This document shows, piece after piece, positions 1 to 64,000 of a stretch of 64,000 nt of DNA (position 1 is its first letter; every line of letters begins with the position of its first letter). The notes beneath the pieces were generated by a model. It was given only the letters and a program-made list of their open reading frames with translations. It had not been told where the DNA came from and ran no database searches. The stretch covers positions 96,001 to 160,000 of the forward strand of contig JBBRSP010000004.1 of NCBI GenBank assembly GCA_038245295.1. The letters are read 5' to 3'. Source of the DNA: Candidatus Binatia bacterium. GTDB lineage: Bacteria; Desulfobacterota; Binatia; HRBIN30. A program made the position numbers and the translations under genes.

Positions 1-868
1 CCAGGAGGCCGCGCATCTGGTCGTCGAAGACGGCCATGCCGACGCGATCCGCAGAAACCAACGAAGCGTGCGCCAACGCGAGGGCGGCATCGATCGCGTA
101 GTCGAGCTTGGTGTGGTCGCCGACACGCCCGGCCATCAATCGGCTCGAGTCGACGGCAATCAGCACGACGTGGTTGCGTTCGTGTTGAAACAGTTTGGTG
201 ATCGGGCGGCCGCGCCGCGCACTCGCCGCCCAATCGACTCGCCGTGGGTCATCGCCGGGAACGTAGTCGCGCAGCGACTCGAACTCGAAGCCGTCACCGC
301 GCTGCGGCGCCGGCTTGGCGCCGAGGGACTGGAAGATTTTGTGCGGCTCGAGCGACGCGCCGCGCAAGTAACTCGCGGTGTCGGGATAGACCCGCAAGAC
401 TTCTCCTGGCGCGACAGACAACCGTCGCCGCCAAAGGTGCAAGGGCGACTCGACCCACACCCACAACGTCCCGAGGGCCCGATCACCGCGCGCCGTTGGG
501 CGCACGTGATAACGAACGATGGTGGACGCACCGGCCTCGACAGCAACGACACGTTGCGGATCGGTGACCAGCAAGTCATGAGGAACCTCGTCGAGAAGCT
601 CCGCACGGATGCGCCGATCCGTCGGGTTCGACACGACGACTTCGATGGTCGTCACACGTGTGAGGAAGGCGCGTTCCGGGAGTCGCCGCCGCACCTGCAG
701 CGCACCTTCGCTGAGCGCCAGCCACAGATCGACACTACAAAGGCCTGCAAAGCCGAGCCACGCCAGCAGCAGCAGCACCCATGTCGCCGGAACGACCACC
801 ACGACGAGCGCCGCGGCCACCAGGACGGCGCTACCGTACAGTAGACGTAGAGAGGGGAAGACCGTCAT
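1..868 (-). CDS. DUF58 domain protein (MoxR-associated), 3' end runs off the window
   Basis: Not in the ORF track; translated by hand from ATG 868 (ATGA overlap with the MoxR stop): MTVFPSLRLLYGS..., N-terminal TM, motifs GDGFEFESLRDYVPGDDPRRVDWAASAR and IAVDSSRLM. Confidence 0.9.
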   Translation of the reverse strand, partial: MTVFPSLRLLYGSAVLVAAALVVVVVPATWVLLLLAWLGFAGLCSVDLWLALSEGALQVRRRLPERAFLTRVTTIEVVVSNPTDRRIRAELLDEVPHDLLVTDPQRVVAVEAGASTIVRYHVRPTARGDRALGTLWVWVESPLHLWRRRLSVAPGEVLRVYPDTASYLRGASLEPHKIFQSLGAKPAPQRGDGFEFESLRDYVPGDDPRRVDWAASARRGRPITKLFQHERNHVVLIAVDSSRLMAGRVGDHTKLDYAIDAALALAHASLVSADRVGMAVFDDQMRGLL

Positions 869-1824
869 CGCGGTACGGCGATACCTCGCAGCACGTGGCG
901 CAACGCTTCGTCGACGTGCATACCTTCCACCTCGGCGCTGGCATCGAGGCGGACACGATGGCGCAGTGTCGCCAACCACATCTCCTGCACGTCTTCCGGG
1001 AGCACGTAGTCGCGTCCCTCCAAGGCGGCATTGGCCTTGGCAGCCCGCAACAACCACACACCGGCGCGCGGCGAAGCGCCGAGCACGAAGTTCGCGTCAC
1101 TGCGGGTGCTGCGGATGAGCGCGTTCACGTAGTCGAGAATCCCGTCGCGGACGATCACCTGATCCACCAACTGGCGCGTCTGCCGCAGTAAACTCGTATC
1201 GAGCACCGCCTCGACCAACTCCGCCGGCGGCGCATCAACATGATGGCGCAGCAGGATGGCTCGTTCCTCCTTCTCGCTCGGGTAGTCGACGACGATCTTG
1301 AACAGGAAGCGGTCGAGTTGTGCTTCGGGCAGCGGGTAGGTTCCCTCGTGCTCAATGGGGTTCTGCGTCGCAAACACGACGAAGTTTTCGCCGAGATCGT
1401 GGCGTGTGCCGTCGACCGTTGCGGAGCGTTCTTGCATCGCTTCGAGAAGGGCGGCCTGTGTCTTCGCCGAGGCGCGGTTGATCTCGTCGGCCAGCAGCAA
1501 GTCCGTGAACAACGGGCCCGGACGAAAACGTACCTGCGCCTCGCGCGAGTCGAAGATTGACGTGCCGATGATATCGCTGGGCATCAAGTCGGGCGTAAAT
1601 TGGACGCGACCAAAACGCAGGTCCAGCGCGCGGGCCAAGGTTTTAACCAGCAAAGTCTTGGCGACACCCGGCACACCTTCGATCAAGCTATGCCCGCCAC
1701 ACAGCAGCGTCAGGCATACCTGTCGCAACACCTCCTCCTGACCAACCACAACTTCACCTACACGTTGGCGCAGTCGTTGAAACGACTGCCCGATCAGCGT
1801 CATGTCTGCTACTTGCTCACTCAT
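865..1824 (-). CDS. MoxR-family AAA+ ATPase
   Basis: GVPGVAKT Walker A, RVQFTPDLMPSD, LLADEINR, ATQNPIEHEGTYPLPEAQLDRF. Confidence 0.95.
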   Translation of the reverse strand: MSEQVADMTLIGQSFQRLRQRVGEVVVGQEEVLRQVCLTLLCGGHSLIEGVPGVAKTLLVKTLARALDLRFGRVQFTPDLMPSDIIGTSIFDSREAQVRFRPGPLFTDLLLADEINRASAKTQAALLEAMQERSATVDGTRHDLGENFVVFATQNPIEHEGTYPLPEAQLDRFLFKIVVDYPSEKEERAILLRHHVDAPPAELVEAVLDTSLLRQTRQLVDQVIVRDGILDYVNALIRSTRSDANFVLGASPRAGVWLLRAAKANAALEGRDYVLPEDVQEMWLATLRHRVRLDASAEVEGMHVDEALRHVLRGIAVPR

Positions 1825-3049
1825 TCCCAGCCACCTCCCTGAAGATGCGATCCAAATGTTCCGCTTCGGCGCGCAGCTGCGTCAAATCACGGATCGGGCG
1901 TGACTGCTTCAAGGCGCGCAAATCGTCGCGACCCAGGCGGTGGCTCCGCGCCAGTTGCGTCAACAGGACGTGGTCGCGCGCGTCATGGCGCAACCGCAGA
2001 GCGCGTCGCAGTCGCGCCAGCGTCGTCACGCGGTACGCGGCGAGCACCGCATCGAGATCATCGCTGCGCCGATACAACGCCGCCAGGGAGTCGACAAAAG
2101 TTCCGAGAACGGGTGCGCGGCGATCGAGCTCAACGACACTCCGCCGTGGCAGCGCCCGGCCCTGCCACATGAACAACAAGCCCAGCAGGATCAAGCTGAG
2201 GAAAAGCGGCAAAGCGCTCGACTCGAGTAGATAAAGGAGCGCGCTGTCGTGTCGACGAAAGCCGCGCTGGCGCTCGTCGAGCAATGGCGTCCCGAAGATT
2301 TGCGCCAGACCTACCGCAAACACCGCATTATCGGCGCGGGCCAGGAGCTCGTTGAGGAGGAAGCGATCGTCGGCAACGACCACCAGACGGCCGTCACCCA
2401 CGACCTGCTCGATGACAAAGGCCTTCCCGGCGAGACTAGCCGCGACGTGCCAGGGCTCGGTGGCCTCGTCGAAGGTATCCAAGCCGGGGGAATCGAGGTT
2501 GTACTCGCCCAATTCCCCGAGCAGCGACTCACTCCGGATGTGTACGGCCTCGTTGGGATTGGGAGATCCCGCATCGAGCCGGCCATGGGACGGCGTCACC
2601 ATCGGCGTCGCCCGTGCCGCCTGTAGGATTGCCTCATGTTCCCGCGGTGCCTTCAGGGGCGCCGGTTTCTCGTCGGTGCGTAGCGGCAACCGTCGACCGG
2701 CAATGGATTCGCAGCTCTGCAAGGACGTTTTCTCCAAGAACACTACGGCAGTGCCACCACGTCCGAGCCACGCCGTCCCGGGCCACGCGGCACCGTGAAG
2801 GTCGTCGCAGATCCCCGGCGCACCAACCCACCAAAGAGTTGCGCTCTCGGGCAGTGCTGATGAAGGCGCATAGTTGCGAGTCGCGGCTATCTCGAGTTGG
2901 CGCAACAGTTCGAGCACGGCACCGTGGCCGCGCGGCGTGACGCCGAAGGAACTCTCGGTAAACTCGCGGCCCGACGGCTGAAAGAGGATACCCAGGACCA
3001 GCGCCACGAGAACCAGGACGAACGCCGAGAGACGAGCGCGCGGGCTCAC
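1817..3049 (-). CDS. DUF4350-type membrane protein
   Basis: GTG 3049 overlaps the upstream stop; N-terminal TM, GDGRLVVVADD..LLN..L..ADN motif, second TM; typical MoxR-cluster position. Confidence 0.75.
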   Translation of the reverse strand: MSPRARLSAFVLVLVALVLGILFQPSGREFTESSFGVTPRGHGAVLELLRQLEIAATRNYAPSSALPESATLWWVGAPGICDDLHGAAWPGTAWLGRGGTAVVFLEKTSLQSCESIAGRRLPLRTDEKPAPLKAPREHEAILQAARATPMVTPSHGRLDAGSPNPNEAVHIRSESLLGELGEYNLDSPGLDTFDEATEPWHVAASLAGKAFVIEQVVGDGRLVVVADDRFLLNELLARADNAVFAVGLAQIFGTPLLDERQRGFRRHDSALLYLLESSALPLFLSLILLGLLFMWQGRALPRRSVVELDRRAPVLGTFVDSLAALYRRSDDLDAVLAAYRVTTLARLRRALRLRHDARDHVLLTQLARSHRLGRDDLRALKQSRPIRDLTQLRAEAEHLDRIFREVAGNE

Positions 3050-3669
3050 TCGGCCTCCCGCAACATCTCGACGTGTAGATGCAAACGCCGCCATGCCTCA
3101 TAGAGCGTCGCGTCTTCCTGGCGATCACGAAACCATTGGCGTTCGAGTCGATTAACCAGAATGGTCATCTCGTCCCGCAAGGCTTCAGGAAGATCAGCCG
3201 TACGCAGCCGGCCACGCAACACACGGTTTGCATCGGAGCGTTGCAAATCGACGAGGCGGCGCCGCAGCAGCAGTTCAATCACGGCCAGCTGCACTTGGCG
3301 CGCCGCCGCCAGGAAATGCCCGGCTTGCGCCAGAGCCGCCGCGTCTTCGATCATCTCAGGCGCGGCAGTCGCCCCTAAGCCTCTTTTGTCGGCAGGTGGC
3401 CGGGCCGTCAGCGCCTGAACAATCGTGTAGCCGACGTGCACCAACAGCAGCAGGCTGATGAGCAGCAGCCCTGCCATGATGCTGTAGTAGAGATACGGCC
3501 GACTCGACTCGAAACTGTTGAGCCATCGGACCAGCTCGCGCAGCCAGCGCAGGACCCCTTGAAGTTCCCCGACGTCGAAAGAGCGCCATTCGGCATACGG
3601 CGAGCGTGAAAGGATGTAGTGCGCCGTCTGGCGGATGTGCTCGTCACGCGCGGGGTCGGCGGCCATCAT
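3046..3669 (-). CDS. DUF4129-type membrane protein
   Basis: TM followed by A..G.F..A.R motif and ERQWF; MoxR-cluster context. Confidence 0.7.
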   Translation of the reverse strand: MMAADPARDEHIRQTAHYILSRSPYAEWRSFDVGELQGVLRWLRELVRWLNSFESSRPYLYYSIMAGLLLISLLLLVHVGYTIVQALTARPPADKRGLGATAAPEMIEDAAALAQAGHFLAAARQVQLAVIELLLRRRLVDLQRSDANRVLRGRLRTADLPEALRDEMTILVNRLERQWFRDRQEDATLYEAWRRLHLHVEMLREAE

Positions 3670-3699
3670 CGTCGCGGCTCAGGATTCGTTGGCCTTGGC

Positions 3700-4470
3700 T
3701 CAGGCGACGAAGGGTCCGTCGGCTGCTGAACCATTCGTCGCCGCGGCGGCGCCGACGATCTCGGCGAGGTGCTGAATGTCGAACGCCTCCTTGCGACATC
3801 GGATGTCGTAATACAACACGACGGCAACGGCGCTGCTGAACATATGCTGCAAGACGGTGGGTATGGGGCCGAGGAATGCGCCCACCACAGGAATGGATCC
3901 TAGAATGGCGACGCCGGCACTCAGAACCAGAATGAGCAGCCCGGAGACGAACAGCACGCCCGACGCGCGTCCCATGTGTCCGCGCACCAACTCGCGACTA
4001 CGTCGCAATGCCGCCATCCCGAAGCGACGCTCGACGACGCACACCTGATTGCTCAGCATCAAAGCCATCATCAGATAGAGTCCGGGGATGACCAGCAAGA
4101 AGAAGCCGAAAGCCGTCATCAGGAAGGCGAGGATGGCGGTACCGATCAGGGGTAGAATGATTGCGATCGAGGTATTCAAGCTGTCGCGCGCCGATGGCGT
4201 GCGGCCAACAAACACTTCGGAGATCGCATACGTTATGGCAGCGCTGACAATCGGCGCGACGATCAGATAGCTCAACGCCGCACCGACCAAACCGAGGCTC
4301 AAGCCTACTCCCATGGCCGCGGGATTGCCTGGCGTCAAAATCTGGAAAGTAACCAGCACGGCGTACAGCGGCAGCGCAACCGTCGCGAGCAACGCGAAAT
4401 GATCCCGGCAAAGGCGAAACCCGAGATCGAGAATTTCACCGAACGAGCGGGCGCGAACTTCGTAACTCAT
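3700..4470 (-). CDS. Multi-pass membrane protein (GDPD membrane-anchor-like, MoxR cluster)
   Basis: RSFGEILDLGFRL, ALRRSRELVRG, LYYDIRCRKEAFD motifs; RBS GGGGAG before ATG 4470. Confidence 0.75.
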   Translation of the reverse strand: MSYEVRARSFGEILDLGFRLCRDHFALLATVALPLYAVLVTFQILTPGNPAAMGVGLSLGLVGAALSYLIVAPIVSAAITYAISEVFVGRTPSARDSLNTSIAIILPLIGTAILAFLMTAFGFFLLVIPGLYLMMALMLSNQVCVVERRFGMAALRRSRELVRGHMGRASGVLFVSGLLILVLSAGVAILGSIPVVGAFLGPIPTVLQHMFSSAVAVVLYYDIRCRKEAFDIQHLAEIVGAAAATNGSAADGPFVA

Positions 4471-4537
4471 CGACGATCTCCCCCTTGTCGGGTCGGAGTT
4501 ACTGGATTCGCCCCACCAACGCCAATGCAAACTTGCA

Positions 4538-5938
4538 TCAACCTGGGTGCACCATTTGCGCCGGCACAACCGCCTTGTCGAACGCGTCAGTCGTCATGAG
4601 GCCCAGCTCGACAACACTGTCGCGCAGGGTGAGGCCCTTCTCGTAAGCGTGTTTGGCCACTCTCGCTGCGTTGTCGTAGCCGATCAACGGGTTCAGAGCC
4701 GTTACCAACATCAGCGACTTGCGCAGCAGCTCGTCGACGCGTGCCGTGTCGACATCAAGCCCGACGATGCAATGGGCGCGGAACGAATCACACGCATCGG
4801 CGAGCAGGCCAATCGACTCCAAGACGTTATGGATGATCACCGGCTTGAAGACGTTGAGCTCGAAGTTGCCCTGCGAGCCTGCAATGGCGACGGCTGTGGC
4901 GTTGCCCATCACCTGCACACACACCATGGTGAGCGCCTCGCACTGGGTTGGATTGACCTTACCCGGCATGATCGAGCTACCCGGTTCGTTCTGCGGCAGC
5001 TTGAGCTCGCCGATGCCGCAGCGTGGACCGCAGCCGAGCCAGCGGATGTCATTGGCGATCTTCATCAGACCCGTGGCCGTGGCCTGCAACGCGCCGGACA
5101 GGAAGACCAAGGCGTCGTGCGCCGCCAGGCTGGCGAATTTGTTGGGAGCGGTTTTGAACGGCAGCCCGGTTTCCATGGCGATCTTGACGGCGACGCGCTT
5201 GGCGAAGGCGCGGGGCGCGTTGAGTCCGGTACCCACCGCCGTACCACCGAGGGCCAGTTCGTAAACCCCGGGCAGCGCATTCTTGACGGCGCGGCGCGCG
5301 TCCTTGAGTTGTTGCACGTAACCGGAGAACTCCTGCCCAATGGTCAACGGCGTCGCGTCCTGCAGATGCGTCCGACCGATTTTGACGATGCGTTTCCAGG
5401 CCACTGACTTCTTCGCAAGCTCGCCTTCGAGTTTTTCCAGCGCCGGGAGAAGGCGATGCGCCGCCTGCTCCGCCGCGGCAATGTGCATGGCGGTGGGAAA
5501 CGCATCGTTCGAAGATTGCGATCGATTGACGTGATCGTTCGGATGGATCGGCTTCTTGCTACCGAGCTGGCCGCCGAGAATCTGGATGGCGCGGTTGCTG
5601 ATGACTTCGTTGGCGTTCATGTTTGATTGCGTCCCGGAGCCGGTTTGCCAGACCACCAGAGGGAAGTGATCATCCCACGTACCGGCAACGACTTCATCGG
5701 CCGCACGCAGCATGGCTTGCTGCTGGCGCTTATTGAGCACCCCCAACTCGCCGAGCTCGATGTTCGTGAGTGCGGAGCACTTCTTGACGATTCCGAGGGC
5801 CCGAATCAGTGCCCGCGGGAAGCGATGGCCACCGATCTTGAAATGTTCGAGCGAGCGCTGCGTCTGCGCCCCGTAGAGCATCTCGCTTGGAACCTCGATC
5901 GCGCCGAAGGAATCTGTCTCCGTCCGAGTTGGCTTCAT
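4538..5938 (-). CDS. fumC: Class II fumarate hydratase
   Basis: [15 protein letters not shown] signature, [23 protein letters not shown]. Confidence 0.97.
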
Positions 5939-6035
5939 AGGGCTCCTTCGTACGCCACAACCGGGGCGCGACGCCACCCAGTGAATCCAGCCTCGGCTTG
6001 CCCGCGCGACCATGCCGGTGGTATCGCCGCACATC

Positions 6036-8354
6036 ATGCGACTCGAAGCCCCCCGTCAATCGAAGCATCGCGCCCGAAAGCGCGTGGTAGCTCTGTGCCT
6101 CCTCTTGTTCGTTGTCGCCGGCTGCGGCGACGACGGGGAATCGGCCCGCCGCGTCGACGAGCCATACATCCCGATCGCCGGTGCGCCGGTCACCTTTCAA
6201 CCAGCGGCCACCGGTGCGACGGCCTTCGGCGAGATCCCTTGGCCGAGTGATCTCTATCGTGACGCAACGAGCGCCAGTCTCAAGGCTGTGCCCGGGCTCG
6301 AGCGCGTCGCCCGCTTCCCCAACAAGCTCACCCAGGGTCTGGCAGCGCTAGACGGCTTCGGGCGATCAACCGGTGGGTTGTTCTTCTTGGACGACGCCGT
6401 TGATCCGCAGAGCTTGCCGTCCACCTGGAGCGCAGCGACCCAAGCGACAGCAAGCGCGTTCCTGGTCGACGTCGACGCGACATCGCCCCAACGCGGCAAA
6501 CGTTATCCAGCCTATGCCAAGTATCTCCCCTCGCTCGGCTGCGTGTCGGTGATCCCGGTGCCCGGGATCGTACTGCCTCCCGGACGACGGCATGCCGCCC
6601 TTCTCACAACCCGGGCTCGGGCGGCGGATGGCATGCCGTTGGTCGCCGACGTGGAGCTGCAGCGCATCGCGGCGTTGTCGGCGGCGCAGCGCCTAAGCGA
6701 AGTCGAGCGCCTTTACGGCGACGCGATGGAAACACTCGTGGAAACACAGGCGGTGGCGCACAAGAACGAGGTTGCTGGCCTTGCCGTGTTCACGACATCG
6801 CGGCGTGTTTTCGAGATGCCCGCGCTGCGTGCGCAATTACACGCGCAGCCGGCGCCGCAGCTCATTCTCACCGCAGCGGGGGCGGCACCTTACACGACGG
6901 CGGTGTTTGGCCGCACGGCAACCCCGTCGCTCGACGATTGGTTCGGCGACTCTCCGGAGCGCGACGAGAACGACCGAGAGTGGCCAGGCGGCGACAATCC
7001 CGGCGGCATTGCGCACGACCAGATCGGCGTGATCGCCTCCGGCGCGCTCGTGGCGCCGAGCTTTCTGAGTCGCTCGACGCATCACTTTGAACGCGCGGCC
7101 ACGAACAACAGCTTCATGATCGCCGACGCGAACGCAAAGATTCCCGTCACCATGGTGGTCCCGCGCGCCCCGGCACCGGCCGGCGGTTACCCGGTTGTGA
7201 TCCACGGGCACGGGCTCAGCAACCATCGCGGCAGCATGCTCGGCGTTGCCAACGAGCTGGCACGCGCCGGCTTTGTGATGATCGGCATCGACGACGTGCT
7301 GCACGGAGCGCGCCTCGGCATCCGCGATACCCACAACAACTTCGGCGGTGCCTATCAGGGGCCCGACGGCATCCCGGACGATGTTGGTTTGCCGATCGCC
7401 TTTTTCAGCGGCTTCAACGACTTCGTCGCGATCCGCGATAACTTCCGCCAATCGGTTCTCGACCACAGCAGCCTGGTACGCCTGATCCAGAATGCCAACC
7501 TCGACCTGACGGCATTGGCAGCGGCCAACGGCGGCGTGACGCCGAAGCTCGACTCGCAGCGGATTTATTGGAGTGGTGGTTCGCTCGGCGGCATCATGGG
7601 ATCGATGACCATCGCCATCGAACCGGAGATCCATGCGGCGGCGCTGCAAGTACCCGGTGCGGGCTTCATTCAATTCATCACCACCAGCTCAGCGCAGCTG
7701 GCCCCATTGGTGGCGCAGCTCGCCGATGGTGTCCTCGGCGTGCAAGGCAGCGAAGTCCTCGATGAGTTTCATCCGTTGGCAACGCTGCTTGGGGCAATTA
7801 CCGAAGCCGGCGACCCGATCGCCTACGCACCGCATGTGTTGCATGACCCATTGTCGCCGGAACGCAAACCGATCGACATCCTGGTCAGCTACGCAGCGTA
7901 CGATGAGGTCCTTCCAAACATCGCGACCGTTGCCCTGATACGCGCCTTCGGGCTTGCCTTGGCGTCACCCAACCTCGTCGAGTTGCCCGGTATCCCTACC
8001 CTGCCAGCACCCATCGTCGCGAATCTGGCGAGCGGCAAAACCGGAGCGGCAGTGCAGTATCTGCCGGCCAATCACGGCCTCGGCTACGCGCGCTTCGACA
8101 CACGCGAGTTTCTTCCCGGCTTCCCGAGTGATGGACCCGATCGCTTCCCGAAGCTGAAGAATAAATTCACCTTCGAGCAGCCGGTGCGCGAGCACCTGGC
8201 GCAACTTGTAACGTTCCTTGGTGAGGTAACCGGAGGCCGACCTGGCCGCATCGAGGTGACCAAGCCGGCGCGTCCGGACTACGACGGGGACGGCGTCCTC
8301 GACGCCGATGAGATGGCGCATGGGACGGATCCGGCGGATCCGGAGAGCCACTGA
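6036..8354 (+). CDS. Large secreted lipoprotein alpha/beta hydrolase (lipase-like)
   Basis: Lipobox [12 protein letters not shown], nucleophile elbow GGSLGG, C-terminal [12 protein letters not shown]a-binding-type repeat. Confidence 0.75.
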
Positions 8355-8363
8355 CGCAGCTAT

Positions 8364-8601
8364 TTACGCCGCAGCTCGAAGCCCGCGTGCCTGGTGGGTA
8401 TCGATGTGGGCCGCAAGCTGTCGGCCGAAGTCGCGCGACAGAGCCTCGGTCTTCGTATGGATCGAGAAGGATGCAACCTAGCGCCTCCTGGCGCAGATAG
8501 CGCAGCGCGTCTTCACCACCTGCCGCCGTGGCGACGCGGAACCCTGCCTTGCGCAGCCAGATCGACAGGATCAACCGAACATCGGCATTGGCGTCCACTA
8601 C
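8364..8601 (-). pseudogene. Truncated response-regulator receiver remnant
   Basis: VVDANADVRLILSIWLRKAGFRVATAAGGEDALRYLRQEALGCILLD is the N-half of a REC domain; similarity ends right after the phospho-Asp and there is no clear start. Confidence 0.6.
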
Positions 8602-8736
8602 CGAACGGCGGTTGGGTGAAATGCCCGTTCGCTGCACCCCGCCTCGCCCCCCGCAGGCTTGCACGGACGCATCGGCACGGCATATCTGCCGACCTACCAA
8701 GCGGCGAGCAATGCCAATCCTACGCGCCGAAGCTTG

Positions 8737-9330
8737 TCACGCCGCCGCTGTGAGCGCCGTGTAGATCGTACGCTTCGGAGCGGCGCAGACGCGGTGTAGC
8801 ATCGGCTCGAAGAACGACAGGGGCGCCGTCTCGGCTTTCGGGTTGAAGGCCGGGCCGTCGTACCTGGAACAAAACTCGGCGGTGGACTCGAAGTTGGGAT
8901 GGCCGCGGAACTGCTCGCGCATGTCGCGATCCATGCCGAGGTGGTGAAAGAAGTAGTAGCCCTGAAAGATGCCGTGCTTCTCGACCATCCAGAGGTTCTG
9001 TTCGGACACAAACGGCTTGAGAATCGCCGCGGCGATGTCGGGGTGATTGAACGAGCCAAGCGTATCGCCGATGTCGTGCAACAGGGCACAGACGATGTAC
9101 TCTTCGTCGCGTCCATCACGATGCGCCAGCGTCGCCGTCTGCAACGAATGCGTCAGACGATCGACCGGGAAGCCGCCGTAGTCGCCGTCCAGCAGCCGCA
9201 GGTGTGCGAGCAGACGGTCTGGCAGGCCCTGCGAGAAGCGAATGAACTCGGCGCCGATCGCCATCCAGTCCGTCTGCGTGCTCGCTTCCATCGAGGTGAA
9301 CTCTGCGCGTGGTGCCGATACGTCGCTCAT
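8737..9330 (-). CDS. HD-domain phosphohydrolase-family protein
   Basis: HSLQTATLA...CALLHDIGD, NHPD, EKHGIFQ; RBS AAGGAG before ATG 9330. Confidence 0.85.
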   Translation of the reverse strand: MSDVSAPRAEFTSMEASTQTDWMAIGAEFIRFSQGLPDRLLAHLRLLDGDYGGFPVDRLTHSLQTATLAHRDGRDEEYIVCALLHDIGDTLGSFNHPDIAAAILKPFVSEQNLWMVEKHGIFQGYYFFHHLGMDRDMREQFRGHPNFESTAEFCSRYDGPAFNPKAETAPLSFFEPMLHRVCAAPKRTIYTALTAAA

Positions 9331-9442
9331 TGAGTGTCTCCTTGGCGCCTCGCCCTGCGTGGCCGAGGCGCCCGAGCGTCCATACAGTGACAGCACTTCC
9401 GGGTCCACTCTCCTTTGCCTGAATCGTTCTCCGCGCGATGCG

Positions 9443-11821
9443 TCAGTCACCACCCTCGCCCTCGCCTCGTGGGGTTGGCGTCGGGGTGCGCGTCCACTGG
9501 GGCGCCCGTGTTGGCGTGGAAGTGCGCCGCAGCGTCGCCGTCAGTGTTGGTGTTAGCGTTGGCGTCGAGGTTCGGCGCTGGGTCGCCGTCAGTGTTGGCG
9601 TTGGCGTCGAGGTTCGGCGCTGGGTCGCCGTCAGTGTTGGCGTTGGCGTCGAGGTTCGGCGCTGGGTCGCCGTCAGTGTTGGCGTTGGCGTCGAGGTTCG
9701 TCGCGGGGTGACGGTTGGAGTTGTTGGCGTCGATGTCCGGCGGAGGGTCGGTGTCGAGGTTCGCGGCGCGGTCGGACTGGCAGTCGTTGATCGTGTTGGC
9801 GTGCGGACAGCGGTCGCTGTCGACGTCGCTACCGGCGGCACGCTCGCCGTCGGCGTCGCGGTCGGCCCGGCACTACCACCGACGGAGACCGAAACGGTTC
9901 CGAGGTTGGAATCCGTCGATCCGTCCCACGCGGCGAACGTGAAAGCGTCGCTGCCGCTGAAGCCGGCGTCGGGGAAGAAGGTCGCTTGCTTGCCAATCAA
10001 GCCAACCGTGCCGTGGCTCGGCTGCGTCACGATGCGCAAAGTCAGCGCATTGCCGTCGGCGTCCGCAGCGCGCAGCATCAACCCGGCCGGCGTGTTGATC
10101 GGCGTGCTGATCGACGCGTTGCTCACCACCGCCGCGCGGTTCGGATTCGCGTTCTCGCTCGATGGACCCTGGTGGCAGGTGTAACAACCGACTTGGAAGC
10201 CGCGCCACAAGTACTTGGTGCCAAACTCGGTGCTCAGCATGCGGTCGCCCTGCGAGCGCGACAGCACCGTGCCGCGATAGTCCTGCCCGTGACATCCCTG
10301 GCATTGCGACGCGCCGCCGCTCTCGACCGCATTCGGGTGCTGCTGGACCCACGTGCTGCCCACCGGATGCATCCCATGCGGCCCGCCGCTGACGGTATTG
10401 GGTTGCGTCGCGTGACAGCTCGTACATTCCGCCAGCATGCCGACGTGGCCCTGGTGCTCGATACTCTGGATGTTGTCGTTCGGGTGCAGCGCCGGGAACT
10501 CGGCGTGCGTCGATCCGTGGCAGCCTTCGCACTTCACGCCGCCGTGGCCGGTGGAGAAGCGGTATAGGTTGAGCCCCGCCGCCGGCGTGTCGCTGTTGGT
10601 GGCGAACGTCTGGTTCACCGCGACGCGCGGCTGCCCCGCGTTGTCGAAAATCGATGTGTAGCGGATCTGGCCGTTGTTGTTGGTCGCCGTGCCGCTGTGG
10701 CAGCTCTGGCAGCTCGGTTCGTTGAGCCATCCGGTGCGATTCGGCGAAGCGACCTGCGCCATGGTGCCGTGGCAGCTCTGGCACTGCATGGAGAGGGTTC
10801 CGTCGGCCGCCACCGCCGCTCCCATGGCGCCGCGCAGGCAGCGCGTCGCCGATCCCGGATGGCATTGGTAACAAGCCGTGCGGCCACTGCTGCCCTGATC
10901 AAGCCATTGATGGCGGCTGTGAATCGCTTGCGTCAGCGGCTTGATTCCGGCGCGGCCGCTGCCCGGTAGCGCTTCCGACAAGTGACAGCTGGCGCACAGA
11001 ATCGACGTCCCGCCGCGTGCCGTCGCTTCCAGGCCACTGGGGTCGTAGGCCGCTTGCGCCAGGGCATTCTGGTAGAGCGGATCGTAGGCGTTACGGTCGT
11101 CGTGAAGGCGCAGAACGTTGAGTCGAAAGTCGCGCTCCGGATCGGCCTCGTGAGCCCAGCCAGAGGACGGCACGGCGCCGCTGGTCGAATCGGAGCTGTG
11201 GCAGCCTTTGCAATTCATCTCGTCCGAAACGGGCAGAACAATATCGAGAGAGGCGAGCAAGCTGCCGCTGCTGTCGCGCGCCACCAGACGCATCATGGGA
11301 TAGTAGTTCTTGTGACCGGCGTCGTCGTACGGCGTGATCGGAATGCCTTCGGCGATGAACCACTTCGAGGCCGGGTCCCAGGTCATGACCTGCGGCACGT
11401 TGCCGCTGCCCGGCATGTTCTTTCCGGCCAGACCGGCATTCGTCGTGGTTGGAGCGCCGGCACCGAACAGCTGTCGCGTGTGGTCCCAGAAGTTGGTCTT
11501 GCCGGCCGACGTCGTGTTGATCGATCCGGTGGGGTCGCTGACCGCTTCATAGGTGACACGGAGCCCGGCCGTCGTCGGATCGGTGATCAGCGTGCCTTGC
11601 GGGTCGATGAGTTGTGCGTGGATGGTGTTGTACGGCGGCAGAATGGAGAACAACTGGTAATCGGCATCCATGCAGTGCATGCCGAGATTGTTCCAGCCTA
11701 CGAGCTTCCAGTTGGCGGCAGCTGCCGGCGTTACACCGAGGAGGCAGCCGGCCAACAGGACCAGCGCGAGCTGTTGTGCCGAAAATCGAGCCTGTCGCGT
11801 TGTCGAATGGTGTTGTTGCAT
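9443..11821 (-). CDS. Secreted 9-heme c-type cytochrome with Ig-like domain and Thr/Pro/Arg-rich tail
   Basis: Signal peptide; WNNLGMHC motif; nine CxxCH (CKGCH, CASCH, CYQCH, CQSCH x2, CEGCH, CTSCH, CQGCH, CYTCH); DADG..L..IVTQPSHGTV..F.PDAGFSGSDAFTF Ig-like module; RBS GAGGAG. Confidence 0.9.
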   Translation of the reverse strand: MQQHHSTTRQARFSAQQLALVLLAGCLLGVTPAAAANWKLVGWNNLGMHCMDADYQLFSILPPYNTIHAQLIDPQGTLITDPTTAGLRVTYEAVSDPTGSINTTSAGKTNFWDHTRQLFGAGAPTTTNAGLAGKNMPGSGNVPQVMTWDPASKWFIAEGIPITPYDDAGHKNYYPMMRLVARDSSGSLLASLDIVLPVSDEMNCKGCHSSDSTSGAVPSSGWAHEADPERDFRLNVLRLHDDRNAYDPLYQNALAQAAYDPSGLEATARGGTSILCASCHLSEALPGSGRAGIKPLTQAIHSRHQWLDQGSSGRTACYQCHPGSATRCLRGAMGAAVAADGTLSMQCQSCHGTMAQVASPNRTGWLNEPSCQSCHSGTATNNNGQIRYTSIFDNAGQPRVAVNQTFATNSDTPAAGLNLYRFSTGHGGVKCEGCHGSTHAEFPALHPNDNIQSIEHQGHVGMLAECTSCHATQPNTVSGGPHGMHPVGSTWVQQHPNAVESGGASQCQGCHGQDYRGTVLSRSQGDRMLSTEFGTKYLWRGFQVGCYTCHQGPSSENANPNRAAVVSNASISTPINTPAGLMLRAADADGNALTLRIVTQPSHGTVGLIGKQATFFPDAGFSGSDAFTFAAWDGSTDSNLGTVSVSVGGSAGPTATPTASVPPVATSTATAVRTPTRSTTASPTAPRTSTPTLRRTSTPTTPTVTPRRTSTPTPTLTATQRRTSTPTPTLTATQRRTSTPTPTLTATQRRTSTPTLTPTLTATLRRTSTPTRAPQWTRTPTPTPRGEGEGGD
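9556..9700. repeat. Coding 42-bp tandem repeat, about 3.5 identical copies
   Basis: Unit gcgttggcgtcgaggttcggcgctgggtcgccgtcagtgttg at 9556, 9598, 9640 and partial at 9682; encodes TPTPTLTATQRRTS. Confidence 0.9.
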
Positions 11822-11850
11822 GGGCGTTGTCACTCCTCATACGAGAGGAA

Positions 11851-11866
11851 AGCAACGCGCGTGCCC
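11851..11866 (-). promoter_or_regulatory. sigma54 (-24/-12) promoter of the cytochrome gene
   Basis: Minus strand GGGCACGCGCGTTGCT matches TGGCACG-N4-TTGCW with exact GG-N10-GC spacing, about 30 nt upstream of the ATG. Confidence 0.75.
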
Positions 11867-11992
11867 AGGCGACGATCGGCATGGGCCTCGAATTTATGGG
11901 ACTCGGGGGCGGGAGATCAGGGTCGGGCTGCAGGATCTTGCGCGTGGGGCGCCAGAAACTGCGGACGAAGGAGCCGCGTGGCTGGTGGCCGC

Positions 11993-12021
11993 GCGGCGGA
12001 GACGCATGCGGTCTCCGCCGC
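11993..12021. terminator. GC-rich hairpin downstream of the DUF1302-type gene (possible terminator or stabiliser)
   Basis: gcggcggagac-N7-gtctccgccgc 11-bp inverted repeat; no U-tract. Confidence 0.4.
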
Positions 12022-12079
12022 TGTAACCGCAGATGGAAGAATCACGGGCGACGCGACGCCTGCGCCCTGATCCGCACCA

Positions 12080-14125
12080 TTAGATCACGTACTCGAAGCG
12101 GAACTGGACATTGTCGCGATCCTTCAGCAAGCTGACGCCGCTGCCGCCCTTGAGCGTGTGCGCGTCAATGATGCTGTAGTCGATGCTGAAGCGGAAGGGA
12201 TCCTGAATCAGCGTGACGCCGGGCTGATACACGAACGAGCCGCCCCAATCATAGAAGAACACCATCTCGGGATTGATCGTGCCGCTGCGGTACGAGGTGG
12301 TGATGAACAAGGTCTGCAAGAATTGGTCGGCCGGTTCGGTGATGAACAACGGATCTAGGCGACCAACATTGGAGCCGCGCAGGAAGAAGTCCAGTTGGTC
12401 ACGGGTAATTGGCAGCACCTGGCGATGCGGATTGGTGATGGTGACCGTGCACGTTGGATCAGTCGAATTCGGATTGTTGCGGCAGGCGGCATTATCCTGA
12501 TTGCGCAGATGCAGCACCTCGGGACCGCTTTCGGCACCCTGGAGGTGTTTGTAGAAGAACTGCGTCGACATGAAGAAGGTTTGATTCGGATTGAGGAAGC
12601 GAATCCATTGGTCGTGGTCGAGCCCGAGAACGAAGTTGATGGAATCTGACCGCGCGCCGCCACCTGTCTGCGGCACGATGCCCTTGTCGATCTGCGAGCG
12701 GTACTGCGACCAGATATCGGGGTTCGACTTCACAGTCCGAGGATAGAACTTCGGATACATGTTGAAGAAAAACGGATCGATCTGTCCCTGGGTAAACGAC
12801 GGTTCTCCGTGGAAGAAGGCAAACTCCGAACGCACGACGCTGTAGAGAGAAGGCACCGCGAATGTCGACGAAACACCGGTAATCTGAACCCGTGGCGCAT
12901 CCTGGATCGTGTGAGCCGGCGCACCGCAGTGCAGGTTGTTCGGATCCTCGGGCGCGGAGCTATCAAACGGGCGGGTCGGACAAGGACGTCCGTCGTCGTG
13001 GGCGAAGAGCAGCGTACCCCGCGTGCCTGCGCCGGCGACCATGGTTGGCGGCCCGCCGTAGCCCGAGGTGCGGACCGAGAGACGCGGCGTGTCGAGATAC
13101 GTGTAGTAGTGGGCAATGCCGAATGTCGCGTCGAACACGTTGAATTTCAGGATGCCACCGCCGCGCGCCTCGCTGAACGTTCGTGACGGCGTATAACTAA
13201 AGTTCTTCGCCGCGATCGACGGCGCGCCCAGACTAGGCAAAGCCCAGGGTGAACCGGCGGGGGTACCGGGGGCAAAGCCGACCTGACTGTCGGCGGATAC
13301 GTATCCTTGGACAAACGCGTCGGTAAACGGTCCGGCGTTTCCCAGGTAGTACGTCGCCAGCAGCATATCGAGCGGTACGCGGCGTTCGTCGAGAGAAATC
13401 AGGAAGCCGCCGAACGAGCTGTCGACTGGATTGATCTGATCCATCAAACGAAAGCCGTCGGTCTCGCCCCAGGAGAGGATCTGCCGACCGATGCGCAGGG
13501 TGAGATCTCCAGCTTCGGTCTCGACGTAGGCCTGGAAGAGGCGTTCGCGGTCGGCCCCAAGGTTACGCAGCGCGCGCCGTTCGGCCAGCGTATCATGATG
13601 CTCCTGGGCGCCGACCACCTTGCCATTCTCGAACCCGCCGACGGCACCGTTGGGCAGGTCGTTTTTCGCCAGGAGCTTGAACTCCTGCGCCGTGCTGTAC
13701 TCGCGCGGGCCCCAATCATACAGGCCGTCGGCCTCGCCGCGGAACGTGGCATGGTACTTCAGGTTCTTCAGACGGAAAGGCAAACCGTTGATCAACGACA
13801 GAGGTCCGACGCCCTCCTTCACCAGGCGCATCAGATTGTGATCGAACTCCGCTTCGACGAAGAAGCGATTTTGCCGCAAGTGTCCGGCGTCGGAGCGTGG
13901 GAACGTGCCGCTATCGGAGATGTATGGAGTGCCGTCACCGGTCTTCTTGACGACGCTGTCGTGTGTCTGCTCGGTTCCGATGCGAGCGTTCACATACGAC
14001 CGCATCCCGAGCTTGATGTCTCCGTCCTTATCGAGCGAGATCGCCCGCGCCGTTGATCCAACCAACACGGCGCCCGCCAACGCGGCAGCGACCGTCCCTA
14101 AAGTCCTAAGCGTCAATCGCACCAT
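12080..14125 (-). CDS. DUF1302-type outer-membrane beta-barrel protein
   Basis: Signal peptide; LRIGRQILSWGETDGFRLMDQINP motif; ends DRDNVQFRFEYVI; RBS GAGGAGG before ATG 14125. Confidence 0.8.
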   Translation of the reverse strand: MVRLTLRTLGTVAAALAGAVLVGSTARAISLDKDGDIKLGMRSYVNARIGTEQTHDSVVKKTGDGTPYISDSGTFPRSDAGHLRQNRFFVEAEFDHNLMRLVKEGVGPLSLINGLPFRLKNLKYHATFRGEADGLYDWGPREYSTAQEFKLLAKNDLPNGAVGGFENGKVVGAQEHHDTLAERRALRNLGADRERLFQAYVETEAGDLTLRIGRQILSWGETDGFRLMDQINPVDSSFGGFLISLDERRVPLDMLLATYYLGNAGPFTDAFVQGYVSADSQVGFAPGTPAGSPWALPSLGAPSIAAKNFSYTPSRTFSEARGGGILKFNVFDATFGIAHYYTYLDTPRLSVRTSGYGGPPTMVAGAGTRGTLLFAHDDGRPCPTRPFDSSAPEDPNNLHCGAPAHTIQDAPRVQITGVSSTFAVPSLYSVVRSEFAFFHGEPSFTQGQIDPFFFNMYPKFYPRTVKSNPDIWSQYRSQIDKGIVPQTGGGARSDSINFVLGLDHDQWIRFLNPNQTFFMSTQFFYKHLQGAESGPEVLHLRNQDNAACRNNPNSTDPTCTVTITNPHRQVLPITRDQLDFFLRGSNVGRLDPLFITEPADQFLQTLFITTSYRSGTINPEMVFFYDWGGSFVYQPGVTLIQDPFRFSIDYSIIDAHTLKGGSGVSLLKDRDNVQFRFEYVI

Positions 14126-14205
14126 CGGGACCCCTCCTCTCACAACATGTGCGGGTTCCCTACGCCATCAGAACGCGACAGAGCAAGCATTAGTCGCACG
14201 TGAAA

Positions 14206-14228
14206 TTTTCGACGCGTCGCGTCGAAAA
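14206..14228. promoter_or_regulatory. Perfect 11-1-11 palindrome, candidate operator
   Basis: TTTTCGACGCG-T-CGCGTCGAAAA about 80 bp upstream of the barrel gene. Confidence 0.5.
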
Positions 14229-14526
14229 CACACGTCATTCCTCGCTCGAACGCGACCCGATCTGTCAGCGATACGCACCGTCAGACGTGTCGGGCTTGTC
14301 CGCCAACCGCATCAAATACACTGGAATATCAACCCATTTCGCATCGCATTACGAGATCACGCGAGCGTTTTCGGGCACACGGGTCTGAGCGCTAGGATAC
14401 GGCATCGGTGAACCTTCGACGTGCGCGGCACGCCCAGGCAAGCCGAGAAGATTTTGGAGGCAGGAGGCAATCAATGAGGAATTCGTGGTGGCTGCGTCGG
14501 GGTTTGCTCGTACGGATCGCTCTGGT

Positions 14527-14600
14527 TCAGATTCCGGAGCCGCCGTCGAACATGTCGTCGCGCACCGGCGCCTGGCTGATCGAGCTGCCGGGCGGGACGC
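14527..14600 (-). pseudogene. cysE: C-terminal remnant of a serine O-acetyltransferase
   Basis: [27 protein letters not shown] resembles the CysE/EpsC-type C-terminus; lies directly after the cysK fragment in a different frame. Confidence 0.6.
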
Positions 14601-14603
14601 GGA

Positions 14604-14897
14604 GAACTGCTGCAAGAGAACATACTTCCGCGGGTCGGAGGCAACAATCGATTCGGCCTTGGCGATGGCGCCGCTCATGCCGCGCGCCCCCTCCGTCAGC
14701 ACCAACTTGGCGCCGTAGGCGACGAGCAACTTTCGCCGCTCGACGCACATCGTATCCGGCATGGTCAGGGTGATCGGATAGACGCGCGCGGCGGCCACGA
14801 AAGCGAGTGCAATGCCGGTATTACCGCTGGTCGGCTCGACGAGCTCCTTACCGGGGCCAAGCAAACCGCGGCGCTCGGCATCCCACACCATGGCCGC
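14604..14897 (-). pseudogene. cysK: Internal fragment of cysteine synthase A
   Basis: [38 protein letters not shown]...[18 protein letters not shown]...LLQQF; lacks the PLP-lysine segment and the C-terminal half. Confidence 0.9.
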
Positions 14898-15119
14898 GCA
14901 CAGGTTGACGAACGCGAAAGGCCATTCGCGCGTGTCGTCCATCACCCAACTCCAGGCGTCGACAAATTCCGGGATGTCATGCCGGTGCGGCGATTCACGA
15001 TGACGTAGAACACAGGCAACGGCATCGTCGAGCACGGCAAAGGCCAGGCGGTGCGCCGGCGAACTCTTGGTCTGCGCCGACGCGGCCAGTTGTGCCGGCA
15101 GCGTGGCGACATCTTCCAT
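14898..15119 (-). pseudogene. Truncated conserved hypothetical protein fused in frame to 'cysK
   Basis: [11 protein letters not shown]...W...[12 protein letters not shown] motif, cut at the final Cys. Confidence 0.5.
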
Positions 15120-15173
15120 CTCGGGCTCGCGCCGACGCTTGCAAGGCGATGTTGCCGGCGCGGCCGCAGCCCG

Positions 15174-15251
15174 CAACGACTGGCGCAACTTGACGGCGCC
15201 GATCTCGGGCCCGAGCGCCGCGGTGAGTGGGGTGATCGAAAGTGAGCTCAT
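15174..15251 (-). pseudogene. N-terminal remnant of a TauD/TfdA dioxygenase
   Basis: [26 protein letters not shown] resembles the TauD N-terminus (PLT.ALGAEI.GVDL.QPL); RBS GAAGGA. Confidence 0.6.
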
Positions 15252-15363
15252 GGTACGTGGTCCTTCTGTTGAGTGGGCAGCCGAGTCGAAGCGCGACGCG
15301 TCACACCTCGTCCCAATCGTTGAGAAGTTGCGGCGTCGGCTGACGTGGGCTCGGGTCGGTGGA

Positions 15364-15468
15364 TTACTCGGGCAACGCTCTCGCGGCTCCAATCACGCTG
15401 CGGCTAATCTCGAGGCGGGTCGCGACTTCCCAGTCGATGGGTCGCAGCAGTTCAAATCGGTTGGTCAT
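15364..15468 (-). CDS. 34-aa ORF, first RBS-bearing ORF after the attenuator (probably truncated)
   Basis: Strong RBS AAGGAGA then [38 protein letters not shown]. Confidence 0.4.
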
Positions 15469-15532
15469 TTGTCTCTCCTTCAGTCGTCGCAGCTCCATGT
15501 CGGCAGCGACCGCGGCACAGGCGCCACGGCCA

Positions 15533-15570
15533 AAATGGAAAGGCCCGGGAGCAGAGACTCCCGGGCCTTT
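15533..15570 (-). terminator. Intrinsic terminator (3:4 hairpin) of the putative Cys attenuator
   Basis: AAAGGCCCGGGAG-TCTCTG-CTCCCGGGCCTTT then CCATTTT. Confidence 0.8.
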
Positions 15571-15594
15571 AGAATTGCGATGATGAGTTCGAGA

Positions 15595-15705
15595 CTACGA
15601 AGAGGCGAGACCGAACGCGGCGCAATCCAGGGCTCGGGAGGACTCCCAGGCCTTGGTACAACAGCAGCAGCAGTTGATGCGCACAGCGTTCACGAGCGGC
15701 TGCAT
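15595..15705 (-). CDS. Poly-cysteine leader peptide (attenuator uORF)
   Basis: MQPLVNAVRINCCCCCTKAWESSRALDCAAFGLASS; Cys codons at 15658-15672; alternative leaderless GTG start at 15693. Confidence 0.75.
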   Translation of the reverse strand: MQPLVNAVRINCCCCCTKAWESSRALDCAAFGLASS

Positions 15706-15729
15706 CCGAAAACGAAGGTCGCGTGTCAA
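15701..15729 (-). promoter_or_regulatory. Candidate sigma70 promoter of the leader
   Basis: TTGACA (15729-15724), 17-nt spacer, weak -10 GATGCA. Confidence 0.45.
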
Positions 15730-15876
15730 TATCGTCTGGCGTGACTCGACAACAAATCTCGCAAGGGAGTGGCCGCTTCTGTCGGGCAGGGGCGCGGGCG
15801 CGGGCAAGAAAACACACCGTTCCCCTTGGCAGGTTCGCGCGCTTGCCCTTGCCCGACGCAGTCGGAACGCATCCGG

Positions 15877-17556
15877 CTACGACCAGCCTTTCGCCTCGTC
15901 ACTGACTTGGCGGATCGACTCGATCTGTTGCGCGATGGTTGGGAGGTTTTGCGTCAGCAACCGGTGCTCGCTGCGACGCGGGTCGATCTGGGTTTCGATC
16001 TTGATCGTCGCTGCAGCGCCGGCGGCGCGAGCGGCGATCTCCTCGACTTGCCGATTCGTCGTTGCACTGGCCGCCGCATTCGCCTGCAGGCCAACGTCAC
16101 TGATCCAAGCCGCCTGCGCAGCGACATCGGCGTCGAGCGTGGCTCCCTCCAATGTGGCGACGCCGGGCAGAAACCAATTGCGCCACATGGCGCGGCGCAA
16201 CAGACGCAGGCGACCACTCGTGGCTCGGACGTTGCGATCCTCCGTGGTCAGCCGCGCGATCGCCAATTCCGTGCGTGGACGTTCGCGCCCAACGAACTCG
16301 GCCGGGAACGCCGCGGCCAGATCGCGAACCCGGTGCAGGAAGGCGCGCAACGTGTTGCTGATACCTTCGGCGTATTCGCGATTTACCTTGGCCAGCTCGC
16401 GCTCCAAGCCGCCGAGGTGGCCGCTGCGCATCCAAGCGCGCGACGCGGCGCGAATCTTGTTTCGCAATTCGGTGGCGTTCTTCTTCGATCCGTCGATTGC
16501 TTCATGCGCAGCGCGCGCCGTCGCCGCTTCGAACTCGCGGAAGCGCCCATAGACAGCGTCGGATTCTTGCTGCGCCTGCGCTGTAACGAGATCGAGGCGC
16601 TCCTGTGCCGCGGCAATCTCCTCCACCAACTCCCGTTCGCGCTGGCGCAAGGGTTCTTGTACCCCCGCCAGGTATTGCTGCACACGTTTTGCGGTTTCGC
16701 GCAGCGACGCAACGTCGCGACCGGACGACGTCACAAACTTCGCTAACGCTTGAGTAAACGTCGCCAGCCCACTCTCGGCCTTGGCAATGACGTCGGCGCG
16801 ACCGGCAAATCCGGCGCGTGCATCCACAAGGAACAGCTCGTGCGCCCCGGCAACCTTTTCGCGCAGCGTCGCCGCATGCCGACTGCGCTCCGACGACGTC
16901 AGCTCGGCGCATGCCGTGTCGAGGTTCCAGACAACGAACATCTTGGTAAGGTCGCGCTGCAACCGTTCCATCAAGCGCCGCGTGAACTGTGTAAACAGCG
17001 CCGGGTAACGCACGACCAGGACCACGGCGTCGAGTGAAGCGAGCAGATCATTGGTCACCTTGTCGAACTGGTCGTCACTGCCGAGGCCTGGCGTATCGAG
17101 CAGATCGACCTGGCCGCCGAGCTGGAGAACGTCAGCGGGGGTTTCCACGACTACCTCGGCAACACCGGCACCTTCGCGCATGCGTTGTTCGAGCTCTGGG
17201 AGGCTATGCAGTTCATCTCCGCCGACGTGCCAAACGGTTTGTGAGCCGTAGGTGACCCGCACCGGCACGGAGGTCAGCGGATCAAAAGCCATGGGCGACA
17301 GACCAGCGCCGGCGATGGCGTTGATCAACGTCGACTTGCCGGCCTTGATTTCGCCGTAGAGGGCGATGCGAATGCGACGGCTCTCGAAGTCGTGGATCAT
17401 GCCGTCGAGTGTCTCCAGGGTTTCGCCCGGCAACAAATGTGCGTGCGGCGCCAGCGCCGCCCGTGTTTCGGCCAAGGCCTCCGCCATGGCCGTGGCGAGT
17501 ACTCCGTGAGCCCGTGCTTCCAATTGATGCGAGTCAAGTTTGCTGCGGTCTTCCAT
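15877..17556 (-). CDS. Bacterial dynamin-like GTPase
   Basis: GEIKAGKS P-loop, T in PLTSV, DTPG G3, long helical C-terminus; start overlaps the 3' end of the LLM gene. Confidence 0.8.
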   Translation of the reverse strand: MEDRSKLDSHQLEARAHGVLATAMAEALAETRAALAPHAHLLPGETLETLDGMIHDFESRRIRIALYGEIKAGKSTLINAIAGAGLSPMAFDPLTSVPVRVTYGSQTVWHVGGDELHSLPELEQRMREGAGVAEVVVETPADVLQLGGQVDLLDTPGLGSDDQFDKVTNDLLASLDAVVLVVRYPALFTQFTRRLMERLQRDLTKMFVVWNLDTACAELTSSERSRHAATLREKVAGAHELFLVDARAGFAGRADVIAKAESGLATFTQALAKFVTSSGRDVASLRETAKRVQQYLAGVQEPLRQRERELVEEIAAAQERLDLVTAQAQQESDAVYGRFREFEAATARAAHEAIDGSKKNATELRNKIRAASRAWMRSGHLGGLERELAKVNREYAEGISNTLRAFLHRVRDLAAAFPAEFVGRERPRTELAIARLTTEDRNVRATSGRLRLLRRAMWRNWFLPGVATLEGATLDADVAAQAAWISDVGLQANAAASATTNRQVEEIAARAAGAAATIKIETQIDPRRSEHRLLTQNLPTIAQQIESIRQVSDEAKGWS

Positions 17557-18697
17557 CCTCGTTCCTTGCTGCGAAGTGCGGCATGACCTCGCGCGCGAAC
17601 AGCTCCATTGTCTTATACGCCTTGTCGCGGGGCATATCACCGGTCCGTCCGCCGCCGATGAACAGTCCAAAGCCAAGATCCTTTTGGATCTCCCGCAAAC
17701 GATCGGTGACGGTGCGAGGACTGCCGACCAACACGTAACCGCCCTTCTCCAATTCGGCGAACGACAGGTCTCCCGGCGTGCGCAACCCGGCGGCGAGAAA
17801 CTTTCGCAATGACTCTTCGGTGATGTAGCCCGGCGGCAACAAGAAGTTGGGCGGGATCTTTAGGCCGCGGCGGTACAGCCACAGCATATGCGGCGCCGCT
17901 TCCTCGCGCGCTTGCGCATCGGTCTCGGCGACATACGTCGGGATCGCGAAACCGATCTGCGACGGCGATGCCGTATAACCCGCCGCTTCGGCCGCCGCCT
18001 TGTACTCGTCGATGAGCCGTTTGGTTTGCGCGTACGAGGTGAACACGCTGATGAATGGATAGCGACGTTGCGCCGCCCAACGGATGGTCTCGGTGCTGCC
18101 TTGCGACGGCAACCAGATCGGCGGGTGCGGCTGCTGTAAGGGACGCGGCCAGATGTTGGCGTAGCGCACCTGGTAGTGCTCGCCCTCGAAGCTGAACGGA
18201 CCATCCTCGGTCCACGCGCGCAGAATCAAGTCGTGCGCTTCGTAAAAGCGATCGCGAGAGTAGGTCGGGTTGATGCCGAACGACACGTATTCGCAACCGA
18301 TGCCGCGCACGAAGCCGGAAATGATGCGGCCGCCCGACATGACGTCGAGCATGGCGATCTCCTCGGCGATACGCAGCGGGTGATCGCGCAGCGGCAAAGC
18401 GTTGCCGAGAATAGCGATCTTGGCGCGCGAGGTGCGACGCACCAGCGCCGCAGCCATCAGGTTCGGCGACGGCATAGTCCCGTAGGCGTTCTGATGATGC
18501 TCGTTTACAGCCAGGCCGTGGTAGCCGAGTGTCTCGGCGTACTCCATTTCGTCGAGGTACTCGTTGTAGAGCTCGTGACCGCGACGCGGGTCGTAGTACT
18601 TGTTCGACAGGGTCACCCATGACGAAGGATGGTTGCGGTCGAAGTCGTCCGGCAGGTGCGGCCACGGCATCAAGTGGAAATAGTAGAACTCGATCAC
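17534..18697 (-). CDS. LLM-class flavin-dependent monooxygenase
   Basis: NEHHQ, PLRIAEEIAMLDVMSGGR, WPRPLQQPHPPIW. Confidence 0.93.
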   Translation of the reverse strand: MIEFYYFHLMPWPHLPDDFDRNHPSSWVTLSNKYYDPRRGHELYNEYLDEMEYAETLGYHGLAVNEHHQNAYGTMPSPNLMAAALVRRTSRAKIAILGNALPLRDHPLRIAEEIAMLDVMSGGRIISGFVRGIGCEYVSFGINPTYSRDRFYEAHDLILRAWTEDGPFSFEGEHYQVRYANIWPRPLQQPHPPIWLPSQGSTETIRWAAQRRYPFISVFTSYAQTKRLIDEYKAAAEAAGYTASPSQIGFAIPTYVAETDAQAREEAAPHMLWLYRRGLKIPPNFLLPPGYITEESLRKFLAAGLRTPGDLSFAELEKGGYVLVGSPRTVTDRLREIQKDLGFGLFIGGGRTGDMPRDKAYKTMELFAREVMPHFAARNEDGRPQQT

Positions 18698-19485
18698 GGC
18701 TTGGCCTCGCTCTCCTGCTTCAAAAAGGCGATGGCGTGCGCCAAAAAAGCTTCGCTTTGCTCAAACGGTGGGAAGTGTCCGCAGCGTGGCAGGACCGTCA
18801 AGCGCGCCCCCGGGATCAACCGGGCATACGCCTCGCCATGCGGCAGCGGTAGGAATGCATCATCCTCGCCCCACACGACGAGTGTTGGCGCGGTGATTCG
18901 ACCAAGGCGACGAGCCAGCTTCGGGTTGTACATGTAAGGGTTCCACGTCAGTCGCGCCAAGGTGGTCGTCTCCCGGTAGGCACGCACGATGACCTCCGGA
19001 CCGAGGTCCGTCGTCACCAGCTGCGGCCAGCGCGTCTGATCGTAGAACAATCGCTGCAAGGTCTCCTCGATGGGATGCGTGAAGACGTCGAACCGGGTGA
19101 CACCGTCGACCTTCAATCCGGCGGCATCCACCAAGACCAAACGCTCGACACGCCGCGGGAACCAACTGGCAAATTCGGCAGCGATCCAGCCGCCGAGCGA
19201 CAGACCCATGATAGAGACACGTTCAAGCCCGAGGGTATCGAGGAGGTCGGCATAGTGCAGCACCAGGTCATCGATGCCCGAAAGCCACTCCGGTCTCTCA
19301 CTTGGGCCGAAGCCGAGATGATCGGGAGCGATCACCTGGAAACGCGCCGCAAGCGCATCGTGGTAGGGAAACCAACGATTCGAAGCGAACTGCGGCGGTA
19401 GAACTACGAGCGGCGCACCGCGACCGCCGCGCAGAAGGTGCGTGTTCACGCCGCGCACGGAGATCATCTCACTGCGATACGCCAT
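18694..19485 (-). CDS. Alpha/beta-fold hydrolase
   Basis: GLSLGG, PTLVVWGEDD, GHFP. Confidence 0.9.
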   Translation of the reverse strand: MAYRSEMISVRGVNTHLLRGGRGAPLVVLPPQFASNRWFPYHDALAARFQVIAPDHLGFGPSERPEWLSGIDDLVLHYADLLDTLGLERVSIMGLSLGGWIAAEFASWFPRRVERLVLVDAAGLKVDGVTRFDVFTHPIEETLQRLFYDQTRWPQLVTTDLGPEVIVRAYRETTTLARLTWNPYMYNPKLARRLGRITAPTLVVWGEDDAFLPLPHGEAYARLIPGARLTVLPRCGHFPPFEQSEAFLAHAIAFLKQESEAKP

Positions 19486-19538
19486 CGCCGCCGTTATAGG
19501 GGTGGCGTACGCCGGGGTTCAAGCAGGCAGATTGGCGA

Positions 19539-20366
19539 TCAGCGCGCCACGCAGGCCAGGAATGTGGCCACCGCCGACTCAAAGCCACCTGGATTGTCGA
19601 GCATGAGGTGATGATGAGCCCCGGGCACCTCGGCCACCGACGCGTGCGGAAGAGCAGCTTGGATGGCTCGCAGTCGCTCAGGGGTGAGCACAGCGCTGAG
19701 CTCGCCGCGCACGAAAAGAATCGGGCAGCCAAGTTGACGCAGCGGTGGCAGCAGGTCCACTGGCTCGAACTGTTCCATCGTCGCACGGTCGAATTTCAGG
19801 CTCCAGCCACCGCTTTCCATCTGCCGAATCGAAGCCGCCGCGATGCGTGCGATGTGCTCGGGTGCGGCACAGGTCTGTTTCGGGAGCAGGACGAAGCGAC
19901 GCATGGCGGACTCGTGATCACCCAACTCGTCAGGCACGAACTGCCGCAATCGCCGCATGTACCGCGCGCCACTTTCGTTCATCCGCAACCCCGTATCGAC
20001 GACGACTAGCGAACCAAGCAAGGTCGGCGCTTGGGCCGCGACGGCGGCGGCAACCATACCGCCGAGCGAGTGCCCGACAAGGTGAAAGGCCGGCCACGCA
20101 TGCTGCGTCGCCAGACTCTGTAGATCGGCCGCATAGTCGGCGATGCGGTAGGCTGGCGGTGTGACATGGGCACTATCACCGTGACCGCGCAGATCGAGGG
20201 CTATGACACGAAAGCGGTCGGCAAACGCCGTGGCAAAGTCATCCCACCAGCCCGCGTGGGCCGACGAGCCGTGCAGCAAGACGACCATCGGAGCCGTGGC
20301 GACACCCCACTCGCGGTAGTGCAGCGTTACTCCGTTGACCGTCACATGATGGTCGCTCCCATGCAT
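19539..20366 (-). CDS. Alpha/beta-fold hydrolase
   Basis: LLHG, DLRGHGDS, GHSLGG, AHHHLMLD. Confidence 0.9.
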   Translation of the reverse strand: MHGSDHHVTVNGVTLHYREWGVATAPMVVLLHGSSAHAGWWDDFATAFADRFRVIALDLRGHGDSAHVTPPAYRIADYAADLQSLATQHAWPAFHLVGHSLGGMVAAAVAAQAPTLLGSLVVVDTGLRMNESGARYMRRLRQFVPDELGDHESAMRRFVLLPKQTCAAPEHIARIAAASIRQMESGGWSLKFDRATMEQFEPVDLLPPLRQLGCPILFVRGELSAVLTPERLRAIQAALPHASVAEVPGAHHHLMLDNPGGFESAVATFLACVAR

Positions 20367-20432
20367 GAGGCCCGCCTAGCGACGACGCCGACGGGTTTGC
20401 AACCGGGTCGGCCGGCGGGTAAGCGGGCCGAC

Positions 20433-21389
20433 ATGGCGATCGAGATGCAATGTGGCGACTATCGCGGCTGGCCGAACACCTATCGTCTCACCAACGGCGT
20501 CGTCGAGGCACACGTACTCAGCGACGTCGGCCCACGCATCATCGACTTCCGCCTGGTCGATCATGACAACATCCTGTACGTGCGTGACAGCGAAGCGGGG
20601 CGGTATGGCGAGCCGGAGTTCGTACAACGCGGCGGCTGGCGTTTGTGGGTGGCACCGGAACGCCGCGAAACAACCTATGCGGCCGACAACAGCCGCTGCC
20701 ACACAGTGACGATGGGCGATACATTGCGTGTCACCGGTGCGGTGCAACCCGCGGCCGGCATCCAGAAGGAACTTGACGTATCCGTCGACCCGACGACCGC
20801 CACCTTGCGGATCATCGCTCGCGTGTACAATCGGTCGGATCGTGTTCTCACCTACGCCCCATGGAGCTTGCCGGTACTACGCCCGCGCGGCCGCGCCTTC
20901 ATTCCCCTCGACCGCGGTGCCGTCGACGCTTTCGATGCAACGAGGAGATACATTCTGTGGAGTTACACGCGGATTGCCGATCCTCGCTATCGCTTCGGCG
21001 ATCAGCTCATTGAGATCGACCATGCGACGGTCCGAGCGGGCGCGCCGGGCCTCGGACGGCGCTCCGATGAGAGCAAGATCGGTTGCGATTCCAGTCAAGG
21101 ATGGGCAGCCTATCTGGTCGATTCGCAGCTTTTCGTAAAGCGCTTTCGCCATGTCGCTGCAGGCCATTACGTCGACGGCGGTTCCACAATCGAAGTCTAC
21201 TCGAGCGCCGAGTTCTTGGAGCTCGAACACCTTGGCCCGCTCACATCGATTGCGCCGGGCGAGCATACCGAGTTGGAGGAAGAGTGGTGTCTCTACCCCG
21301 ACGTGGTCATCCCGCGCGAAGAATCCGGGGCCCTCGACGCCCTGCGGCCCTATGCCTTTGCCTCGGGCCAGGCTTCCTCGGCGGCGTGA
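20433..21389 (+). CDS. Conserved hypothetical protein (DUF4380/mutarotase-like fold)
   Basis: DVGPRII, GGWRLWVAPE, FLELEHLGPL motifs. Confidence 0.65.
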   Translation: MAIEMQCGDYRGWPNTYRLTNGVVEAHVLSDVGPRIIDFRLVDHDNILYVRDSEAGRYGEPEFVQRGGWRLWVAPERRETTYAADNSRCHTVTMGDTLRVTGAVQPAAGIQKELDVSVDPTTATLRIIARVYNRSDRVLTYAPWSLPVLRPRGRAFIPLDRGAVDAFDATRRYILWSYTRIADPRYRFGDQLIEIDHATVRAGAPGLGRRSDESKIGCDSSQGWAAYLVDSQLFVKRFRHVAAGHYVDGGSTIEVYSSAEFLELEHLGPLTSIAPGEHTELEEEWCLYPDVVIPREESGALDALRPYAFASGQASSAA

Positions 21390-22624
21390 CGATAACGCAG
21401 CCAGAACAACAGGACGAGAATCAGAAGAGTCGACCATGTCGTGATCGACAACATCTCGAGAGCGCCGCCCAGGCGCTTTCCGAGAATACCGGGCGTCGCA
21501 ACGCTAGCCATGACGAAAAAGGCCCACAGCACAGCGCGCACGGTACGCCGCTCGTTTCGCGCAACCTCGGCGTCCTGCGCCAGACGTACCAGCAGCAGCA
21601 TTGGACAAAGGAGCACCACCAGGTAAGCCTTCCACGTGAGCGGCCCAAACAAGGCCCCGACGAGGAAGACGACGCTGACTTCGATCAAACCGGCGGAACT
21701 ATCCAGCCTCCACGGACCACGAAAGAGCGCCAGGGCGGCCACGGTCGTCAGCCCAAGGAGCAGCATCGTCAGTTGCGCCGGCAGGTGAGTTCCGGACTCG
21801 GGGAGGTAGTCGATCACCGTCGTATGGAAGGGCACCATCCCGTGGCCAATCAGCCGATCGAACATCGCCAATACCGACTGATTCATTTTGCCAACACCCC
21901 AACCAAACGCCAGGGAATCCTGCCAGGCGGCAAAATACTCAAGGAGCCGTGCCCTGCCCCACAATAAGGCGGGCGAGATGGAGAGCGCGATGGCGCTGGC
22001 AGTGGCCACCGCGGCCAAGCGCCACTGCCGACGGTAGGCCAGGTAGGGAACGAAGACGATGGGCATGACCTTCAGGGCGATGGCGGTGCCGATGCTCAGG
22101 CCACCGAGAACGGGCTGTCGGCGGAACCCAAGATAGAGGCCGCCGAGTGTCAACGCGAAGATGACGATGTTGATTTGCAGATGATCAAAATTACCCAGAA
22201 TGAATCGATGCGTCAGGATAACTGGGACGGCGATTGCTACGCTCCAAGGCGTCATGCCGCCGGACGATGTATCGTTCCAGCTCAGGGATCGATGATAGAC
22301 CAAACGCGTCAAAGCGCGCAGGATGAACCACAGCAGCGCGTAGTTGCCGACAATCCACCACACGCGCGCGCCTGCGTGCGACACGTCGTCGAATAAAGCC
22401 AGCGGCACACAGAAGACGCTGAACAGCGGCGGCCAAGTATTGATTCCGGGCGGCGCGTCCAAATAGATGTGGCGCTGCTCCATGACCAGGTGGCCCACCG
22501 TGACGTAGCCCGCAAAGTCACCGTCACGACGCGCCCAACTGGCGAGACCAACAGCCAGACCGACGAGCACCAACCAAGGCAACAAACGCAAGAAAGTCTT
22601 CACCGTTCTGAGGTCGTTTTCCAC
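21350..22624 (-). CDS. GT87/DUF2029 family GT-C glycosyltransferase
   Basis: Multi-TM; DF..Y, TWPP, LQIN, LK..P, NQS motifs. Confidence 0.85.
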   Translation of the reverse strand: MENDLRTVKTFLRLLPWLVLVGLAVGLASWARRDGDFAGYVTVGHLVMEQRHIYLDAPPGINTWPPLFSVFCVPLALFDDVSHAGARVWWIVGNYALLWFILRALTRLVYHRSLSWNDTSSGGMTPWSVAIAVPVILTHRFILGNFDHLQINIVIFALTLGGLYLGFRRQPVLGGLSIGTAIALKVMPIVFVPYLAYRRQWRLAAVATASAIALSISPALLWGRARLLEYFAAWQDSLAFGWGVGKMNQSVLAMFDRLIGHGMVPFHTTVIDYLPESGTHLPAQLTMLLLGLTTVAALALFRGPWRLDSSAGLIEVSVVFLVGALFGPLTWKAYLVVLLCPMLLLVRLAQDAEVARNERRTVRAVLWAFFVMASVATPGILGKRLGGALEMLSITTWSTLLILVLLFWLRYRHAAEEAWPEAKA

Positions 22625-22719
22625 CGGGCTGCCAAGCGATCCGCATGGATATACCTTGACTTGCCTGGTTCGCGTGTCATAGCCCGTCGGCGATGGTTCG
22701 GTCCACCAGTTACCGCGGA

Positions 22720-23652
22720 ATGAGCATCTGGATACGCAACTTACTCCTTGGCAGCGCCGCCTGTGCTGCCTTCGGATGTGGTGGGGGTGGCGGCGGCGGT
22801 TCGAGCCCTGGCCCCGAGAGAACGTTCGTGACGGTCATCGTGATCACGGCAACACCGGGACCAAGCTCGACGCCGACGGCTTCGGCGTTGCCCAGCCACA
22901 CGCCGACCGCCACGGAAACGGCCACGACGATCCCAAGTGCCACAGCCTCGGCTTCCGCGACGCCGACGTCAACCGACACGCCCCCGCCGTCGGCAACGCC
23001 GAGCCCGCCGTTCACGGCGGCAGCCACCGCGATTCCGACGGCCAGCGCAACACCAACTGAAACGCCGCTGCTGGGTCCGGTAGTCACGGCGTTCGAAGTT
23101 GCCGACTCGAGTGGAACGTTCAACCAGCCGGTCGGTACCGACAACGCCGGCAGATTGATCTTCCAGCGACAAGCGGCGGCAGGATTCGTCGTGTTCATCG
23201 AAGGACGCCCGGGCGCTACCCGACTACCGGTAGGCTCGGTGACCTACACGGCCAAGCCGAACGATCCGAATGCCCAACCCGACCTGCAGATTCTCACTTC
23301 GCGGGCGCTCGGCGACGGGTCCCCGGCCGTTTGCGACAACTCACTACCCGGGCTCGGCGGCATCCCGGAAACCACACCAGTCCTTTTTTCACCGATCCAG
23401 CCAATTACCGATGCCCTCAACGATTTTGGATGCCGCTTCCGCGTATTCGACGAGGCGGATCTCTCGTGCACGCAGGACAACGGCGGCAACTTCGTATTCC
23501 GCAGTGCCAGCTCGACGATTCAATTCTGCGCCCTGATCTCGAATGCACTGACGTTTCCGTCCGCGGACACCGTCCTATCCGCGCGCCTGCGAGATACTTC
23601 GGGAAATGCTGGCCCTATTTTCCAAATGGTGGTGCGTATTCCCGAAAGTTGA
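22720..23652 (+). CDS. Hypothetical lipoprotein with Thr/Pro linker and Cys-containing beta domain
   Basis: Lipobox-like AFGC-GGGG, (TP)n linker. Confidence 0.7.
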   Translation: MSIWIRNLLLGSAACAAFGCGGGGGGGSSPGPERTFVTVIVITATPGPSSTPTASALPSHTPTATETATTIPSATASASATPTSTDTPPPSATPSPPFTAAATAIPTASATPTETPLLGPVVTAFEVADSSGTFNQPVGTDNAGRLIFQRQAAAGFVVFIEGRPGATRLPVGSVTYTAKPNDPNAQPDLQILTSRALGDGSPAVCDNSLPGLGGIPETTPVLFSPIQPITDALNDFGCRFRVFDEADLSCTQDNGGNFVFRSASSTIQFCALISNALTFPSADTVLSARLRDTSGNAGPIFQMVVRIPES

Positions 23653-23686
23653 GATATAAGGGATCCCGATCTTTGCGGGGGTGGGG

Positions 23687-23956
23687 ATGATTCAGTTTGA
23701 AGCAACGATTCGAGTACAAGACATCGTCGACACGGACAAAGCAGCCGCACGTCGAAAGCTTGAAGAGCGGCTCCACGCTGCCGGGCTCAATCACTTCCAG
23801 ATCGTCTCGATCGGTGTACCGGCGGCCATCACGCCACCGGCGCTAAGCCCCAGACCAACCAACGGCGTGGGTCGTGCCAGCGCCCTTGGCGGACAGATCC
23901 TCGTCGCCGCAGTCTCCCTGTGGGCGTTGTGGTTCCTGTGGATGATCGCCGGATAA
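23687..23956 (+). CDS. Small hypothetical protein with C-terminal TM
   Basis: G-rich RBS, plausible globular N-terminus, hydrophobic C-terminus. Confidence 0.55.
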   Translation: MIQFEATIRVQDIVDTDKAAARRKLEERLHAAGLNHFQIVSIGVPAAITPPALSPRPTNGVGRASALGGQILVAAVSLWALWFLWMIAG

Positions 23957-24022
23957 CGTCCCGCCGGCTTGCCCAACCATTTCGACGGAGCCGTGGGGCA
24001 CTCCTGTAAGGCTGAGGCCGTC

Positions 24023-24262
24023 TCAGCCACAGGTCAATGTCAGACTGCGACAAGTCGTCCCGGCGCAACAATTGTCGTCGGTAACGCTGCAGCCGACACC
24101 ACTCGGAACACAGGTTGGGGTTGCGGTTGGCGCGCCGCTGGGAACGGAGACGATCGGTAGTGGTCCTCCGACGGTCAAATCATCCCCTCCGCAACCGTTG
24201 ATCAACGCAATCGTCAGCGCCAGAGCGCCAACTGCACAGAAGAGATGAATGGAATGGCGCAT
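24023..24262 (-). CDS. Small lipoprotein with knottin-like six-Cys domain
   Basis: Lipobox INGC; C-x6-C-x6-CC-x4-C-x6-C; start overlaps the upstream stop (TGATG). Confidence 0.7.
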   Translation of the reverse strand: MRHSIHLFCAVGALALTIALINGCGGDDLTVGGPLPIVSVPSGAPTATPTCVPSGVGCSVTDDNCCAGTTCRSLTLTCG

Positions 24263-24633
24263 CAGAGTACTCCTGCGGTCGTCGCTTTCGCAGCGAGTTG
24301 CGCACGTCGTTGGGCCTGGTAGTGGGTGGGGCAGAGTCCATGAGCGATCCGTTCGCGGTCACACGATTTGACTACGCAACGCTTTTCCTTGGGCACGACC
24401 GGCTTCGGCGGCGGCGTAAACCGCGTCAACTCCTGCTCGGCCGCGTCCAATCCTTCGTTAAGCATGGCAAGGACGACCTCGGTCTTGGTCGCACCAAGGC
24501 GGCTTGCCACCAGGTTTAGGCGATTCAAGACGTTCGTCGGTACCTTGATGTTGATTAAGCGCGCCGTTTCGCGCCCGCGTTTGCCACGCGCCACAAGATC
24601 GTCGAGCCGGAGGTTGGAATTGCCGATGGCCAT
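24262..24633 (-). CDS. Ribbon-helix-helix protein with C-terminal Cys3-His motif
   Basis: LINIKVP-helix-TKTEVVLAML RHH pattern; CVVKSC...HGLCPTHY. Confidence 0.7.
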   Translation of the reverse strand: MAIGNSNLRLDDLVARGKRGRETARLINIKVPTNVLNRLNLVASRLGATKTEVVLAMLNEGLDAAEQELTRFTPPPKPVVPKEKRCVVKSCDRERIAHGLCPTHYQAQRRAQLAAKATTAGVL

Positions 24634-24673
24634 AGTCTTCGAGCTTTGGTTATTACCGCGCTCGGAGACACTT

Positions 24674-25213
24674 TCAAGCCGTTGAAGAGGAGTCCTTGTT
24701 CGCGCGCCCCGTCAGGCCCGGCAGTCGCACCGGTAGTTCGTTGCGGCACAGGACGAACCATAAAATCGCCGGCGCCCCTACAAACGCAATCAATCCGAGA
24801 AATGTCCCCAGGATGTCGGTGAACGCATTCTTGTAGAACACGAGCAGGGGGAATGCAGTAACGATCGCCGCGCTGATGAAGAGATTGCTCCCGGTTCCCA
24901 GGAGGCAGCGAACCAGACGCCCCTGCCAGGCAATACCCGGTGTCGCCAGGATCAGCGCCAAAAGAGGCACGACGCCGACGGCCAAGGCGTCGAATTGCAG
25001 AGCCGCATCGACGCGATGGTCGCCTTGCCGCCAGATCGGACGTTGCGGTGGTGGCGGGCGATCAAGCACCCAGCCGTGCAACGGCGGGCCCATCTGCGTG
25101 GCAATTCCGACGACCGCGTCGCTGTAGAACGACGTCAGTGGGGTGCGGCTCCAGACAACGAGCAGGACGGCGAAGAACAACAAGAAACGCATCAGGAAAC
25201 GCGTCTTACTCAT
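24674..25213 (-). CDS. Exosortase-associated membrane protein
   Basis: PLLALILATP motif, several TMs, ATGA-coupled to the exosortase. Confidence 0.65.
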   Translation of the reverse strand: MSKTRFLMRFLLFFAVLLVVWSRTPLTSFYSDAVVGIATQMGPPLHGWVLDRPPPPQRPIWRQGDHRVDAALQFDALAVGVVPLLALILATPGIAWQGRLVRCLLGTGSNLFISAAIVTAFPLLVFYKNAFTDILGTFLGLIAFVGAPAILWFVLCRNELPVRLPGLTGRANKDSSSTA

Positions 25214-25710
25214 TCCCCGAAACGCTCTGCCCAGGCCAAGGCGCCGACCAGCACAAACACCATGAAGATGCCCTGCCAGACGTACTCGTGGAAGTAGAAG
25301 AAGGCACCTGGATAGGTTTGTACGATGCGCGCCAGCGTGACTAGGCGAATGATGTTGACCACCATCAAGGCGGGGATGCCGAGCGCGAAACCGATACCGC
25401 GGGCGCGCCAGGTCGTCGGATAGGCCAGGACAAAGCTGGCGTACAAGAACAGCACAAAGATCCCCGTGCACTCATGGTTGATGTTGATGACCATCGATTC
25501 GACGATGATGTTGTCACCCTGCCATGTGGCCGTGCCGCCGATCAGGCGCGCCCCGATCGCACCGGCGGCGGCGATGAAGCGCTGCACCGGACCGAGGTTC
25601 TCGTGCAGACTGAAGGCCCAGAACACGGCGCTGAAGACAACCAGCCAGGCGAAGAAGCGCAGACCAAAGCCGAGACCTCGGCTTGGCTGCAAGCGAGCCG
25701 ACGCACTCAT
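25210..25710 (-). CDS. Exosortase/archaeosortase-family protein (XrtH-like)
   Basis: Catalytic Cys/Arg/His in HECTG, NIIR, FHEYVWQ. Confidence 0.88.
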   Translation of the reverse strand: MSASARLQPSRGLGFGLRFFAWLVVFSAVFWAFSLHENLGPVQRFIAAAGAIGARLIGGTATWQGDNIIVESMVININHECTGIFVLFLYASFVLAYPTTWRARGIGFALGIPALMVVNIIRLVTLARIVQTYPGAFFYFHEYVWQGIFMVFVLVGALAWAERFGE

Positions 25711-25719
25711 TTCATGTCC

Positions 25720-26775
25720 TCATGAGCCAGTCGTCGCGGCGTCCGCGGCACGATCATAGATTTCACGCGCAAAGAGCTGTTCGATCGTGACGGCGATCGA
25801 CTGATCCTGGGTCGAGCCGAAGGCGCGGCGCCATTGACGCAAAGGAACAATTGCTTTGGCCATCGATCGATGGCCGCCGGCGCGACCGATCTCACTAAAG
25901 AGCTTACGGACGACATCACCGGCGCTGCGTAAATAGCCGGGGTTGCGGACCGACATGACCAGCGCATTCTGCCACTTGCCGGCAACCACAACCCACTCGG
26001 TGGCTTCGAACTGCATACAGAAGTCGGCCAGTTGCGGGATGATGTCTTCGCGTTCGACGGCTCCGACGTGGAGGGTCAGCAGTCCCATTTGCTTACGCAT
26101 GCGCGGCAGAACCCGGGCCAAGAAATTGGCGAAGGACATCGGCAACTCGGGGCGCTCGATGCGACGCAGGATATTGTAATTCTGGAGCGGATAGAGAGAC
26201 ATGAAGGCACGCAGATCGGCCGGACCGGTCTCGCGATTCAGCATCAGGGTGTCGCTCTTGATGCCATAGAGGAGTGCGGTCGCCAGGCGTTGGCTTACAT
26301 CCGCGTCGCAGGCTTCGAGGTACTCCGTCAAGATCGTCGACGTCGCGCCGTACTGCGTCCGCAGATCGCAGTACTCGGCATCGATGGCAGCAGCCCTCTG
26401 GTGATGGTCGATGACGATATGCGCGTGAGGCAGGCGTTCGGCGAAGTAGGCCGGCTGAACATCAAGCAGCGCAACGCAAGGAAAGTTGCGCAGAGTGTCA
26501 CTGTCGGTGCGTTCGATCGGCACATCCAAGAGGCGTAACATCGCCAGATTCTCTGCGCGTGTTACTTCACCAAACGAAAACAGGGGGGTCGTCGAACGGT
26601 TCCGCCCAAGCACTGTGCGCAAGGCAATGGCGCTCGCGATCCCGTCGGGATCCGGATCATCCTGCAGAAGCAGGGCAACACGCTCGGCGGAACCAACCAC
26701 GGCCCGCAGTTGTTCGAGGCGTTCGCGGTTGGCGGCAATATCCGCCTGATATGTGCTGGGATTCGCTAGCTGCAT
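25720..26775 (-). CDS. DHH-family phosphoesterase (NrnA-like)
   Basis: DPDPD, IDHH, GIKSDT, AGGH. Confidence 0.88.
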   Translation of the reverse strand: MQLANPSTYQADIAANRERLEQLRAVVGSAERVALLLQDDPDPDGIASAIALRTVLGRNRSTTPLFSFGEVTRAENLAMLRLLDVPIERTDSDTLRNFPCVALLDVQPAYFAERLPHAHIVIDHHQRAAAIDAEYCDLRTQYGATSTILTEYLEACDADVSQRLATALLYGIKSDTLMLNRETGPADLRAFMSLYPLQNYNILRRIERPELPMSFANFLARVLPRMRKQMGLLTLHVGAVEREDIIPQLADFCMQFEATEWVVVAGKWQNALVMSVRNPGYLRSAGDVVRKLFSEIGRAGGHRSMAKAIVPLRQWRRAFGSTQDQSIAVTIEQLFAREIYDRAADAATTGS

Positions 26776-26872
26776 CGAGCAACCACATGGGCCGGGTGCG
26801 ACGTCAAACGTGCACCGGTCGGCTCACTAACACCACCCCGATGCAGCGGCAACCACTGCTCCCGGGCAGAAC

Positions 26873-27982
26873 CTAATGTAGGTGGGAAGGTGCGGGCTTG
26901 CGAACGCTGGCCGCAAACTCGGTCGGCACAGAAACAATCTGCGCCTCACCAAGCTCGCTGAACAACTCGTACGGCCGCACGAATTGCTGCAGGAAACCGG
27001 CCATCACCTCGTATTGCGAGCGATAGGCGCCGAGGGCCGACGACTTGCGCGCTTGTTGGCTCGGACTGACGGCAACGTGCACCCAAGGTGTATTCGAGAG
27101 ACTGCGCCACGCCGTTGGCGTTCCGCCGACGCCCATACCGATCAACCGCCGGCTCCACGTCGGCGAGGACGGGTAATCCGTCATGTGCACCAAGTATCCA
27201 AGCACGCGGACGTTGCCGATCTTGTCGTTTGACTCCTGCCGCACCCGACGCAGGGCATCGAGAACGAACACGGCCGTCGAACAGTGGTCGGGATGTTGGT
27301 CGCGCGGATCCGGGGTTACGATGATCGTCGGACGAAAGCTGCGAATCTTGGCTTCGACCGCTTCGACGAGATCGTTGCCGACATACTCCAGCTCCGAGCG
27401 CTGCGAAGGCGCACCGGGCGGCCGGCTAAGCTGCGTAAATGGCGATACATAGGGACGATCGTCGGACCAGTAGTCGGCCCACAGGTCATCCAGACCACCG
27501 TCCGGAAACGAGAGGAACTCAACGTCTTCTGCCGTGAGACCAAGTCGCTGCACGGCCGTAACGGCCTCATCGCGGCGCATCGACCCGTAAGCGCGGAATT
27601 CAGCGCTCGACGGCGGTGCGTGATGAGTATGATGCACGACGCCATCGACGTACCCATCGCCGTTCGTCATGACGACTACGTGAACCGTGGCCCCCTGAGC
27701 CAGTGCTTGCTGCAACAGGCCGCCGGTCCCCAGCGTTTCGTCATCGGGGTGGGGAGCGAATACCAAGATCCGCGCCCGCGGCGGTAGCTGTAACTCCTGC
27801 GGAGCAAACCCGAGTGCGGTCGGAGGCACCAGATTGTCGCCTGCCACCCCCAGAGGGGCCGCCAGTCTTGGACCCGCTGTACCAACAAACGGTACGTTTC
27901 GATCGGCTGGTTCCAAAGCCAGCGCCAACGTTGGCGCCAGACAAGCCAGTACAAAAACGCTGAAGCGATGAAGGTGGCCCAT
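26873..27982 (-). CDS. Secreted PIG-L family deacetylase
   Basis: Signal peptide, APHPDDE, HPDH. Confidence 0.9.
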   Translation of the reverse strand: MGHLHRFSVFVLACLAPTLALALEPADRNVPFVGTAGPRLAAPLGVAGDNLVPPTALGFAPQELQLPPRARILVFAPHPDDETLGTGGLLQQALAQGATVHVVVMTNGDGYVDGVVHHTHHAPPSSAEFRAYGSMRRDEAVTAVQRLGLTAEDVEFLSFPDGGLDDLWADYWSDDRPYVSPFTQLSRPPGAPSQRSELEYVGNDLVEAVEAKIRSFRPTIIVTPDPRDQHPDHCSTAVFVLDALRRVRQESNDKIGNVRVLGYLVHMTDYPSSPTWSRRLIGMGVGGTPTAWRSLSNTPWVHVAVSPSQQARKSSALGAYRSQYEVMAGFLQQFVRPYELFSELGEAQIVSVPTEFAASVRKPAPSHLH

Positions 27983-27999
27983 GATGTTCGTCTAGTTTT

Positions 28000-28452
28000 C
28001 TACTTGCGGTCGTCCGAAACCGCCGCCGCGGTGACGCTCAGTTGTTTATCGATCGCCCGAGCGTGCAACTGAGCGTCGATGCGCGTGAACAATTCACGTC
28101 GATTGATGGGTTTGGTCAGATACTCGCTGACCCCGAGAGACATGCCGCGTGAACGGGTCTCGATGTCGTCTTTGGCTGTCAACAGAATCACCGGGATACG
28201 GCGCAGACGCTCGTCGGCACGTAAAGATTCACAGACTTGCAAGCCGTCCATGTCCGGCATCATGACATCGAGCAAGATGACATCGACCGTTTGCAAAGCG
28301 AGCGTTTCCAACGCCACCTTGCCGCCGCCCGCGCTCACCGTCGAGTAGCCTTCGCGCGCCAACATGCGCGTCAGGATTTCAACCGCATTCGGGTCGTCAT
28401 CGACGACCAGGATGCGGCCTTTAGATGGAACTGTCGTCTCCGGCACGCTCAT
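28000..28452 (-). CDS. Single-domain response regulator
   Basis: ILVVDD, LLDVMMPDMDG, LTA, KP. Confidence 0.92.
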   Translation of the reverse strand: MSVPETTVPSKGRILVVDDDPNAVEILTRMLAREGYSTVSAGGGKVALETLALQTVDVILLDVMMPDMDGLQVCESLRADERLRRIPVILLTAKDDIETRSRGMSLGVSEYLTKPINRRELFTRIDAQLHARAIDKQLSVTAAAVSDDRK

Positions 28453-29429
28453 AAGACGTATCCTTGCGGGGCACCAGGTTGTTTGCGGCGCAGCTTGGCG
28501 ACCAATGTCGTCCGTTTCAAGCCCAATAATCGCGCCGCCGCCTGTTTGTTGCCTTTGGTGCGACGCAAAGCTTCGTCGATCAGCCGGTATTCAAACTCTT
28601 CAACAGCTTGGTTTAGATCAATTCCCTCATCCGTCAGGGTCGGGCGAGGAATCTTCTTGTCGGAGATGAACGAACGAATGTTGGGCGGCAGGTTCTCAAC
28701 TCGAATCGCCCCGTCATCGCTCAGGATGACCAGACGTTCGATAAGGTTTTCCAGCTCACGCACGTTGCCCGGCCAGTCGTACTCCCAGAGGTGCACCATC
28801 GCCTCTTCCCAGATGCGCACCGGAGCGCCGGGTCGTTGTTGGTTGTGGCGCTCGAGGAAGTGCTGGACCAGCAGGGGGATATCCGAGCGTCGCTCACGCA
28901 GCGGCGGAACCGTGATCGGGATAACCTGAAGGCGGTAGAAGAGGTCTTCGCGAAACCGCCCCTTCTCAACCTCCGTACCAAGGTCGCGATTGCTGGCCGC
29001 GATGACCCGAACATCGACCTTGATTGTTCGGTCAGCACCGACAGGGCGGATCTCGCGTTCCTGCAAAACGCGCAGCAGTTTGACCTGCAGCGCCGGCGTC
29101 ATCTCACCGATCTCGTCGAGGAAAATGCTGCCGCCGCTCGCCAATTGGAACAGCCCCATACGGGCACCAACGGCGCCGGTGAAAGCCCCGCGTTCGTGGC
29201 CGAACATCTCGGACTCGAGCAGATCTGGTGGGATCGCCCCGCAATTCACCGCAATGAACGGGTTATTTGCGCGCTTGCTATGCGTATGTATGAACCGAGC
29301 GATCAGCTCCTTGCCGGTTCCGCTTTCACCGGCGATCAGAACTGTTGAATCGGTAACGGCGACCCTCTGACAAACATTGAGGATCTTCTCCATTACCGGA
29401 TGGTTTCCTTTTACGAGTTGGCCTTCCAT
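28449..29429 (-). CDS. sigma54-dependent enhancer-binding protein lacking an N-terminal input domain
   Basis: GESGTGKE, GAFTGA, WPGNVREL, Fis-type HTH; AAA+ domain starts at about residue 5. Confidence 0.92.
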   Translation of the reverse strand: MEGQLVKGNHPVMEKILNVCQRVAVTDSTVLIAGESGTGKELIARFIHTHSKRANNPFIAVNCGAIPPDLLESEMFGHERGAFTGAVGARMGLFQLASGGSIFLDEIGEMTPALQVKLLRVLQEREIRPVGADRTIKVDVRVIAASNRDLGTEVEKGRFREDLFYRLQVIPITVPPLRERRSDIPLLVQHFLERHNQQRPGAPVRIWEEAMVHLWEYDWPGNVRELENLIERLVILSDDGAIRVENLPPNIRSFISDKKIPRPTLTDEGIDLNQAVEEFEYRLIDEALRRTKGNKQAAARLLGLKRTTLVAKLRRKQPGAPQGYVL

Positions 29430-29436
29430 CGGTATG

Positions 29437-29452
29437 TGTCAAAAAGTTAACA
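29437..29452. promoter_or_regulatory. Imperfect palindrome, candidate autoregulatory site
   Basis: TGTCAA-AAAG-TTAACA immediately upstream of the activator ATG. Confidence 0.35.
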
Positions 29453-29552
29453 GCGAAGTGGCCGCACAGCAAGACTGAATCTCTCGATTGAGGGCCTTGG
29501 TTTGCCCGAAGCGTCGGTGTTGCTATGCAGCGGCGCGAGGAGATCAGCATTC

Positions 29553-30272
29553 ATGCGAGGAGACGGCCGTACCCCGGACCAACTGCGCCCGACGAAAATC
29601 ACCCCCCATTTCATCCGCCATGCGACAGGGTCGGTACTCATCGAGGTCGGCGACACGCGTGTCATCTGCACCGCCAATGTGGAGGAATCGGTCCCGCCCT
29701 TCCTCAAAGATAGCGGCCGTGGCTGGATCACCGCGGAATACGGCATGTTGCCGGGCAGCAGTAACGAGCGTATCGCGCGCGAGTCGACACGTGGCAAAGT
29801 CGGCGGACGCACCCACGAGATTCAACGCCTGATCGGACGCAGCCTGCGCACGGTCATTGATCTTTCGCGCCTCGGGTCGCGAACCATCTGGATCGACTGC
29901 GATGTCATCGAAGCCGACGGCGGCACACGAACCGCTTCAATCACCGGCGCCTACGTCGCTCTTTCGCTGGCGGTGCAGAAGCTCAAGCTCAACGGATTGC
30001 TCAGCGTCGACCCGCTGATTCGCTCAGTCGCTGCAGTCAGCGTGGGTATCGTCGGTGGCGAAGCACTCCTCGATCTTTGTTACGCCGAAGACTCGAAAGC
30101 CGACGTCGACATGAATTTCGTGATGACCGGCGACGGCAAGTTCGTCGAGGTTCAGGGAACCGCCGAAGCCGAACCATTCTCCAAGTCCCAACTGGAGCAA
30201 TTGAACGATCTGGCCTGGCGCGGCATCGCCGAGCTTACGCGGCTGCAACGAGAAGCCCTGGCTGCCGCCTGA
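29553..30272 (+). CDS. rph: Ribonuclease PH
   Basis: [43 protein letters not shown]. Confidence 0.97.
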
Positions 30273-30493
30273 TCGTTTGCCATGCAATTTCGCATCCTGC
30301 GAGCGCCCCGGCGACGCACCAGGAAGCCCCAGGATCGACGATCACCGACCAGGATGAGTGTACCTAGCCACCCAAACTCAACGTTTTTTGGCAATTTGAC
30401 GCGGCGCCCCTTGGAAACATTGAGTTTTCCGAGTGCTGGTCGAGCCGTCACAGCATCGGGATGTCGAATTTGCGCTACATCATAAATGCTAAC

Positions 30494-31132
30494 ATGGAAG
30501 AACGCATAACGACCACTCAACGCGATCTCCTCATCGCCACTACCAACCTGGGCAAGCAACGCGAATTCGATCGACTGCTCGGCGCGCTGCCGCTGCGTGT
30601 TCAAAGTCTTCGTGACCATCCCGGTGCACCTCCCGTCGACGAGACGGGAGCAACGTACCTGGAGAATGCCACGCTCAAGGCGATCACGACTGCCCGCTGG
30701 TCAGGCCTGCTCACCCTGGCGGACGACTCGGGCTTGGAGGTCGAGGCTCTTCATGGCGCTCCGGGGGTCCACTCGGCGCGCTACGCCGGACCACAGCAGG
30801 ACGACTCGGCCAATGTTCGCAAGCTCCTCGCCGCACTGGATGGCCTCGGACTCACAGAGGCGCAGCGCAGCGCACGCTTTCGCTGTGTTATCGTAGTGGC
30901 CACGCCGCAGGGCACGATCTGCTCGGCTGAAGGAACGTGCGACGGTCTCATCGCGCTCACCCCAGCGGGATGCGACGGCTTCGGTTACGATCCTGTATTT
31001 TTCTCGCCAACAGACGGCTGCACCTTCGCCCAACTCGACGCCATGGCGAAGAACGCGGTTAGCCATCGCGCCGCCGCCTGCCGGGTTTTGGTCGAGCGTC
31101 TTCCCGCGTTCTTGAAAACAATCGCTGATTGA
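30494..31132 (+). CDS. rdgB: dITP/XTP pyrophosphatase
   Basis: ATTN.GK, ADDSGL, GFGYDP, SHR. Confidence 0.95.
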   Translation: MEERITTTQRDLLIATTNLGKQREFDRLLGALPLRVQSLRDHPGAPPVDETGATYLENATLKAITTARWSGLLTLADDSGLEVEALHGAPGVHSARYAGPQQDDSANVRKLLAALDGLGLTEAQRSARFRCVIVVATPQGTICSAEGTCDGLIALTPAGCDGFGYDPVFFSPTDGCTFAQLDAMAKNAVSHRAAACRVLVERLPAFLKTIAD

Positions 31133-31211
31133 ATTGGCATAGGGGCTTTGGTAACCCGACCCCGTTTGGTAGCGGTTCCGCCGCGGACGGCACGAGTGCA
31201 CGAAAACGAAT

Positions 31212-31285
31212 CGGGGTGTAGCGCAGACTGGTAGCGCACCTGCCTTGGGCGCAGGGGGTCGCAGGTTCAAATCCTGTCACCCCGA
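31212..31285 (+). tRNA. tRNA-Pro(TGG)
   Basis: Cloverleaf; anticodon arm cctgc-ctTGGgc-gcagg; CCA not encoded. Confidence 0.95.
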
Positions 31286-31333
31286 CTTTTTTCGCAGCTC
31301 GTCACGATCACAAGGGGCGCCACCGCACTCCAT

Positions 31334-31407
31334 GCGCCAGTAGCTCATCTGGATAGAGCAACGGCCTTCTAAGCCGTAGGTAGGGCGTTCGAGCCGCCCC
31401 TGGCGCA
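31334..31407 (+). tRNA. tRNA-Arg(TCT)
   Basis: Cloverleaf; anticodon arm acggc-ctTCTaa-gccgt. Confidence 0.95.
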
Positions 31408-31476
31408 CAACTCCCTCACCTTCTCGATCTTGGGCTGTTCCGAGTACAATCAAATTCGTGTACTCCCGGGGGCAGA

Positions 31477-32976
31477 ATGTTTGCACCGAACCAACACACG
31501 AAGCCGAGGCTCCGAGGGTCGCGACGTCTGCTGACGGTGTCGCTGTTGCTCATCGCCGGCGGCGCGCCGATTGCCGCGGTCGCGCAGACCAATCCGCCGC
31601 TGGTCGTGACGACAACGGCAGACACGGATGCCCCGTGCGGCGCCGCGTCGTGCACCCTGCGCGCCGCCATCAACGCCGCCAACGCGCGTCCCGGAGCGGA
31701 TCTCATCACCTTCGCGATTCCCGGTAGCGATCCGGGCTGCGAGCAGGATGAAACCTGCACGATCGAGCCGAACGATGCGCTGCCGACCCTGACCGACGCG
31801 GCGACGACGATCGATGGGTTCTCGCAACCCGGAGCGCATCCCAACACGCATACCGGGGTACCACTCGACGCCGTCTGGAAGATCGTCATCGACGGCGTCG
31901 GGCTTGATCAATGCTGCTCCCCCGGCCTCCACAGTCAGGGCCGCAACGTGCGACTGCGCGGCCTACACGTCCAACACTTCTACGATGGCATCTACATCGA
32001 CGACGCCGAGGGCAATCACGTCGAAGGCAATCTGATCAGCAACAATCATTGCGTCGGCGCACTCCTCTCCGGTGTCGACGGCGGACCCGGCGCGATCAGC
32101 AACGTAGTCGGTGGTGCCGATGCGGACACGCGCAATGTCATCGGCGGCAACGGCTGTGTCGGTGTGGCGCTCGGCACCGGGCACTTCAATCATGTCCTCG
32201 GGAACCTCATCGGCGTTGATCCCAGCGGCACCGCGGCGTTTGCGAACGCCAGTGACGGCGTGCGCGCCTTCAGCACTGCCACGGCCGATCAGATCGGTGG
32301 CACGGGCAGCGGCGAACCCAACTTGATCGCCTTCAATCAGGAACAGGGCGTGCGCGTCGACGGCACCCATGGCGCCGCGCGCATCAGCATCAATCGCAAC
32401 AGCATCCACTCGAACCGTGACGGCGGTATCCTTCTCAGCTTCGGCGGTAACGCCGCCAAAACGGCGCCGATCATCGCCCAACACACCAGCACACAGGTGA
32501 GCGGCAGCGCCTGTCCCGGTTGCAGCGTCGAAGTGTACTCCGACGGCGCCAATCAGGGGCGCCTCTTCGAAGGAGCAACGGTCGCCGACAGCGCCGGCGC
32601 GTGGTCCGTCACTAGCGTCACACCGCTGCACGGACCTTACATCACGGCGACCAACACGGATGGGCTCGGGAACACTTCGGCATTTTCGATCGCCGTCCAA
32701 CTCGCTGCGCCAACCCCGACTGCAACCCACACCAACACCCCTCGACGCACGCCAACCGCCACCGCACCAGCGAGCACGCCGACGCCCCTACCCTGCCATG
32801 GCGATTGCGACGGCAACGGGGCCGTGACCATCGATGAGGTGATCCGCGGCATCAACATCGCCCTCGGCAGCCTGCAACTTGCCGTTTGCCCGCCCGCCGA
32901 TCTCAACCTCGAAGGCCAGGTAACAATCGACGAAATCATCAGCGCCGTAAATTCGGCACTGCAAGGCTGCGGCTGA
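31477..32976 (+). CDS. Secreted CSLREA/parallel beta-helix protein with C-terminal dockerin-like module
   Basis: CTLRAAI..AN motif, GN.I beta-helix repeats, T/P linker, duplicated D.D.NG.VTIDE..I..(I/V)N.AL. Confidence 0.85.
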   Translation: MFAPNQHTKPRLRGSRRLLTVSLLLIAGGAPIAAVAQTNPPLVVTTTADTDAPCGAASCTLRAAINAANARPGADLITFAIPGSDPGCEQDETCTIEPNDALPTLTDAATTIDGFSQPGAHPNTHTGVPLDAVWKIVIDGVGLDQCCSPGLHSQGRNVRLRGLHVQHFYDGIYIDDAEGNHVEGNLISNNHCVGALLSGVDGGPGAISNVVGGADADTRNVIGGNGCVGVALGTGHFNHVLGNLIGVDPSGTAAFANASDGVRAFSTATADQIGGTGSGEPNLIAFNQEQGVRVDGTHGAARISINRNSIHSNRDGGILLSFGGNAAKTAPIIAQHTSTQVSGSACPGCSVEVYSDGANQGRLFEGATVADSAGAWSVTSVTPLHGPYITATNTDGLGNTSAFSIAVQLAAPTPTATHTNTPRRTPTATAPASTPTPLPCHGDCDGNGAVTIDEVIRGINIALGSLQLAVCPPADLNLEGQVTIDEIISAVNSALQGCG

Positions 32977-32983
32977 ACGTGCG

Positions 32984-33119
32984 CCGCAGAGGCGCAGCGA
33001 CACCCACCACGCCAAGGAGATTTGTTCGCTCGAAGGTCCCCGTCGTGCACTCCTTTCGGTCGACCGTTGGTTGCTGTCGTTTCGGAAACAGCTTCCTCGG
33101 CGTCTCTGCGCCTCTGCGG
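32984..33119. repeat. REP/MITE-like element with 14-bp inverted ends
   Basis: ccgcagaggcgcag (32984-32997) and ctgcgcctctgcgg (33106-33119). Confidence 0.65.
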
Positions 33120-33233
33120 TAATTCCACGGCCCGAGTATCTGAGGCCACTCCCGGTCTTGCGCCGCATATTGGCTTTGCGTATTGGGTGGCTCGCCTGTG
33201 CGCTGTTTCCGGCGCATGCCTCAAGGCAACTGT

Positions 33234-33309
33234 GGTGGGTGTAGCTCAATGGTAGAGCACCGGATTGTGGCTCCGGGGGTTGAGGGTTCAAGCCCCTTCA
33301 CTCACCCCA
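33234..33309 (+). tRNA. tRNA-His(GTG)
   Basis: G-1, anticodon arm ccgga-ttGTGgc-tccgg, C discriminator, encoded CCA. Confidence 0.95.
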
Positions 33310-33389
33310 CTTTGCTCCTGTGATCGCAGAAGGCTGGCGACCGGACGGTTGGCTACTCCACGCCGCAGGCTTCAACCGGCGGACACACC

Positions 33390-34442
33390 TCACCCACCGC
33401 CTTTCACGGCGGCGATGATCTCGTGCACGTTGTGATCGATCGTCTGCACGTACTCCGTCGTTCCCGGCACCGCACCCGAAAGATGAGCCAGCGTCGCCAC
33501 GCGCGCTCCGGTGTTGTCCGCAACGAAACGGGCGTGGCGCGGATCGTAGTAGGGCGCCGCGATCAGCAAATGAACCTTGGCCTCCTGCATCTTGGCGATC
33601 AATTCGCCAAGATGACTCGTCGACGGCGGAATGCCTGGCTTCGGTTCGAGATGACCAAATAGCTCGAGTCCGAATCGCGCACTGAAATACGGCCAGATGT
33701 TGTGATCGTCGACGAACTTGGTGCCGCGATACGGCCGCACGGCGCCAAGCCAACCGGCTAGCTGCGGCGTGTCACCCTGCGACCCGAGGAATGCGTCGAG
33801 CTGTCCGTGGTCAGCCAGCAAAGCCAGTTTCATCACATCGTATTTCTTCGCCAACACTTCGCCGACCAGGGCGACCGCCACCTGATTTTTGAAAGCTGCA
33901 AATGCATTGGCGAACTGTCCCGCCAATTGCGGACGTAGCTCGGTGAGCTTGGCGCGCACGAGGTCCGCGACCTTCACGCCGTTGATCGGATCGGTCAGAT
34001 AGTGGGGGTTGCCGAACGGATGCACGTCGCCCATCGAGCGATCGACCGTCCCCGCCGGCACTTCCAGGGGTGTCACCGCTGTCGAACAATCGACGTAGCC
34101 GGGATTGCCAGGAAGGACGCGCGGATTGCGGGCGTTCTGCAGCAGCAGAGGCACATAGCCGACTTCCAACTCGAGACCGTTGAGCAGGAGCATGTCTGAC
34201 TCGCTGAGGATCTTGATGAAGCTCGGTTTGGCTTCGACGAAGTGCGGATCCTCGCCGCCCTTGATCATGACCGTTACGGCGACGGCGCTGCCGCCGATCG
34301 AGCGCGCGATGCTGCCCAGATCGGGCAGAGTCGCGAAGATTTTGATCGGCGCATCCGCACGCGCCGGGGTTGCCTGGACAACGGCGCAAAGCGCCAACAG
34401 CACGAGTACGAATCGTAGTCTCACCAGTGAATTGATCAACAT
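33390..34442 (-). CDS. Metal ABC-type substrate-binding protein (ZnuA/cluster A-I)
   Basis: DPHF, NGLELE, DVHPFGNPHY, EPKPGIPPS..HL. Confidence 0.92.
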   Translation of the reverse strand: MLINSLVRLRFVLVLLALCAVVQATPARADAPIKIFATLPDLGSIARSIGGSAVAVTVMIKGGEDPHFVEAKPSFIKILSESDMLLLNGLELEVGYVPLLLQNARNPRVLPGNPGYVDCSTAVTPLEVPAGTVDRSMGDVHPFGNPHYLTDPINGVKVADLVRAKLTELRPQLAGQFANAFAAFKNQVAVALVGEVLAKKYDVMKLALLADHGQLDAFLGSQGDTPQLAGWLGAVRPYRGTKFVDDHNIWPYFSARFGLELFGHLEPKPGIPPSTSHLGELIAKMQEAKVHLLIAAPYYDPRHARFVADNTGARVATLAHLSGAVPGTTEYVQTIDHNVHEIIAAVKGGG

Positions 34443-34451
34443 CGTCCGCTC

Positions 34452-36008
34452 CTAGTACTTGTGCGCCGGATGGGTGCCGTAGAGGATCTCGGCACCGAGC
34501 CAGACGGAATGCGCGGCGCGCCCATCGAGATGGCGTGCGTCGTCGTAATTGTATTGCAACCGCAACCGCGAAAACTCGCTGGGATGCCACACCAGCAGCG
34601 GCGAGAAACGAAACCGGTCATCCCGGTACGGGTCGTTTTCCCGCCCACCAACGCTCTGACTGCTGCCGCTGGCATACTCGACCCGCACACCCGTCGCCCA
34701 ACCGTAGTGGAACCCGTAGAGGAGCTGGCTGTAGAAACCATAGTCGCGCAGAATGTCGGCTCCGAGTGCGGCGGAGGCGGTGGGATCCAACGATGCGCTG
34801 GCAGGACTGATGGCGAGCTGATTCCCGGCGGCGGCGCTCGGCGCCGTCGCGCCCGACGAGTCCGCCGAATAGTCGCGCTTCATCACTTCGGTCTGCCAGA
34901 TCAGAAACGGCCAACCGCGGAAGTTGTCCTGCGGCCGCCAACGCAGCTTCATGTCGGCGCCGTAGATCCACGTCTCGGCCTGCGAGCCGGTCGTGTTCGG
35001 TCCGTGCAAACCCGACACACCCGCCTTCACGCCAACATCGTTCCCAAGCTCGACGAAGTTCTCCCAACGCGCCAGGTACAGCATGTCCTTCATGGCGCGC
35101 ACACTGCGATCGGTGCCTGGCCGGCCACCAATCCCCTGCCCCGCCAGGAAACTCGTCGTCGTCGCACCTTCGTCGGAGTTCTGGATGCCACCGGTCACCT
35201 CGGAGAACCATCCAACGGGTAACAACCAGGCGACGCGTGCCCCGGGGGCGCGCATTCCATCCCCCGCGAACAGGCGCGTGTTGATGATCGGTTGATCAAT
35301 CCAGTCCCACGCATGCGGATGGGTCGCATTCACGAGGCCGAACTCGCTGAGGAAGTGGCCGGCTTTGACTTGCAACCCGTATGGCAGCGAGGTCGTGGTC
35401 ATGAACGCTTCCTCGAGCTCGACGCCGCTCGGCGTAAAGACAATGTGTGCTTCGCCGTTGAAGTAGGGGTCGACGGCACCCATCAGCGACAACTCGGCTT
35501 GCTGCAGCGTGAAGCCGCGGCGATCCGGATCGTGGCCGCCTCCCTCAAGGTTGGACAGCTCGGCGTTGTCGGCGGTCGAAGTACCACCCGCCACCAGGGT
35601 GTCGAAGGACACATCGACGAGGCGGATCTTGCCGCCGCCGACCGGGCGCGACCACAAGTCTGGGCTCGCGCCGGATGCCGGCGCCGCACCGAGACCGGCG
35701 ACGGCGCGATCGAGCGCACTTGCCGCGTCGTCGGGTTTGGCCGCTTCTTCCGGTTTCGGCGATGCCGCCGCCACAGGCGCCACCGGCGATTCCGCCAGCG
35801 CAGTGCTCAGTTTGTCTACCTTGCGTTGCAGCTCATCGAGCTGACGCTGCTTCTCCGCCTCGCCGCGACGCAGCGTTTCAACTTCCTGCCGCAGAGCCTT
35901 CAGCTCACTTTCCACATCTGCCGCCTGGGCAACACGAGCCAGACCCAGGCCGGCAGCAACAACGGCGACCACAAGTGCCACTCGCTGTCGAATCCCGCGC
36001 AACCTCAT
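34452..36008 (-). CDS. Outer-membrane beta-barrel (zinc-regulated porin/receptor-like)
   Basis: Signal peptide, coiled coil, GAVDPYF, HPHAW, SEFSRLRLQY, ends GTHPAHKY; RBS AAGGAGG. Confidence 0.85.
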   Translation of the reverse strand: MRLRGIRQRVALVVAVVAAGLGLARVAQAADVESELKALRQEVETLRRGEAEKQRQLDELQRKVDKLSTALAESPVAPVAAASPKPEEAAKPDDAASALDRAVAGLGAAPASGASPDLWSRPVGGGKIRLVDVSFDTLVAGGTSTADNAELSNLEGGGHDPDRRGFTLQQAELSLMGAVDPYFNGEAHIVFTPSGVELEEAFMTTTSLPYGLQVKAGHFLSEFGLVNATHPHAWDWIDQPIINTRLFAGDGMRAPGARVAWLLPVGWFSEVTGGIQNSDEGATTTSFLAGQGIGGRPGTDRSVRAMKDMLYLARWENFVELGNDVGVKAGVSGLHGPNTTGSQAETWIYGADMKLRWRPQDNFRGWPFLIWQTEVMKRDYSADSSGATAPSAAAGNQLAISPASASLDPTASAALGADILRDYGFYSQLLYGFHYGWATGVRVEYASGSSQSVGGRENDPYRDDRFRFSPLLVWHPSEFSRLRLQYNYDDARHLDGRAAHSVWLGAEILYGTHPAHKY

Positions 36009-36102
36009 CGCATCCTCCTTGGCGCGCGCCGGCCCACGGGCCAACGCAAAGCCGCGCGCACGAATTTGTGCGCGCTCCGATCATCAAGAATGGGAGTGTG
36101 AG

Positions 36103-36504
36103 TTACGCGCGCGCCGGTGGCGCTCGTGGAGAACTGGGTGAACGGAAGGCGGACTCGGCGATCGCGGCACCGCCGGTTGTCGGCGAGCCACCTTTGAGCG
36201 CGACCAGCCCTGCCAGCCATGCGACCGACGGCAAGGTCGGCGCCGAGTGGTGCGCCACCTGACAGATCGGACACGCCGACGCATCGTGCGGCGACGCATG
36301 GTGCTGCATGTCCGCCGGATGACCGCAAACATTGGTGCCACCCGTCGCGGCAACCGCCGTCTTGCAAGCAAGCTCTGCCTGATCCTCGGTAACCGAAGCC
36401 AGGTGCAGACTTACGTTGGCAAGCTGAAGGACGATCGCGCAGAGAGCGGCGCCGGTTGCAAATTGCCGACGCCAAGAGGCGCGGCGCAAGTATGTCGAAT
36501 GCAC
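36103..36504 (-). CDS. DUF2946-like leader protein with CxxC and C-terminal RAPP
   Basis: Signal-like N-terminus, HH..H...CPICQ..HH, ends PRAPPARA; start uncertain (36504 or 36561). Confidence 0.75.
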   Translation of the reverse strand: MHSTYLRRASWRRQFATGAALCAIVLQLANVSLHLASVTEDQAELACKTAVAATGGTNVCGHPADMQHHASPHDASACPICQVAHHSAPTLPSVAWLAGLVALKGGSPTTGGAAIAESAFRSPSSPRAPPARA

Positions 36505-36575
36505 GCCCAAGGTTGGTCGAAGTAGCAGACGGTAAGAGAAGTGGTCAAGTTGACGCGCCACGGATTGGCGCTCCG

Positions 36576-36696
36576 CCTTCGAGACACCGCCGCAAGGGCG
36601 GCGTCTCCTCAGGCCGAACGGTTGGCCTGTTAAGTTTTAGGCTAAACTGCCGTTGGGCCTGAGGAGGTCGCATCTTTTCAGCGGCCGTCTCGAAGG
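36576..36696. repeat. Repetitive palindromic (REP/RIME-like) element
   Basis: Nested inverted repeats ccttcgagac..ctcctcaggcc / ggcctgaggag..gtctcgaagg. Confidence 0.7.
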
Positions 36697-36886
36697 GCGT
36701 TCTCGAATAGACCAGCACAGCTCGCCATCTATCTCGGCTGGGTCGCTCCGGGACCCTGGGCACAAGCCTAGTGAGTCTGGCATTTGTCCCGCCGTCCTTC
36801 TTGAGAGTGAAGTGGTGTGGTTGTTCGTGCTGAGCCGCGTGATGTTGTTGTAGTGGCGTCAGCACAGGGCTATCGCAAAGAGAGCT

Positions 36887-37951
<1,065 letters not shown>

Positions 37952-37997
37952 GCGACGCCTTTTCCAAACACGAGAGTGCCGGCGTCGTGGTTTTGAC

Positions 37998-38080
37998 CGG
38001 ATGGGCAGGATATACAGGATGAACACGACAAGAACGCGTCCCCTGTTCCATCCTGTTTATCCTGAATCCTGTCCATCCTG
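37998..38080. repeat. Short CAGGAT/ATCCTG inverted repeat cluster
   Basis: caggat at 38006 and 38015; atcctg at 38050, 38059, 38066, 38075; between convergent genes. Confidence 0.55.
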
Positions 38081-38165
38081 ATGAATTCATTCTGCAGGGG
38101 GGGGCGGGCAAAGCCAGCGCCAGGCGGTACGGAGAGCGTGTCGACCCTAGGGTCGGATCAGAACC

Positions 38166-38423
38166 TCAGGCGTCGGGCGTTTCCGAATCGTGGGCGTGAC
38201 CAATCGCGCGCCGCAGACTGCGACTTACCTTGGCACAATCGACGATTACCTTCTGCGAGTGCACCGACTGGACCGCATCGAGCGGGATTGTAAAGTCGCC
38301 GGCGTTTTCCACATAGACAACCAGTTCGGGGCGCCCACCCGGGGCGACGTCGCGCACCGCACCAAACTCTTCGCCGCCGTCCGCCGTGAATGCCTGGTAT
38401 CCCACTTCGATTTTTGGAAGCAT
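38166..38423 (-). CDS. Small conserved hypothetical protein (PRC-barrel-like)
   Basis: DGGEEFGAVRDV..LVVYVENAGDF; RBS GGAGG. Confidence 0.7.
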   Translation of the reverse strand: MLPKIEVGYQAFTADGGEEFGAVRDVAPGGRPELVVYVENAGDFTIPLDAVQSVHSQKVIVDCAKVSRSLRRAIGHAHDSETPDA

Positions 38424-38512
38424 GGCACGTTCCTCCGCTCCTCAGTCCATTACTCCCGTTACCGAGCCGAGAGAAGGCCAGAAGATTCGGCAGGGACCTC
38501 ATCGAGTCTTGC

Positions 38513-38553
38513 GTTCCCGGTTCTCGTTCTCGATTCTGGGTTCGCGGTTCGCG
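38513..38553. repeat. Degenerate heptamer tandem repeat
   Basis: gttcccg gttctc gttctcg attctgg gttcgcg gttcgcg. Confidence 0.5.
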
Positions 38554-38705
38554 ATGCGCTGGCAACGCCGGCTCCGCAGGTTTTGAGACAGCCGCCTGCG
38601 GAGTGTCGAGCACGAAGGCGAGGTTCGTGGTAACAGACGTACCGTGCTTCGCCGGTTACCCTCAAAGTGTGAGACGAGCGCTCGAAGCACGGGTCCTCGT
38701 CAACG

Positions 38706-39620
38706 ATGCCAAGGTCTGCAGGTACGCCGTTGAGGCCGCGCGCGTCGCGTTTTTCCACCTCGTTTTTTATCCTCGCGACGATGAGGAACTGGTGGGTACC
38801 GTATGCTTTTCAACTTGGCCTGATGCGAGGCGCGACGGCCTGCTTCCGCGATGGCGATAGGGTTTCGGTGTCGGCTGCCGACTGGCGCTGCCTACCGTCT
38901 CTGGCGCGGCTCAAGTACCGCTGCGGCGTGCGGGCGCGCGAAGAAGGCTCCGACATCGAGTTGGGATTCCCCAACGGCGTCACCTTTCGCTTATCCCGAC
39001 CAGGGATTTTCTGGCAGATAGGCGTCCTCAACGAGGTATGGGAACGCGATGACTACGAGCTCGAGGGCCGTGATCTGACCGGCAAGATCGTCGTCGACAT
39101 CGGCGGCTACATTGGCGACTCCGCCCTGCGCTTCGCCGCACTCGGCGCCACCGTGCACGTGTTCGAACCCTTCCGGGCCGCGCTCGAGGCGATGCAACGC
39201 AATATCGCCATGTCCGGCACAATTGGGAATCAGATTCAGGTCCACCACGTCGCCGTTTCGACAGCCGACGCCCGCGTTGCGATTCACTACGACGCGTCAA
39301 AAGGGTCACTCGCGCGCGTCGATGCCGAGGGGCGCGGTCCGGACCAAGACATCATCACAACCATCGACGCGGGCCCCTATCTGTCCGACGCCGGCATCAC
39401 TCGATGCGATATCCTCAAGATGGATTGCGAAGGCGGCGAATACGACCTGATCGAGAAGGGCGATCTCCTGGATATCCTCAGGCCGACGGAGATCCTCCTC
39501 GAGTACCATCGCGGCAGCGACGCCCTGGAGGCCGACCTCGGGCGTCGCGGCTACAGCCTGCGAAAACGCGGCAATCAGCGAATCGGAATTCTCTTGGCGC
39601 ATAAGGAACAGCGGATCTGA
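38706..39620 (+). CDS. FkbM-family methyltransferase
   Basis: VVDIGGYIG, FEP, LKMDCEGGE, LEYH; start uncertain. Confidence 0.9.
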   Translation: MPRSAGTPLRPRASRFSTSFFILATMRNWWVPYAFQLGLMRGATACFRDGDRVSVSAADWRCLPSLARLKYRCGVRAREEGSDIELGFPNGVTFRLSRPGIFWQIGVLNEVWERDDYELEGRDLTGKIVVDIGGYIGDSALRFAALGATVHVFEPFRAALEAMQRNIAMSGTIGNQIQVHHVAVSTADARVAIHYDASKGSLARVDAEGRGPDQDIITTIDAGPYLSDAGITRCDILKMDCEGGEYDLIEKGDLLDILRPTEILLEYHRGSDALEADLGRRGYSLRKRGNQRIGILLAHKEQRI

Positions 39621-39733
39621 GACTAGCCGGATGGCAAGCAACACGGATCACGTGCCCCCTCTTTACCGCCAACCGCCTTTAGCTGCTTTGACTCAAGGCT
39701 GCCCTTCGCAGTAGGTGCTCGGCAAGACATCGC

Positions 39734-39913
39734 ATGCGAACTTCACGCGCCATCGTCCAGACCGGCCCGCGTCAATTCGAGATGCGCGAGCTACCTTTGC
39801 CCGAGATCGAGGCCCACAGCGGCCTGCTGCGTGTCGAAGCGTGCGGCATCTGCGGCAGCGATGTCGAACAATACACCGGCACGATCGCGGTGAGCCTGCC
39901 GTGTATCCCGGGG
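39734..39913 (+). pseudogene. N-terminal remnant of a Zn-dependent alcohol dehydrogenase
   Basis: LRVEACGICGSD...IPG, cut just before the conserved HE. Confidence 0.75.
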
Positions 39914-40015
39914 TGCCATTCAGATGCTTGGTGGAGAGATCGACGGCGAGTCGAACATTCACTCTTGATTGATTCCGGCGTGAGGTGGGCCCATCAATGC
40001 GCATCGGAGGTAGGG

Positions 40016-40897
40016 ATGATTCACGAGAACTTGCGACGGCGACTCGAGCAGGCGCCATACAATCGGAGCCTCGGCTTGCGCGTCGAAGCGCTCGGACTTG
40101 ACCGTGTGCGACTGCGCATTCCCTACTCCGATGAGATCGCCAACCCGGGCGGCGCGCTGCATGGCGGCGTCATCGCCTCGCTGATCGATACTGGCGGCGC
40201 GCTGTCGGCCTGGAGCGGCACCGACGTCAAGGGCGACATCGACTCCAGTACGCTCGACTTCAGCGTGAACTTTCTGGCCGCCGCTTTGAACGAGGACATC
40301 TTCGCCAACGCCGAGGTGCTACGGCGCGGCAAGGAGCTCACCTACAGCAGCATCGATGTCCGCAATGCCGCCGACAAACGCATCGCCGCCGGCCTGGTCA
40401 CCTATCGCCTCTTCGATCGCGCCCTGGTGCCGCCGTATGCCGAGCGACAGCGGCATGATGTCGCGCCCGACCCACCGGCAACGCTCCAGACGGTGCGCGG
40501 CGCCAATATGTTCGTCGGGCTCGGCTTCATCGCCAAGTTGGGAATCACTGTTAGCCACGCGTTCGACGGCTCGGCCTTGTTGCACCTGCCGCTGGGTGCC
40601 GACGTGCTGGACGCCAACGGCGCAATCCATGAAGGGGCAATTGCGTCGCTGATCGACACAACCGGGGCGTTGTCCTCGTGGTCGGTCGTCGGACTCAACA
40701 TGTCGTACAAGGCCTCAACCGTCGGCATTCACGTCAACTACCACGCCCCGGCGGACGGCGAAGCCGTCGACGCCTACGCGATGACGCAGCGGCGCAACAA
40801 CGAAATCTTCCTCAATCACGTCACCGTCAGCGGCCAGGACAGTAAACGTGTCATCGCCACCGGCTCGGTCACCTATCGCATCGTCGTCAACGACTGA
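40016..40897 (+). CDS. PaaI-family double hot-dog thioesterase
   Basis: Two HGG/HEG...SLIDT.G repeats; own RBS GGAGG. Confidence 0.85.
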   Translation: MIHENLRRRLEQAPYNRSLGLRVEALGLDRVRLRIPYSDEIANPGGALHGGVIASLIDTGGALSAWSGTDVKGDIDSSTLDFSVNFLAAALNEDIFANAEVLRRGKELTYSSIDVRNAADKRIAAGLVTYRLFDRALVPPYAERQRHDVAPDPPATLQTVRGANMFVGLGFIAKLGITVSHAFDGSALLHLPLGADVLDANGAIHEGAIASLIDTTGALSSWSVVGLNMSYKASTVGIHVNYHAPADGEAVDAYAMTQRRNNEIFLNHVTVSGQDSKRVIATGSVTYRIVVND

Positions 40898-40898
40898 C

Positions 40899-41864
40899 GT
40901 GAAACAGTCTCTCGTCCTGCCGTTCTGGTTCGATCGCCCCGCAACCGAGGCGCTCGACATTGCCCGCAACGCCGAAGCGGCCGGCATCGACGAGTTGTGG
41001 ATCGGCGAGATGATGACGTTCGATGCCTTCGCACTGGCCGCCGCGATTGCCGCGCAAACTCGCCAGCTGTCGCTGATCGTCGGGCCGTTGGCCGTGCACC
41101 TGCGCGATCCGGCGGCCCTGGCTCTCGGTGTCGCCTCGGTCTCGACAATTGCCGGAAGGCCGGTGCACATCGCCCTCGGTGCCTCGACCCCTCATGTGGT
41201 GGCCCAGTGGCACGGTCGACCCTGGACCGACCCGATCGGCCGGATGACCGAGACGGTAGATGCCTTGCGCCCGCTGTTGATGGGAGAGCGATCGAGCTTC
41301 TATGGACGCCACGTCCACAGCGACGGTTTCCGAATACCGCAAGCGCAGGCCGGCACGCAGATCGCCATTGCGGCCTTCGCACCACGCATGATCGACCTTG
41401 CCGCACGAGCCGCGGATCGCGTCGTCCTCAATCTCGTCACCGTGGAACAAACGGCGCACGTGTCACGACAGATCGCGGTCGCCGCGCAGCACGCCGGTCG
41501 CCCTGCCCCGCCGCTTACCGTGTGGATGGTCGCGGCCCTCGACAACGGATTGGAGTCGCGACAGCAACTCGTGCGGCAGCTGGTCGCCTACGTGGGCGCG
41601 CCGGGGTACGGAGAGATGTTCATCAATGCCGACTTCGCGGAGATCGTTGCGCTCGCCCGCTCCGGCGCCCATCCGCGCGAGATTGCCGCAAATATTCCGC
41701 CGGCATTGATCGAGTCGGTTGCGGCGCTCGGCAGCATTGCAGCGATTCGTGAACGCATAGAAGCGTACAGGTCAGCCGGTGCAGCGCAGGTGGCGGTTGT
41801 GCCCGGGACAGCCTCGGATGCAGGGGCGCGGCGTTTGATCGCTGGACTGACTGCCCAGTCTTGA
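40899..41864 (+). CDS. LLM-class (possibly F420-dependent) oxidoreductase
   Basis: LWIGE..DAF, LGAS...V..WHG. Confidence 0.85.
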   Translation: MKQSLVLPFWFDRPATEALDIARNAEAAGIDELWIGEMMTFDAFALAAAIAAQTRQLSLIVGPLAVHLRDPAALALGVASVSTIAGRPVHIALGASTPHVVAQWHGRPWTDPIGRMTETVDALRPLLMGERSSFYGRHVHSDGFRIPQAQAGTQIAIAAFAPRMIDLAARAADRVVLNLVTVEQTAHVSRQIAVAAQHAGRPAPPLTVWMVAALDNGLESRQQLVRQLVAYVGAPGYGEMFINADFAEIVALARSGAHPREIAANIPPALIESVAALGSIAAIRERIEAYRSAGAAQVAVVPGTASDAGARRLIAGLTAQS

Positions 41865-41935
41865 AATGCAGTTGCGCCACACGCGCATCCCCTCTCCCAC
41901 ACTCTCACATTCCGCTCGAGGGTAAGCGGCGAGAT

Positions 41936-42817
41936 CTACCCAACCAGATCAGCGAGGCGATTCACCTCATCCGCATCCGATGTCGTCGGCACCAGGATCA
42001 GCTCGTCGGTACCGATGTCGGCGAGTTGGCGCATCGTCTCGCGCAGATTCGCGGCGGAGTCGCATTTCACCTTCGGCGCCATCTGTTCGGGAACACCTTC
42101 GCCCAGGAACGCCAGATAGCGCCCCAGATAGGTTTCGATCTCCGACCGCGCATTCTTGCGAAGGTTGAACCAGCAGCTCGTTACCAGGCGCGGCGCCTTG
42201 CCGCGGCCACAGTCCTTCCACGCTTGCCGCGCCGTCTGGAAGGCGAAGTCGACTTCCATCTTCGATGGTCCGAAGCTGAAGCCGCAGATGCCGTCGGCGT
42301 AGCGCGCCGCGCGTGTGATCGAATCACCGGCGAGCGCGCCGACCAGGATCTCCGGTCCGTTCGGCTGCATCGGAAAGGGCTCGATTGGCCGCGTCGCCCC
42401 CGGCACCACGATCTCCCCACGCCACGCACGCCGCATGAGGTCCACCGACGACTCCATACGTCGCATGCGACGCCGATCAAACGGTGACTCCGCCGCCTGG
42501 AAATCATCGACGCGCGCGCCGACACCGACACCGAGGCTGACGCGGCCGCCGGAGATTACGTCGAGAGTAGCGATCTGCTTGGCCATCATCGCCGGCCGGT
42601 GCATCGGCAGAACAATCACCGTCGCGGCGATGCGCACCCGCGTGGTTACCGCCGCCGCCGCCGACAACGTGACCATGATCTCCGGGTTGGGAAAATTGAT
42701 ACGCTCGCCGGCGGCGAGGCTGGAGAATGGCCCGGCATCGATGCGACGCGACCAGTCGAGAATCATGTCGCGATCGAGCCCGGGCACCATCACCGGCAGG
42801 TTGAGCCCGACTTCCAT
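41936..42817 (-). CDS. LLM-class flavin-dependent oxidoreductase
   Basis: AKQIATLDVISGGRVSLGVGVG. Confidence 0.9.
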   Translation of the reverse strand: MEVGLNLPVMVPGLDRDMILDWSRRIDAGPFSSLAAGERINFPNPEIMVTLSAAAAVTTRVRIAATVIVLPMHRPAMMAKQIATLDVISGGRVSLGVGVGARVDDFQAAESPFDRRRMRRMESSVDLMRRAWRGEIVVPGATRPIEPFPMQPNGPEILVGALAGDSITRAARYADGICGFSFGPSKMEVDFAFQTARQAWKDCGRGKAPRLVTSCWFNLRKNARSEIETYLGRYLAFLGEGVPEQMAPKVKCDSAANLRETMRQLADIGTDELILVPTTSDADEVNRLADLVG

Positions 42818-42832
42818 TGGATCGAGCGACGC

Positions 42833-43189
42833 CTAGCGCAGGGACAAGAGCTCCACCTCAAAGAGGAGCGTCGCGTTAGGCGGGATCACACCGCCGGCGC
42901 CACGTGCACCGTAACCGAGGTCGGGCGGGATAATTAGCGAACGCTTGCCGCCGATTTTGAGGCCGGCAACACCTTCGTCCCAGCCACGGATCACCTGACC
43001 GGCACCGAGCTTGAAGGAGAAAGGACTCTTGCGATCGTGTGAGCTGTCGAACTTGGCGCCCTTGGCGCCGTTCACCCACAACCAACCGGTGTAGTGCATG
43101 ACGCAGGTTTGTCCCGCCTTGGCTTCGGCGCCATCGCCTGGCGCGGTGTCTTCGAATTGCAAACCACTAGCCGTTTTAGTCATCGCCAT
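42833..43189 (-). CDS. FKBP-type peptidyl-prolyl isomerase
   Basis: HYTGWL, FDSS, VIRGWDEG, IPPNATLLFEVEL. Confidence 0.95.
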   Translation of the reverse strand: MAMTKTASGLQFEDTAPGDGAEAKAGQTCVMHYTGWLWVNGAKGAKFDSSHDRKSPFSFKLGAGQVIRGWDEGVAGLKIGGKRSLIIPPDLGYGARGAGGVIPPNATLLFEVELLSLR

Positions 43190-43308
43190 GGCGCAGTCTT
43201 ATAGCCAAGATCCAGGCTCGTGCTCTACTTTGACCAAACAATCTCCCGGCCAAAGCACGGCCCAGAGCGAAGAGCCGTAGGACGATGCCCCGGCGGGCAC
43301 AGCGGGGT

Positions 43309-44089
43309 TCAAGGCGTCGCGACGAGACTTACGCTGACCGATCCGTCGGTTCCAACCACGTTGCCGAGCCGGGTTCCGTCGGGACCAAAGGCGAGAGTCG
43401 TGCTGTTGGTGATGGCGTACGTTTCAGGGAGAGCCGATGGGACAATGGCAAAGGTGCAACTGTAGAGCGCTCCGTCGGGGATCGCGGTGGTACTCGCGGT
43501 CGACGAGACGAAGATTCTCAATGTCTTCTTTGACGCGTCGTCTTGCAACACACTTACGAGCAGGGACTTTCCGATGGTCGGGTTCACCTGGCAACCGCTC
43601 GGGTCGAGGTTGAGCACCGAGGGATCGAAGCTGATGTCGTTGGCGGTTGCGGCAACGTGTGCTCCGGATGTGACCAACAACACCGGCACGGCGACCTAGT
43701 CGCCTGGCCTGCCGGTCCTCGATCCGACATCGATACCAATGATGTTCCGCATGGGGGTAGGCGTGGGTGTCGGTGTCGAAGGGCCTTCGCGTCGACGGTG
43801 TCTCGTAGACTACCGTGGAGACCGGGGTAGCCGAGTTGTTGTAGCAGGTGCGGGTACAGTAGACATTGCAGTCGGAATAATAGTCGCAGTACGTGTCGTA
43901 GTCGCACGTCGTGGTGCAGCAGCTCTGGTGCGTGACGTTCCCGGTGTAATCTTGGTAACACTCCGTGTAGCTGCTGGTGCTCCGGTCATCGCACGACGGA
44001 AGCAAGAGCAGCGCGAGCGACCCCAGAATCCGCAGAGCATGCTTTCGGAGGAACGTAATACGAAATTCAACCTCAAGACCGGGCCGCAT
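43309..44089 (-). pseudogene. Disrupted lipoprotein: Cys-rich domain, T/P linker, cohesin-like domain
   Basis: Lipobox LPSC; frameshift near 43781; in-frame TAG 43696-43698; then VAVPVLL...VAATANDISFD...DGALYSCTF. Confidence 0.65.
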
Positions 44090-44341
44090 GGGCGCCGCAA
44101 GCAGCCTTGGGCGGGCGACGTCTGACGACAAGGATTCAATCGCGGCGTTTGCATCACGGGCTGACGCGAACAGCCAAGCCTCTGTCTTCCAACTACAATC
44201 ATGCCGGCAGGCTGCTTGATTTGCACGAGGGGGTGAGAGCGTCGCTTCGCCGTTTCGGCACTAGAAATCCTGCAACCATTGGGCACACCTCCCGATTCCC
44301 TGCCACGTGACCTACGACCCGCACTCGACTACAGAGCACCG

Positions 44342-45265
44342 GTGCAGTCGATCATCGCGATCAAGAATCTCAACAAGACCTACGCCTCCGGCTTTCAGGC
44401 GCTCAAGAATATCAATCTCGAGATCTATCGCGGCGAGATCTTTGCTCTGCTTGGGCCGAACGGCGCCGGCAAGACGACGCTGATCGGCGTGATCTGCGGC
44501 ACGGTAAACCCAACCACTGGTGTCGTCGTTGCCGACGGACATGACATCCAGTCGGACTTCCGCGCCTCACGAAGCAAGATCGGCCTGGTGCCTCAGGAGC
44601 TGTCGACCGACGCCTTCGAAACCGTTTGGTCGACGGTGAAGTTCAGTCGCGGCCTGTTCGGCAAAGCCCCGAACGCGGCGCATCTCGAGAAAGTACTGCG
44701 CGACCTTTCCTTGTGGGACAAGAAGGACGCGAAGATCATGACGCTGTCCGGCGGTATGAAGCGGCGCGTGATGATCGCCAAGGCGTTGTCGCACGAGCCG
44801 CAGATCCTGTTTCTCGACGAGCCGACGGCCGGCGTCGACGTCGAGCTGCGGCGTGACATGTGGGAGATGGTGCGCCATCTGCGCGAAAGCGGCGTAACGA
44901 TCATTCTAACGACACATTACATTGAAGAAGCCGAAGAGATGGCCGATCGCATCGGCGTGATCAGCAAAGGTGAGATCATCCTCGTGGAAGACAAGACGGC
45001 GCTGATGGAGAAGCTCGGCAAGAAGCAACTGACCCTGCTGCTCAAGACTCCGCTGAGACGTATCCCCGACGACCTCGCCGGTTATCCACTCGAGCTGGCA
45101 CCGGACGGAACACAACTCGTCTACACCTTCGACTCGCAGCGCCAGCAGACCGGGATCGCCGATCTACTGCGGCAGCTTGGCGAGCATGGCATCGACTTCA
45201 AGGACTTGCAGTCGAGCCAGAGCTCGCTCGAAGATATCTTCGTCAGCCTGGTGAGCGACCGATGA
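44342..45265 (+). CDS. ABC-2 ATP-binding protein (YadG-like)
   Basis: [21 protein letters not shown]. Confidence 0.95.
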
Positions 45266-46026
45266 TCAACCTCTATGCCGTCCGCGCCATCTACCTGTTC
45301 GAGATGCACCGCACGTGGCGCACATTCTTCCAGAGCATCGCCTCACCGGTGTTGTCGACGTCGCTCTACTTCGTCGTCTTCGGCTCGGCCATCGGCTCGC
45401 GTATGGGCGCCATCGACGGCGTCAGCTACGGCGCCTTCATCGTACCCGGGCTGATCATGTTGTCGCTGCTCACCGAGAGTGTCTCCAACGCTTCATTCGG
45501 CATCTACATGCCGAAGTTTTCGGGAACGATATATGAAGTCCTGTCAGCACCGATCTCGTTCATCGAGGTCGTGCTCGGTTATGTCGGCGCGGCCGCGAGC
45601 AAGTCGATCATCCTGGGCTTTCTCATTCTCGCCACAGCCCGCCTCTTCGTGCCTTTCGGCATCGCGCACCCGTTGTGGATGTTGTGTTTCCTGATGCTGA
45701 CGGCAGTGACCTTCAGCATGTTCGGCTTCATCATCGGCGTGTGGGCCGACGGCTTCGAGAAACTGCAGATCGTACCGATGATGGTGATCACACCGCTGAC
45801 CTTCCTCGGCGGCAGCTTCTATTCGATCAACATGCTGCCGCCGTTTTGGCAGAAGGTCGCCCTGTTCAACCCGGTCGTCTACCTGATCAGCGGCTTCCGC
45901 TGGAGCTTCTACGGCATCTCGGACGTCGGCGTCGGCATCAGCGTCTCGATGACCCTGGCCTTTCTTGCCGCTTGCCTCACGGCGATCTACTGGATCTTTC
46001 GGACTGGGTATCGGATCAAAGCGTAA
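45262..46026 (+). CDS. ABC-2 permease (YadH-like)
   Basis: Six TMs, [19 protein letters not shown]. Confidence 0.93.
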
Positions 46027-47165
46027 GGGAGACCATACGAAAACGTCGGTGCCGTGCCCGTGCCCGACCGAGCTCGGCACCGATGCCCGGAGGCACCACC
46101 CGTAACCAGGGCAACCTTGTGCTCCAATCCGCTCAGCATCGCGGCGGTTTATCACAGGAGTGGGCGAAAGCGGCAGGCTGGTGCATTTGGTGCATTCTCG
46201 GCGACTCACCAAGGGTGTAGACTGGATGAATGTGGATTGCCTTGGTTCTCGTAGCAGTCGTAGTTGCTCTGGTTGCCGTCGTCGGGTTGCATCCGCGCGG
46301 TGGGAAACAGGTCGCCAACACACAGATGATGACGATGGCGCGAGTTGTCCTGGGAGTGGCGGCCGTGGTCATCCTCTACTTCGCCTATCGGTAACCCCGC
46401 CTCTGACTGGCTTCGGGTTGCACCGGCTTTGCACACACCCATCGCTGTCGACCGGTCGCGGCGTCCGTGAGACATCCTCTTCTGTCTCATTTGATCCAGT
46501 GGTGGGCAGTGGCTGAGGCATCCATCCCAAAAGCGTCGGTACTCGGTCTGCCATCCAGATGGTGATCGTTGTGGCAAGCCTCTTGCGGTAGCCGTCTGAC
46601 GTCGGGGAGGGCACGACGCGGATGGCGGCTAAATCGATCGACAGTCTTGCGACTACCGTACTATCAGCCGCAGCAACATGCGGCGCCTACATTGTGATCA
46701 CCCACTTGGATGAAGGTCCGATCGACGACGGCAAAGGGTGGTCGCTCAACACGCTTCTCGATGCAGAGGATGTCCTGTCCGGACGGCGTCTCAAAAGGCC
46801 GGCGCCGGTGCCGGTCGGCGCATCGGTTGTGTGCCCCGGCATCCCCGATTGCGCACCACCGACGGCAGTGCGGCGCGCCCTACTGGGTAGCACCGGCGCC
46901 ATTCTCGGGGAGCACAACGGCCATTCCACAGACGAGATTCGGCCGCGTCCAATGCTCGTATTCGAGGCAGAGCCGCTCGACTTCCTCCCGGCCCGCGACG
47001 CCGCCTGACTGGGGACCGCCGGACGACGACAGATCCCTTTCACGGATCCGGCGGTCTCCCATAGGTCAGGGGGGCGATGGTCGCGTCGTTCTACGCCGTG
47101 TCCCTGCTGATCTCCGCGTCGATCCTCCTCGTCCACCCGAGAGTCAGGCGCCGCGTGGCGCTGAG

Positions 47166-48782
47166 CTAGGTCGCCATACCAAGGGCTCGCAAGGCAACCT
47201 CTTTCGTCCGCTTGAAATCGGCCTTGCCCGACGGCGAGCGGTAGACGTCGTCGACGAAGACGACATGTTTGGGCGCCTTGTAACTCGCGAGGTGTTCTTT
47301 CACGTAAGCCCTAATGGTATCGCCAGCCAGTGTCGCTCCGGTGGTCGACACGACTGCCGTGATGGCTTCGCCGAAGCGCTCGTCTGGGACACCAACGACG
47401 ACAACATCCTTCACGCCGTCGACACGCTTGATCACTTCTTCGACCTCTTCCGGGAAAACTTTTTCTCCACCCGTGTTGATGCACACCGAGCCGCGACCGA
47501 GCAGGGTTAGCGTCGTACCGTCGTCATTCACGACGGCCCAGTCGCCTGGCACGGAGAAGCGGCCTTCGGTCGTGCTGACAAAAGTCTTGGCGCTCTTGTC
47601 GGGATCCTTGTAGTAGCCGACCGGCTGCGCCCCGCCGACACCCACGAGACCCTTGGTGCCCGGTTGCACGTCGAGCAGCTGCAGGTGTTCATCGAAGAGT
47701 CGCGTCTTCTCGCTCAATTGAAACTTCGCCGTCGATACCGCCCCGGCCGCCGTGGTGACCGAGATGCCCATGCCAACCGCTTCCGACGAGCTGAACGCAT
47801 CGACCATCATTGCCTGTGGCAAGTAGCGCAGCAGCGCTTGTTTGGTCTCCTGGCTCCACATCACCCCAGACGACGCGATCATCATCACCGACGACAGGTC
47901 CCACTCCCCGTCCCTGCCCTCGATGGCGCGCAGCATCGGCTTGGCGAACGAGTCGCCGACGATGGTCAGCGACGTCGGACGGGTTCGGTGCACGGTGCCC
48001 CAGAACTGCGCCGCGTCGAACTTCTTCGGATCGTCGGTAAGGACGACGGCACCGCCGGTCATCCACGCGATCATCGCCGTGAACCAACCGGTGCCGTGCA
48101 TGAGTGGCGGGCCGATCAGCGTCCGCAGCCGCATCGGCGGCTCCTTCACGTAGTTATCGAAACCTTCCTTGTCGGCTGGGGCCGGCCCAAGGCCGCCGCC
48201 GGCGAAGCGGTAGTACAGATCATCCTGGCGCCACATCACACCCTTCGGCATGCCGGTCGTACCGCCGGTGTAGAGGAACATCATATCGTCGCCGCTGCGT
48301 CGGACGTTCGGCACCGGCCGATCGTGTTCGGCAACAGTTTCGTAGTCGTGGGCGTCATCACTGGCCTGGGTGGGTCGCACATCATCGCCAACCACCAGGA
48401 CGCCACGAATCAGCGGCAGGTCGCCCAGGACGCGTTGGAGGATCGGCAGAAACTCCTCGTGCACGACGACGATCTCCGCGTCGGCATTCTCCAGGAGGTA
48501 TCTGACTTCATCCTCGCGGTAACGATAGTTCACATTGACCGGTACCAGGCCGGCTTTGAACGCGGCGTACACACCTTCCATGTAGGCCGGGTGATTGTAG
48601 GTGTAGAGAGCCACTTTGCCCTGGTGCTGCGCCCCACGTTCAAGCATCCACGCGGCGACATTGCGGGCCCGGCGTTCGACCTGACTCCAAGTGACGGTGC
48701 GGTCGCCTTGGATCAGGGATTCGGTGTCCCCCCGCAACTCGGCCACACGATCCAGGCAATCGCACAGATTCCACGCCATCAT
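47166..48782 (-). CDS. Acyl-CoA synthetase (FadD19-like)
   Basis: YTGGTTGMPKGVMW, GRGSVCINTGGEK. Confidence 0.92.
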   Translation of the reverse strand: MMAWNLCDCLDRVAELRGDTESLIQGDRTVTWSQVERRARNVAAWMLERGAQHQGKVALYTYNHPAYMEGVYAAFKAGLVPVNVNYRYREDEVRYLLENADAEIVVVHEEFLPILQRVLGDLPLIRGVLVVGDDVRPTQASDDAHDYETVAEHDRPVPNVRRSGDDMMFLYTGGTTGMPKGVMWRQDDLYYRFAGGGLGPAPADKEGFDNYVKEPPMRLRTLIGPPLMHGTGWFTAMIAWMTGGAVVLTDDPKKFDAAQFWGTVHRTRPTSLTIVGDSFAKPMLRAIEGRDGEWDLSSVMMIASSGVMWSQETKQALLRYLPQAMMVDAFSSSEAVGMGISVTTAAGAVSTAKFQLSEKTRLFDEHLQLLDVQPGTKGLVGVGGAQPVGYYKDPDKSAKTFVSTTEGRFSVPGDWAVVNDDGTTLTLLGRGSVCINTGGEKVFPEEVEEVIKRVDGVKDVVVVGVPDERFGEAITAVVSTTGATLAGDTIRAYVKEHLASYKAPKHVVFVDDVYRSPSGKADFKRTKEVALRALGMAT

Positions 48783-49046
48783 GACTCTCCTTCGGACGGA
48801 CTCGTGCCGAAACGCACGCCGCTGCGGCTACCACTTGAGGTCCGGCGGTTCAACCGCCAGCAGGCACCGCCACCAGGCAGAGCACACCTGATGTCGAGGG
48901 ATCAACACTGGGCAACCGGGTCGACCCATCTGGCTTATGGAAAGATGAGAAAATGATGTGGTATGCATCGACGCGCTTGATTGATCCTTTCGAACCAAGC
49001 AGATAGAGACAACACGGCAAATTCAGCGACAGGGGAGTTGTGATTC

Positions 49047-50468
49047 ATGGCAACGGTGATCACTTCCGAGTGCATCAACTGCGGAGCATGCGAGCCCGAG
49101 TGTCCCAACACAGCCATCTACCAGGGTGGCGTCGAGTGGGACTTCAACGGCGCTAAACATGCGGCGCTGTCGAACGACATCTTCTTCATTGTGCCCGAGA
49201 AATGCACCGAGTGCGTCGGCTTCTTCGATCAGGAAGCGTGTGCCGTCGTCTGCCCGGTTGATTGCTGCGTGCCCGACCCAGCGCGGCCAGAGACTGAGGC
49301 GGCACTGCTGCAGCGCGCCGGGGAACTGCACCCTGACAAATCATTCGGTGCCGACGCGCCGTCACGATTCAAGAAGGAAGGTGGCGGTGCCACCGCAGCT
49401 GCTCCTGCCGCCGCGCCGGTCGCTGCTGGCCCGGTTGGCGCTCAGCCCGCCGCGGCCCCTGCCTCCGCCTCATCTCCCGCGGTGGCACCCGCTCCGGCCG
49501 CTGCAAAAGCCGCTCCGGCGCCGGTCGCGGGTGGACGTGTCGAGAAGCCGCTCAGTCCGCCGAGGGCCAAACCGCAGATCCAAGTGACACCGATGCGTGA
49601 GAAGACGCAGGCCGGCGAGCTGCCAGGCAGCTTCGAAGCGGTCTTGGCGCAACTCGGCAACAAGCGGCGCTCGCGCTCAGGTTTTTTCAAGTGGATTATG
49701 CTCATGGCGCAGCCGCTGCTCGGCGCCCTGCCGTTTTCCCAGAAGCAGGCACTCGAGACGTACGTCGGCGATCCGCGCTTCTTCAGCGCCGCGGGCGCTA
49801 CCGGGTTCAACGCCCTGCACAACGTGATCATCTACCCGATCGTCCTTCTGGCTCTCACAGCCGCATCGGGTGCCAGCCTGTTCAGCAAGAACACCGGCTC
49901 GATCATCTTCTACGGCATCGCCATCGCCATCCTCGAATCCATGTGGCGCATGCGCGAAGGGTTCATCGGCGGCGCCGCCGCAGACCAGATTGCCTATCGC
50001 GGCACCTGGTATGGGCTGCTCTTGAGCCCGGCATTTGTCGGTGTCACCCGCCGCATCTCACGTGGCAGCCAACAGGGCAGCGTCGCTTTTGACGGCTTCC
50101 AGACGGGAACAACATTCGAACGCAAGAGCGAACGCGAACGTCGCTACGGCGAGATGTACACCGTCGAAGACAAGGGTGGCGGGTATCTGTTCCGGCTCGA
50201 GTTCCCTAGTGAAGTGCCGCGCTCCGCTCTCAAGGAAGACATGGGTATCCCCGACCAGATGCCGGGTTACGACTACACAGTGAAGGCGCAGGGCACGACG
50301 CTGACGATCACCGGCCACATCGTCGACGAGGCGGTTCGCAAGCTGGCGGCGGTGTCGACGGCGTTCCCGCCCGACTTTACGACAGTCGTCGAGTTGCCCG
50401 AGGCCGTTGCCGGATTCAAGCACCGCATCCGCGACCGTATCCTCGAAGTCGTGCTCGTGAAGCGCTGA
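49047..50468 (+). CDS. YfhL-like 2x[4Fe-4S] ferredoxin fused to a membrane segment and an Hsp20-like domain
   Basis: CINCGACEPECP and CTECVGF..EACAVVCP; Ala/Pro linker; about 3 TMs; C-terminal beta-sandwich pattern. Confidence 0.8.
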   Translation: MATVITSECINCGACEPECPNTAIYQGGVEWDFNGAKHAALSNDIFFIVPEKCTECVGFFDQEACAVVCPVDCCVPDPARPETEAALLQRAGELHPDKSFGADAPSRFKKEGGGATAAAPAAAPVAAGPVGAQPAAAPASASSPAVAPAPAAAKAAPAPVAGGRVEKPLSPPRAKPQIQVTPMREKTQAGELPGSFEAVLAQLGNKRRSRSGFFKWIMLMAQPLLGALPFSQKQALETYVGDPRFFSAAGATGFNALHNVIIYPIVLLALTAASGASLFSKNTGSIIFYGIAIAILESMWRMREGFIGGAAADQIAYRGTWYGLLLSPAFVGVTRRISRGSQQGSVAFDGFQTGTTFERKSERERRYGEMYTVEDKGGGYLFRLEFPSEVPRSALKEDMGIPDQMPGYDYTVKAQGTTLTITGHIVDEAVRKLAAVSTAFPPDFTTVVELPEAVAGFKHRIRDRILEVVLVKR

Positions 50469-50514
50469 GGCGCGTCCTCCGCCGGACTGCCTGCGTGTCC
50501 GGGAAGAGTAGTGC

Positions 50515-50973
50515 ATGAGCGCAGGAATCCATTTCGCACCAATGCGGGTGCAGGACCTCGACCCGGTCATGGAGATCGAGAGGCTGTGCTTTCCGGACCC
50601 ATGGACTCCGGGCTTGTTCTTGCACGAGCTCAAACTGCCGTTCTCGACGACGATGCTGGCCCGCCAAGGGACCCAAGGAACGATCTGGGGTTACGTCTGC
50701 TGGTGGTTCGTGGCCGGCGAAGTACATCTGCTGAACATCGCCGTGCACCCAGATCGCCAGGGTACGGGCCTCGGTAAGGCACTGCTGCAATTGGTCTTCG
50801 ACGATGCGACCACCAAACGTGCCGAAAGCGTCACGTTGGAGGTGCGCGCCGATAATCAGCGCGCCATCACCATGTACGAAAAGCTCGGATTCGAGCATCG
50901 CGGCTTGCGGCGCCATTACTACGGGCGCGGTGAACACGCGGTGATCATGACCCGCCTACTCCGCGCGCCTTGA
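50515..50973 (+). CDS. rimI: Ribosomal-protein-alanine N-acetyltransferase
   Basis: LNIAVHP..QG.GLG, LEVR..N..AI..YEKLGF..R..YY. Confidence 0.9.
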   Translation: MSAGIHFAPMRVQDLDPVMEIERLCFPDPWTPGLFLHELKLPFSTTMLARQGTQGTIWGYVCWWFVAGEVHLLNIAVHPDRQGTGLGKALLQLVFDDATTKRAESVTLEVRADNQRAITMYEKLGFEHRGLRRHYYGRGEHAVIMTRLLRAP

Positions 50974-51056
50974 CTCATCGGGAGGTGCTGGGTATTCGCA
51001 CAGAACTCCACGAAAGAACGGCGCAGCTCGAGGCGAGCCGCCGGGCCGATGGCAAG

Positions 51057-52706
51057 ATGAGAAAGCAGCTCGAGGGAATCATTCAACGTGCTCTGGCCAA
51101 GTGCATTCAGACTGGCCAATTGAAGGAGCAAGACCTACCACCGATCGTCCTGGAAATTCCCAAGGACCCGGCTCTTGGCGATCTAGCTACGCCGATCGCG
51201 ATGGGTATGGCGCGCGAACAGCGCAAAGCACCGCGGGTCATCGCCGAGGCGATTGTCGGCAATTTCGTCGATGAGGATGGCTACGTCGCCAGCACGGAAA
51301 TTGCCGGCCCCGGCTACATCAACGTTCGATTATCGCAACGCTTCTGGAGTCAGTGCCTAACCGACATCGAAGGTACCGACTTTGGCCGTATCGAGCTTGG
51401 CGGCGGCAAACGTGTCATGGTCGAGTTCGTCAGCGCCAATCCCACGGGCCCCCTGACGGTGGGCCACGGTCGCAACGCCGTTCTGGGTGATGCCATCGCC
51501 CGCCTTTTTGAGGCGGCCGGCTATGACGTGACCCGCGAATACTACTTCAACAACGCCGGGCGGCAGATGAAGATGCTCGGCGAGTCGGTGCGGTCGCGAT
51601 ACCTTGAGCAGCTCGGGTTGCCGACAACGTTTCCCGAGGATGGCTACCAGGGGGCTTATATCCGTGACATCGCCGCCGCGCTGATCACCGAACATGGCGA
51701 CAAGTTGCGCGATCAGCCGGCCGAAGGCCCCTTCAAGGATGCCGGCGAACGGGAGATCTTCAAAGACATCGAGCGCACCCTGGGTCGCATGGCGATTCAC
51801 TTCGACGTCTACTTCAACGAGGACACACTGTACTCCGGTGGTCAGGTGAAGAGTGTACTCGAAGATCTGCGTGCCAAGGACCTCGCCTTCGATCAAGACG
51901 GCGCCGTGTGGATGCGCGGCGAGGCGCTTGGGCTCGGCAAGGACCGCGTGCTGGTGAAATCGAGCGGTGAACCCGCCTATCGCCTGCCGGACATCGCCTA
52001 TCACTGCAACAAGTTCGGCCGTAACTTCGACAAGATCGTCGACGTATTGGGAGCCGACCATATCGCCGAGCACGAAGACGTGCGGGCCGCCTTGCGAGCC
52101 CTGGGCTTCGATGTCGAGCGCCTCAAAGCCATCATCTACCAGTTCGTCACGCTGACGCGCGGCGGTGAGCAGGTAAAAATGTCGACGCGGCGGGCCGAAT
52201 ATGTGACCGTCGACGAGTTGTTGGACGAAGTCGGCACCGACGCGGTGCGTTTTTTCTTCCTGACGCGCAAGTCGGATAGTCACCTCGAGTTCGACCTCGA
52301 GCTGGCCAAGAAACAATCCGCCGACAACCCGGTCTTCTACGTTCAATACGCCCACGCCAGGGTTTGCAGCATGTTCCGCAAAGCCGCCGAGGCGGGCGTT
52401 CAGCGTCTGCCGGCGGGGCAATCACACCTCGATACCCTGAGTGCGCCCGAAGAGGTCGCTGTCGTCAAGCTGCTGGCGCAGTATACCGACGAGGTCGAAG
52501 AGGCGGCTTTGCTCATCGAGCCGCACCGCGTGGTTTTCCACCTGATCGAGCTCGCCAGTGAGTTTCATCGATTCTACAATCGACACCGGGTCCTCACCGA
52601 GGACACCGAGCGAACCCAGGCTCGCCTCTATCTGACGTGGGCCGTGGGCGAGGTTTTGAAGAAGGGACTGTCGTTGCTCGGGGTCAGCGCCCCAGAAACG
52701 ATGTAG
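51057..52706 (+). CDS. argS: Arginine--tRNA ligase
   Basis: EFVSANPTGPL.VGHGR, KMSTR, YVQYAHAR. Confidence 0.96.
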   Translation: MRKQLEGIIQRALAKCIQTGQLKEQDLPPIVLEIPKDPALGDLATPIAMGMAREQRKAPRVIAEAIVGNFVDEDGYVASTEIAGPGYINVRLSQRFWSQCLTDIEGTDFGRIELGGGKRVMVEFVSANPTGPLTVGHGRNAVLGDAIARLFEAAGYDVTREYYFNNAGRQMKMLGESVRSRYLEQLGLPTTFPEDGYQGAYIRDIAAALITEHGDKLRDQPAEGPFKDAGEREIFKDIERTLGRMAIHFDVYFNEDTLYSGGQVKSVLEDLRAKDLAFDQDGAVWMRGEALGLGKDRVLVKSSGEPAYRLPDIAYHCNKFGRNFDKIVDVLGADHIAEHEDVRAALRALGFDVERLKAIIYQFVTLTRGGEQVKMSTRRAEYVTVDELLDEVGTDAVRFFFLTRKSDSHLEFDLELAKKQSADNPVFYVQYAHARVCSMFRKAAEAGVQRLPAGQSHLDTLSAPEEVAVVKLLAQYTDEVEEAALLIEPHRVVFHLIELASEFHRFYNRHRVLTEDTERTQARLYLTWAVGEVLKKGLSLLGVSAPETM

Positions 52707-52737
52707 GCGATATATGCGACGACTCGGATCGGCTGGA

Positions 52738-53406
52738 ATGAGCTACACGCAGGTCTTCCTGCTCGTCGTGGGCTTCGGCCTGGCTTCCGCGTTCATCTTC
52801 CTTTTTGGCATGTGGGTCGGTCGCGACGTCGCCGAGCGCCGCCTGGCGCAGGAAGAGCGGGTCGTACGTCAACCTGTGACGGCTCAGCCGGCAGCCGAGG
52901 AACTGCCACACGAAGGTGAAGTCGACCGGGCGTTCTACGAACGCCTCAAGGACAAGGCAGCACAGCACTTCAGTGAGACGGCCAAGATTGAACCGACTGC
53001 CACCAATACCGTGGTTGCCAGTGTAACGCCTCGTCCGAGCCTGGCCGCCACCCGAGTGCCGGCCACCCGCACGCCGGCGTTGCAGGCAACGGTGGCCATT
53101 GCCACCACACCGCGCCCTCGCTCGACGCCAACGGCGCATACGGCTGCCGCAAGCGGTGATGAGTGGGCTGACGCGGGATGGACCGTCCAGGTTTTCGCAT
53201 CGCCCGATGCCACCGCCGCACGCGAGACCGTCGTGCGATTGCGTTCGCAAGGGTTCGAAGCGTACACCGTGCAGGGTCCGCAGCGCGGCGAAATGGTCTA
53301 CCGAGTACGCGTCGGCCGATTTAGCAACAAGGATCGCGCCAAAGAGATGGAGCAGCGCCTCAAGACCGAAGCGGGGGTCGACGGGGCATACGTGACGCCG
53401 CAGTGA
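52738..53406 (+). CDS. SPOR-domain cell-division protein
   Basis: N-terminal TM, WTVQV, YRVRVGRF; downstream of argS. Confidence 0.88.
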   Translation: MSYTQVFLLVVGFGLASAFIFLFGMWVGRDVAERRLAQEERVVRQPVTAQPAAEELPHEGEVDRAFYERLKDKAAQHFSETAKIEPTATNTVVASVTPRPSLAATRVPATRTPALQATVAIATTPRPRSTPTAHTAAASGDEWADAGWTVQVFASPDATAARETVVRLRSQGFEAYTVQGPQRGEMVYRVRVGRFSNKDRAKEMEQRLKTEAGVDGAYVTPQ

Positions 53407-53418
53407 ATCAGGCGCGCG

Positions 53419-53991
53419 ATGCTCTTGCTCATCGACAACTACGACTCGTTCACGTTCAACCTGATGCAGTATCTGGGTGCGTTGGGCGCCGACGTGCGTG
53501 TTTTTCGAAACGATGCCCTGAGTCTAGCCGACATCGAGGCCCTCAGGCCGGATCACATTGTTCTTTCACCCGGCCCCTGTACCCCGTCCAAGGCGGGCAT
53601 TTGCGTCGATCTCGTGCAGCACTTCGGCGCGATCGTTCCCATTTTGGGCGTCTGCCTTGGACACCAATGCATCGGTGCCGCGTTTGGCGGTAGCGTCGTC
53701 CGAGCGCCACGGTTGATGCACGGAAAGACCTCGTCGGTACAGCACGATGGCCGGACCATCTTTGCCGACTTGCCCCCAACCATCGACGCGATGCGTTACC
53801 ACTCGCTGGTTCTGGAGGCGGCGACGCTTCCACCATGCCTAGAGGTGAGCGCGTGGACGGCGGAAGGCGAAATCATGGGAGTCCGGCATCAGTCGTTGCC
53901 GATCGAGGGCATTCAGTTCCATCCCGAATCCATCCTGACGCCACAGGGCAAGCAGATCCTCGCGTCGTTTCTGGCGGCGTCGCGCAACTGA
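53419..53991 (+). CDS. trpG: Anthranilate/aminodeoxychorismate synthase glutamine amidotransferase
   Basis: IDNYDSFT, GVCLGHQ, QFHPES. Confidence 0.92.
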   Translation: MLLLIDNYDSFTFNLMQYLGALGADVRVFRNDALSLADIEALRPDHIVLSPGPCTPSKAGICVDLVQHFGAIVPILGVCLGHQCIGAAFGGSVVRAPRLMHGKTSSVQHDGRTIFADLPPTIDAMRYHSLVLEAATLPPCLEVSAWTAEGEIMGVRHQSLPIEGIQFHPESILTPQGKQILASFLAASRN

Positions 53992-53999
53992 GGCACGAC

Positions 54000-55013
54000 G
54001 TGGACCTCAAGCAAGCAATCGCGCGCGTCAGCCATGGCGAATCCCTCAGTTCCGCAGAAATCCGCGGTGTCATGCAGATCATCATGCGTGGTGAAGCGAC
54101 CGCAGCTCAGATCGGCGGGCTGCTGGTCGCCTTGCACGCAAAGGGGGAGACGGTCGAGGAAATCATCGGCGCCGCCCTCGCCATGCGTGATGCGTCGACG
54201 CGTATCCGTCCCGGAGTACACCCGCTGACCGACACCTGCGGCACCGGCGGCGACGGTCAGAACACCTTCAACATCTCGACAGCGGCTGCCCTCGTCGCCG
54301 CCGGGGCCGGCGTGAAGATTGCCAAACACGGCAATCGGGCCATGTCGGGCACAGTTGGTGGAGCCGACGTCCTGGAGAGACTCGGCGTGTGTATCGACCT
54401 TACCCCCGAGCAGGTCGCCGTCTGTATCGACAGCGTCGGCATCGGATTTCTCTTCGCCCAGACCTTCCATCCGTCGATGCGCCACGTCGCCGCAGCGCGC
54501 CGCGAGCTCGGCGTGCGCACCTTGTTCAACCTACTCGGACCGCTGTCCAATCCCGCCGGCGCCACCCGCCAGGTCGTCGGCACCTTCGCCGAACGTTGGG
54601 TTACGCCATTGGCCCAGGCTCTGGGCGAGCTGGGTGCAGAGCATGCCCTGGTCGTACACTCGGAAGACGGGCTCGACGAAATCGCCCTGTCCGCGGCAAC
54701 GGCGGTCAGCGAATGGAAAGCGGGAGCGCTGAGCCAGTTCGTCTTGCGACCGGAGGATTTCGGTCTCGCGCGATGCGCCTTGGCCGATCTTGTCGTGACC
54801 GATGTGGCGGACTCGGCGCGCCGTATCCACGATGTTCTAAACGGCACGCCTGGGCCGCACCGAGATGTCGTGCTACTCAATGCGGCGGCGGTGATCTACG
54901 TCGCCGGTTTGGCAAATACGATCGAAGAAGGTCTCGGCGCGGCGCGTGCGGCGATCGATTCGGGACGGGCTCGCAAGACACTGGAACTCCTGGCGGCATT
55001 TTCACAGCAATGA
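54000..55013 (+). CDS. trpD: Anthranilate phosphoribosyltransferase
   Basis: DTCGTGGDG..TFNIST, KHGNR, GLDE. Confidence 0.96.
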   Translation: MDLKQAIARVSHGESLSSAEIRGVMQIIMRGEATAAQIGGLLVALHAKGETVEEIIGAALAMRDASTRIRPGVHPLTDTCGTGGDGQNTFNISTAAALVAAGAGVKIAKHGNRAMSGTVGGADVLERLGVCIDLTPEQVAVCIDSVGIGFLFAQTFHPSMRHVAAARRELGVRTLFNLLGPLSNPAGATRQVVGTFAERWVTPLAQALGELGAEHALVVHSEDGLDEIALSAATAVSEWKAGALSQFVLRPEDFGLARCALADLVVTDVADSARRIHDVLNGTPGPHRDVVLLNAAAVIYVAGLANTIEEGLGAARAAIDSGRARKTLELLAAFSQQ

Positions 55014-55792
55014 TTCTCGACGACATCCTGCGTGACAAGGCGATTGATCTCGTGCCGGCCAAGGCCGCTGCGACGACTACCGACCTTCAGCAACGGCCGC
55101 TGTTCCGGGCGGCCCGCCGGCCATTTGTCGAGGCGCTGCAGCGTCGAGAACGTGCCGTCATCGCCGAAGTGAAGAAGGCATCACCGTCCAAAGGCGTCAT
55201 CCGCGCGGATTTTGACCCGGTCGCCATTGCGAAATCCTATGCGCGTGGCGGAGCGACGGCAATCTCGGTGCTGACCGAGGAGCGCTATTTCCAAGGCCAT
55301 CTCAACTACCTCGCGGCGATTCGCGCCGCGGTGGATATTCCGCTGCTGCGCAAAGATTTTCTATTCGATCCGTACCAACTGTACGAAGCGCGTGCGTATG
55401 GGGCCGATGCGATTCTGCTGATCGTCGCGGCATTGGAAGACAAGCGACTGGCGGAACTCTTGTGGCTCGCCGAAGAGCTGAATCTCGCGGCGCTGGTCGA
55501 AGTCCATGATGCCGACGAATTGCAACGCGCCTTGGCGGTTGGCGCGCGCCTCATCGGCATCAACAACCGGGATCTGCGGACATTCCACACGACCCTCGAG
55601 GTCAGCGAACAACTCGTGAGGCAAATTCCATCCGGCATCCTCGTCGTCGGCGAGAGCGGCATCAACTCATCCGCCGACGTCGAGAGATTGGAGCGCGCCG
55701 GAATTCACGTTTTTCTGATCGGCGAATCCCTGATGAGATTCCCCGATCCGGGTACCAGGCTGCACGAGCTGCTCGTCGGAAACGCGTCGTAA
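55010..55792 (+). CDS. trpC: Indole-3-glycerol phosphate synthase
   Basis: IAEVKKASPSKG, LRKDF, GINNRDL. Confidence 0.96.
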   Translation: MILDDILRDKAIDLVPAKAAATTTDLQQRPLFRAARRPFVEALQRRERAVIAEVKKASPSKGVIRADFDPVAIAKSYARGGATAISVLTEERYFQGHLNYLAAIRAAVDIPLLRKDFLFDPYQLYEARAYGADAILLIVAALEDKRLAELLWLAEELNLAALVEVHDADELQRALAVGARLIGINNRDLRTFHTTLEVSEQLVRQIPSGILVVGESGINSSADVERLERAGIHVFLIGESLMRFPDPGTRLHELLVGNAS

Positions 55793-55797
55793 GCCAC

Positions 55798-56412
55798 ATG
55801 CCCGTCCCGTTGGTGAAGATTTGCGGCATCACCAATGCCGCTGACGCCGAGGCGGCGGTTGCTGCCGGTGCCGGCATGCTCGGCTTCAACTTCTATCCAA
55901 AAAGCCCGCGGTACATCGAACCGGAAGCGGCGCGCGTGATTATCGAGGTCATGCCCGCACACGTCATTCCGGTAGGCCTTTTTGTGGATGAACCGGCAGC
56001 GCGAGTCGGGGCGTTCGCCGCGATCGCCGGTGTTCGGGTGTTGCAGTTCCATGGCGTCGAAGATCAGGCATACTGCGATGAGTTTGCGTGTCCGGTGATC
56101 AAGGCTGTGCGCCTGCGTGATGCGGCCTCCGTGCAGACGGCCTTGGGGTACCGGGTGAAATACCTGCTGGCCGATGCATACGTCGAGGGTCAGATCGGTG
56201 GAACAGGTCGCAAGATCGACCTGGACCTTCTCGACGCTGTGCCGCGCGAGAATCTGATTCTGGCAGGTGGATTGACGCCAGAGAATGTGACCGCCGCCGT
56301 GCGCTTGATCCGTCCGTACGCCGTTGATGTAGCCAGCGGGGTTGAGCTCGAGCCCGGCCGCAAGGATCACGAAAAGATGGGGAGGTTTATCGCCAATGTA
56401 CTCGCTGCCTGA
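55798..56412 (+). CDS. trpF: Phosphoribosylanthranilate isomerase
   Basis: VKICGIT, LAGGL, DVASGVE. Confidence 0.96.
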
Positions 56413-57589
56413 TCAGCATGGCCATTTCGGGATCTTTGGCGGGCGTTATGTCGCTGAAACCCTCATGCCGGCTCTGATTGAGTTGGAATCGGCGTATCGC
56501 AAGTTGCGGCGTGATGCCGGCTTCCAGAAGGAGTTGGCCACCTACTTACGCGACTACGTCGGACGGCCGACACCTCTGTACTTCGCGGAACGGCTCACCG
56601 AGCGCCTCGGCGGCGCCAAGATCTATCTCAAGCGCGAAGACCTTTGTCACACGGGTTCACACAAACTCAACAACGCGTTGGGGCAGGTGCTGTTGGCCCG
56701 CCGCATGGGCAAGAAGCGCCTGATTGCCGAAACCGGTGCCGGGCAACACGGCGTAGCCACGGCGACGGCGGCGGCGCTGTTTGGGCTCGACTGCGAAGTC
56801 TTCATGGGGAAAGAGGATGTACACCGCCAGTCGCTCAACGTCTTCCGAATGAAGTTGTTGGGCGCGCAGGTGCGACCGGTGACATCCGGCAGCGAGACAC
56901 TGAAGGACGCCATCAACGAAGCGCTGCGCGACTGGGTCACCAACGTCGAGAGCACCTATTACGTCGTCGGCTCCACCATGTCGGCGCATCCCTACCCCAT
57001 GATCGTGCGCGATTTTCAGTCGGTAATCGGCAAGGAGTCGCGGCGCCAGATCCTCAAGATTGCCGGACGATTGCCCGACTACCTCATCGCCTGTGTCGGC
57101 GGCGGCAGCAACGCCATGGGTCTGTTCTACCCGTTCATCAAAGACGCCAGCGTCAAGATGATCGGCGTGGAGGCAGGCGGTGAAGGCATCGCGACGGGCA
57201 AACACTCGGCATCGATCAGCGCCGGCAGCGTCGGCGTTTTGCACGGCAAGAAAACCTTCATCCTCCAGGACGAGTTGGGACAGATTCGACCGGCGCACTC
57301 GATCTCAGCCGGGCTCGACTATCCCGGCGTTGGTCCGGAGCACTCGTATCTCCACGATACCGGGCGGGCCGAATACGTTTCGGCCACCGATCAGGAAGCA
57401 ATCGACGGGCTCAAGCTGTTGACGGAGAGTGAAGGGGTGATTCCGGCGATCGAGAGCGCCCATGCCATCGCCCACGTGATGAAGTTGGCCCCCACTCTCG
57501 ACCGCGATCAAATCCTCGTCGTGAACTTGTCCGGCCGTGGCGACAAAGACATGAATACGGTTGCCGAGTATCTCGGCGTATCCCTTTAA
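56396..57589 (+). CDS. trpB: Tryptophan synthase beta subunit
   Basis: [27 protein letters not shown]. Confidence 0.97.
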
Positions 57590-57594
57590 GGTGA

Positions 57595-58404
57595 ATGATG
57601 AATCGTCTTGATGCCCTATTTTCTCGCTTGAAGGATAAGAATGAAGCCGCGTTGGTCGCCTTCCTGACACTCGGCGATCCCGATTTGGCAACCACGGCGG
57701 CGCTGGTCCGCGCCGTGATCGAAAACGGCGCCGACATCGTCGAGATCGGCGTGCCGTTCTCCGATCCGACCGCCGACGGTCCGGTGCTGCAGAAGGCGAG
57801 CGAGATCGGCCTGCGCCAGGGCGCTTCGTTGAATCGCGCCCTGGAGATGGTCGCCGAGTTACGTCGCGACTCCGAGACACCAATCGTTCTGTACGGATAC
57901 TACAACCCGATCTTCCATTACGGCACGGAGCGTTTCGCCCGCGACGCCAAACAGGCCGGCATCGACGGGTTGCTGGTCGTCGATCTGCCACCCGATGAAG
58001 CGGGCGAATTGTTGCAATGGACGAAGCCCGAAGGTGTGCACTTTGTGTGTTTGCTGGCCCCGACCAGCAACGAAGCGCGCGTCCGCAAGGTCGTCCGTCA
58101 CGCCGCCGGGTTCATCTACTACGTCTCGGTGGTCGGGGTGACCGGGGTCCGGCCGATGCAGGCCGACAGCGTGCGGCCGGCCATCGAAAAGCTGCGCCGG
58201 GCAACAAAGGTCCCGATCGGGGTTGGCTTTGGCATTACGACGCCCGAGCAAGCCAAAGAGGTGGCGGCGTTTGCCGATGCAGCCGTTGTCGGCACAGCGA
58301 TCATGCGCATCGTCGATCAACATCGGAGTGAGCCCACGGTTGCCCTCGCTGAGGTTGGTAAGTTTGTGCGTGGCCTCAAGGACGCGATGCGCACGGCGCG
58401 CTGA
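57595..58404 (+). CDS. trpA: Tryptophan synthase alpha subunit
   Basis: EIGVPFSDPTADGP, GVTG, VGFGI. Confidence 0.97.
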   Translation: MMNRLDALFSRLKDKNEAALVAFLTLGDPDLATTAALVRAVIENGADIVEIGVPFSDPTADGPVLQKASEIGLRQGASLNRALEMVAELRRDSETPIVLYGYYNPIFHYGTERFARDAKQAGIDGLLVVDLPPDEAGELLQWTKPEGVHFVCLLAPTSNEARVRKVVRHAAGFIYYVSVVGVTGVRPMQADSVRPAIEKLRRATKVPIGVGFGITTPEQAKEVAAFADAAVVGTAIMRIVDQHRSEPTVALAEVGKFVRGLKDAMRTAR

Positions 58405-58410
58405 TCCAGA

Positions 58411-59694
58411 GTGATTTCTCTCGGCAACACGTACACGGAGGTCCTGCGGGCGCTTTACGCGCTCGAGGCACGACGCGGCATGGACCTTACTCTCGGTCGC
58501 ACGCGGACGGTGCTCGAGGCGCTGGGGAACCCGCAGAATCGCTTCGCGTCGATCCACATTGCGGGAACCAACGGCAAGGGATCCGTGGCTGCCATGCTGC
58601 ACGCCATGGCCCTGGCGGCGGGTTTCAAGACGGCCCTGTACACCTCGCCGCATCTGGTCAACTTCACCGAGCGCATCCGTGTCGGCTGGAGCGAGGTCGA
58701 CGAAGCGTCGATCGTAATGTTGGCCAATGAGGTCGTGGCCGCTGCCTCGGACATCAATGTCGACCTGACGTTTTTCGAAGTGACGACAATCATGGCGTTC
58801 TTACAGTTCGCCCGCTCCGGGGTTGAGCTTGCCGTAGTTGAGACCGGTCTGGGTGGACGCTTTGATGCGACGAACGTAATCGACCCGGTGGTCTCGATCA
58901 TCACCAGTATCGGCTTCGACCATGAAGAGTTCCTCGGGACTGATCTCGCTTCGATCGCATTCGAGAAGAGCGGCATCATCAAAACCCGACGGCCCGTTGT
59001 AACCGGTGTTCTGCCTGAGGCAGCCCGGATGGTCGTGGAAGATATCGCCATCCAACACCAGGCGCCGCTTGTCGTGGCCAAAGATCTCGGTGATCACGAT
59101 GTGCCTGTCGCGTTGCGCGGGTTGTACCAGCGGAGCAATGCGGCCATCGCGACGGTCGCGGCGGGGTTGCTGCCCAGCCCTTGGCAGCTCGCTGTGTCGG
59201 ACATCCGCGCCGGCCTTGCCTCTGCCGTATGGCCGGGACGCCTGGCAATCATCGAACGCGAGCCCCTGTTGATCCTCGACGGCGCCCACAATCCAGACGG
59301 GGTGGCGCAACTGTGCGCCGAGGTGCCTCGCCTAGCAGGTCAACGCCGACTCCATCTTCTGTTTTCCGTGATGCGCGACAAGCGCTGGAGGGAGATGGTC
59401 GCGGCCTTGGCCGGCGTCGTCAGCAGCGTGACCGTCACCTCCGCATCGCCCAATCGGGCCGCCGATGTGGACGAGGTCGCTCGCGCCTTCGCCTCGAAGG
59501 GTATCGCGGCGGCGACAGAAAGGGATCCGGCGGTGGCATTTCGTCATCTATCGGCGAGCGTCGATCGTCACGACGGAATCCTTGTCGCGGGTTCCCTGTT
59601 CCTCGTAGGGGCGATCTATCGTCTTTTGTTGAAGGATATAGGGCGCGAACGGCTGTTCGACGCGGCTCACGGATTGCATCCTTTGGTGTGCTAG
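58411..59694 (+). CDS. folC: Folylpolyglutamate/dihydrofolate synthase
   Basis: GTNGKGS, ETGLGGRFDATN, DGAHN. Confidence 0.95.
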   Translation: MISLGNTYTEVLRALYALEARRGMDLTLGRTRTVLEALGNPQNRFASIHIAGTNGKGSVAAMLHAMALAAGFKTALYTSPHLVNFTERIRVGWSEVDEASIVMLANEVVAAASDINVDLTFFEVTTIMAFLQFARSGVELAVVETGLGGRFDATNVIDPVVSIITSIGFDHEEFLGTDLASIAFEKSGIIKTRRPVVTGVLPEAARMVVEDIAIQHQAPLVVAKDLGDHDVPVALRGLYQRSNAAIATVAAGLLPSPWQLAVSDIRAGLASAVWPGRLAIIEREPLLILDGAHNPDGVAQLCAEVPRLAGQRRLHLLFSVMRDKRWREMVAALAGVVSSVTVTSASPNRAADVDEVARAFASKGIAAATERDPAVAFRHLSASVDRHDGILVAGSLFLVGAIYRLLLKDIGRERLFDAAHGLHPLVC

Positions 59695-59709
59695 GGTCTA
59701 ACGCCCTTG

Positions 59710-61923
59710 ATGCGTGTTGCACTGTTTCTTGCCCTGCTGGCCGCCCTCATCCGGATGGCAGCGGCACAACCTCCAGGTCGCTCGTTCGATGACGACCCCG
59801 AGGTCCACATTGAGGCCGACGAGATCACGTATGACCAGAAGGACAACACCGTAACGGCGCGTGGCTCCGTGCAGGTCCGCCGTGGTGACACAGAATTGCG
59901 CGCCGAGGAAGTCCAGATCAACCGCGCCACCAATGAAGCGGCGGCGCGCGGCGGCGTCAGCCTCGCTGATCCCGAAGGCCTGGCTTTTGCCGACGAGATC
60001 AAGATCAACCTGGACGATGAAACCGGCATACTCCAAGGCGTCTCCTTGCATTCGCGGCGGCTTCAGTACTCTCTGACCGGACGGCGGATCGAGAAGTTGA
60101 GCGGCCAGCAGTACTCGGTCTGCAATGGTCGCTTCACCACGTGCAATTGCGAATCCGGGCGCCAGAGCTGGAGTATCAGCGGCGATCGGCTCGACGTGAC
60201 CCGTGAAGGCTACGGCATTCTCCACGGTGGCACATTCAACATCCTCGATGTCCCTGTGTTGTATTTGCCCCGCGCCGTGTTGCCGATAAGTCGGGAACGC
60301 CAGAGCGGTTTTCTGATGCCGCGTGTCGGCTTATCGAATCGCCGCGGTTTCCAGACGCTACTGCCCTTCTACTGGGCGATCAGCAAGAGTCAGGATGCGA
60401 CGCTCGCCTTCGATGTGGAGACGGCGGCGCGCCTCGGTCTAATCAGCGAGTACCGCTATGCCCTGAGTCGTGGCAACCGCGGAACTCTGAGCCTGTCGTT
60501 TTTCAACGAGCGCATCCGCGGCGCGACGGGAGATACACCAGAGAATCGTTGGAGCCTCCTCGGGCGCCAACGGCTGGATATCTCTGCCGGCGGCTACGCC
60601 TACACCGATGCCTCGTGGGTCGGAGATGACGCGTTCTTCCGCGACATGAATACGTACGCGTTCGAGCACGCGGCCAGTGTGACGCGCCGTACATCGCCCT
60701 ACACCTTGTCGAAGGTCGGTTTGGTACAAGGCTGGGATCATCTCTTCGTGCAGGCAGAAGGCACCTATCGGCAAAACTTGACCGGGGGCGACGCCGAAAC
60801 GCTCCATCCGGCGCCGCGGCTAGATCTGGTTGGCCAAATGCCCATGGGGCCATTCATCGCCGACGGAGCGGCGCAGGTCGTGAACTACGAGCGTGGACGA
60901 GGCACGACCGGAGTGCGGGCCGACATCGCCTCGCGTCTGGCGTATGCCCTCCCACTGCAGGGTTGGGGGCACGGGACGGTAGAAGTAGGAGGGCGCGAAA
61001 CAGCCTATTCCTTGGCCGATCGGGAACTCTCACCGAACGCGCAAACCGCCGGTTCGCCGACAACCTTGACCCGTAACCAGACGCGGGAGACCGGTCACGT
61101 CGGTGCTGAGGTGACGACGTCGCTGAGCCGTGTTTACACGCTGGATCAATCAATGTTGGGCTTCGACAAGTTGAAGCACACCGTCGAGCCGGTCCTCAGC
61201 TATCTCTTTGTGCCCAGCGTCGCCCAGGATGACCTTCCACTGTTCGACGGCGAGGATCGCATCAACCACCGCAACCTCCTGACGTACGGCTTTGTGAGTC
61301 GTTTCATAGGCCGGACAACGACCGAGAACGGTGATTCGGGCATCAACGCCGATCACACACGTGAACTGGCGCGATTCTCCGCCATGCAGAGCTACGATCT
61401 GGATCGGGTAATTCCGGCAGAGCGGGCCAAACACGCGACCGACCACTTGTCCGACATCGATCTCGCCGCCCGCATCAACCCCTCGAAGCATTTCTCGTTT
61501 CGATTGCTGGGGAACTACGATCCTGCCTACAGCGAGTTTCTGGCGGCTCGTGTTGGATTTTTCGCCGAGAGCCCATGGGAAAAAGACGCGAGCGAGATGA
61601 GCCGTCGCCTCGGAACGCATACCGGCATCGGTGTCTCGTATCGATTTCTGGCCAACAACCTGGTGCATGAAGTCGACACCAATCTGGTATTGCGAGTTAC
61701 CGACTGGGCCGGCTTTCTATACGCAACGCGCTACAACGTGGCCGACAACAAGTTCCTCGATAACTTCTTCGGCTTGCGGTTGATCTCGCAGTGCGATTGT
61801 TGGGCCATCGATATCGCGGTGACCAACCGTCACAACCCGGCTGAAACCGAGGTCAGCGCTCAACTGACGCTGGTTGGCCTCAGCTCAAGCCAGCACCAGG
61901 TGCGTCACGCCGTGATGCCATAG
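59710..61923 (+). CDS. lptD: LPS-assembly protein
   Basis: OstA-like N-domain, FTTC, RQSGFLMP, CDCW near the C-terminus. Confidence 0.9.
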   Translation: MRVALFLALLAALIRMAAAQPPGRSFDDDPEVHIEADEITYDQKDNTVTARGSVQVRRGDTELRAEEVQINRATNEAAARGGVSLADPEGLAFADEIKINLDDETGILQGVSLHSRRLQYSLTGRRIEKLSGQQYSVCNGRFTTCNCESGRQSWSISGDRLDVTREGYGILHGGTFNILDVPVLYLPRAVLPISRERQSGFLMPRVGLSNRRGFQTLLPFYWAISKSQDATLAFDVETAARLGLISEYRYALSRGNRGTLSLSFFNERIRGATGDTPENRWSLLGRQRLDISAGGYAYTDASWVGDDAFFRDMNTYAFEHAASVTRRTSPYTLSKVGLVQGWDHLFVQAEGTYRQNLTGGDAETLHPAPRLDLVGQMPMGPFIADGAAQVVNYERGRGTTGVRADIASRLAYALPLQGWGHGTVEVGGRETAYSLADRELSPNAQTAGSPTTLTRNQTRETGHVGAEVTTSLSRVYTLDQSMLGFDKLKHTVEPVLSYLFVPSVAQDDLPLFDGEDRINHRNLLTYGFVSRFIGRTTTENGDSGINADHTRELARFSAMQSYDLDRVIPAERAKHATDHLSDIDLAARINPSKHFSFRLLGNYDPAYSEFLAARVGFFAESPWEKDASEMSRRLGTHTGIGVSYRFLANNLVHEVDTNLVLRVTDWAGFLYATRYNVADNKFLDNFFGLRLISQCDCWAIDIAVTNRHNPAETEVSAQLTLVGLSSSQHQVRHAVMP

Positions 61924-61933
61924 TCGACTCGGA

Positions 61934-62956
61934 TCAGAACGATCCAGGAACGGCGAACACATCGCCTTGCAGGTTGCCACCGATGAAGTGAACATTGATC
62001 CCGGCGCCCACCGTGCGATTGTCGCGGAACTCCTCTGCAATTGCCAGCACTCCGTGGCCCGTCGAGGTATCGGCATCGGGGGCAGGTCGGATACGAGTTT
62101 GGCCGACCAGAGTCCCCTGCATCGCGTAATGGAAGATCGACCGTGTCGGTGTCGATTGATTGTCGATCTCGGAAAGCTTCGTATCGGCCCAGCATTGCAC
62201 ATTGAAACTTGCCGAGAGGCGTTGCTCGAATTCGTTGAACACCTCGAATAAGAGGTTCGCCTGCCCAGGCATCGCGTGTTCTATGTCCCCACTGCACGGA
62301 ACGAAAGTCAGCGATGTTTCGACCGGCGTCGTCAGGATCGGATCTGGCGCTTCATCAAAGAAATGATTCAGCAACAGAACCCGGGGGCACGTCGCATACT
62401 CGACGCCGTTCATGAGCAATGTGTTGTCGCCGTTGTTGCCGGGCAACCCGCGAACGGCGATGCCGTGGTACTTTCGCGTGCTGTGCGTGACTCGATCGAT
62501 GATCGTTGCTTCACCGGTGAGAGCGTTGCGCGAGATCGGCGTTTCGCTTTCATTGACGATCAGGCAGCGGAGCTCGCCGGTAAACACTGCCCCGAGGGGT
62601 GGAACTGGTCCTGGATACAACGCGGCTGGGCGATCCGGCGGCGTAATCGGCAGGCCTTGGCTCGCTACCCAAACGCTCGGCTGTAGTCGGGTCAGCTTGA
62701 TCTGAAAGTCGGTCACCGCCCACGAGGGCAATTGCGTCTGCGGGTCGATCGCTCCGTTGATGTAGAAGCAGCGGGCGAACAGTCTCGAACCCGTCGCATT
62801 GCTGATCTGGATGATGGTGTCCTGCGTCTGATCAACAACCACCTTCGGAAAGACAAGCAGCGATCCAGGTTGATCGGTGCTGACCTCATCGGCGACGACA
62901 GTGCCGCAGAGAACAGCGAGAAGGACGACTAGCCAACCAAAAAAAGTCTTTTGCAC
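61934..62956 (-). CDS. Secreted hypothetical protein (paralog B)
   Basis: Signal peptide; shares FNEFEQR.SAS and QGTL.GQTRIR with the upstream gene. Confidence 0.8.
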   Translation of the reverse strand: MQKTFFGWLVVLLAVLCGTVVADEVSTDQPGSLLVFPKVVVDQTQDTIIQISNATGSRLFARCFYINGAIDPQTQLPSWAVTDFQIKLTRLQPSVWVASQGLPITPPDRPAALYPGPVPPLGAVFTGELRCLIVNESETPISRNALTGEATIIDRVTHSTRKYHGIAVRGLPGNNGDNTLLMNGVEYATCPRVLLLNHFFDEAPDPILTTPVETSLTFVPCSGDIEHAMPGQANLLFEVFNEFEQRLSASFNVQCWADTKLSEIDNQSTPTRSIFHYAMQGTLVGQTRIRPAPDADTSTGHGVLAIAEEFRDNRTVGAGINVHFIGGNLQGDVFAVPGSF

Positions 62957-62966
62957 CTACCCGCCC

Positions 62967-63007
62967 AAAAAACAAAAAGCGGGACAGGAGGCAAGCTCCT
63001 GTCCCGC
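62967..63007 (-). terminator. Intrinsic terminator between the two paralogs
   Basis: GCGGGACAGGAG-CTTGC-CTCCTGTCCCGC followed by TTTTTGTTTTTT. Confidence 0.9.
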
Positions 63008-63032
63008 CTTTTGGCGGAAATGATTCGATCGT

Positions 63033-64000
63033 TTACGGCAATTCAGGCGAGAGAACGATGCGATCGGAGAGAGCGCGTGAACCGGTGAAATGCAGGTTCT
63101 CCGCGGATGTTCGAACCCCAGCCGGACCGGTGTAGCTTTCTTCGAGAACGCCGAGGATGCCGTTGGCACGATCACCGCTGGAGACTGCACGAATGCGTGT
63201 CTGACCGGTGAGGGTACCTTGGACGGCGACGTTGAATACAGACTTACTATTGTCGGTGCTGAATGGCCGCGTATCGATGTTCGACAGTTGCAGGTCCTTC
63301 TGGCAAGTGAACGATGTCGAAGCGGAGAAGCGTTGCTCGAATTCGTTGAAGGTCAGGAACTGCAAGGTCGCGCCGCCAAGATCCGCTTCCTGCAGCAAGA
63401 AGTTTTCGCTGCACGGAACCACTGTCAGACGCGAGGTCACGACGTCGTTGGCCGTTGGCTGCCCACCGACGTAACGCAGCGATAAGCTCGCATTATCGTA
63501 GAAGTGGGCCATTTGGATGACGTTGGGGCAACCGGCGTATTCGGCGAGACCTGGATCACCGCCTAGGATGAGTGTCTCGTCTCGATCGTTGATTGTAGTC
63601 GACTCCAAAGCAATCGCATTGTACTTGCGGGCATCAACCAGACCAACGGGCGGTGCGCTGACGATCGTCGCATGACCGGTGAGGTCGCCGCCACCGTTGT
63701 TAGACGGGTTGAACCCCGGGGCCGGCGCGAAGTCGGTTGGGTCAACCTGGACGCACTTCAGCTCGCCGAAGAATGGGTTGTCATTCACAGCGGGGACGCC
63801 CGAAGGGGTCTGATCGGAGTTATTGTTGCTCTGGCCACCGACCGCGTTGCTGTCAGCCAGAGGGAACGTCGGCAGACCGGTTGCGGCGGTGAACGAGATC
63901 GGTTGGCGTTTGGTCAGCGTGAAGCGGAAGTCCTGCTCCGTCCACTGCGGCACGCACACAGAACCGGCGCCGCAGCGCCGCGCGTTGCCGGGCTCCGCTT
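63033..64000 (-). CDS. Secreted hypothetical protein (paralog A), 5' end outside the window
   Basis: Frame open to the window edge; colinear motifs and Cys shared with paralog B. Confidence 0.8.
   Translation of the reverse strand, partial: AEPGNARRCGAGSVCVPQWTEQDFRFTLTKRQPISFTAATGLPTFPLADSNAVGGQSNNNSDQTPSGVPAVNDNPFFGELKCVQVDPTDFAPAPGFNPSNNGGGDLTGHATIVSAPPVGLVDARKYNAIALESTTINDRDETLILGGDPGLAEYAGCPNVIQMAHFYDNASLSLRYVGGQPTANDVVTSRLTVVPCSENFLLQEADLGGATLQFLTFNEFEQRFSASTSFTCQKDLQLSNIDTRPFSTDNSKSVFNVAVQGTLTGQTRIRAVSSGDRANGILGVLEESYTGPAGVRTSAENLHFTGSRALSDRIVLSPELP

Follow-up and report, generated by a model that had tools for sequence, protein, structure and literature searches.

A short element on the minus strand of the window, by which is meant the whole 64,000-nucleotide stretch analysed (positions 96,001 to 160,000 of contig JBBRSP010000004.1, Candidatus Binatia bacterium), belongs to a family of leaders that very probably act as ribosome-operated transcription attenuators sensing charged tRNA-Cys. 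The window copy would be an intact leader in front of a decayed cysK-cysE operon, and the probability of this reading is put at about 0.87. With the window copy included, 82 copies from 61 genomes were analysed; they come from its own class (Binatia) and from six Acidobacteriota genomes. The features expected of an attenuator were found computationally: a leader open reading frame (ORF) with cognate codons, an intrinsic terminator before the first gene, an exclusive and covarying antiterminator, and a geometry suited to stalling. The anatomy, conservation, gene association and covariation are read from the sequences themselves, and the family constitutes a putative multi-operon cysteine regulon. 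The parts of the window copy and the genes behind it are listed in Table 1.

Table 1. Parts of the window leader and of the broken genes behind it (positions within the window)
Feature	Position	Strand	Basis or remark
-35 hexamer TTGACA	15724..15729	minus	sequence; TTGAC at the same distance in 72/82 family members
Putative weak -10 hexamer GATGCA	15701..15706	minus	spacer of 17 bp; second base A, shared with 63/72 homologues
Leader ORF, GTG start 15693, 32 codons, stop TAG 15597-15595	15595..15693	minus	no Shine–Dalgarno sequence
5′ arm pairing with 15627-15613 when ribosome-free; extends the 1:2 hairpin over the start codon	15676..15691	minus	minimum free energy fold
Five tandem Cys codons (putative sensor), 3 TGC + 2 TGT	15658..15672	minus	sequence
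Segment 1; partner is segment 2; 3′ half also able to pair with segment 4	15643..15654	minus	folding and alignment
Segment 2; partner is segment 1 or 3	15631..15640	minus	2:3 covariation
Inner stem-loop extending the 2:3 antiterminator	15572..15628	minus	predicted: 15628-15621 with 15579-15572; 15616-15612 with 15591-15587
Segment 3, terminator 5′ arm	15558..15567	minus	sequence and alignment
Segment 4, terminator 3′ arm	15542..15551	minus	3:4 covariation
U-rich tail, 7/10 U	15532..15541	minus	sequence; interrupted
34-codon ORF, Shine–Dalgarno-like site, no family	15364..15468	minus	Pfam search
300-codon mosaic ORF: TauD-like piece (~24 residues), small-family domain, CysK piece	14349..15251	minus	TauD-like piece comes first
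Domain of a small multicopy family	~15128-14874	minus	inside the mosaic ORF
CysK residues 48-147, 72%	14903-14604	minus	inside the mosaic ORF
Last 23 codons of cysE, 74%, out of frame right behind the CysK piece	14530..14598	minus	internal deletion of the cysK-cysE operon

A preliminary description of this DNA had placed the TTGACA, the GTG at 15693, five Cys codons, segments 1 and 2 and the hairpin on the minus strand, and all of them lie where it put them. The predicted terminator hairpin (15570-15539) comprises 14 pairs at -27.1 kcal/mol, and the fold of the whole leader has a z-score of -4.5, with none of 200 shuffles equally stable. Segment 2 does pair with segment 3 at nine of ten positions, giving a duplex of -15.8 kcal/mol vs -22.7 for 3:4, and segment 1 is a near-duplicate of segment 3, as described. 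The frame holding the Cys run closes at the TAG stop; the proposed MQPL start was rejected, as this ATG, four codons further upstream, falls within the putative -10 hexamer and it is the GTG that aligns with the ATG of the homologues. This GTG lies 7 nt past the putative -10, and the promoter spacing suggests a leader ORF that is leaderless or nearly so from its putative start site. A consensus scan of the window for promoters and terminators detected neither the promoter nor the terminator of the leader, because the -10 hexamer matches the consensus badly and other bases break up the U tail. It is only the homologues that argue for a promoter and a terminator in the window copy. Upstream, after a GTPase gene, there is an inverted repeat (15780-15860) with a 17-21 nt piece that occurs on several contigs and is REP-like.

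The genes behind the window copy are broken. The remnants reported earlier as cysK and cysE were recovered; the one called tauD amounts to some 24 residues with weak scores, its best PDB matches being two taurine dioxygenases at E 0.21 and 0.71. Between the TauD-like and CysK pieces lies a domain, absent from the preliminary description, of a small unnamed family that has no Pfam entry, falls in Atlas clusters that are mostly Binatota, and has at least five paralogues in the same genome. This family recurs behind Cys leaders in five loci (window 15128-14874; L223:558-947; L014, L234 and L242). A quickly built tree joins the window copy to two leaders that stand ahead of intact cysK-cysE, with a support of 0.83. 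These observations fit a leader that has stayed whole while the cysK-cysE operon behind it decayed, and since cysK-cysE downstream is deleted, the window copy may be vestigial.

The reading that the family is real and the window copy a non-functional relic of the decayed operon falls somewhat short of an even chance, and at the level of the family it is compatible with the main explanation. The downstream genes are fragments joined by deletion, while intact cysK and cysE genes are found elsewhere in the genome without a leader. The -10 hexamer begins with G, as it does in 13/72 homologues, and the U tail is interrupted. Against a relic, no part of the leader is damaged, its score is 147 bits (although it was itself among the seeds of the model), its predicted antiterminator is among the strongest, and the mosaic ORF has stayed open for 300 codons. 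The intact regulated operon of this genome is on another contig (C33) and not in the window.

As a query, the DNA of the leader matched 11 of 61 genomes, including a second place in its own. A covariance model was built from 17 copies; it includes the Cys columns and begins 4 nt 5′ of the start codon, so the promoter is unscored by it. Within the order, full-length matches at E 1e-7 or better occur in 26/51 genomes with G044 left out, the larger order-level tally of 39/52 taking in terminator-only matches. In the sample of the class, 41/151 genomes were matched and 40 hold a Cys leader, and among the Acidobacteriota, the phylum of a matching Vicinamibacterales record (L090), the figures are nine and six of 151. 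Two other records with the element, L033 and L081, bear the names Candidatus Binatia and Candidatus Binatus. With a wider model (R2), the phyla of G343 and G344 gave only terminator-like matches without Cys leaders (6/151 and 4/151), and in the phylum of G337 only 2/151 genomes matched, at the same places as the class members G054 and G059. Among 151 genomes of Pseudomonadota the model detected none with a Cys-bearing copy, no full Cys-bearing match was identified in the single genomes of ten other loci, and Rfam gave only chance-level matches to the leader (best E 0.29).

The 82 copies were kept from 94 parsed matches, in which G044 was never included. Those dropped were two without a start codon, six weak ones without Cys codons, one without a parsable U tail (G018) and three aromatic leaders. 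Each leader of the family has one to eight Cys codons, and at least two stand ahead of segment 1 in 79/82. Genomes carry up to four copies; the genome of the window has only two, the window copy and that on C33, both ahead of sulfur genes or their remnants. At L176 (G004:C62:23435-24212), two Cys attenuators occur in tandem, about 600 nt apart, 5′ of cysK-cysE, and this contig bears four copies inside 19 kb. In two family members (G030:C24:4048-4212 and G111:C412:2346-2502) the leader ORF continues into the terminator, and these are possibly decayed copies. The preliminary description had let its proposal depend on conservation of the Cys run and stems in homologous loci; the run, the spacing, the promoter, the stop and all three helices are kept. 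The short poly-Cys ORFs that it had proposed to look for upstream of sulfur genes in relatives do exist, with 62 of the 82 copies placed before such genes.

The leader ORF is flanked by constant signals. TTGAC is found at the promoter distance in the members counted in Table 1, vs a background of 139/20000, and in all 72 promoter-bearing members the start codon lies 6-13 nt past the putative -10. A Shine–Dalgarno-like motif is seen in only 5/82, and this spacing points to family leaders that are leaderless or nearly so, counted from the putative start site. The first in-frame stop falls 22-48 nt ahead of segment 3 in 80/82 members, vs 13 and 11 for the other two frames, and ORF indels in the seed alignment are multiples of three. 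The U tail has at least seven U in ten positions in 77/82. Among the 119 matches listed for a pattern that itself held no Cys codons, six combined a U tail of at least 7 with TTGAC on the upstream side, and in every one of the six the slot was occupied by Cys codons.

The covariation of the stems, proposed earlier as a check, was followed in a sequence-only alignment of the 82 copies with 500 shuffled controls, and compensatory changes in 2:3 and 3:4 exceed the shuffles. The terminator helix 3:4 is paired in 791/816 cells (96.9%), with 20 two-sided changes vs 3.4 in shuffles. The antiterminator helix 2:3 is paired in 667/814 cells (81.9%) with 12 two-sided changes vs 4.2 +/- 1.7, a level reached by 0/500 shuffles, and 1:2 is paired in 80.8% of cells with 15 vs 9.3 (18/500 shuffles as high); the sequences of the family are related, and shuffle-based counts of this kind overstate significance. 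The two-sided changes in 2:3 lie in separate branches of the tree (G000 C33; G004/G022/G024; G062 C66; G007; G062 C46; G153). In a cognate test, a copy’s own segment 2 pairs better than a foreign one in 30 of the 33 copies with a variant segment 3. A model-fitted alignment agrees on 1:2 and 3:4. For the two inner helices, column-wise covariation is weak or absent (25/500 and 163/500 shuffles as high), and in 66/82 members the pairing of cognate arms exceeds that with foreign arms; the 5′ end pairs better with its cognate mid-leader arm in 63/82.

The choice of codons bears on what is sensed. It could be that the ribosome stalls through the nascent peptide, or through a ligand in its tunnel such as free cysteine, redox state or a metal, and not through tRNA charging. 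The residues after the Cys run do look conserved in close relatives. However, this conservation tracks the RNA helix, and distant members vary the residues freely while keeping the pairing. The leaders also prefer TGT to TGC (233 vs 52) against the usage of long ORFs in the genome of the window (6214 vs 13458). TGT is the wobble codon of the two, and being read by wobble would make it the more sensitive to starvation. Finally, three weaker matches carry runs of F, W and Y codons in the same slot ahead of DAHP synthase (G036:C8:1205-1363, G054:C2:374349-374501 and G145:C101:46143-46298; L179, L237 and L239), and have strong predicted antiterminators. Codon identity therefore follows the pathway, and these leaders are possibly aromatic amino-acid attenuators built by recoding the same scaffold. 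An arrest peptide is accordingly given very little weight.

The genes found downstream are predominantly those of sulfur metabolism. In the tblastn set, sbp/cysT, cysK or tauE-cysH-sat lies within 1.5 kb downstream in 62/82 members; the other 20, three of which have less than 250 nt of sequence, lack a sulfur gene by this measure. The copy on C33 precedes an intact sbp-cysT-cysW/cysA-porin series, and an unbroken cysK-cysE pair stands behind the leader in G004, G025, G062, G095 and G174. Genes behind the other 20 include selD, a Cys/Met PLP enzyme cluster, a rhodanese-domain gene, porins, an ABC transporter and an unnamed small protein family; cysS is not among the downstream genes identified for the family. 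In G051 (L012:1473-2954), the Cys leader stands immediately 5′ of selD, which encodes selenophosphate synthetase. In G095 (L219:96-2513), a gene resembling type 2A encapsulins follows the leader, cysK and cysE. Several class members have ORFs of 55-70 codons with a common basic motif between the terminator and sbp or cysK (e.g., L253:573-752 and L219:3796-3963), and these short ORFs matched no Pfam family.

An independent small gene for a Cys-rich peptide or small RNA, closed by a constitutive terminator and followed by genes with promoters of their own, would show the same order of promoter, ORF and terminator, and the terminator is indeed the equilibrium fold. Nevertheless, the leader is always oriented into the sulfur operon, at a median distance of less than 100 nt in most loci, with the first gene beginning tens to hundreds of bases past the terminator. 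A terminator that acts constitutively would have no use for a 2:3 helix that covaries, and the peptide is poorly conserved beyond the Cys run, which makes a separate gene improbable. Lastly, duplication of a GC-rich hairpin or repeat next to a chance Cys run might account for the likeness among segments 1 to 4, as the near-duplicate segments 1 and 3 and the 74 occurrences of TGY runs of at least four, in any frame, in the same genome would allow. This is refuted by the homologue set: the genome has just two copies, both ahead of sulfur genes, and the element is conserved throughout the class and in another phylum, with indels that keep the frame.

The mechanism proposed for the attenuator is as follows; the start site, translation, stalling and termination are steps that we infer. 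A sigma70-type promoter would start the RNA at the leader start codon or a few bases 5′ of it. When cysteine is plentiful, the ribosome would pass the Cys codons onto segment 2 and proceed to the stop, about 27 nt ahead of segment 3. Segment 3 would then be free to pair with segment 4, and RNA polymerase would stop at the U tail. With no ribosome loaded, 1:2 and its 5′ extension would fold, and the terminator would form too. When Cys-tRNA is short, the ribosome would stall on the Cys run and block 1:2, and segment 3 would be bound by segment 2 and the inner stem while segment 4 had yet to be transcribed. Segment 4, in the prediction, then pairs with the 3′ half of segment 1, which is left exposed, so that the polymerase would read into the sulfur genes. 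On this model, the genes are most likely turned on only when cysteine runs short.

The switch itself was computed. A first folding measure, the probability of segment 3 pairing upstream, was uninformative, as shuffles scored 0.65, and it was replaced by energy measures. With a ribosome mask sliding along the leader, the median energy of segment 3 capture is near -6 kcal/mol at first, reaches -7.7 when the mask is on the last Cys codon and peaks at -11.2 two codons later; from four codons on it collapses to between -2 and -5 and is low up to the stop. In this profile, which depends on the assumed footprint and kinetics, the stall position frees segment 2 and later positions cover it. Taking the best of three footprints, which were chosen after the profile was seen, the median capture of the family is -11.7 kcal/mol (median z -1.79) vs -6.3 for 39 hairpin terminators of the window’s genome, the window element being among the 39. 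By this measure 38/82 members beat all 20 of their shuffles, and the window copy, at -16.5 with 0/20 shuffles, ranks among the strongest predicted antiterminators. With the +13 mask alone, capture is slightly better than in shuffles (median z -0.59). Near position 51371 of G000:C6, on the minus strand, another terminator 5′ arm has a perfect upstream complement with a capture of -22 kcal/mol and a short ORF nearby; it is a possible further switch, before a small helix-turn-helix-like ORF.

In equilibrium folding with the stall mask, the completed terminator is the favored structure in 81/82 members, or 75/82 by a later energy measure, and read-through must therefore be kinetic. When 6 nt of segment 4 have been made, the terminator is predicted to have nucleated in 17/82 members if a ribosome is stalled (footprint of 13 nt, counted from the A site), in 55 if there is no ribosome and in 79 if one has reached the stop. 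The window copy gives 0.00, 0.99 and 1.00 for these three states. Longer footprints of +16 and +19 have a weaker effect, with 45/82 and 50/82 terminated at 6 nt despite the stall. If the footprint has the size seen in toeprints, the mask reaches no further than the 5′ half of segment 1, and the unmasked 3′ half is predicted to pair with segment 4 atop 2:3. The earlier idea that a stall masks segment 1 and lets 2:3 form thus holds in the co-transcriptional computation, with the qualifications that half of the segment is masked and that equilibrium favors the terminator.

A more specific reading is advanced tentatively, the odds lying slightly against it as a whole. It describes a regulon of leaderless, terminator-type Cys attenuators with up to four per genome and one tandem case, extending to selD and methionine genes, in which, by a four-way design, the half of segment 1 that the stalled ribosome leaves free acts as a decoy capturing segment 4, and in which aromatic codons have replaced those for Cys on the scaffold that serves DAHP synthase. 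The 82 natural variants of fixed geometry open the coupling of leaderless initiation to termination control, and the predicted 1:4 decoy, to reporter tests. The family also marks sulfur-regulated genes, including unknown ones, in an uncultured class.

Control of sulfur amino-acid genes by terminator and antiterminator is found in the Cys T-box and S-box leaders of Firmicutes, which sense tRNA and SAM, respectively, by RNA structure and without translation. Unlike these, the present leaders keep an open frame and have no Rfam match. They resemble the trpL/hisL type in having a short upstream ORF with a run of cognate codons, exclusive 1:2, 2:3 and 3:4 pairings and an intrinsic terminator before a biosynthetic or uptake operon. 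The mechanism of the classical attenuators (trpL, hisL, thrL, leuL, pheL and ilv) is summarized in Figure 1 of bioRxiv 10.1101/834739. In contrast to them, the family is predicted to sense cysteine, is leaderless by promoter spacing, has about 18-20 codons after the sensor run, possesses segments 1 and 3 so nearly identical that 1:4 can form, and serves several operons per genome. The principle of attenuation is textbook knowledge; the family itself appears undescribed. No literature on Binatota together with attenuators and no description of the family were found in a search with subscription journals largely outside its scope, nor did the literature searched hold an experimentally shown Cys attenuator with an intrinsic terminator. 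The sections consulted of PMC11109978, PMC6429828, PMC2965389 and PMC4833913 contain nothing on cysteine leaders.

Two groups of Cys leaders come closest. For uORFC-8-2, Brewer et al. 2021 (PMC8632094) predicted a tandem-Cys upstream ORF with an intrinsic terminator and proposed read-through at low Cys-tRNA. It occurs exclusively 5′ of cysS in Rhodobacterales, and its two Cys codons are at positions 14-15, within the first of two stems. The preliminary description knew of no terminator-type Cys attenuator in this Gram-negative lineage; none was found for Binatota in the literature searched, and uORFC-8-2 is a predicted one in another Gram-negative group. Compared by description, it shares with the family the tandem Cys upstream ORF, the terminator and a Gram-negative host, and differs in that the pertinent part of PMC8632094 describes no antiterminator and cysS is its only target, whereas the family precedes sbp-cysTWA, cysK-cysE and tauE-cysH-sat.

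The second group, the mycobacterial leaderless poly-Cys short ORFs or “Cys ribulon” (Canestrari et al., bioRxiv 10.1101/834739), likewise precedes several sulfur and cysteine operons and uses a ribosome stall as the sensor, as is proposed for the present family. Control in that account is translational, through a hidden Shine–Dalgarno sequence, with termination excluded at the tested locus, and Seliverstov et al. 2005 (PMC1262725), in the portion on actinobacterial cys leaders, report no conserved terminator. In its relevant text, PMC13236596 still calls the mycobacterial case translational; PMC13402693 calls it transcriptional attenuation, with no terminator shown in the relevant text. The family differs in having a covarying terminator and antiterminator at its core and not Shine–Dalgarno pairing. 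Judged by these features, the leaders appear to belong to neither known Cys-leader family. As far as the cited parts of these sources go, the mycobacterial leaders act on translation, and that of Rhodobacterales has been predicted solely ahead of cysS; hence the interest of a terminator-type family.
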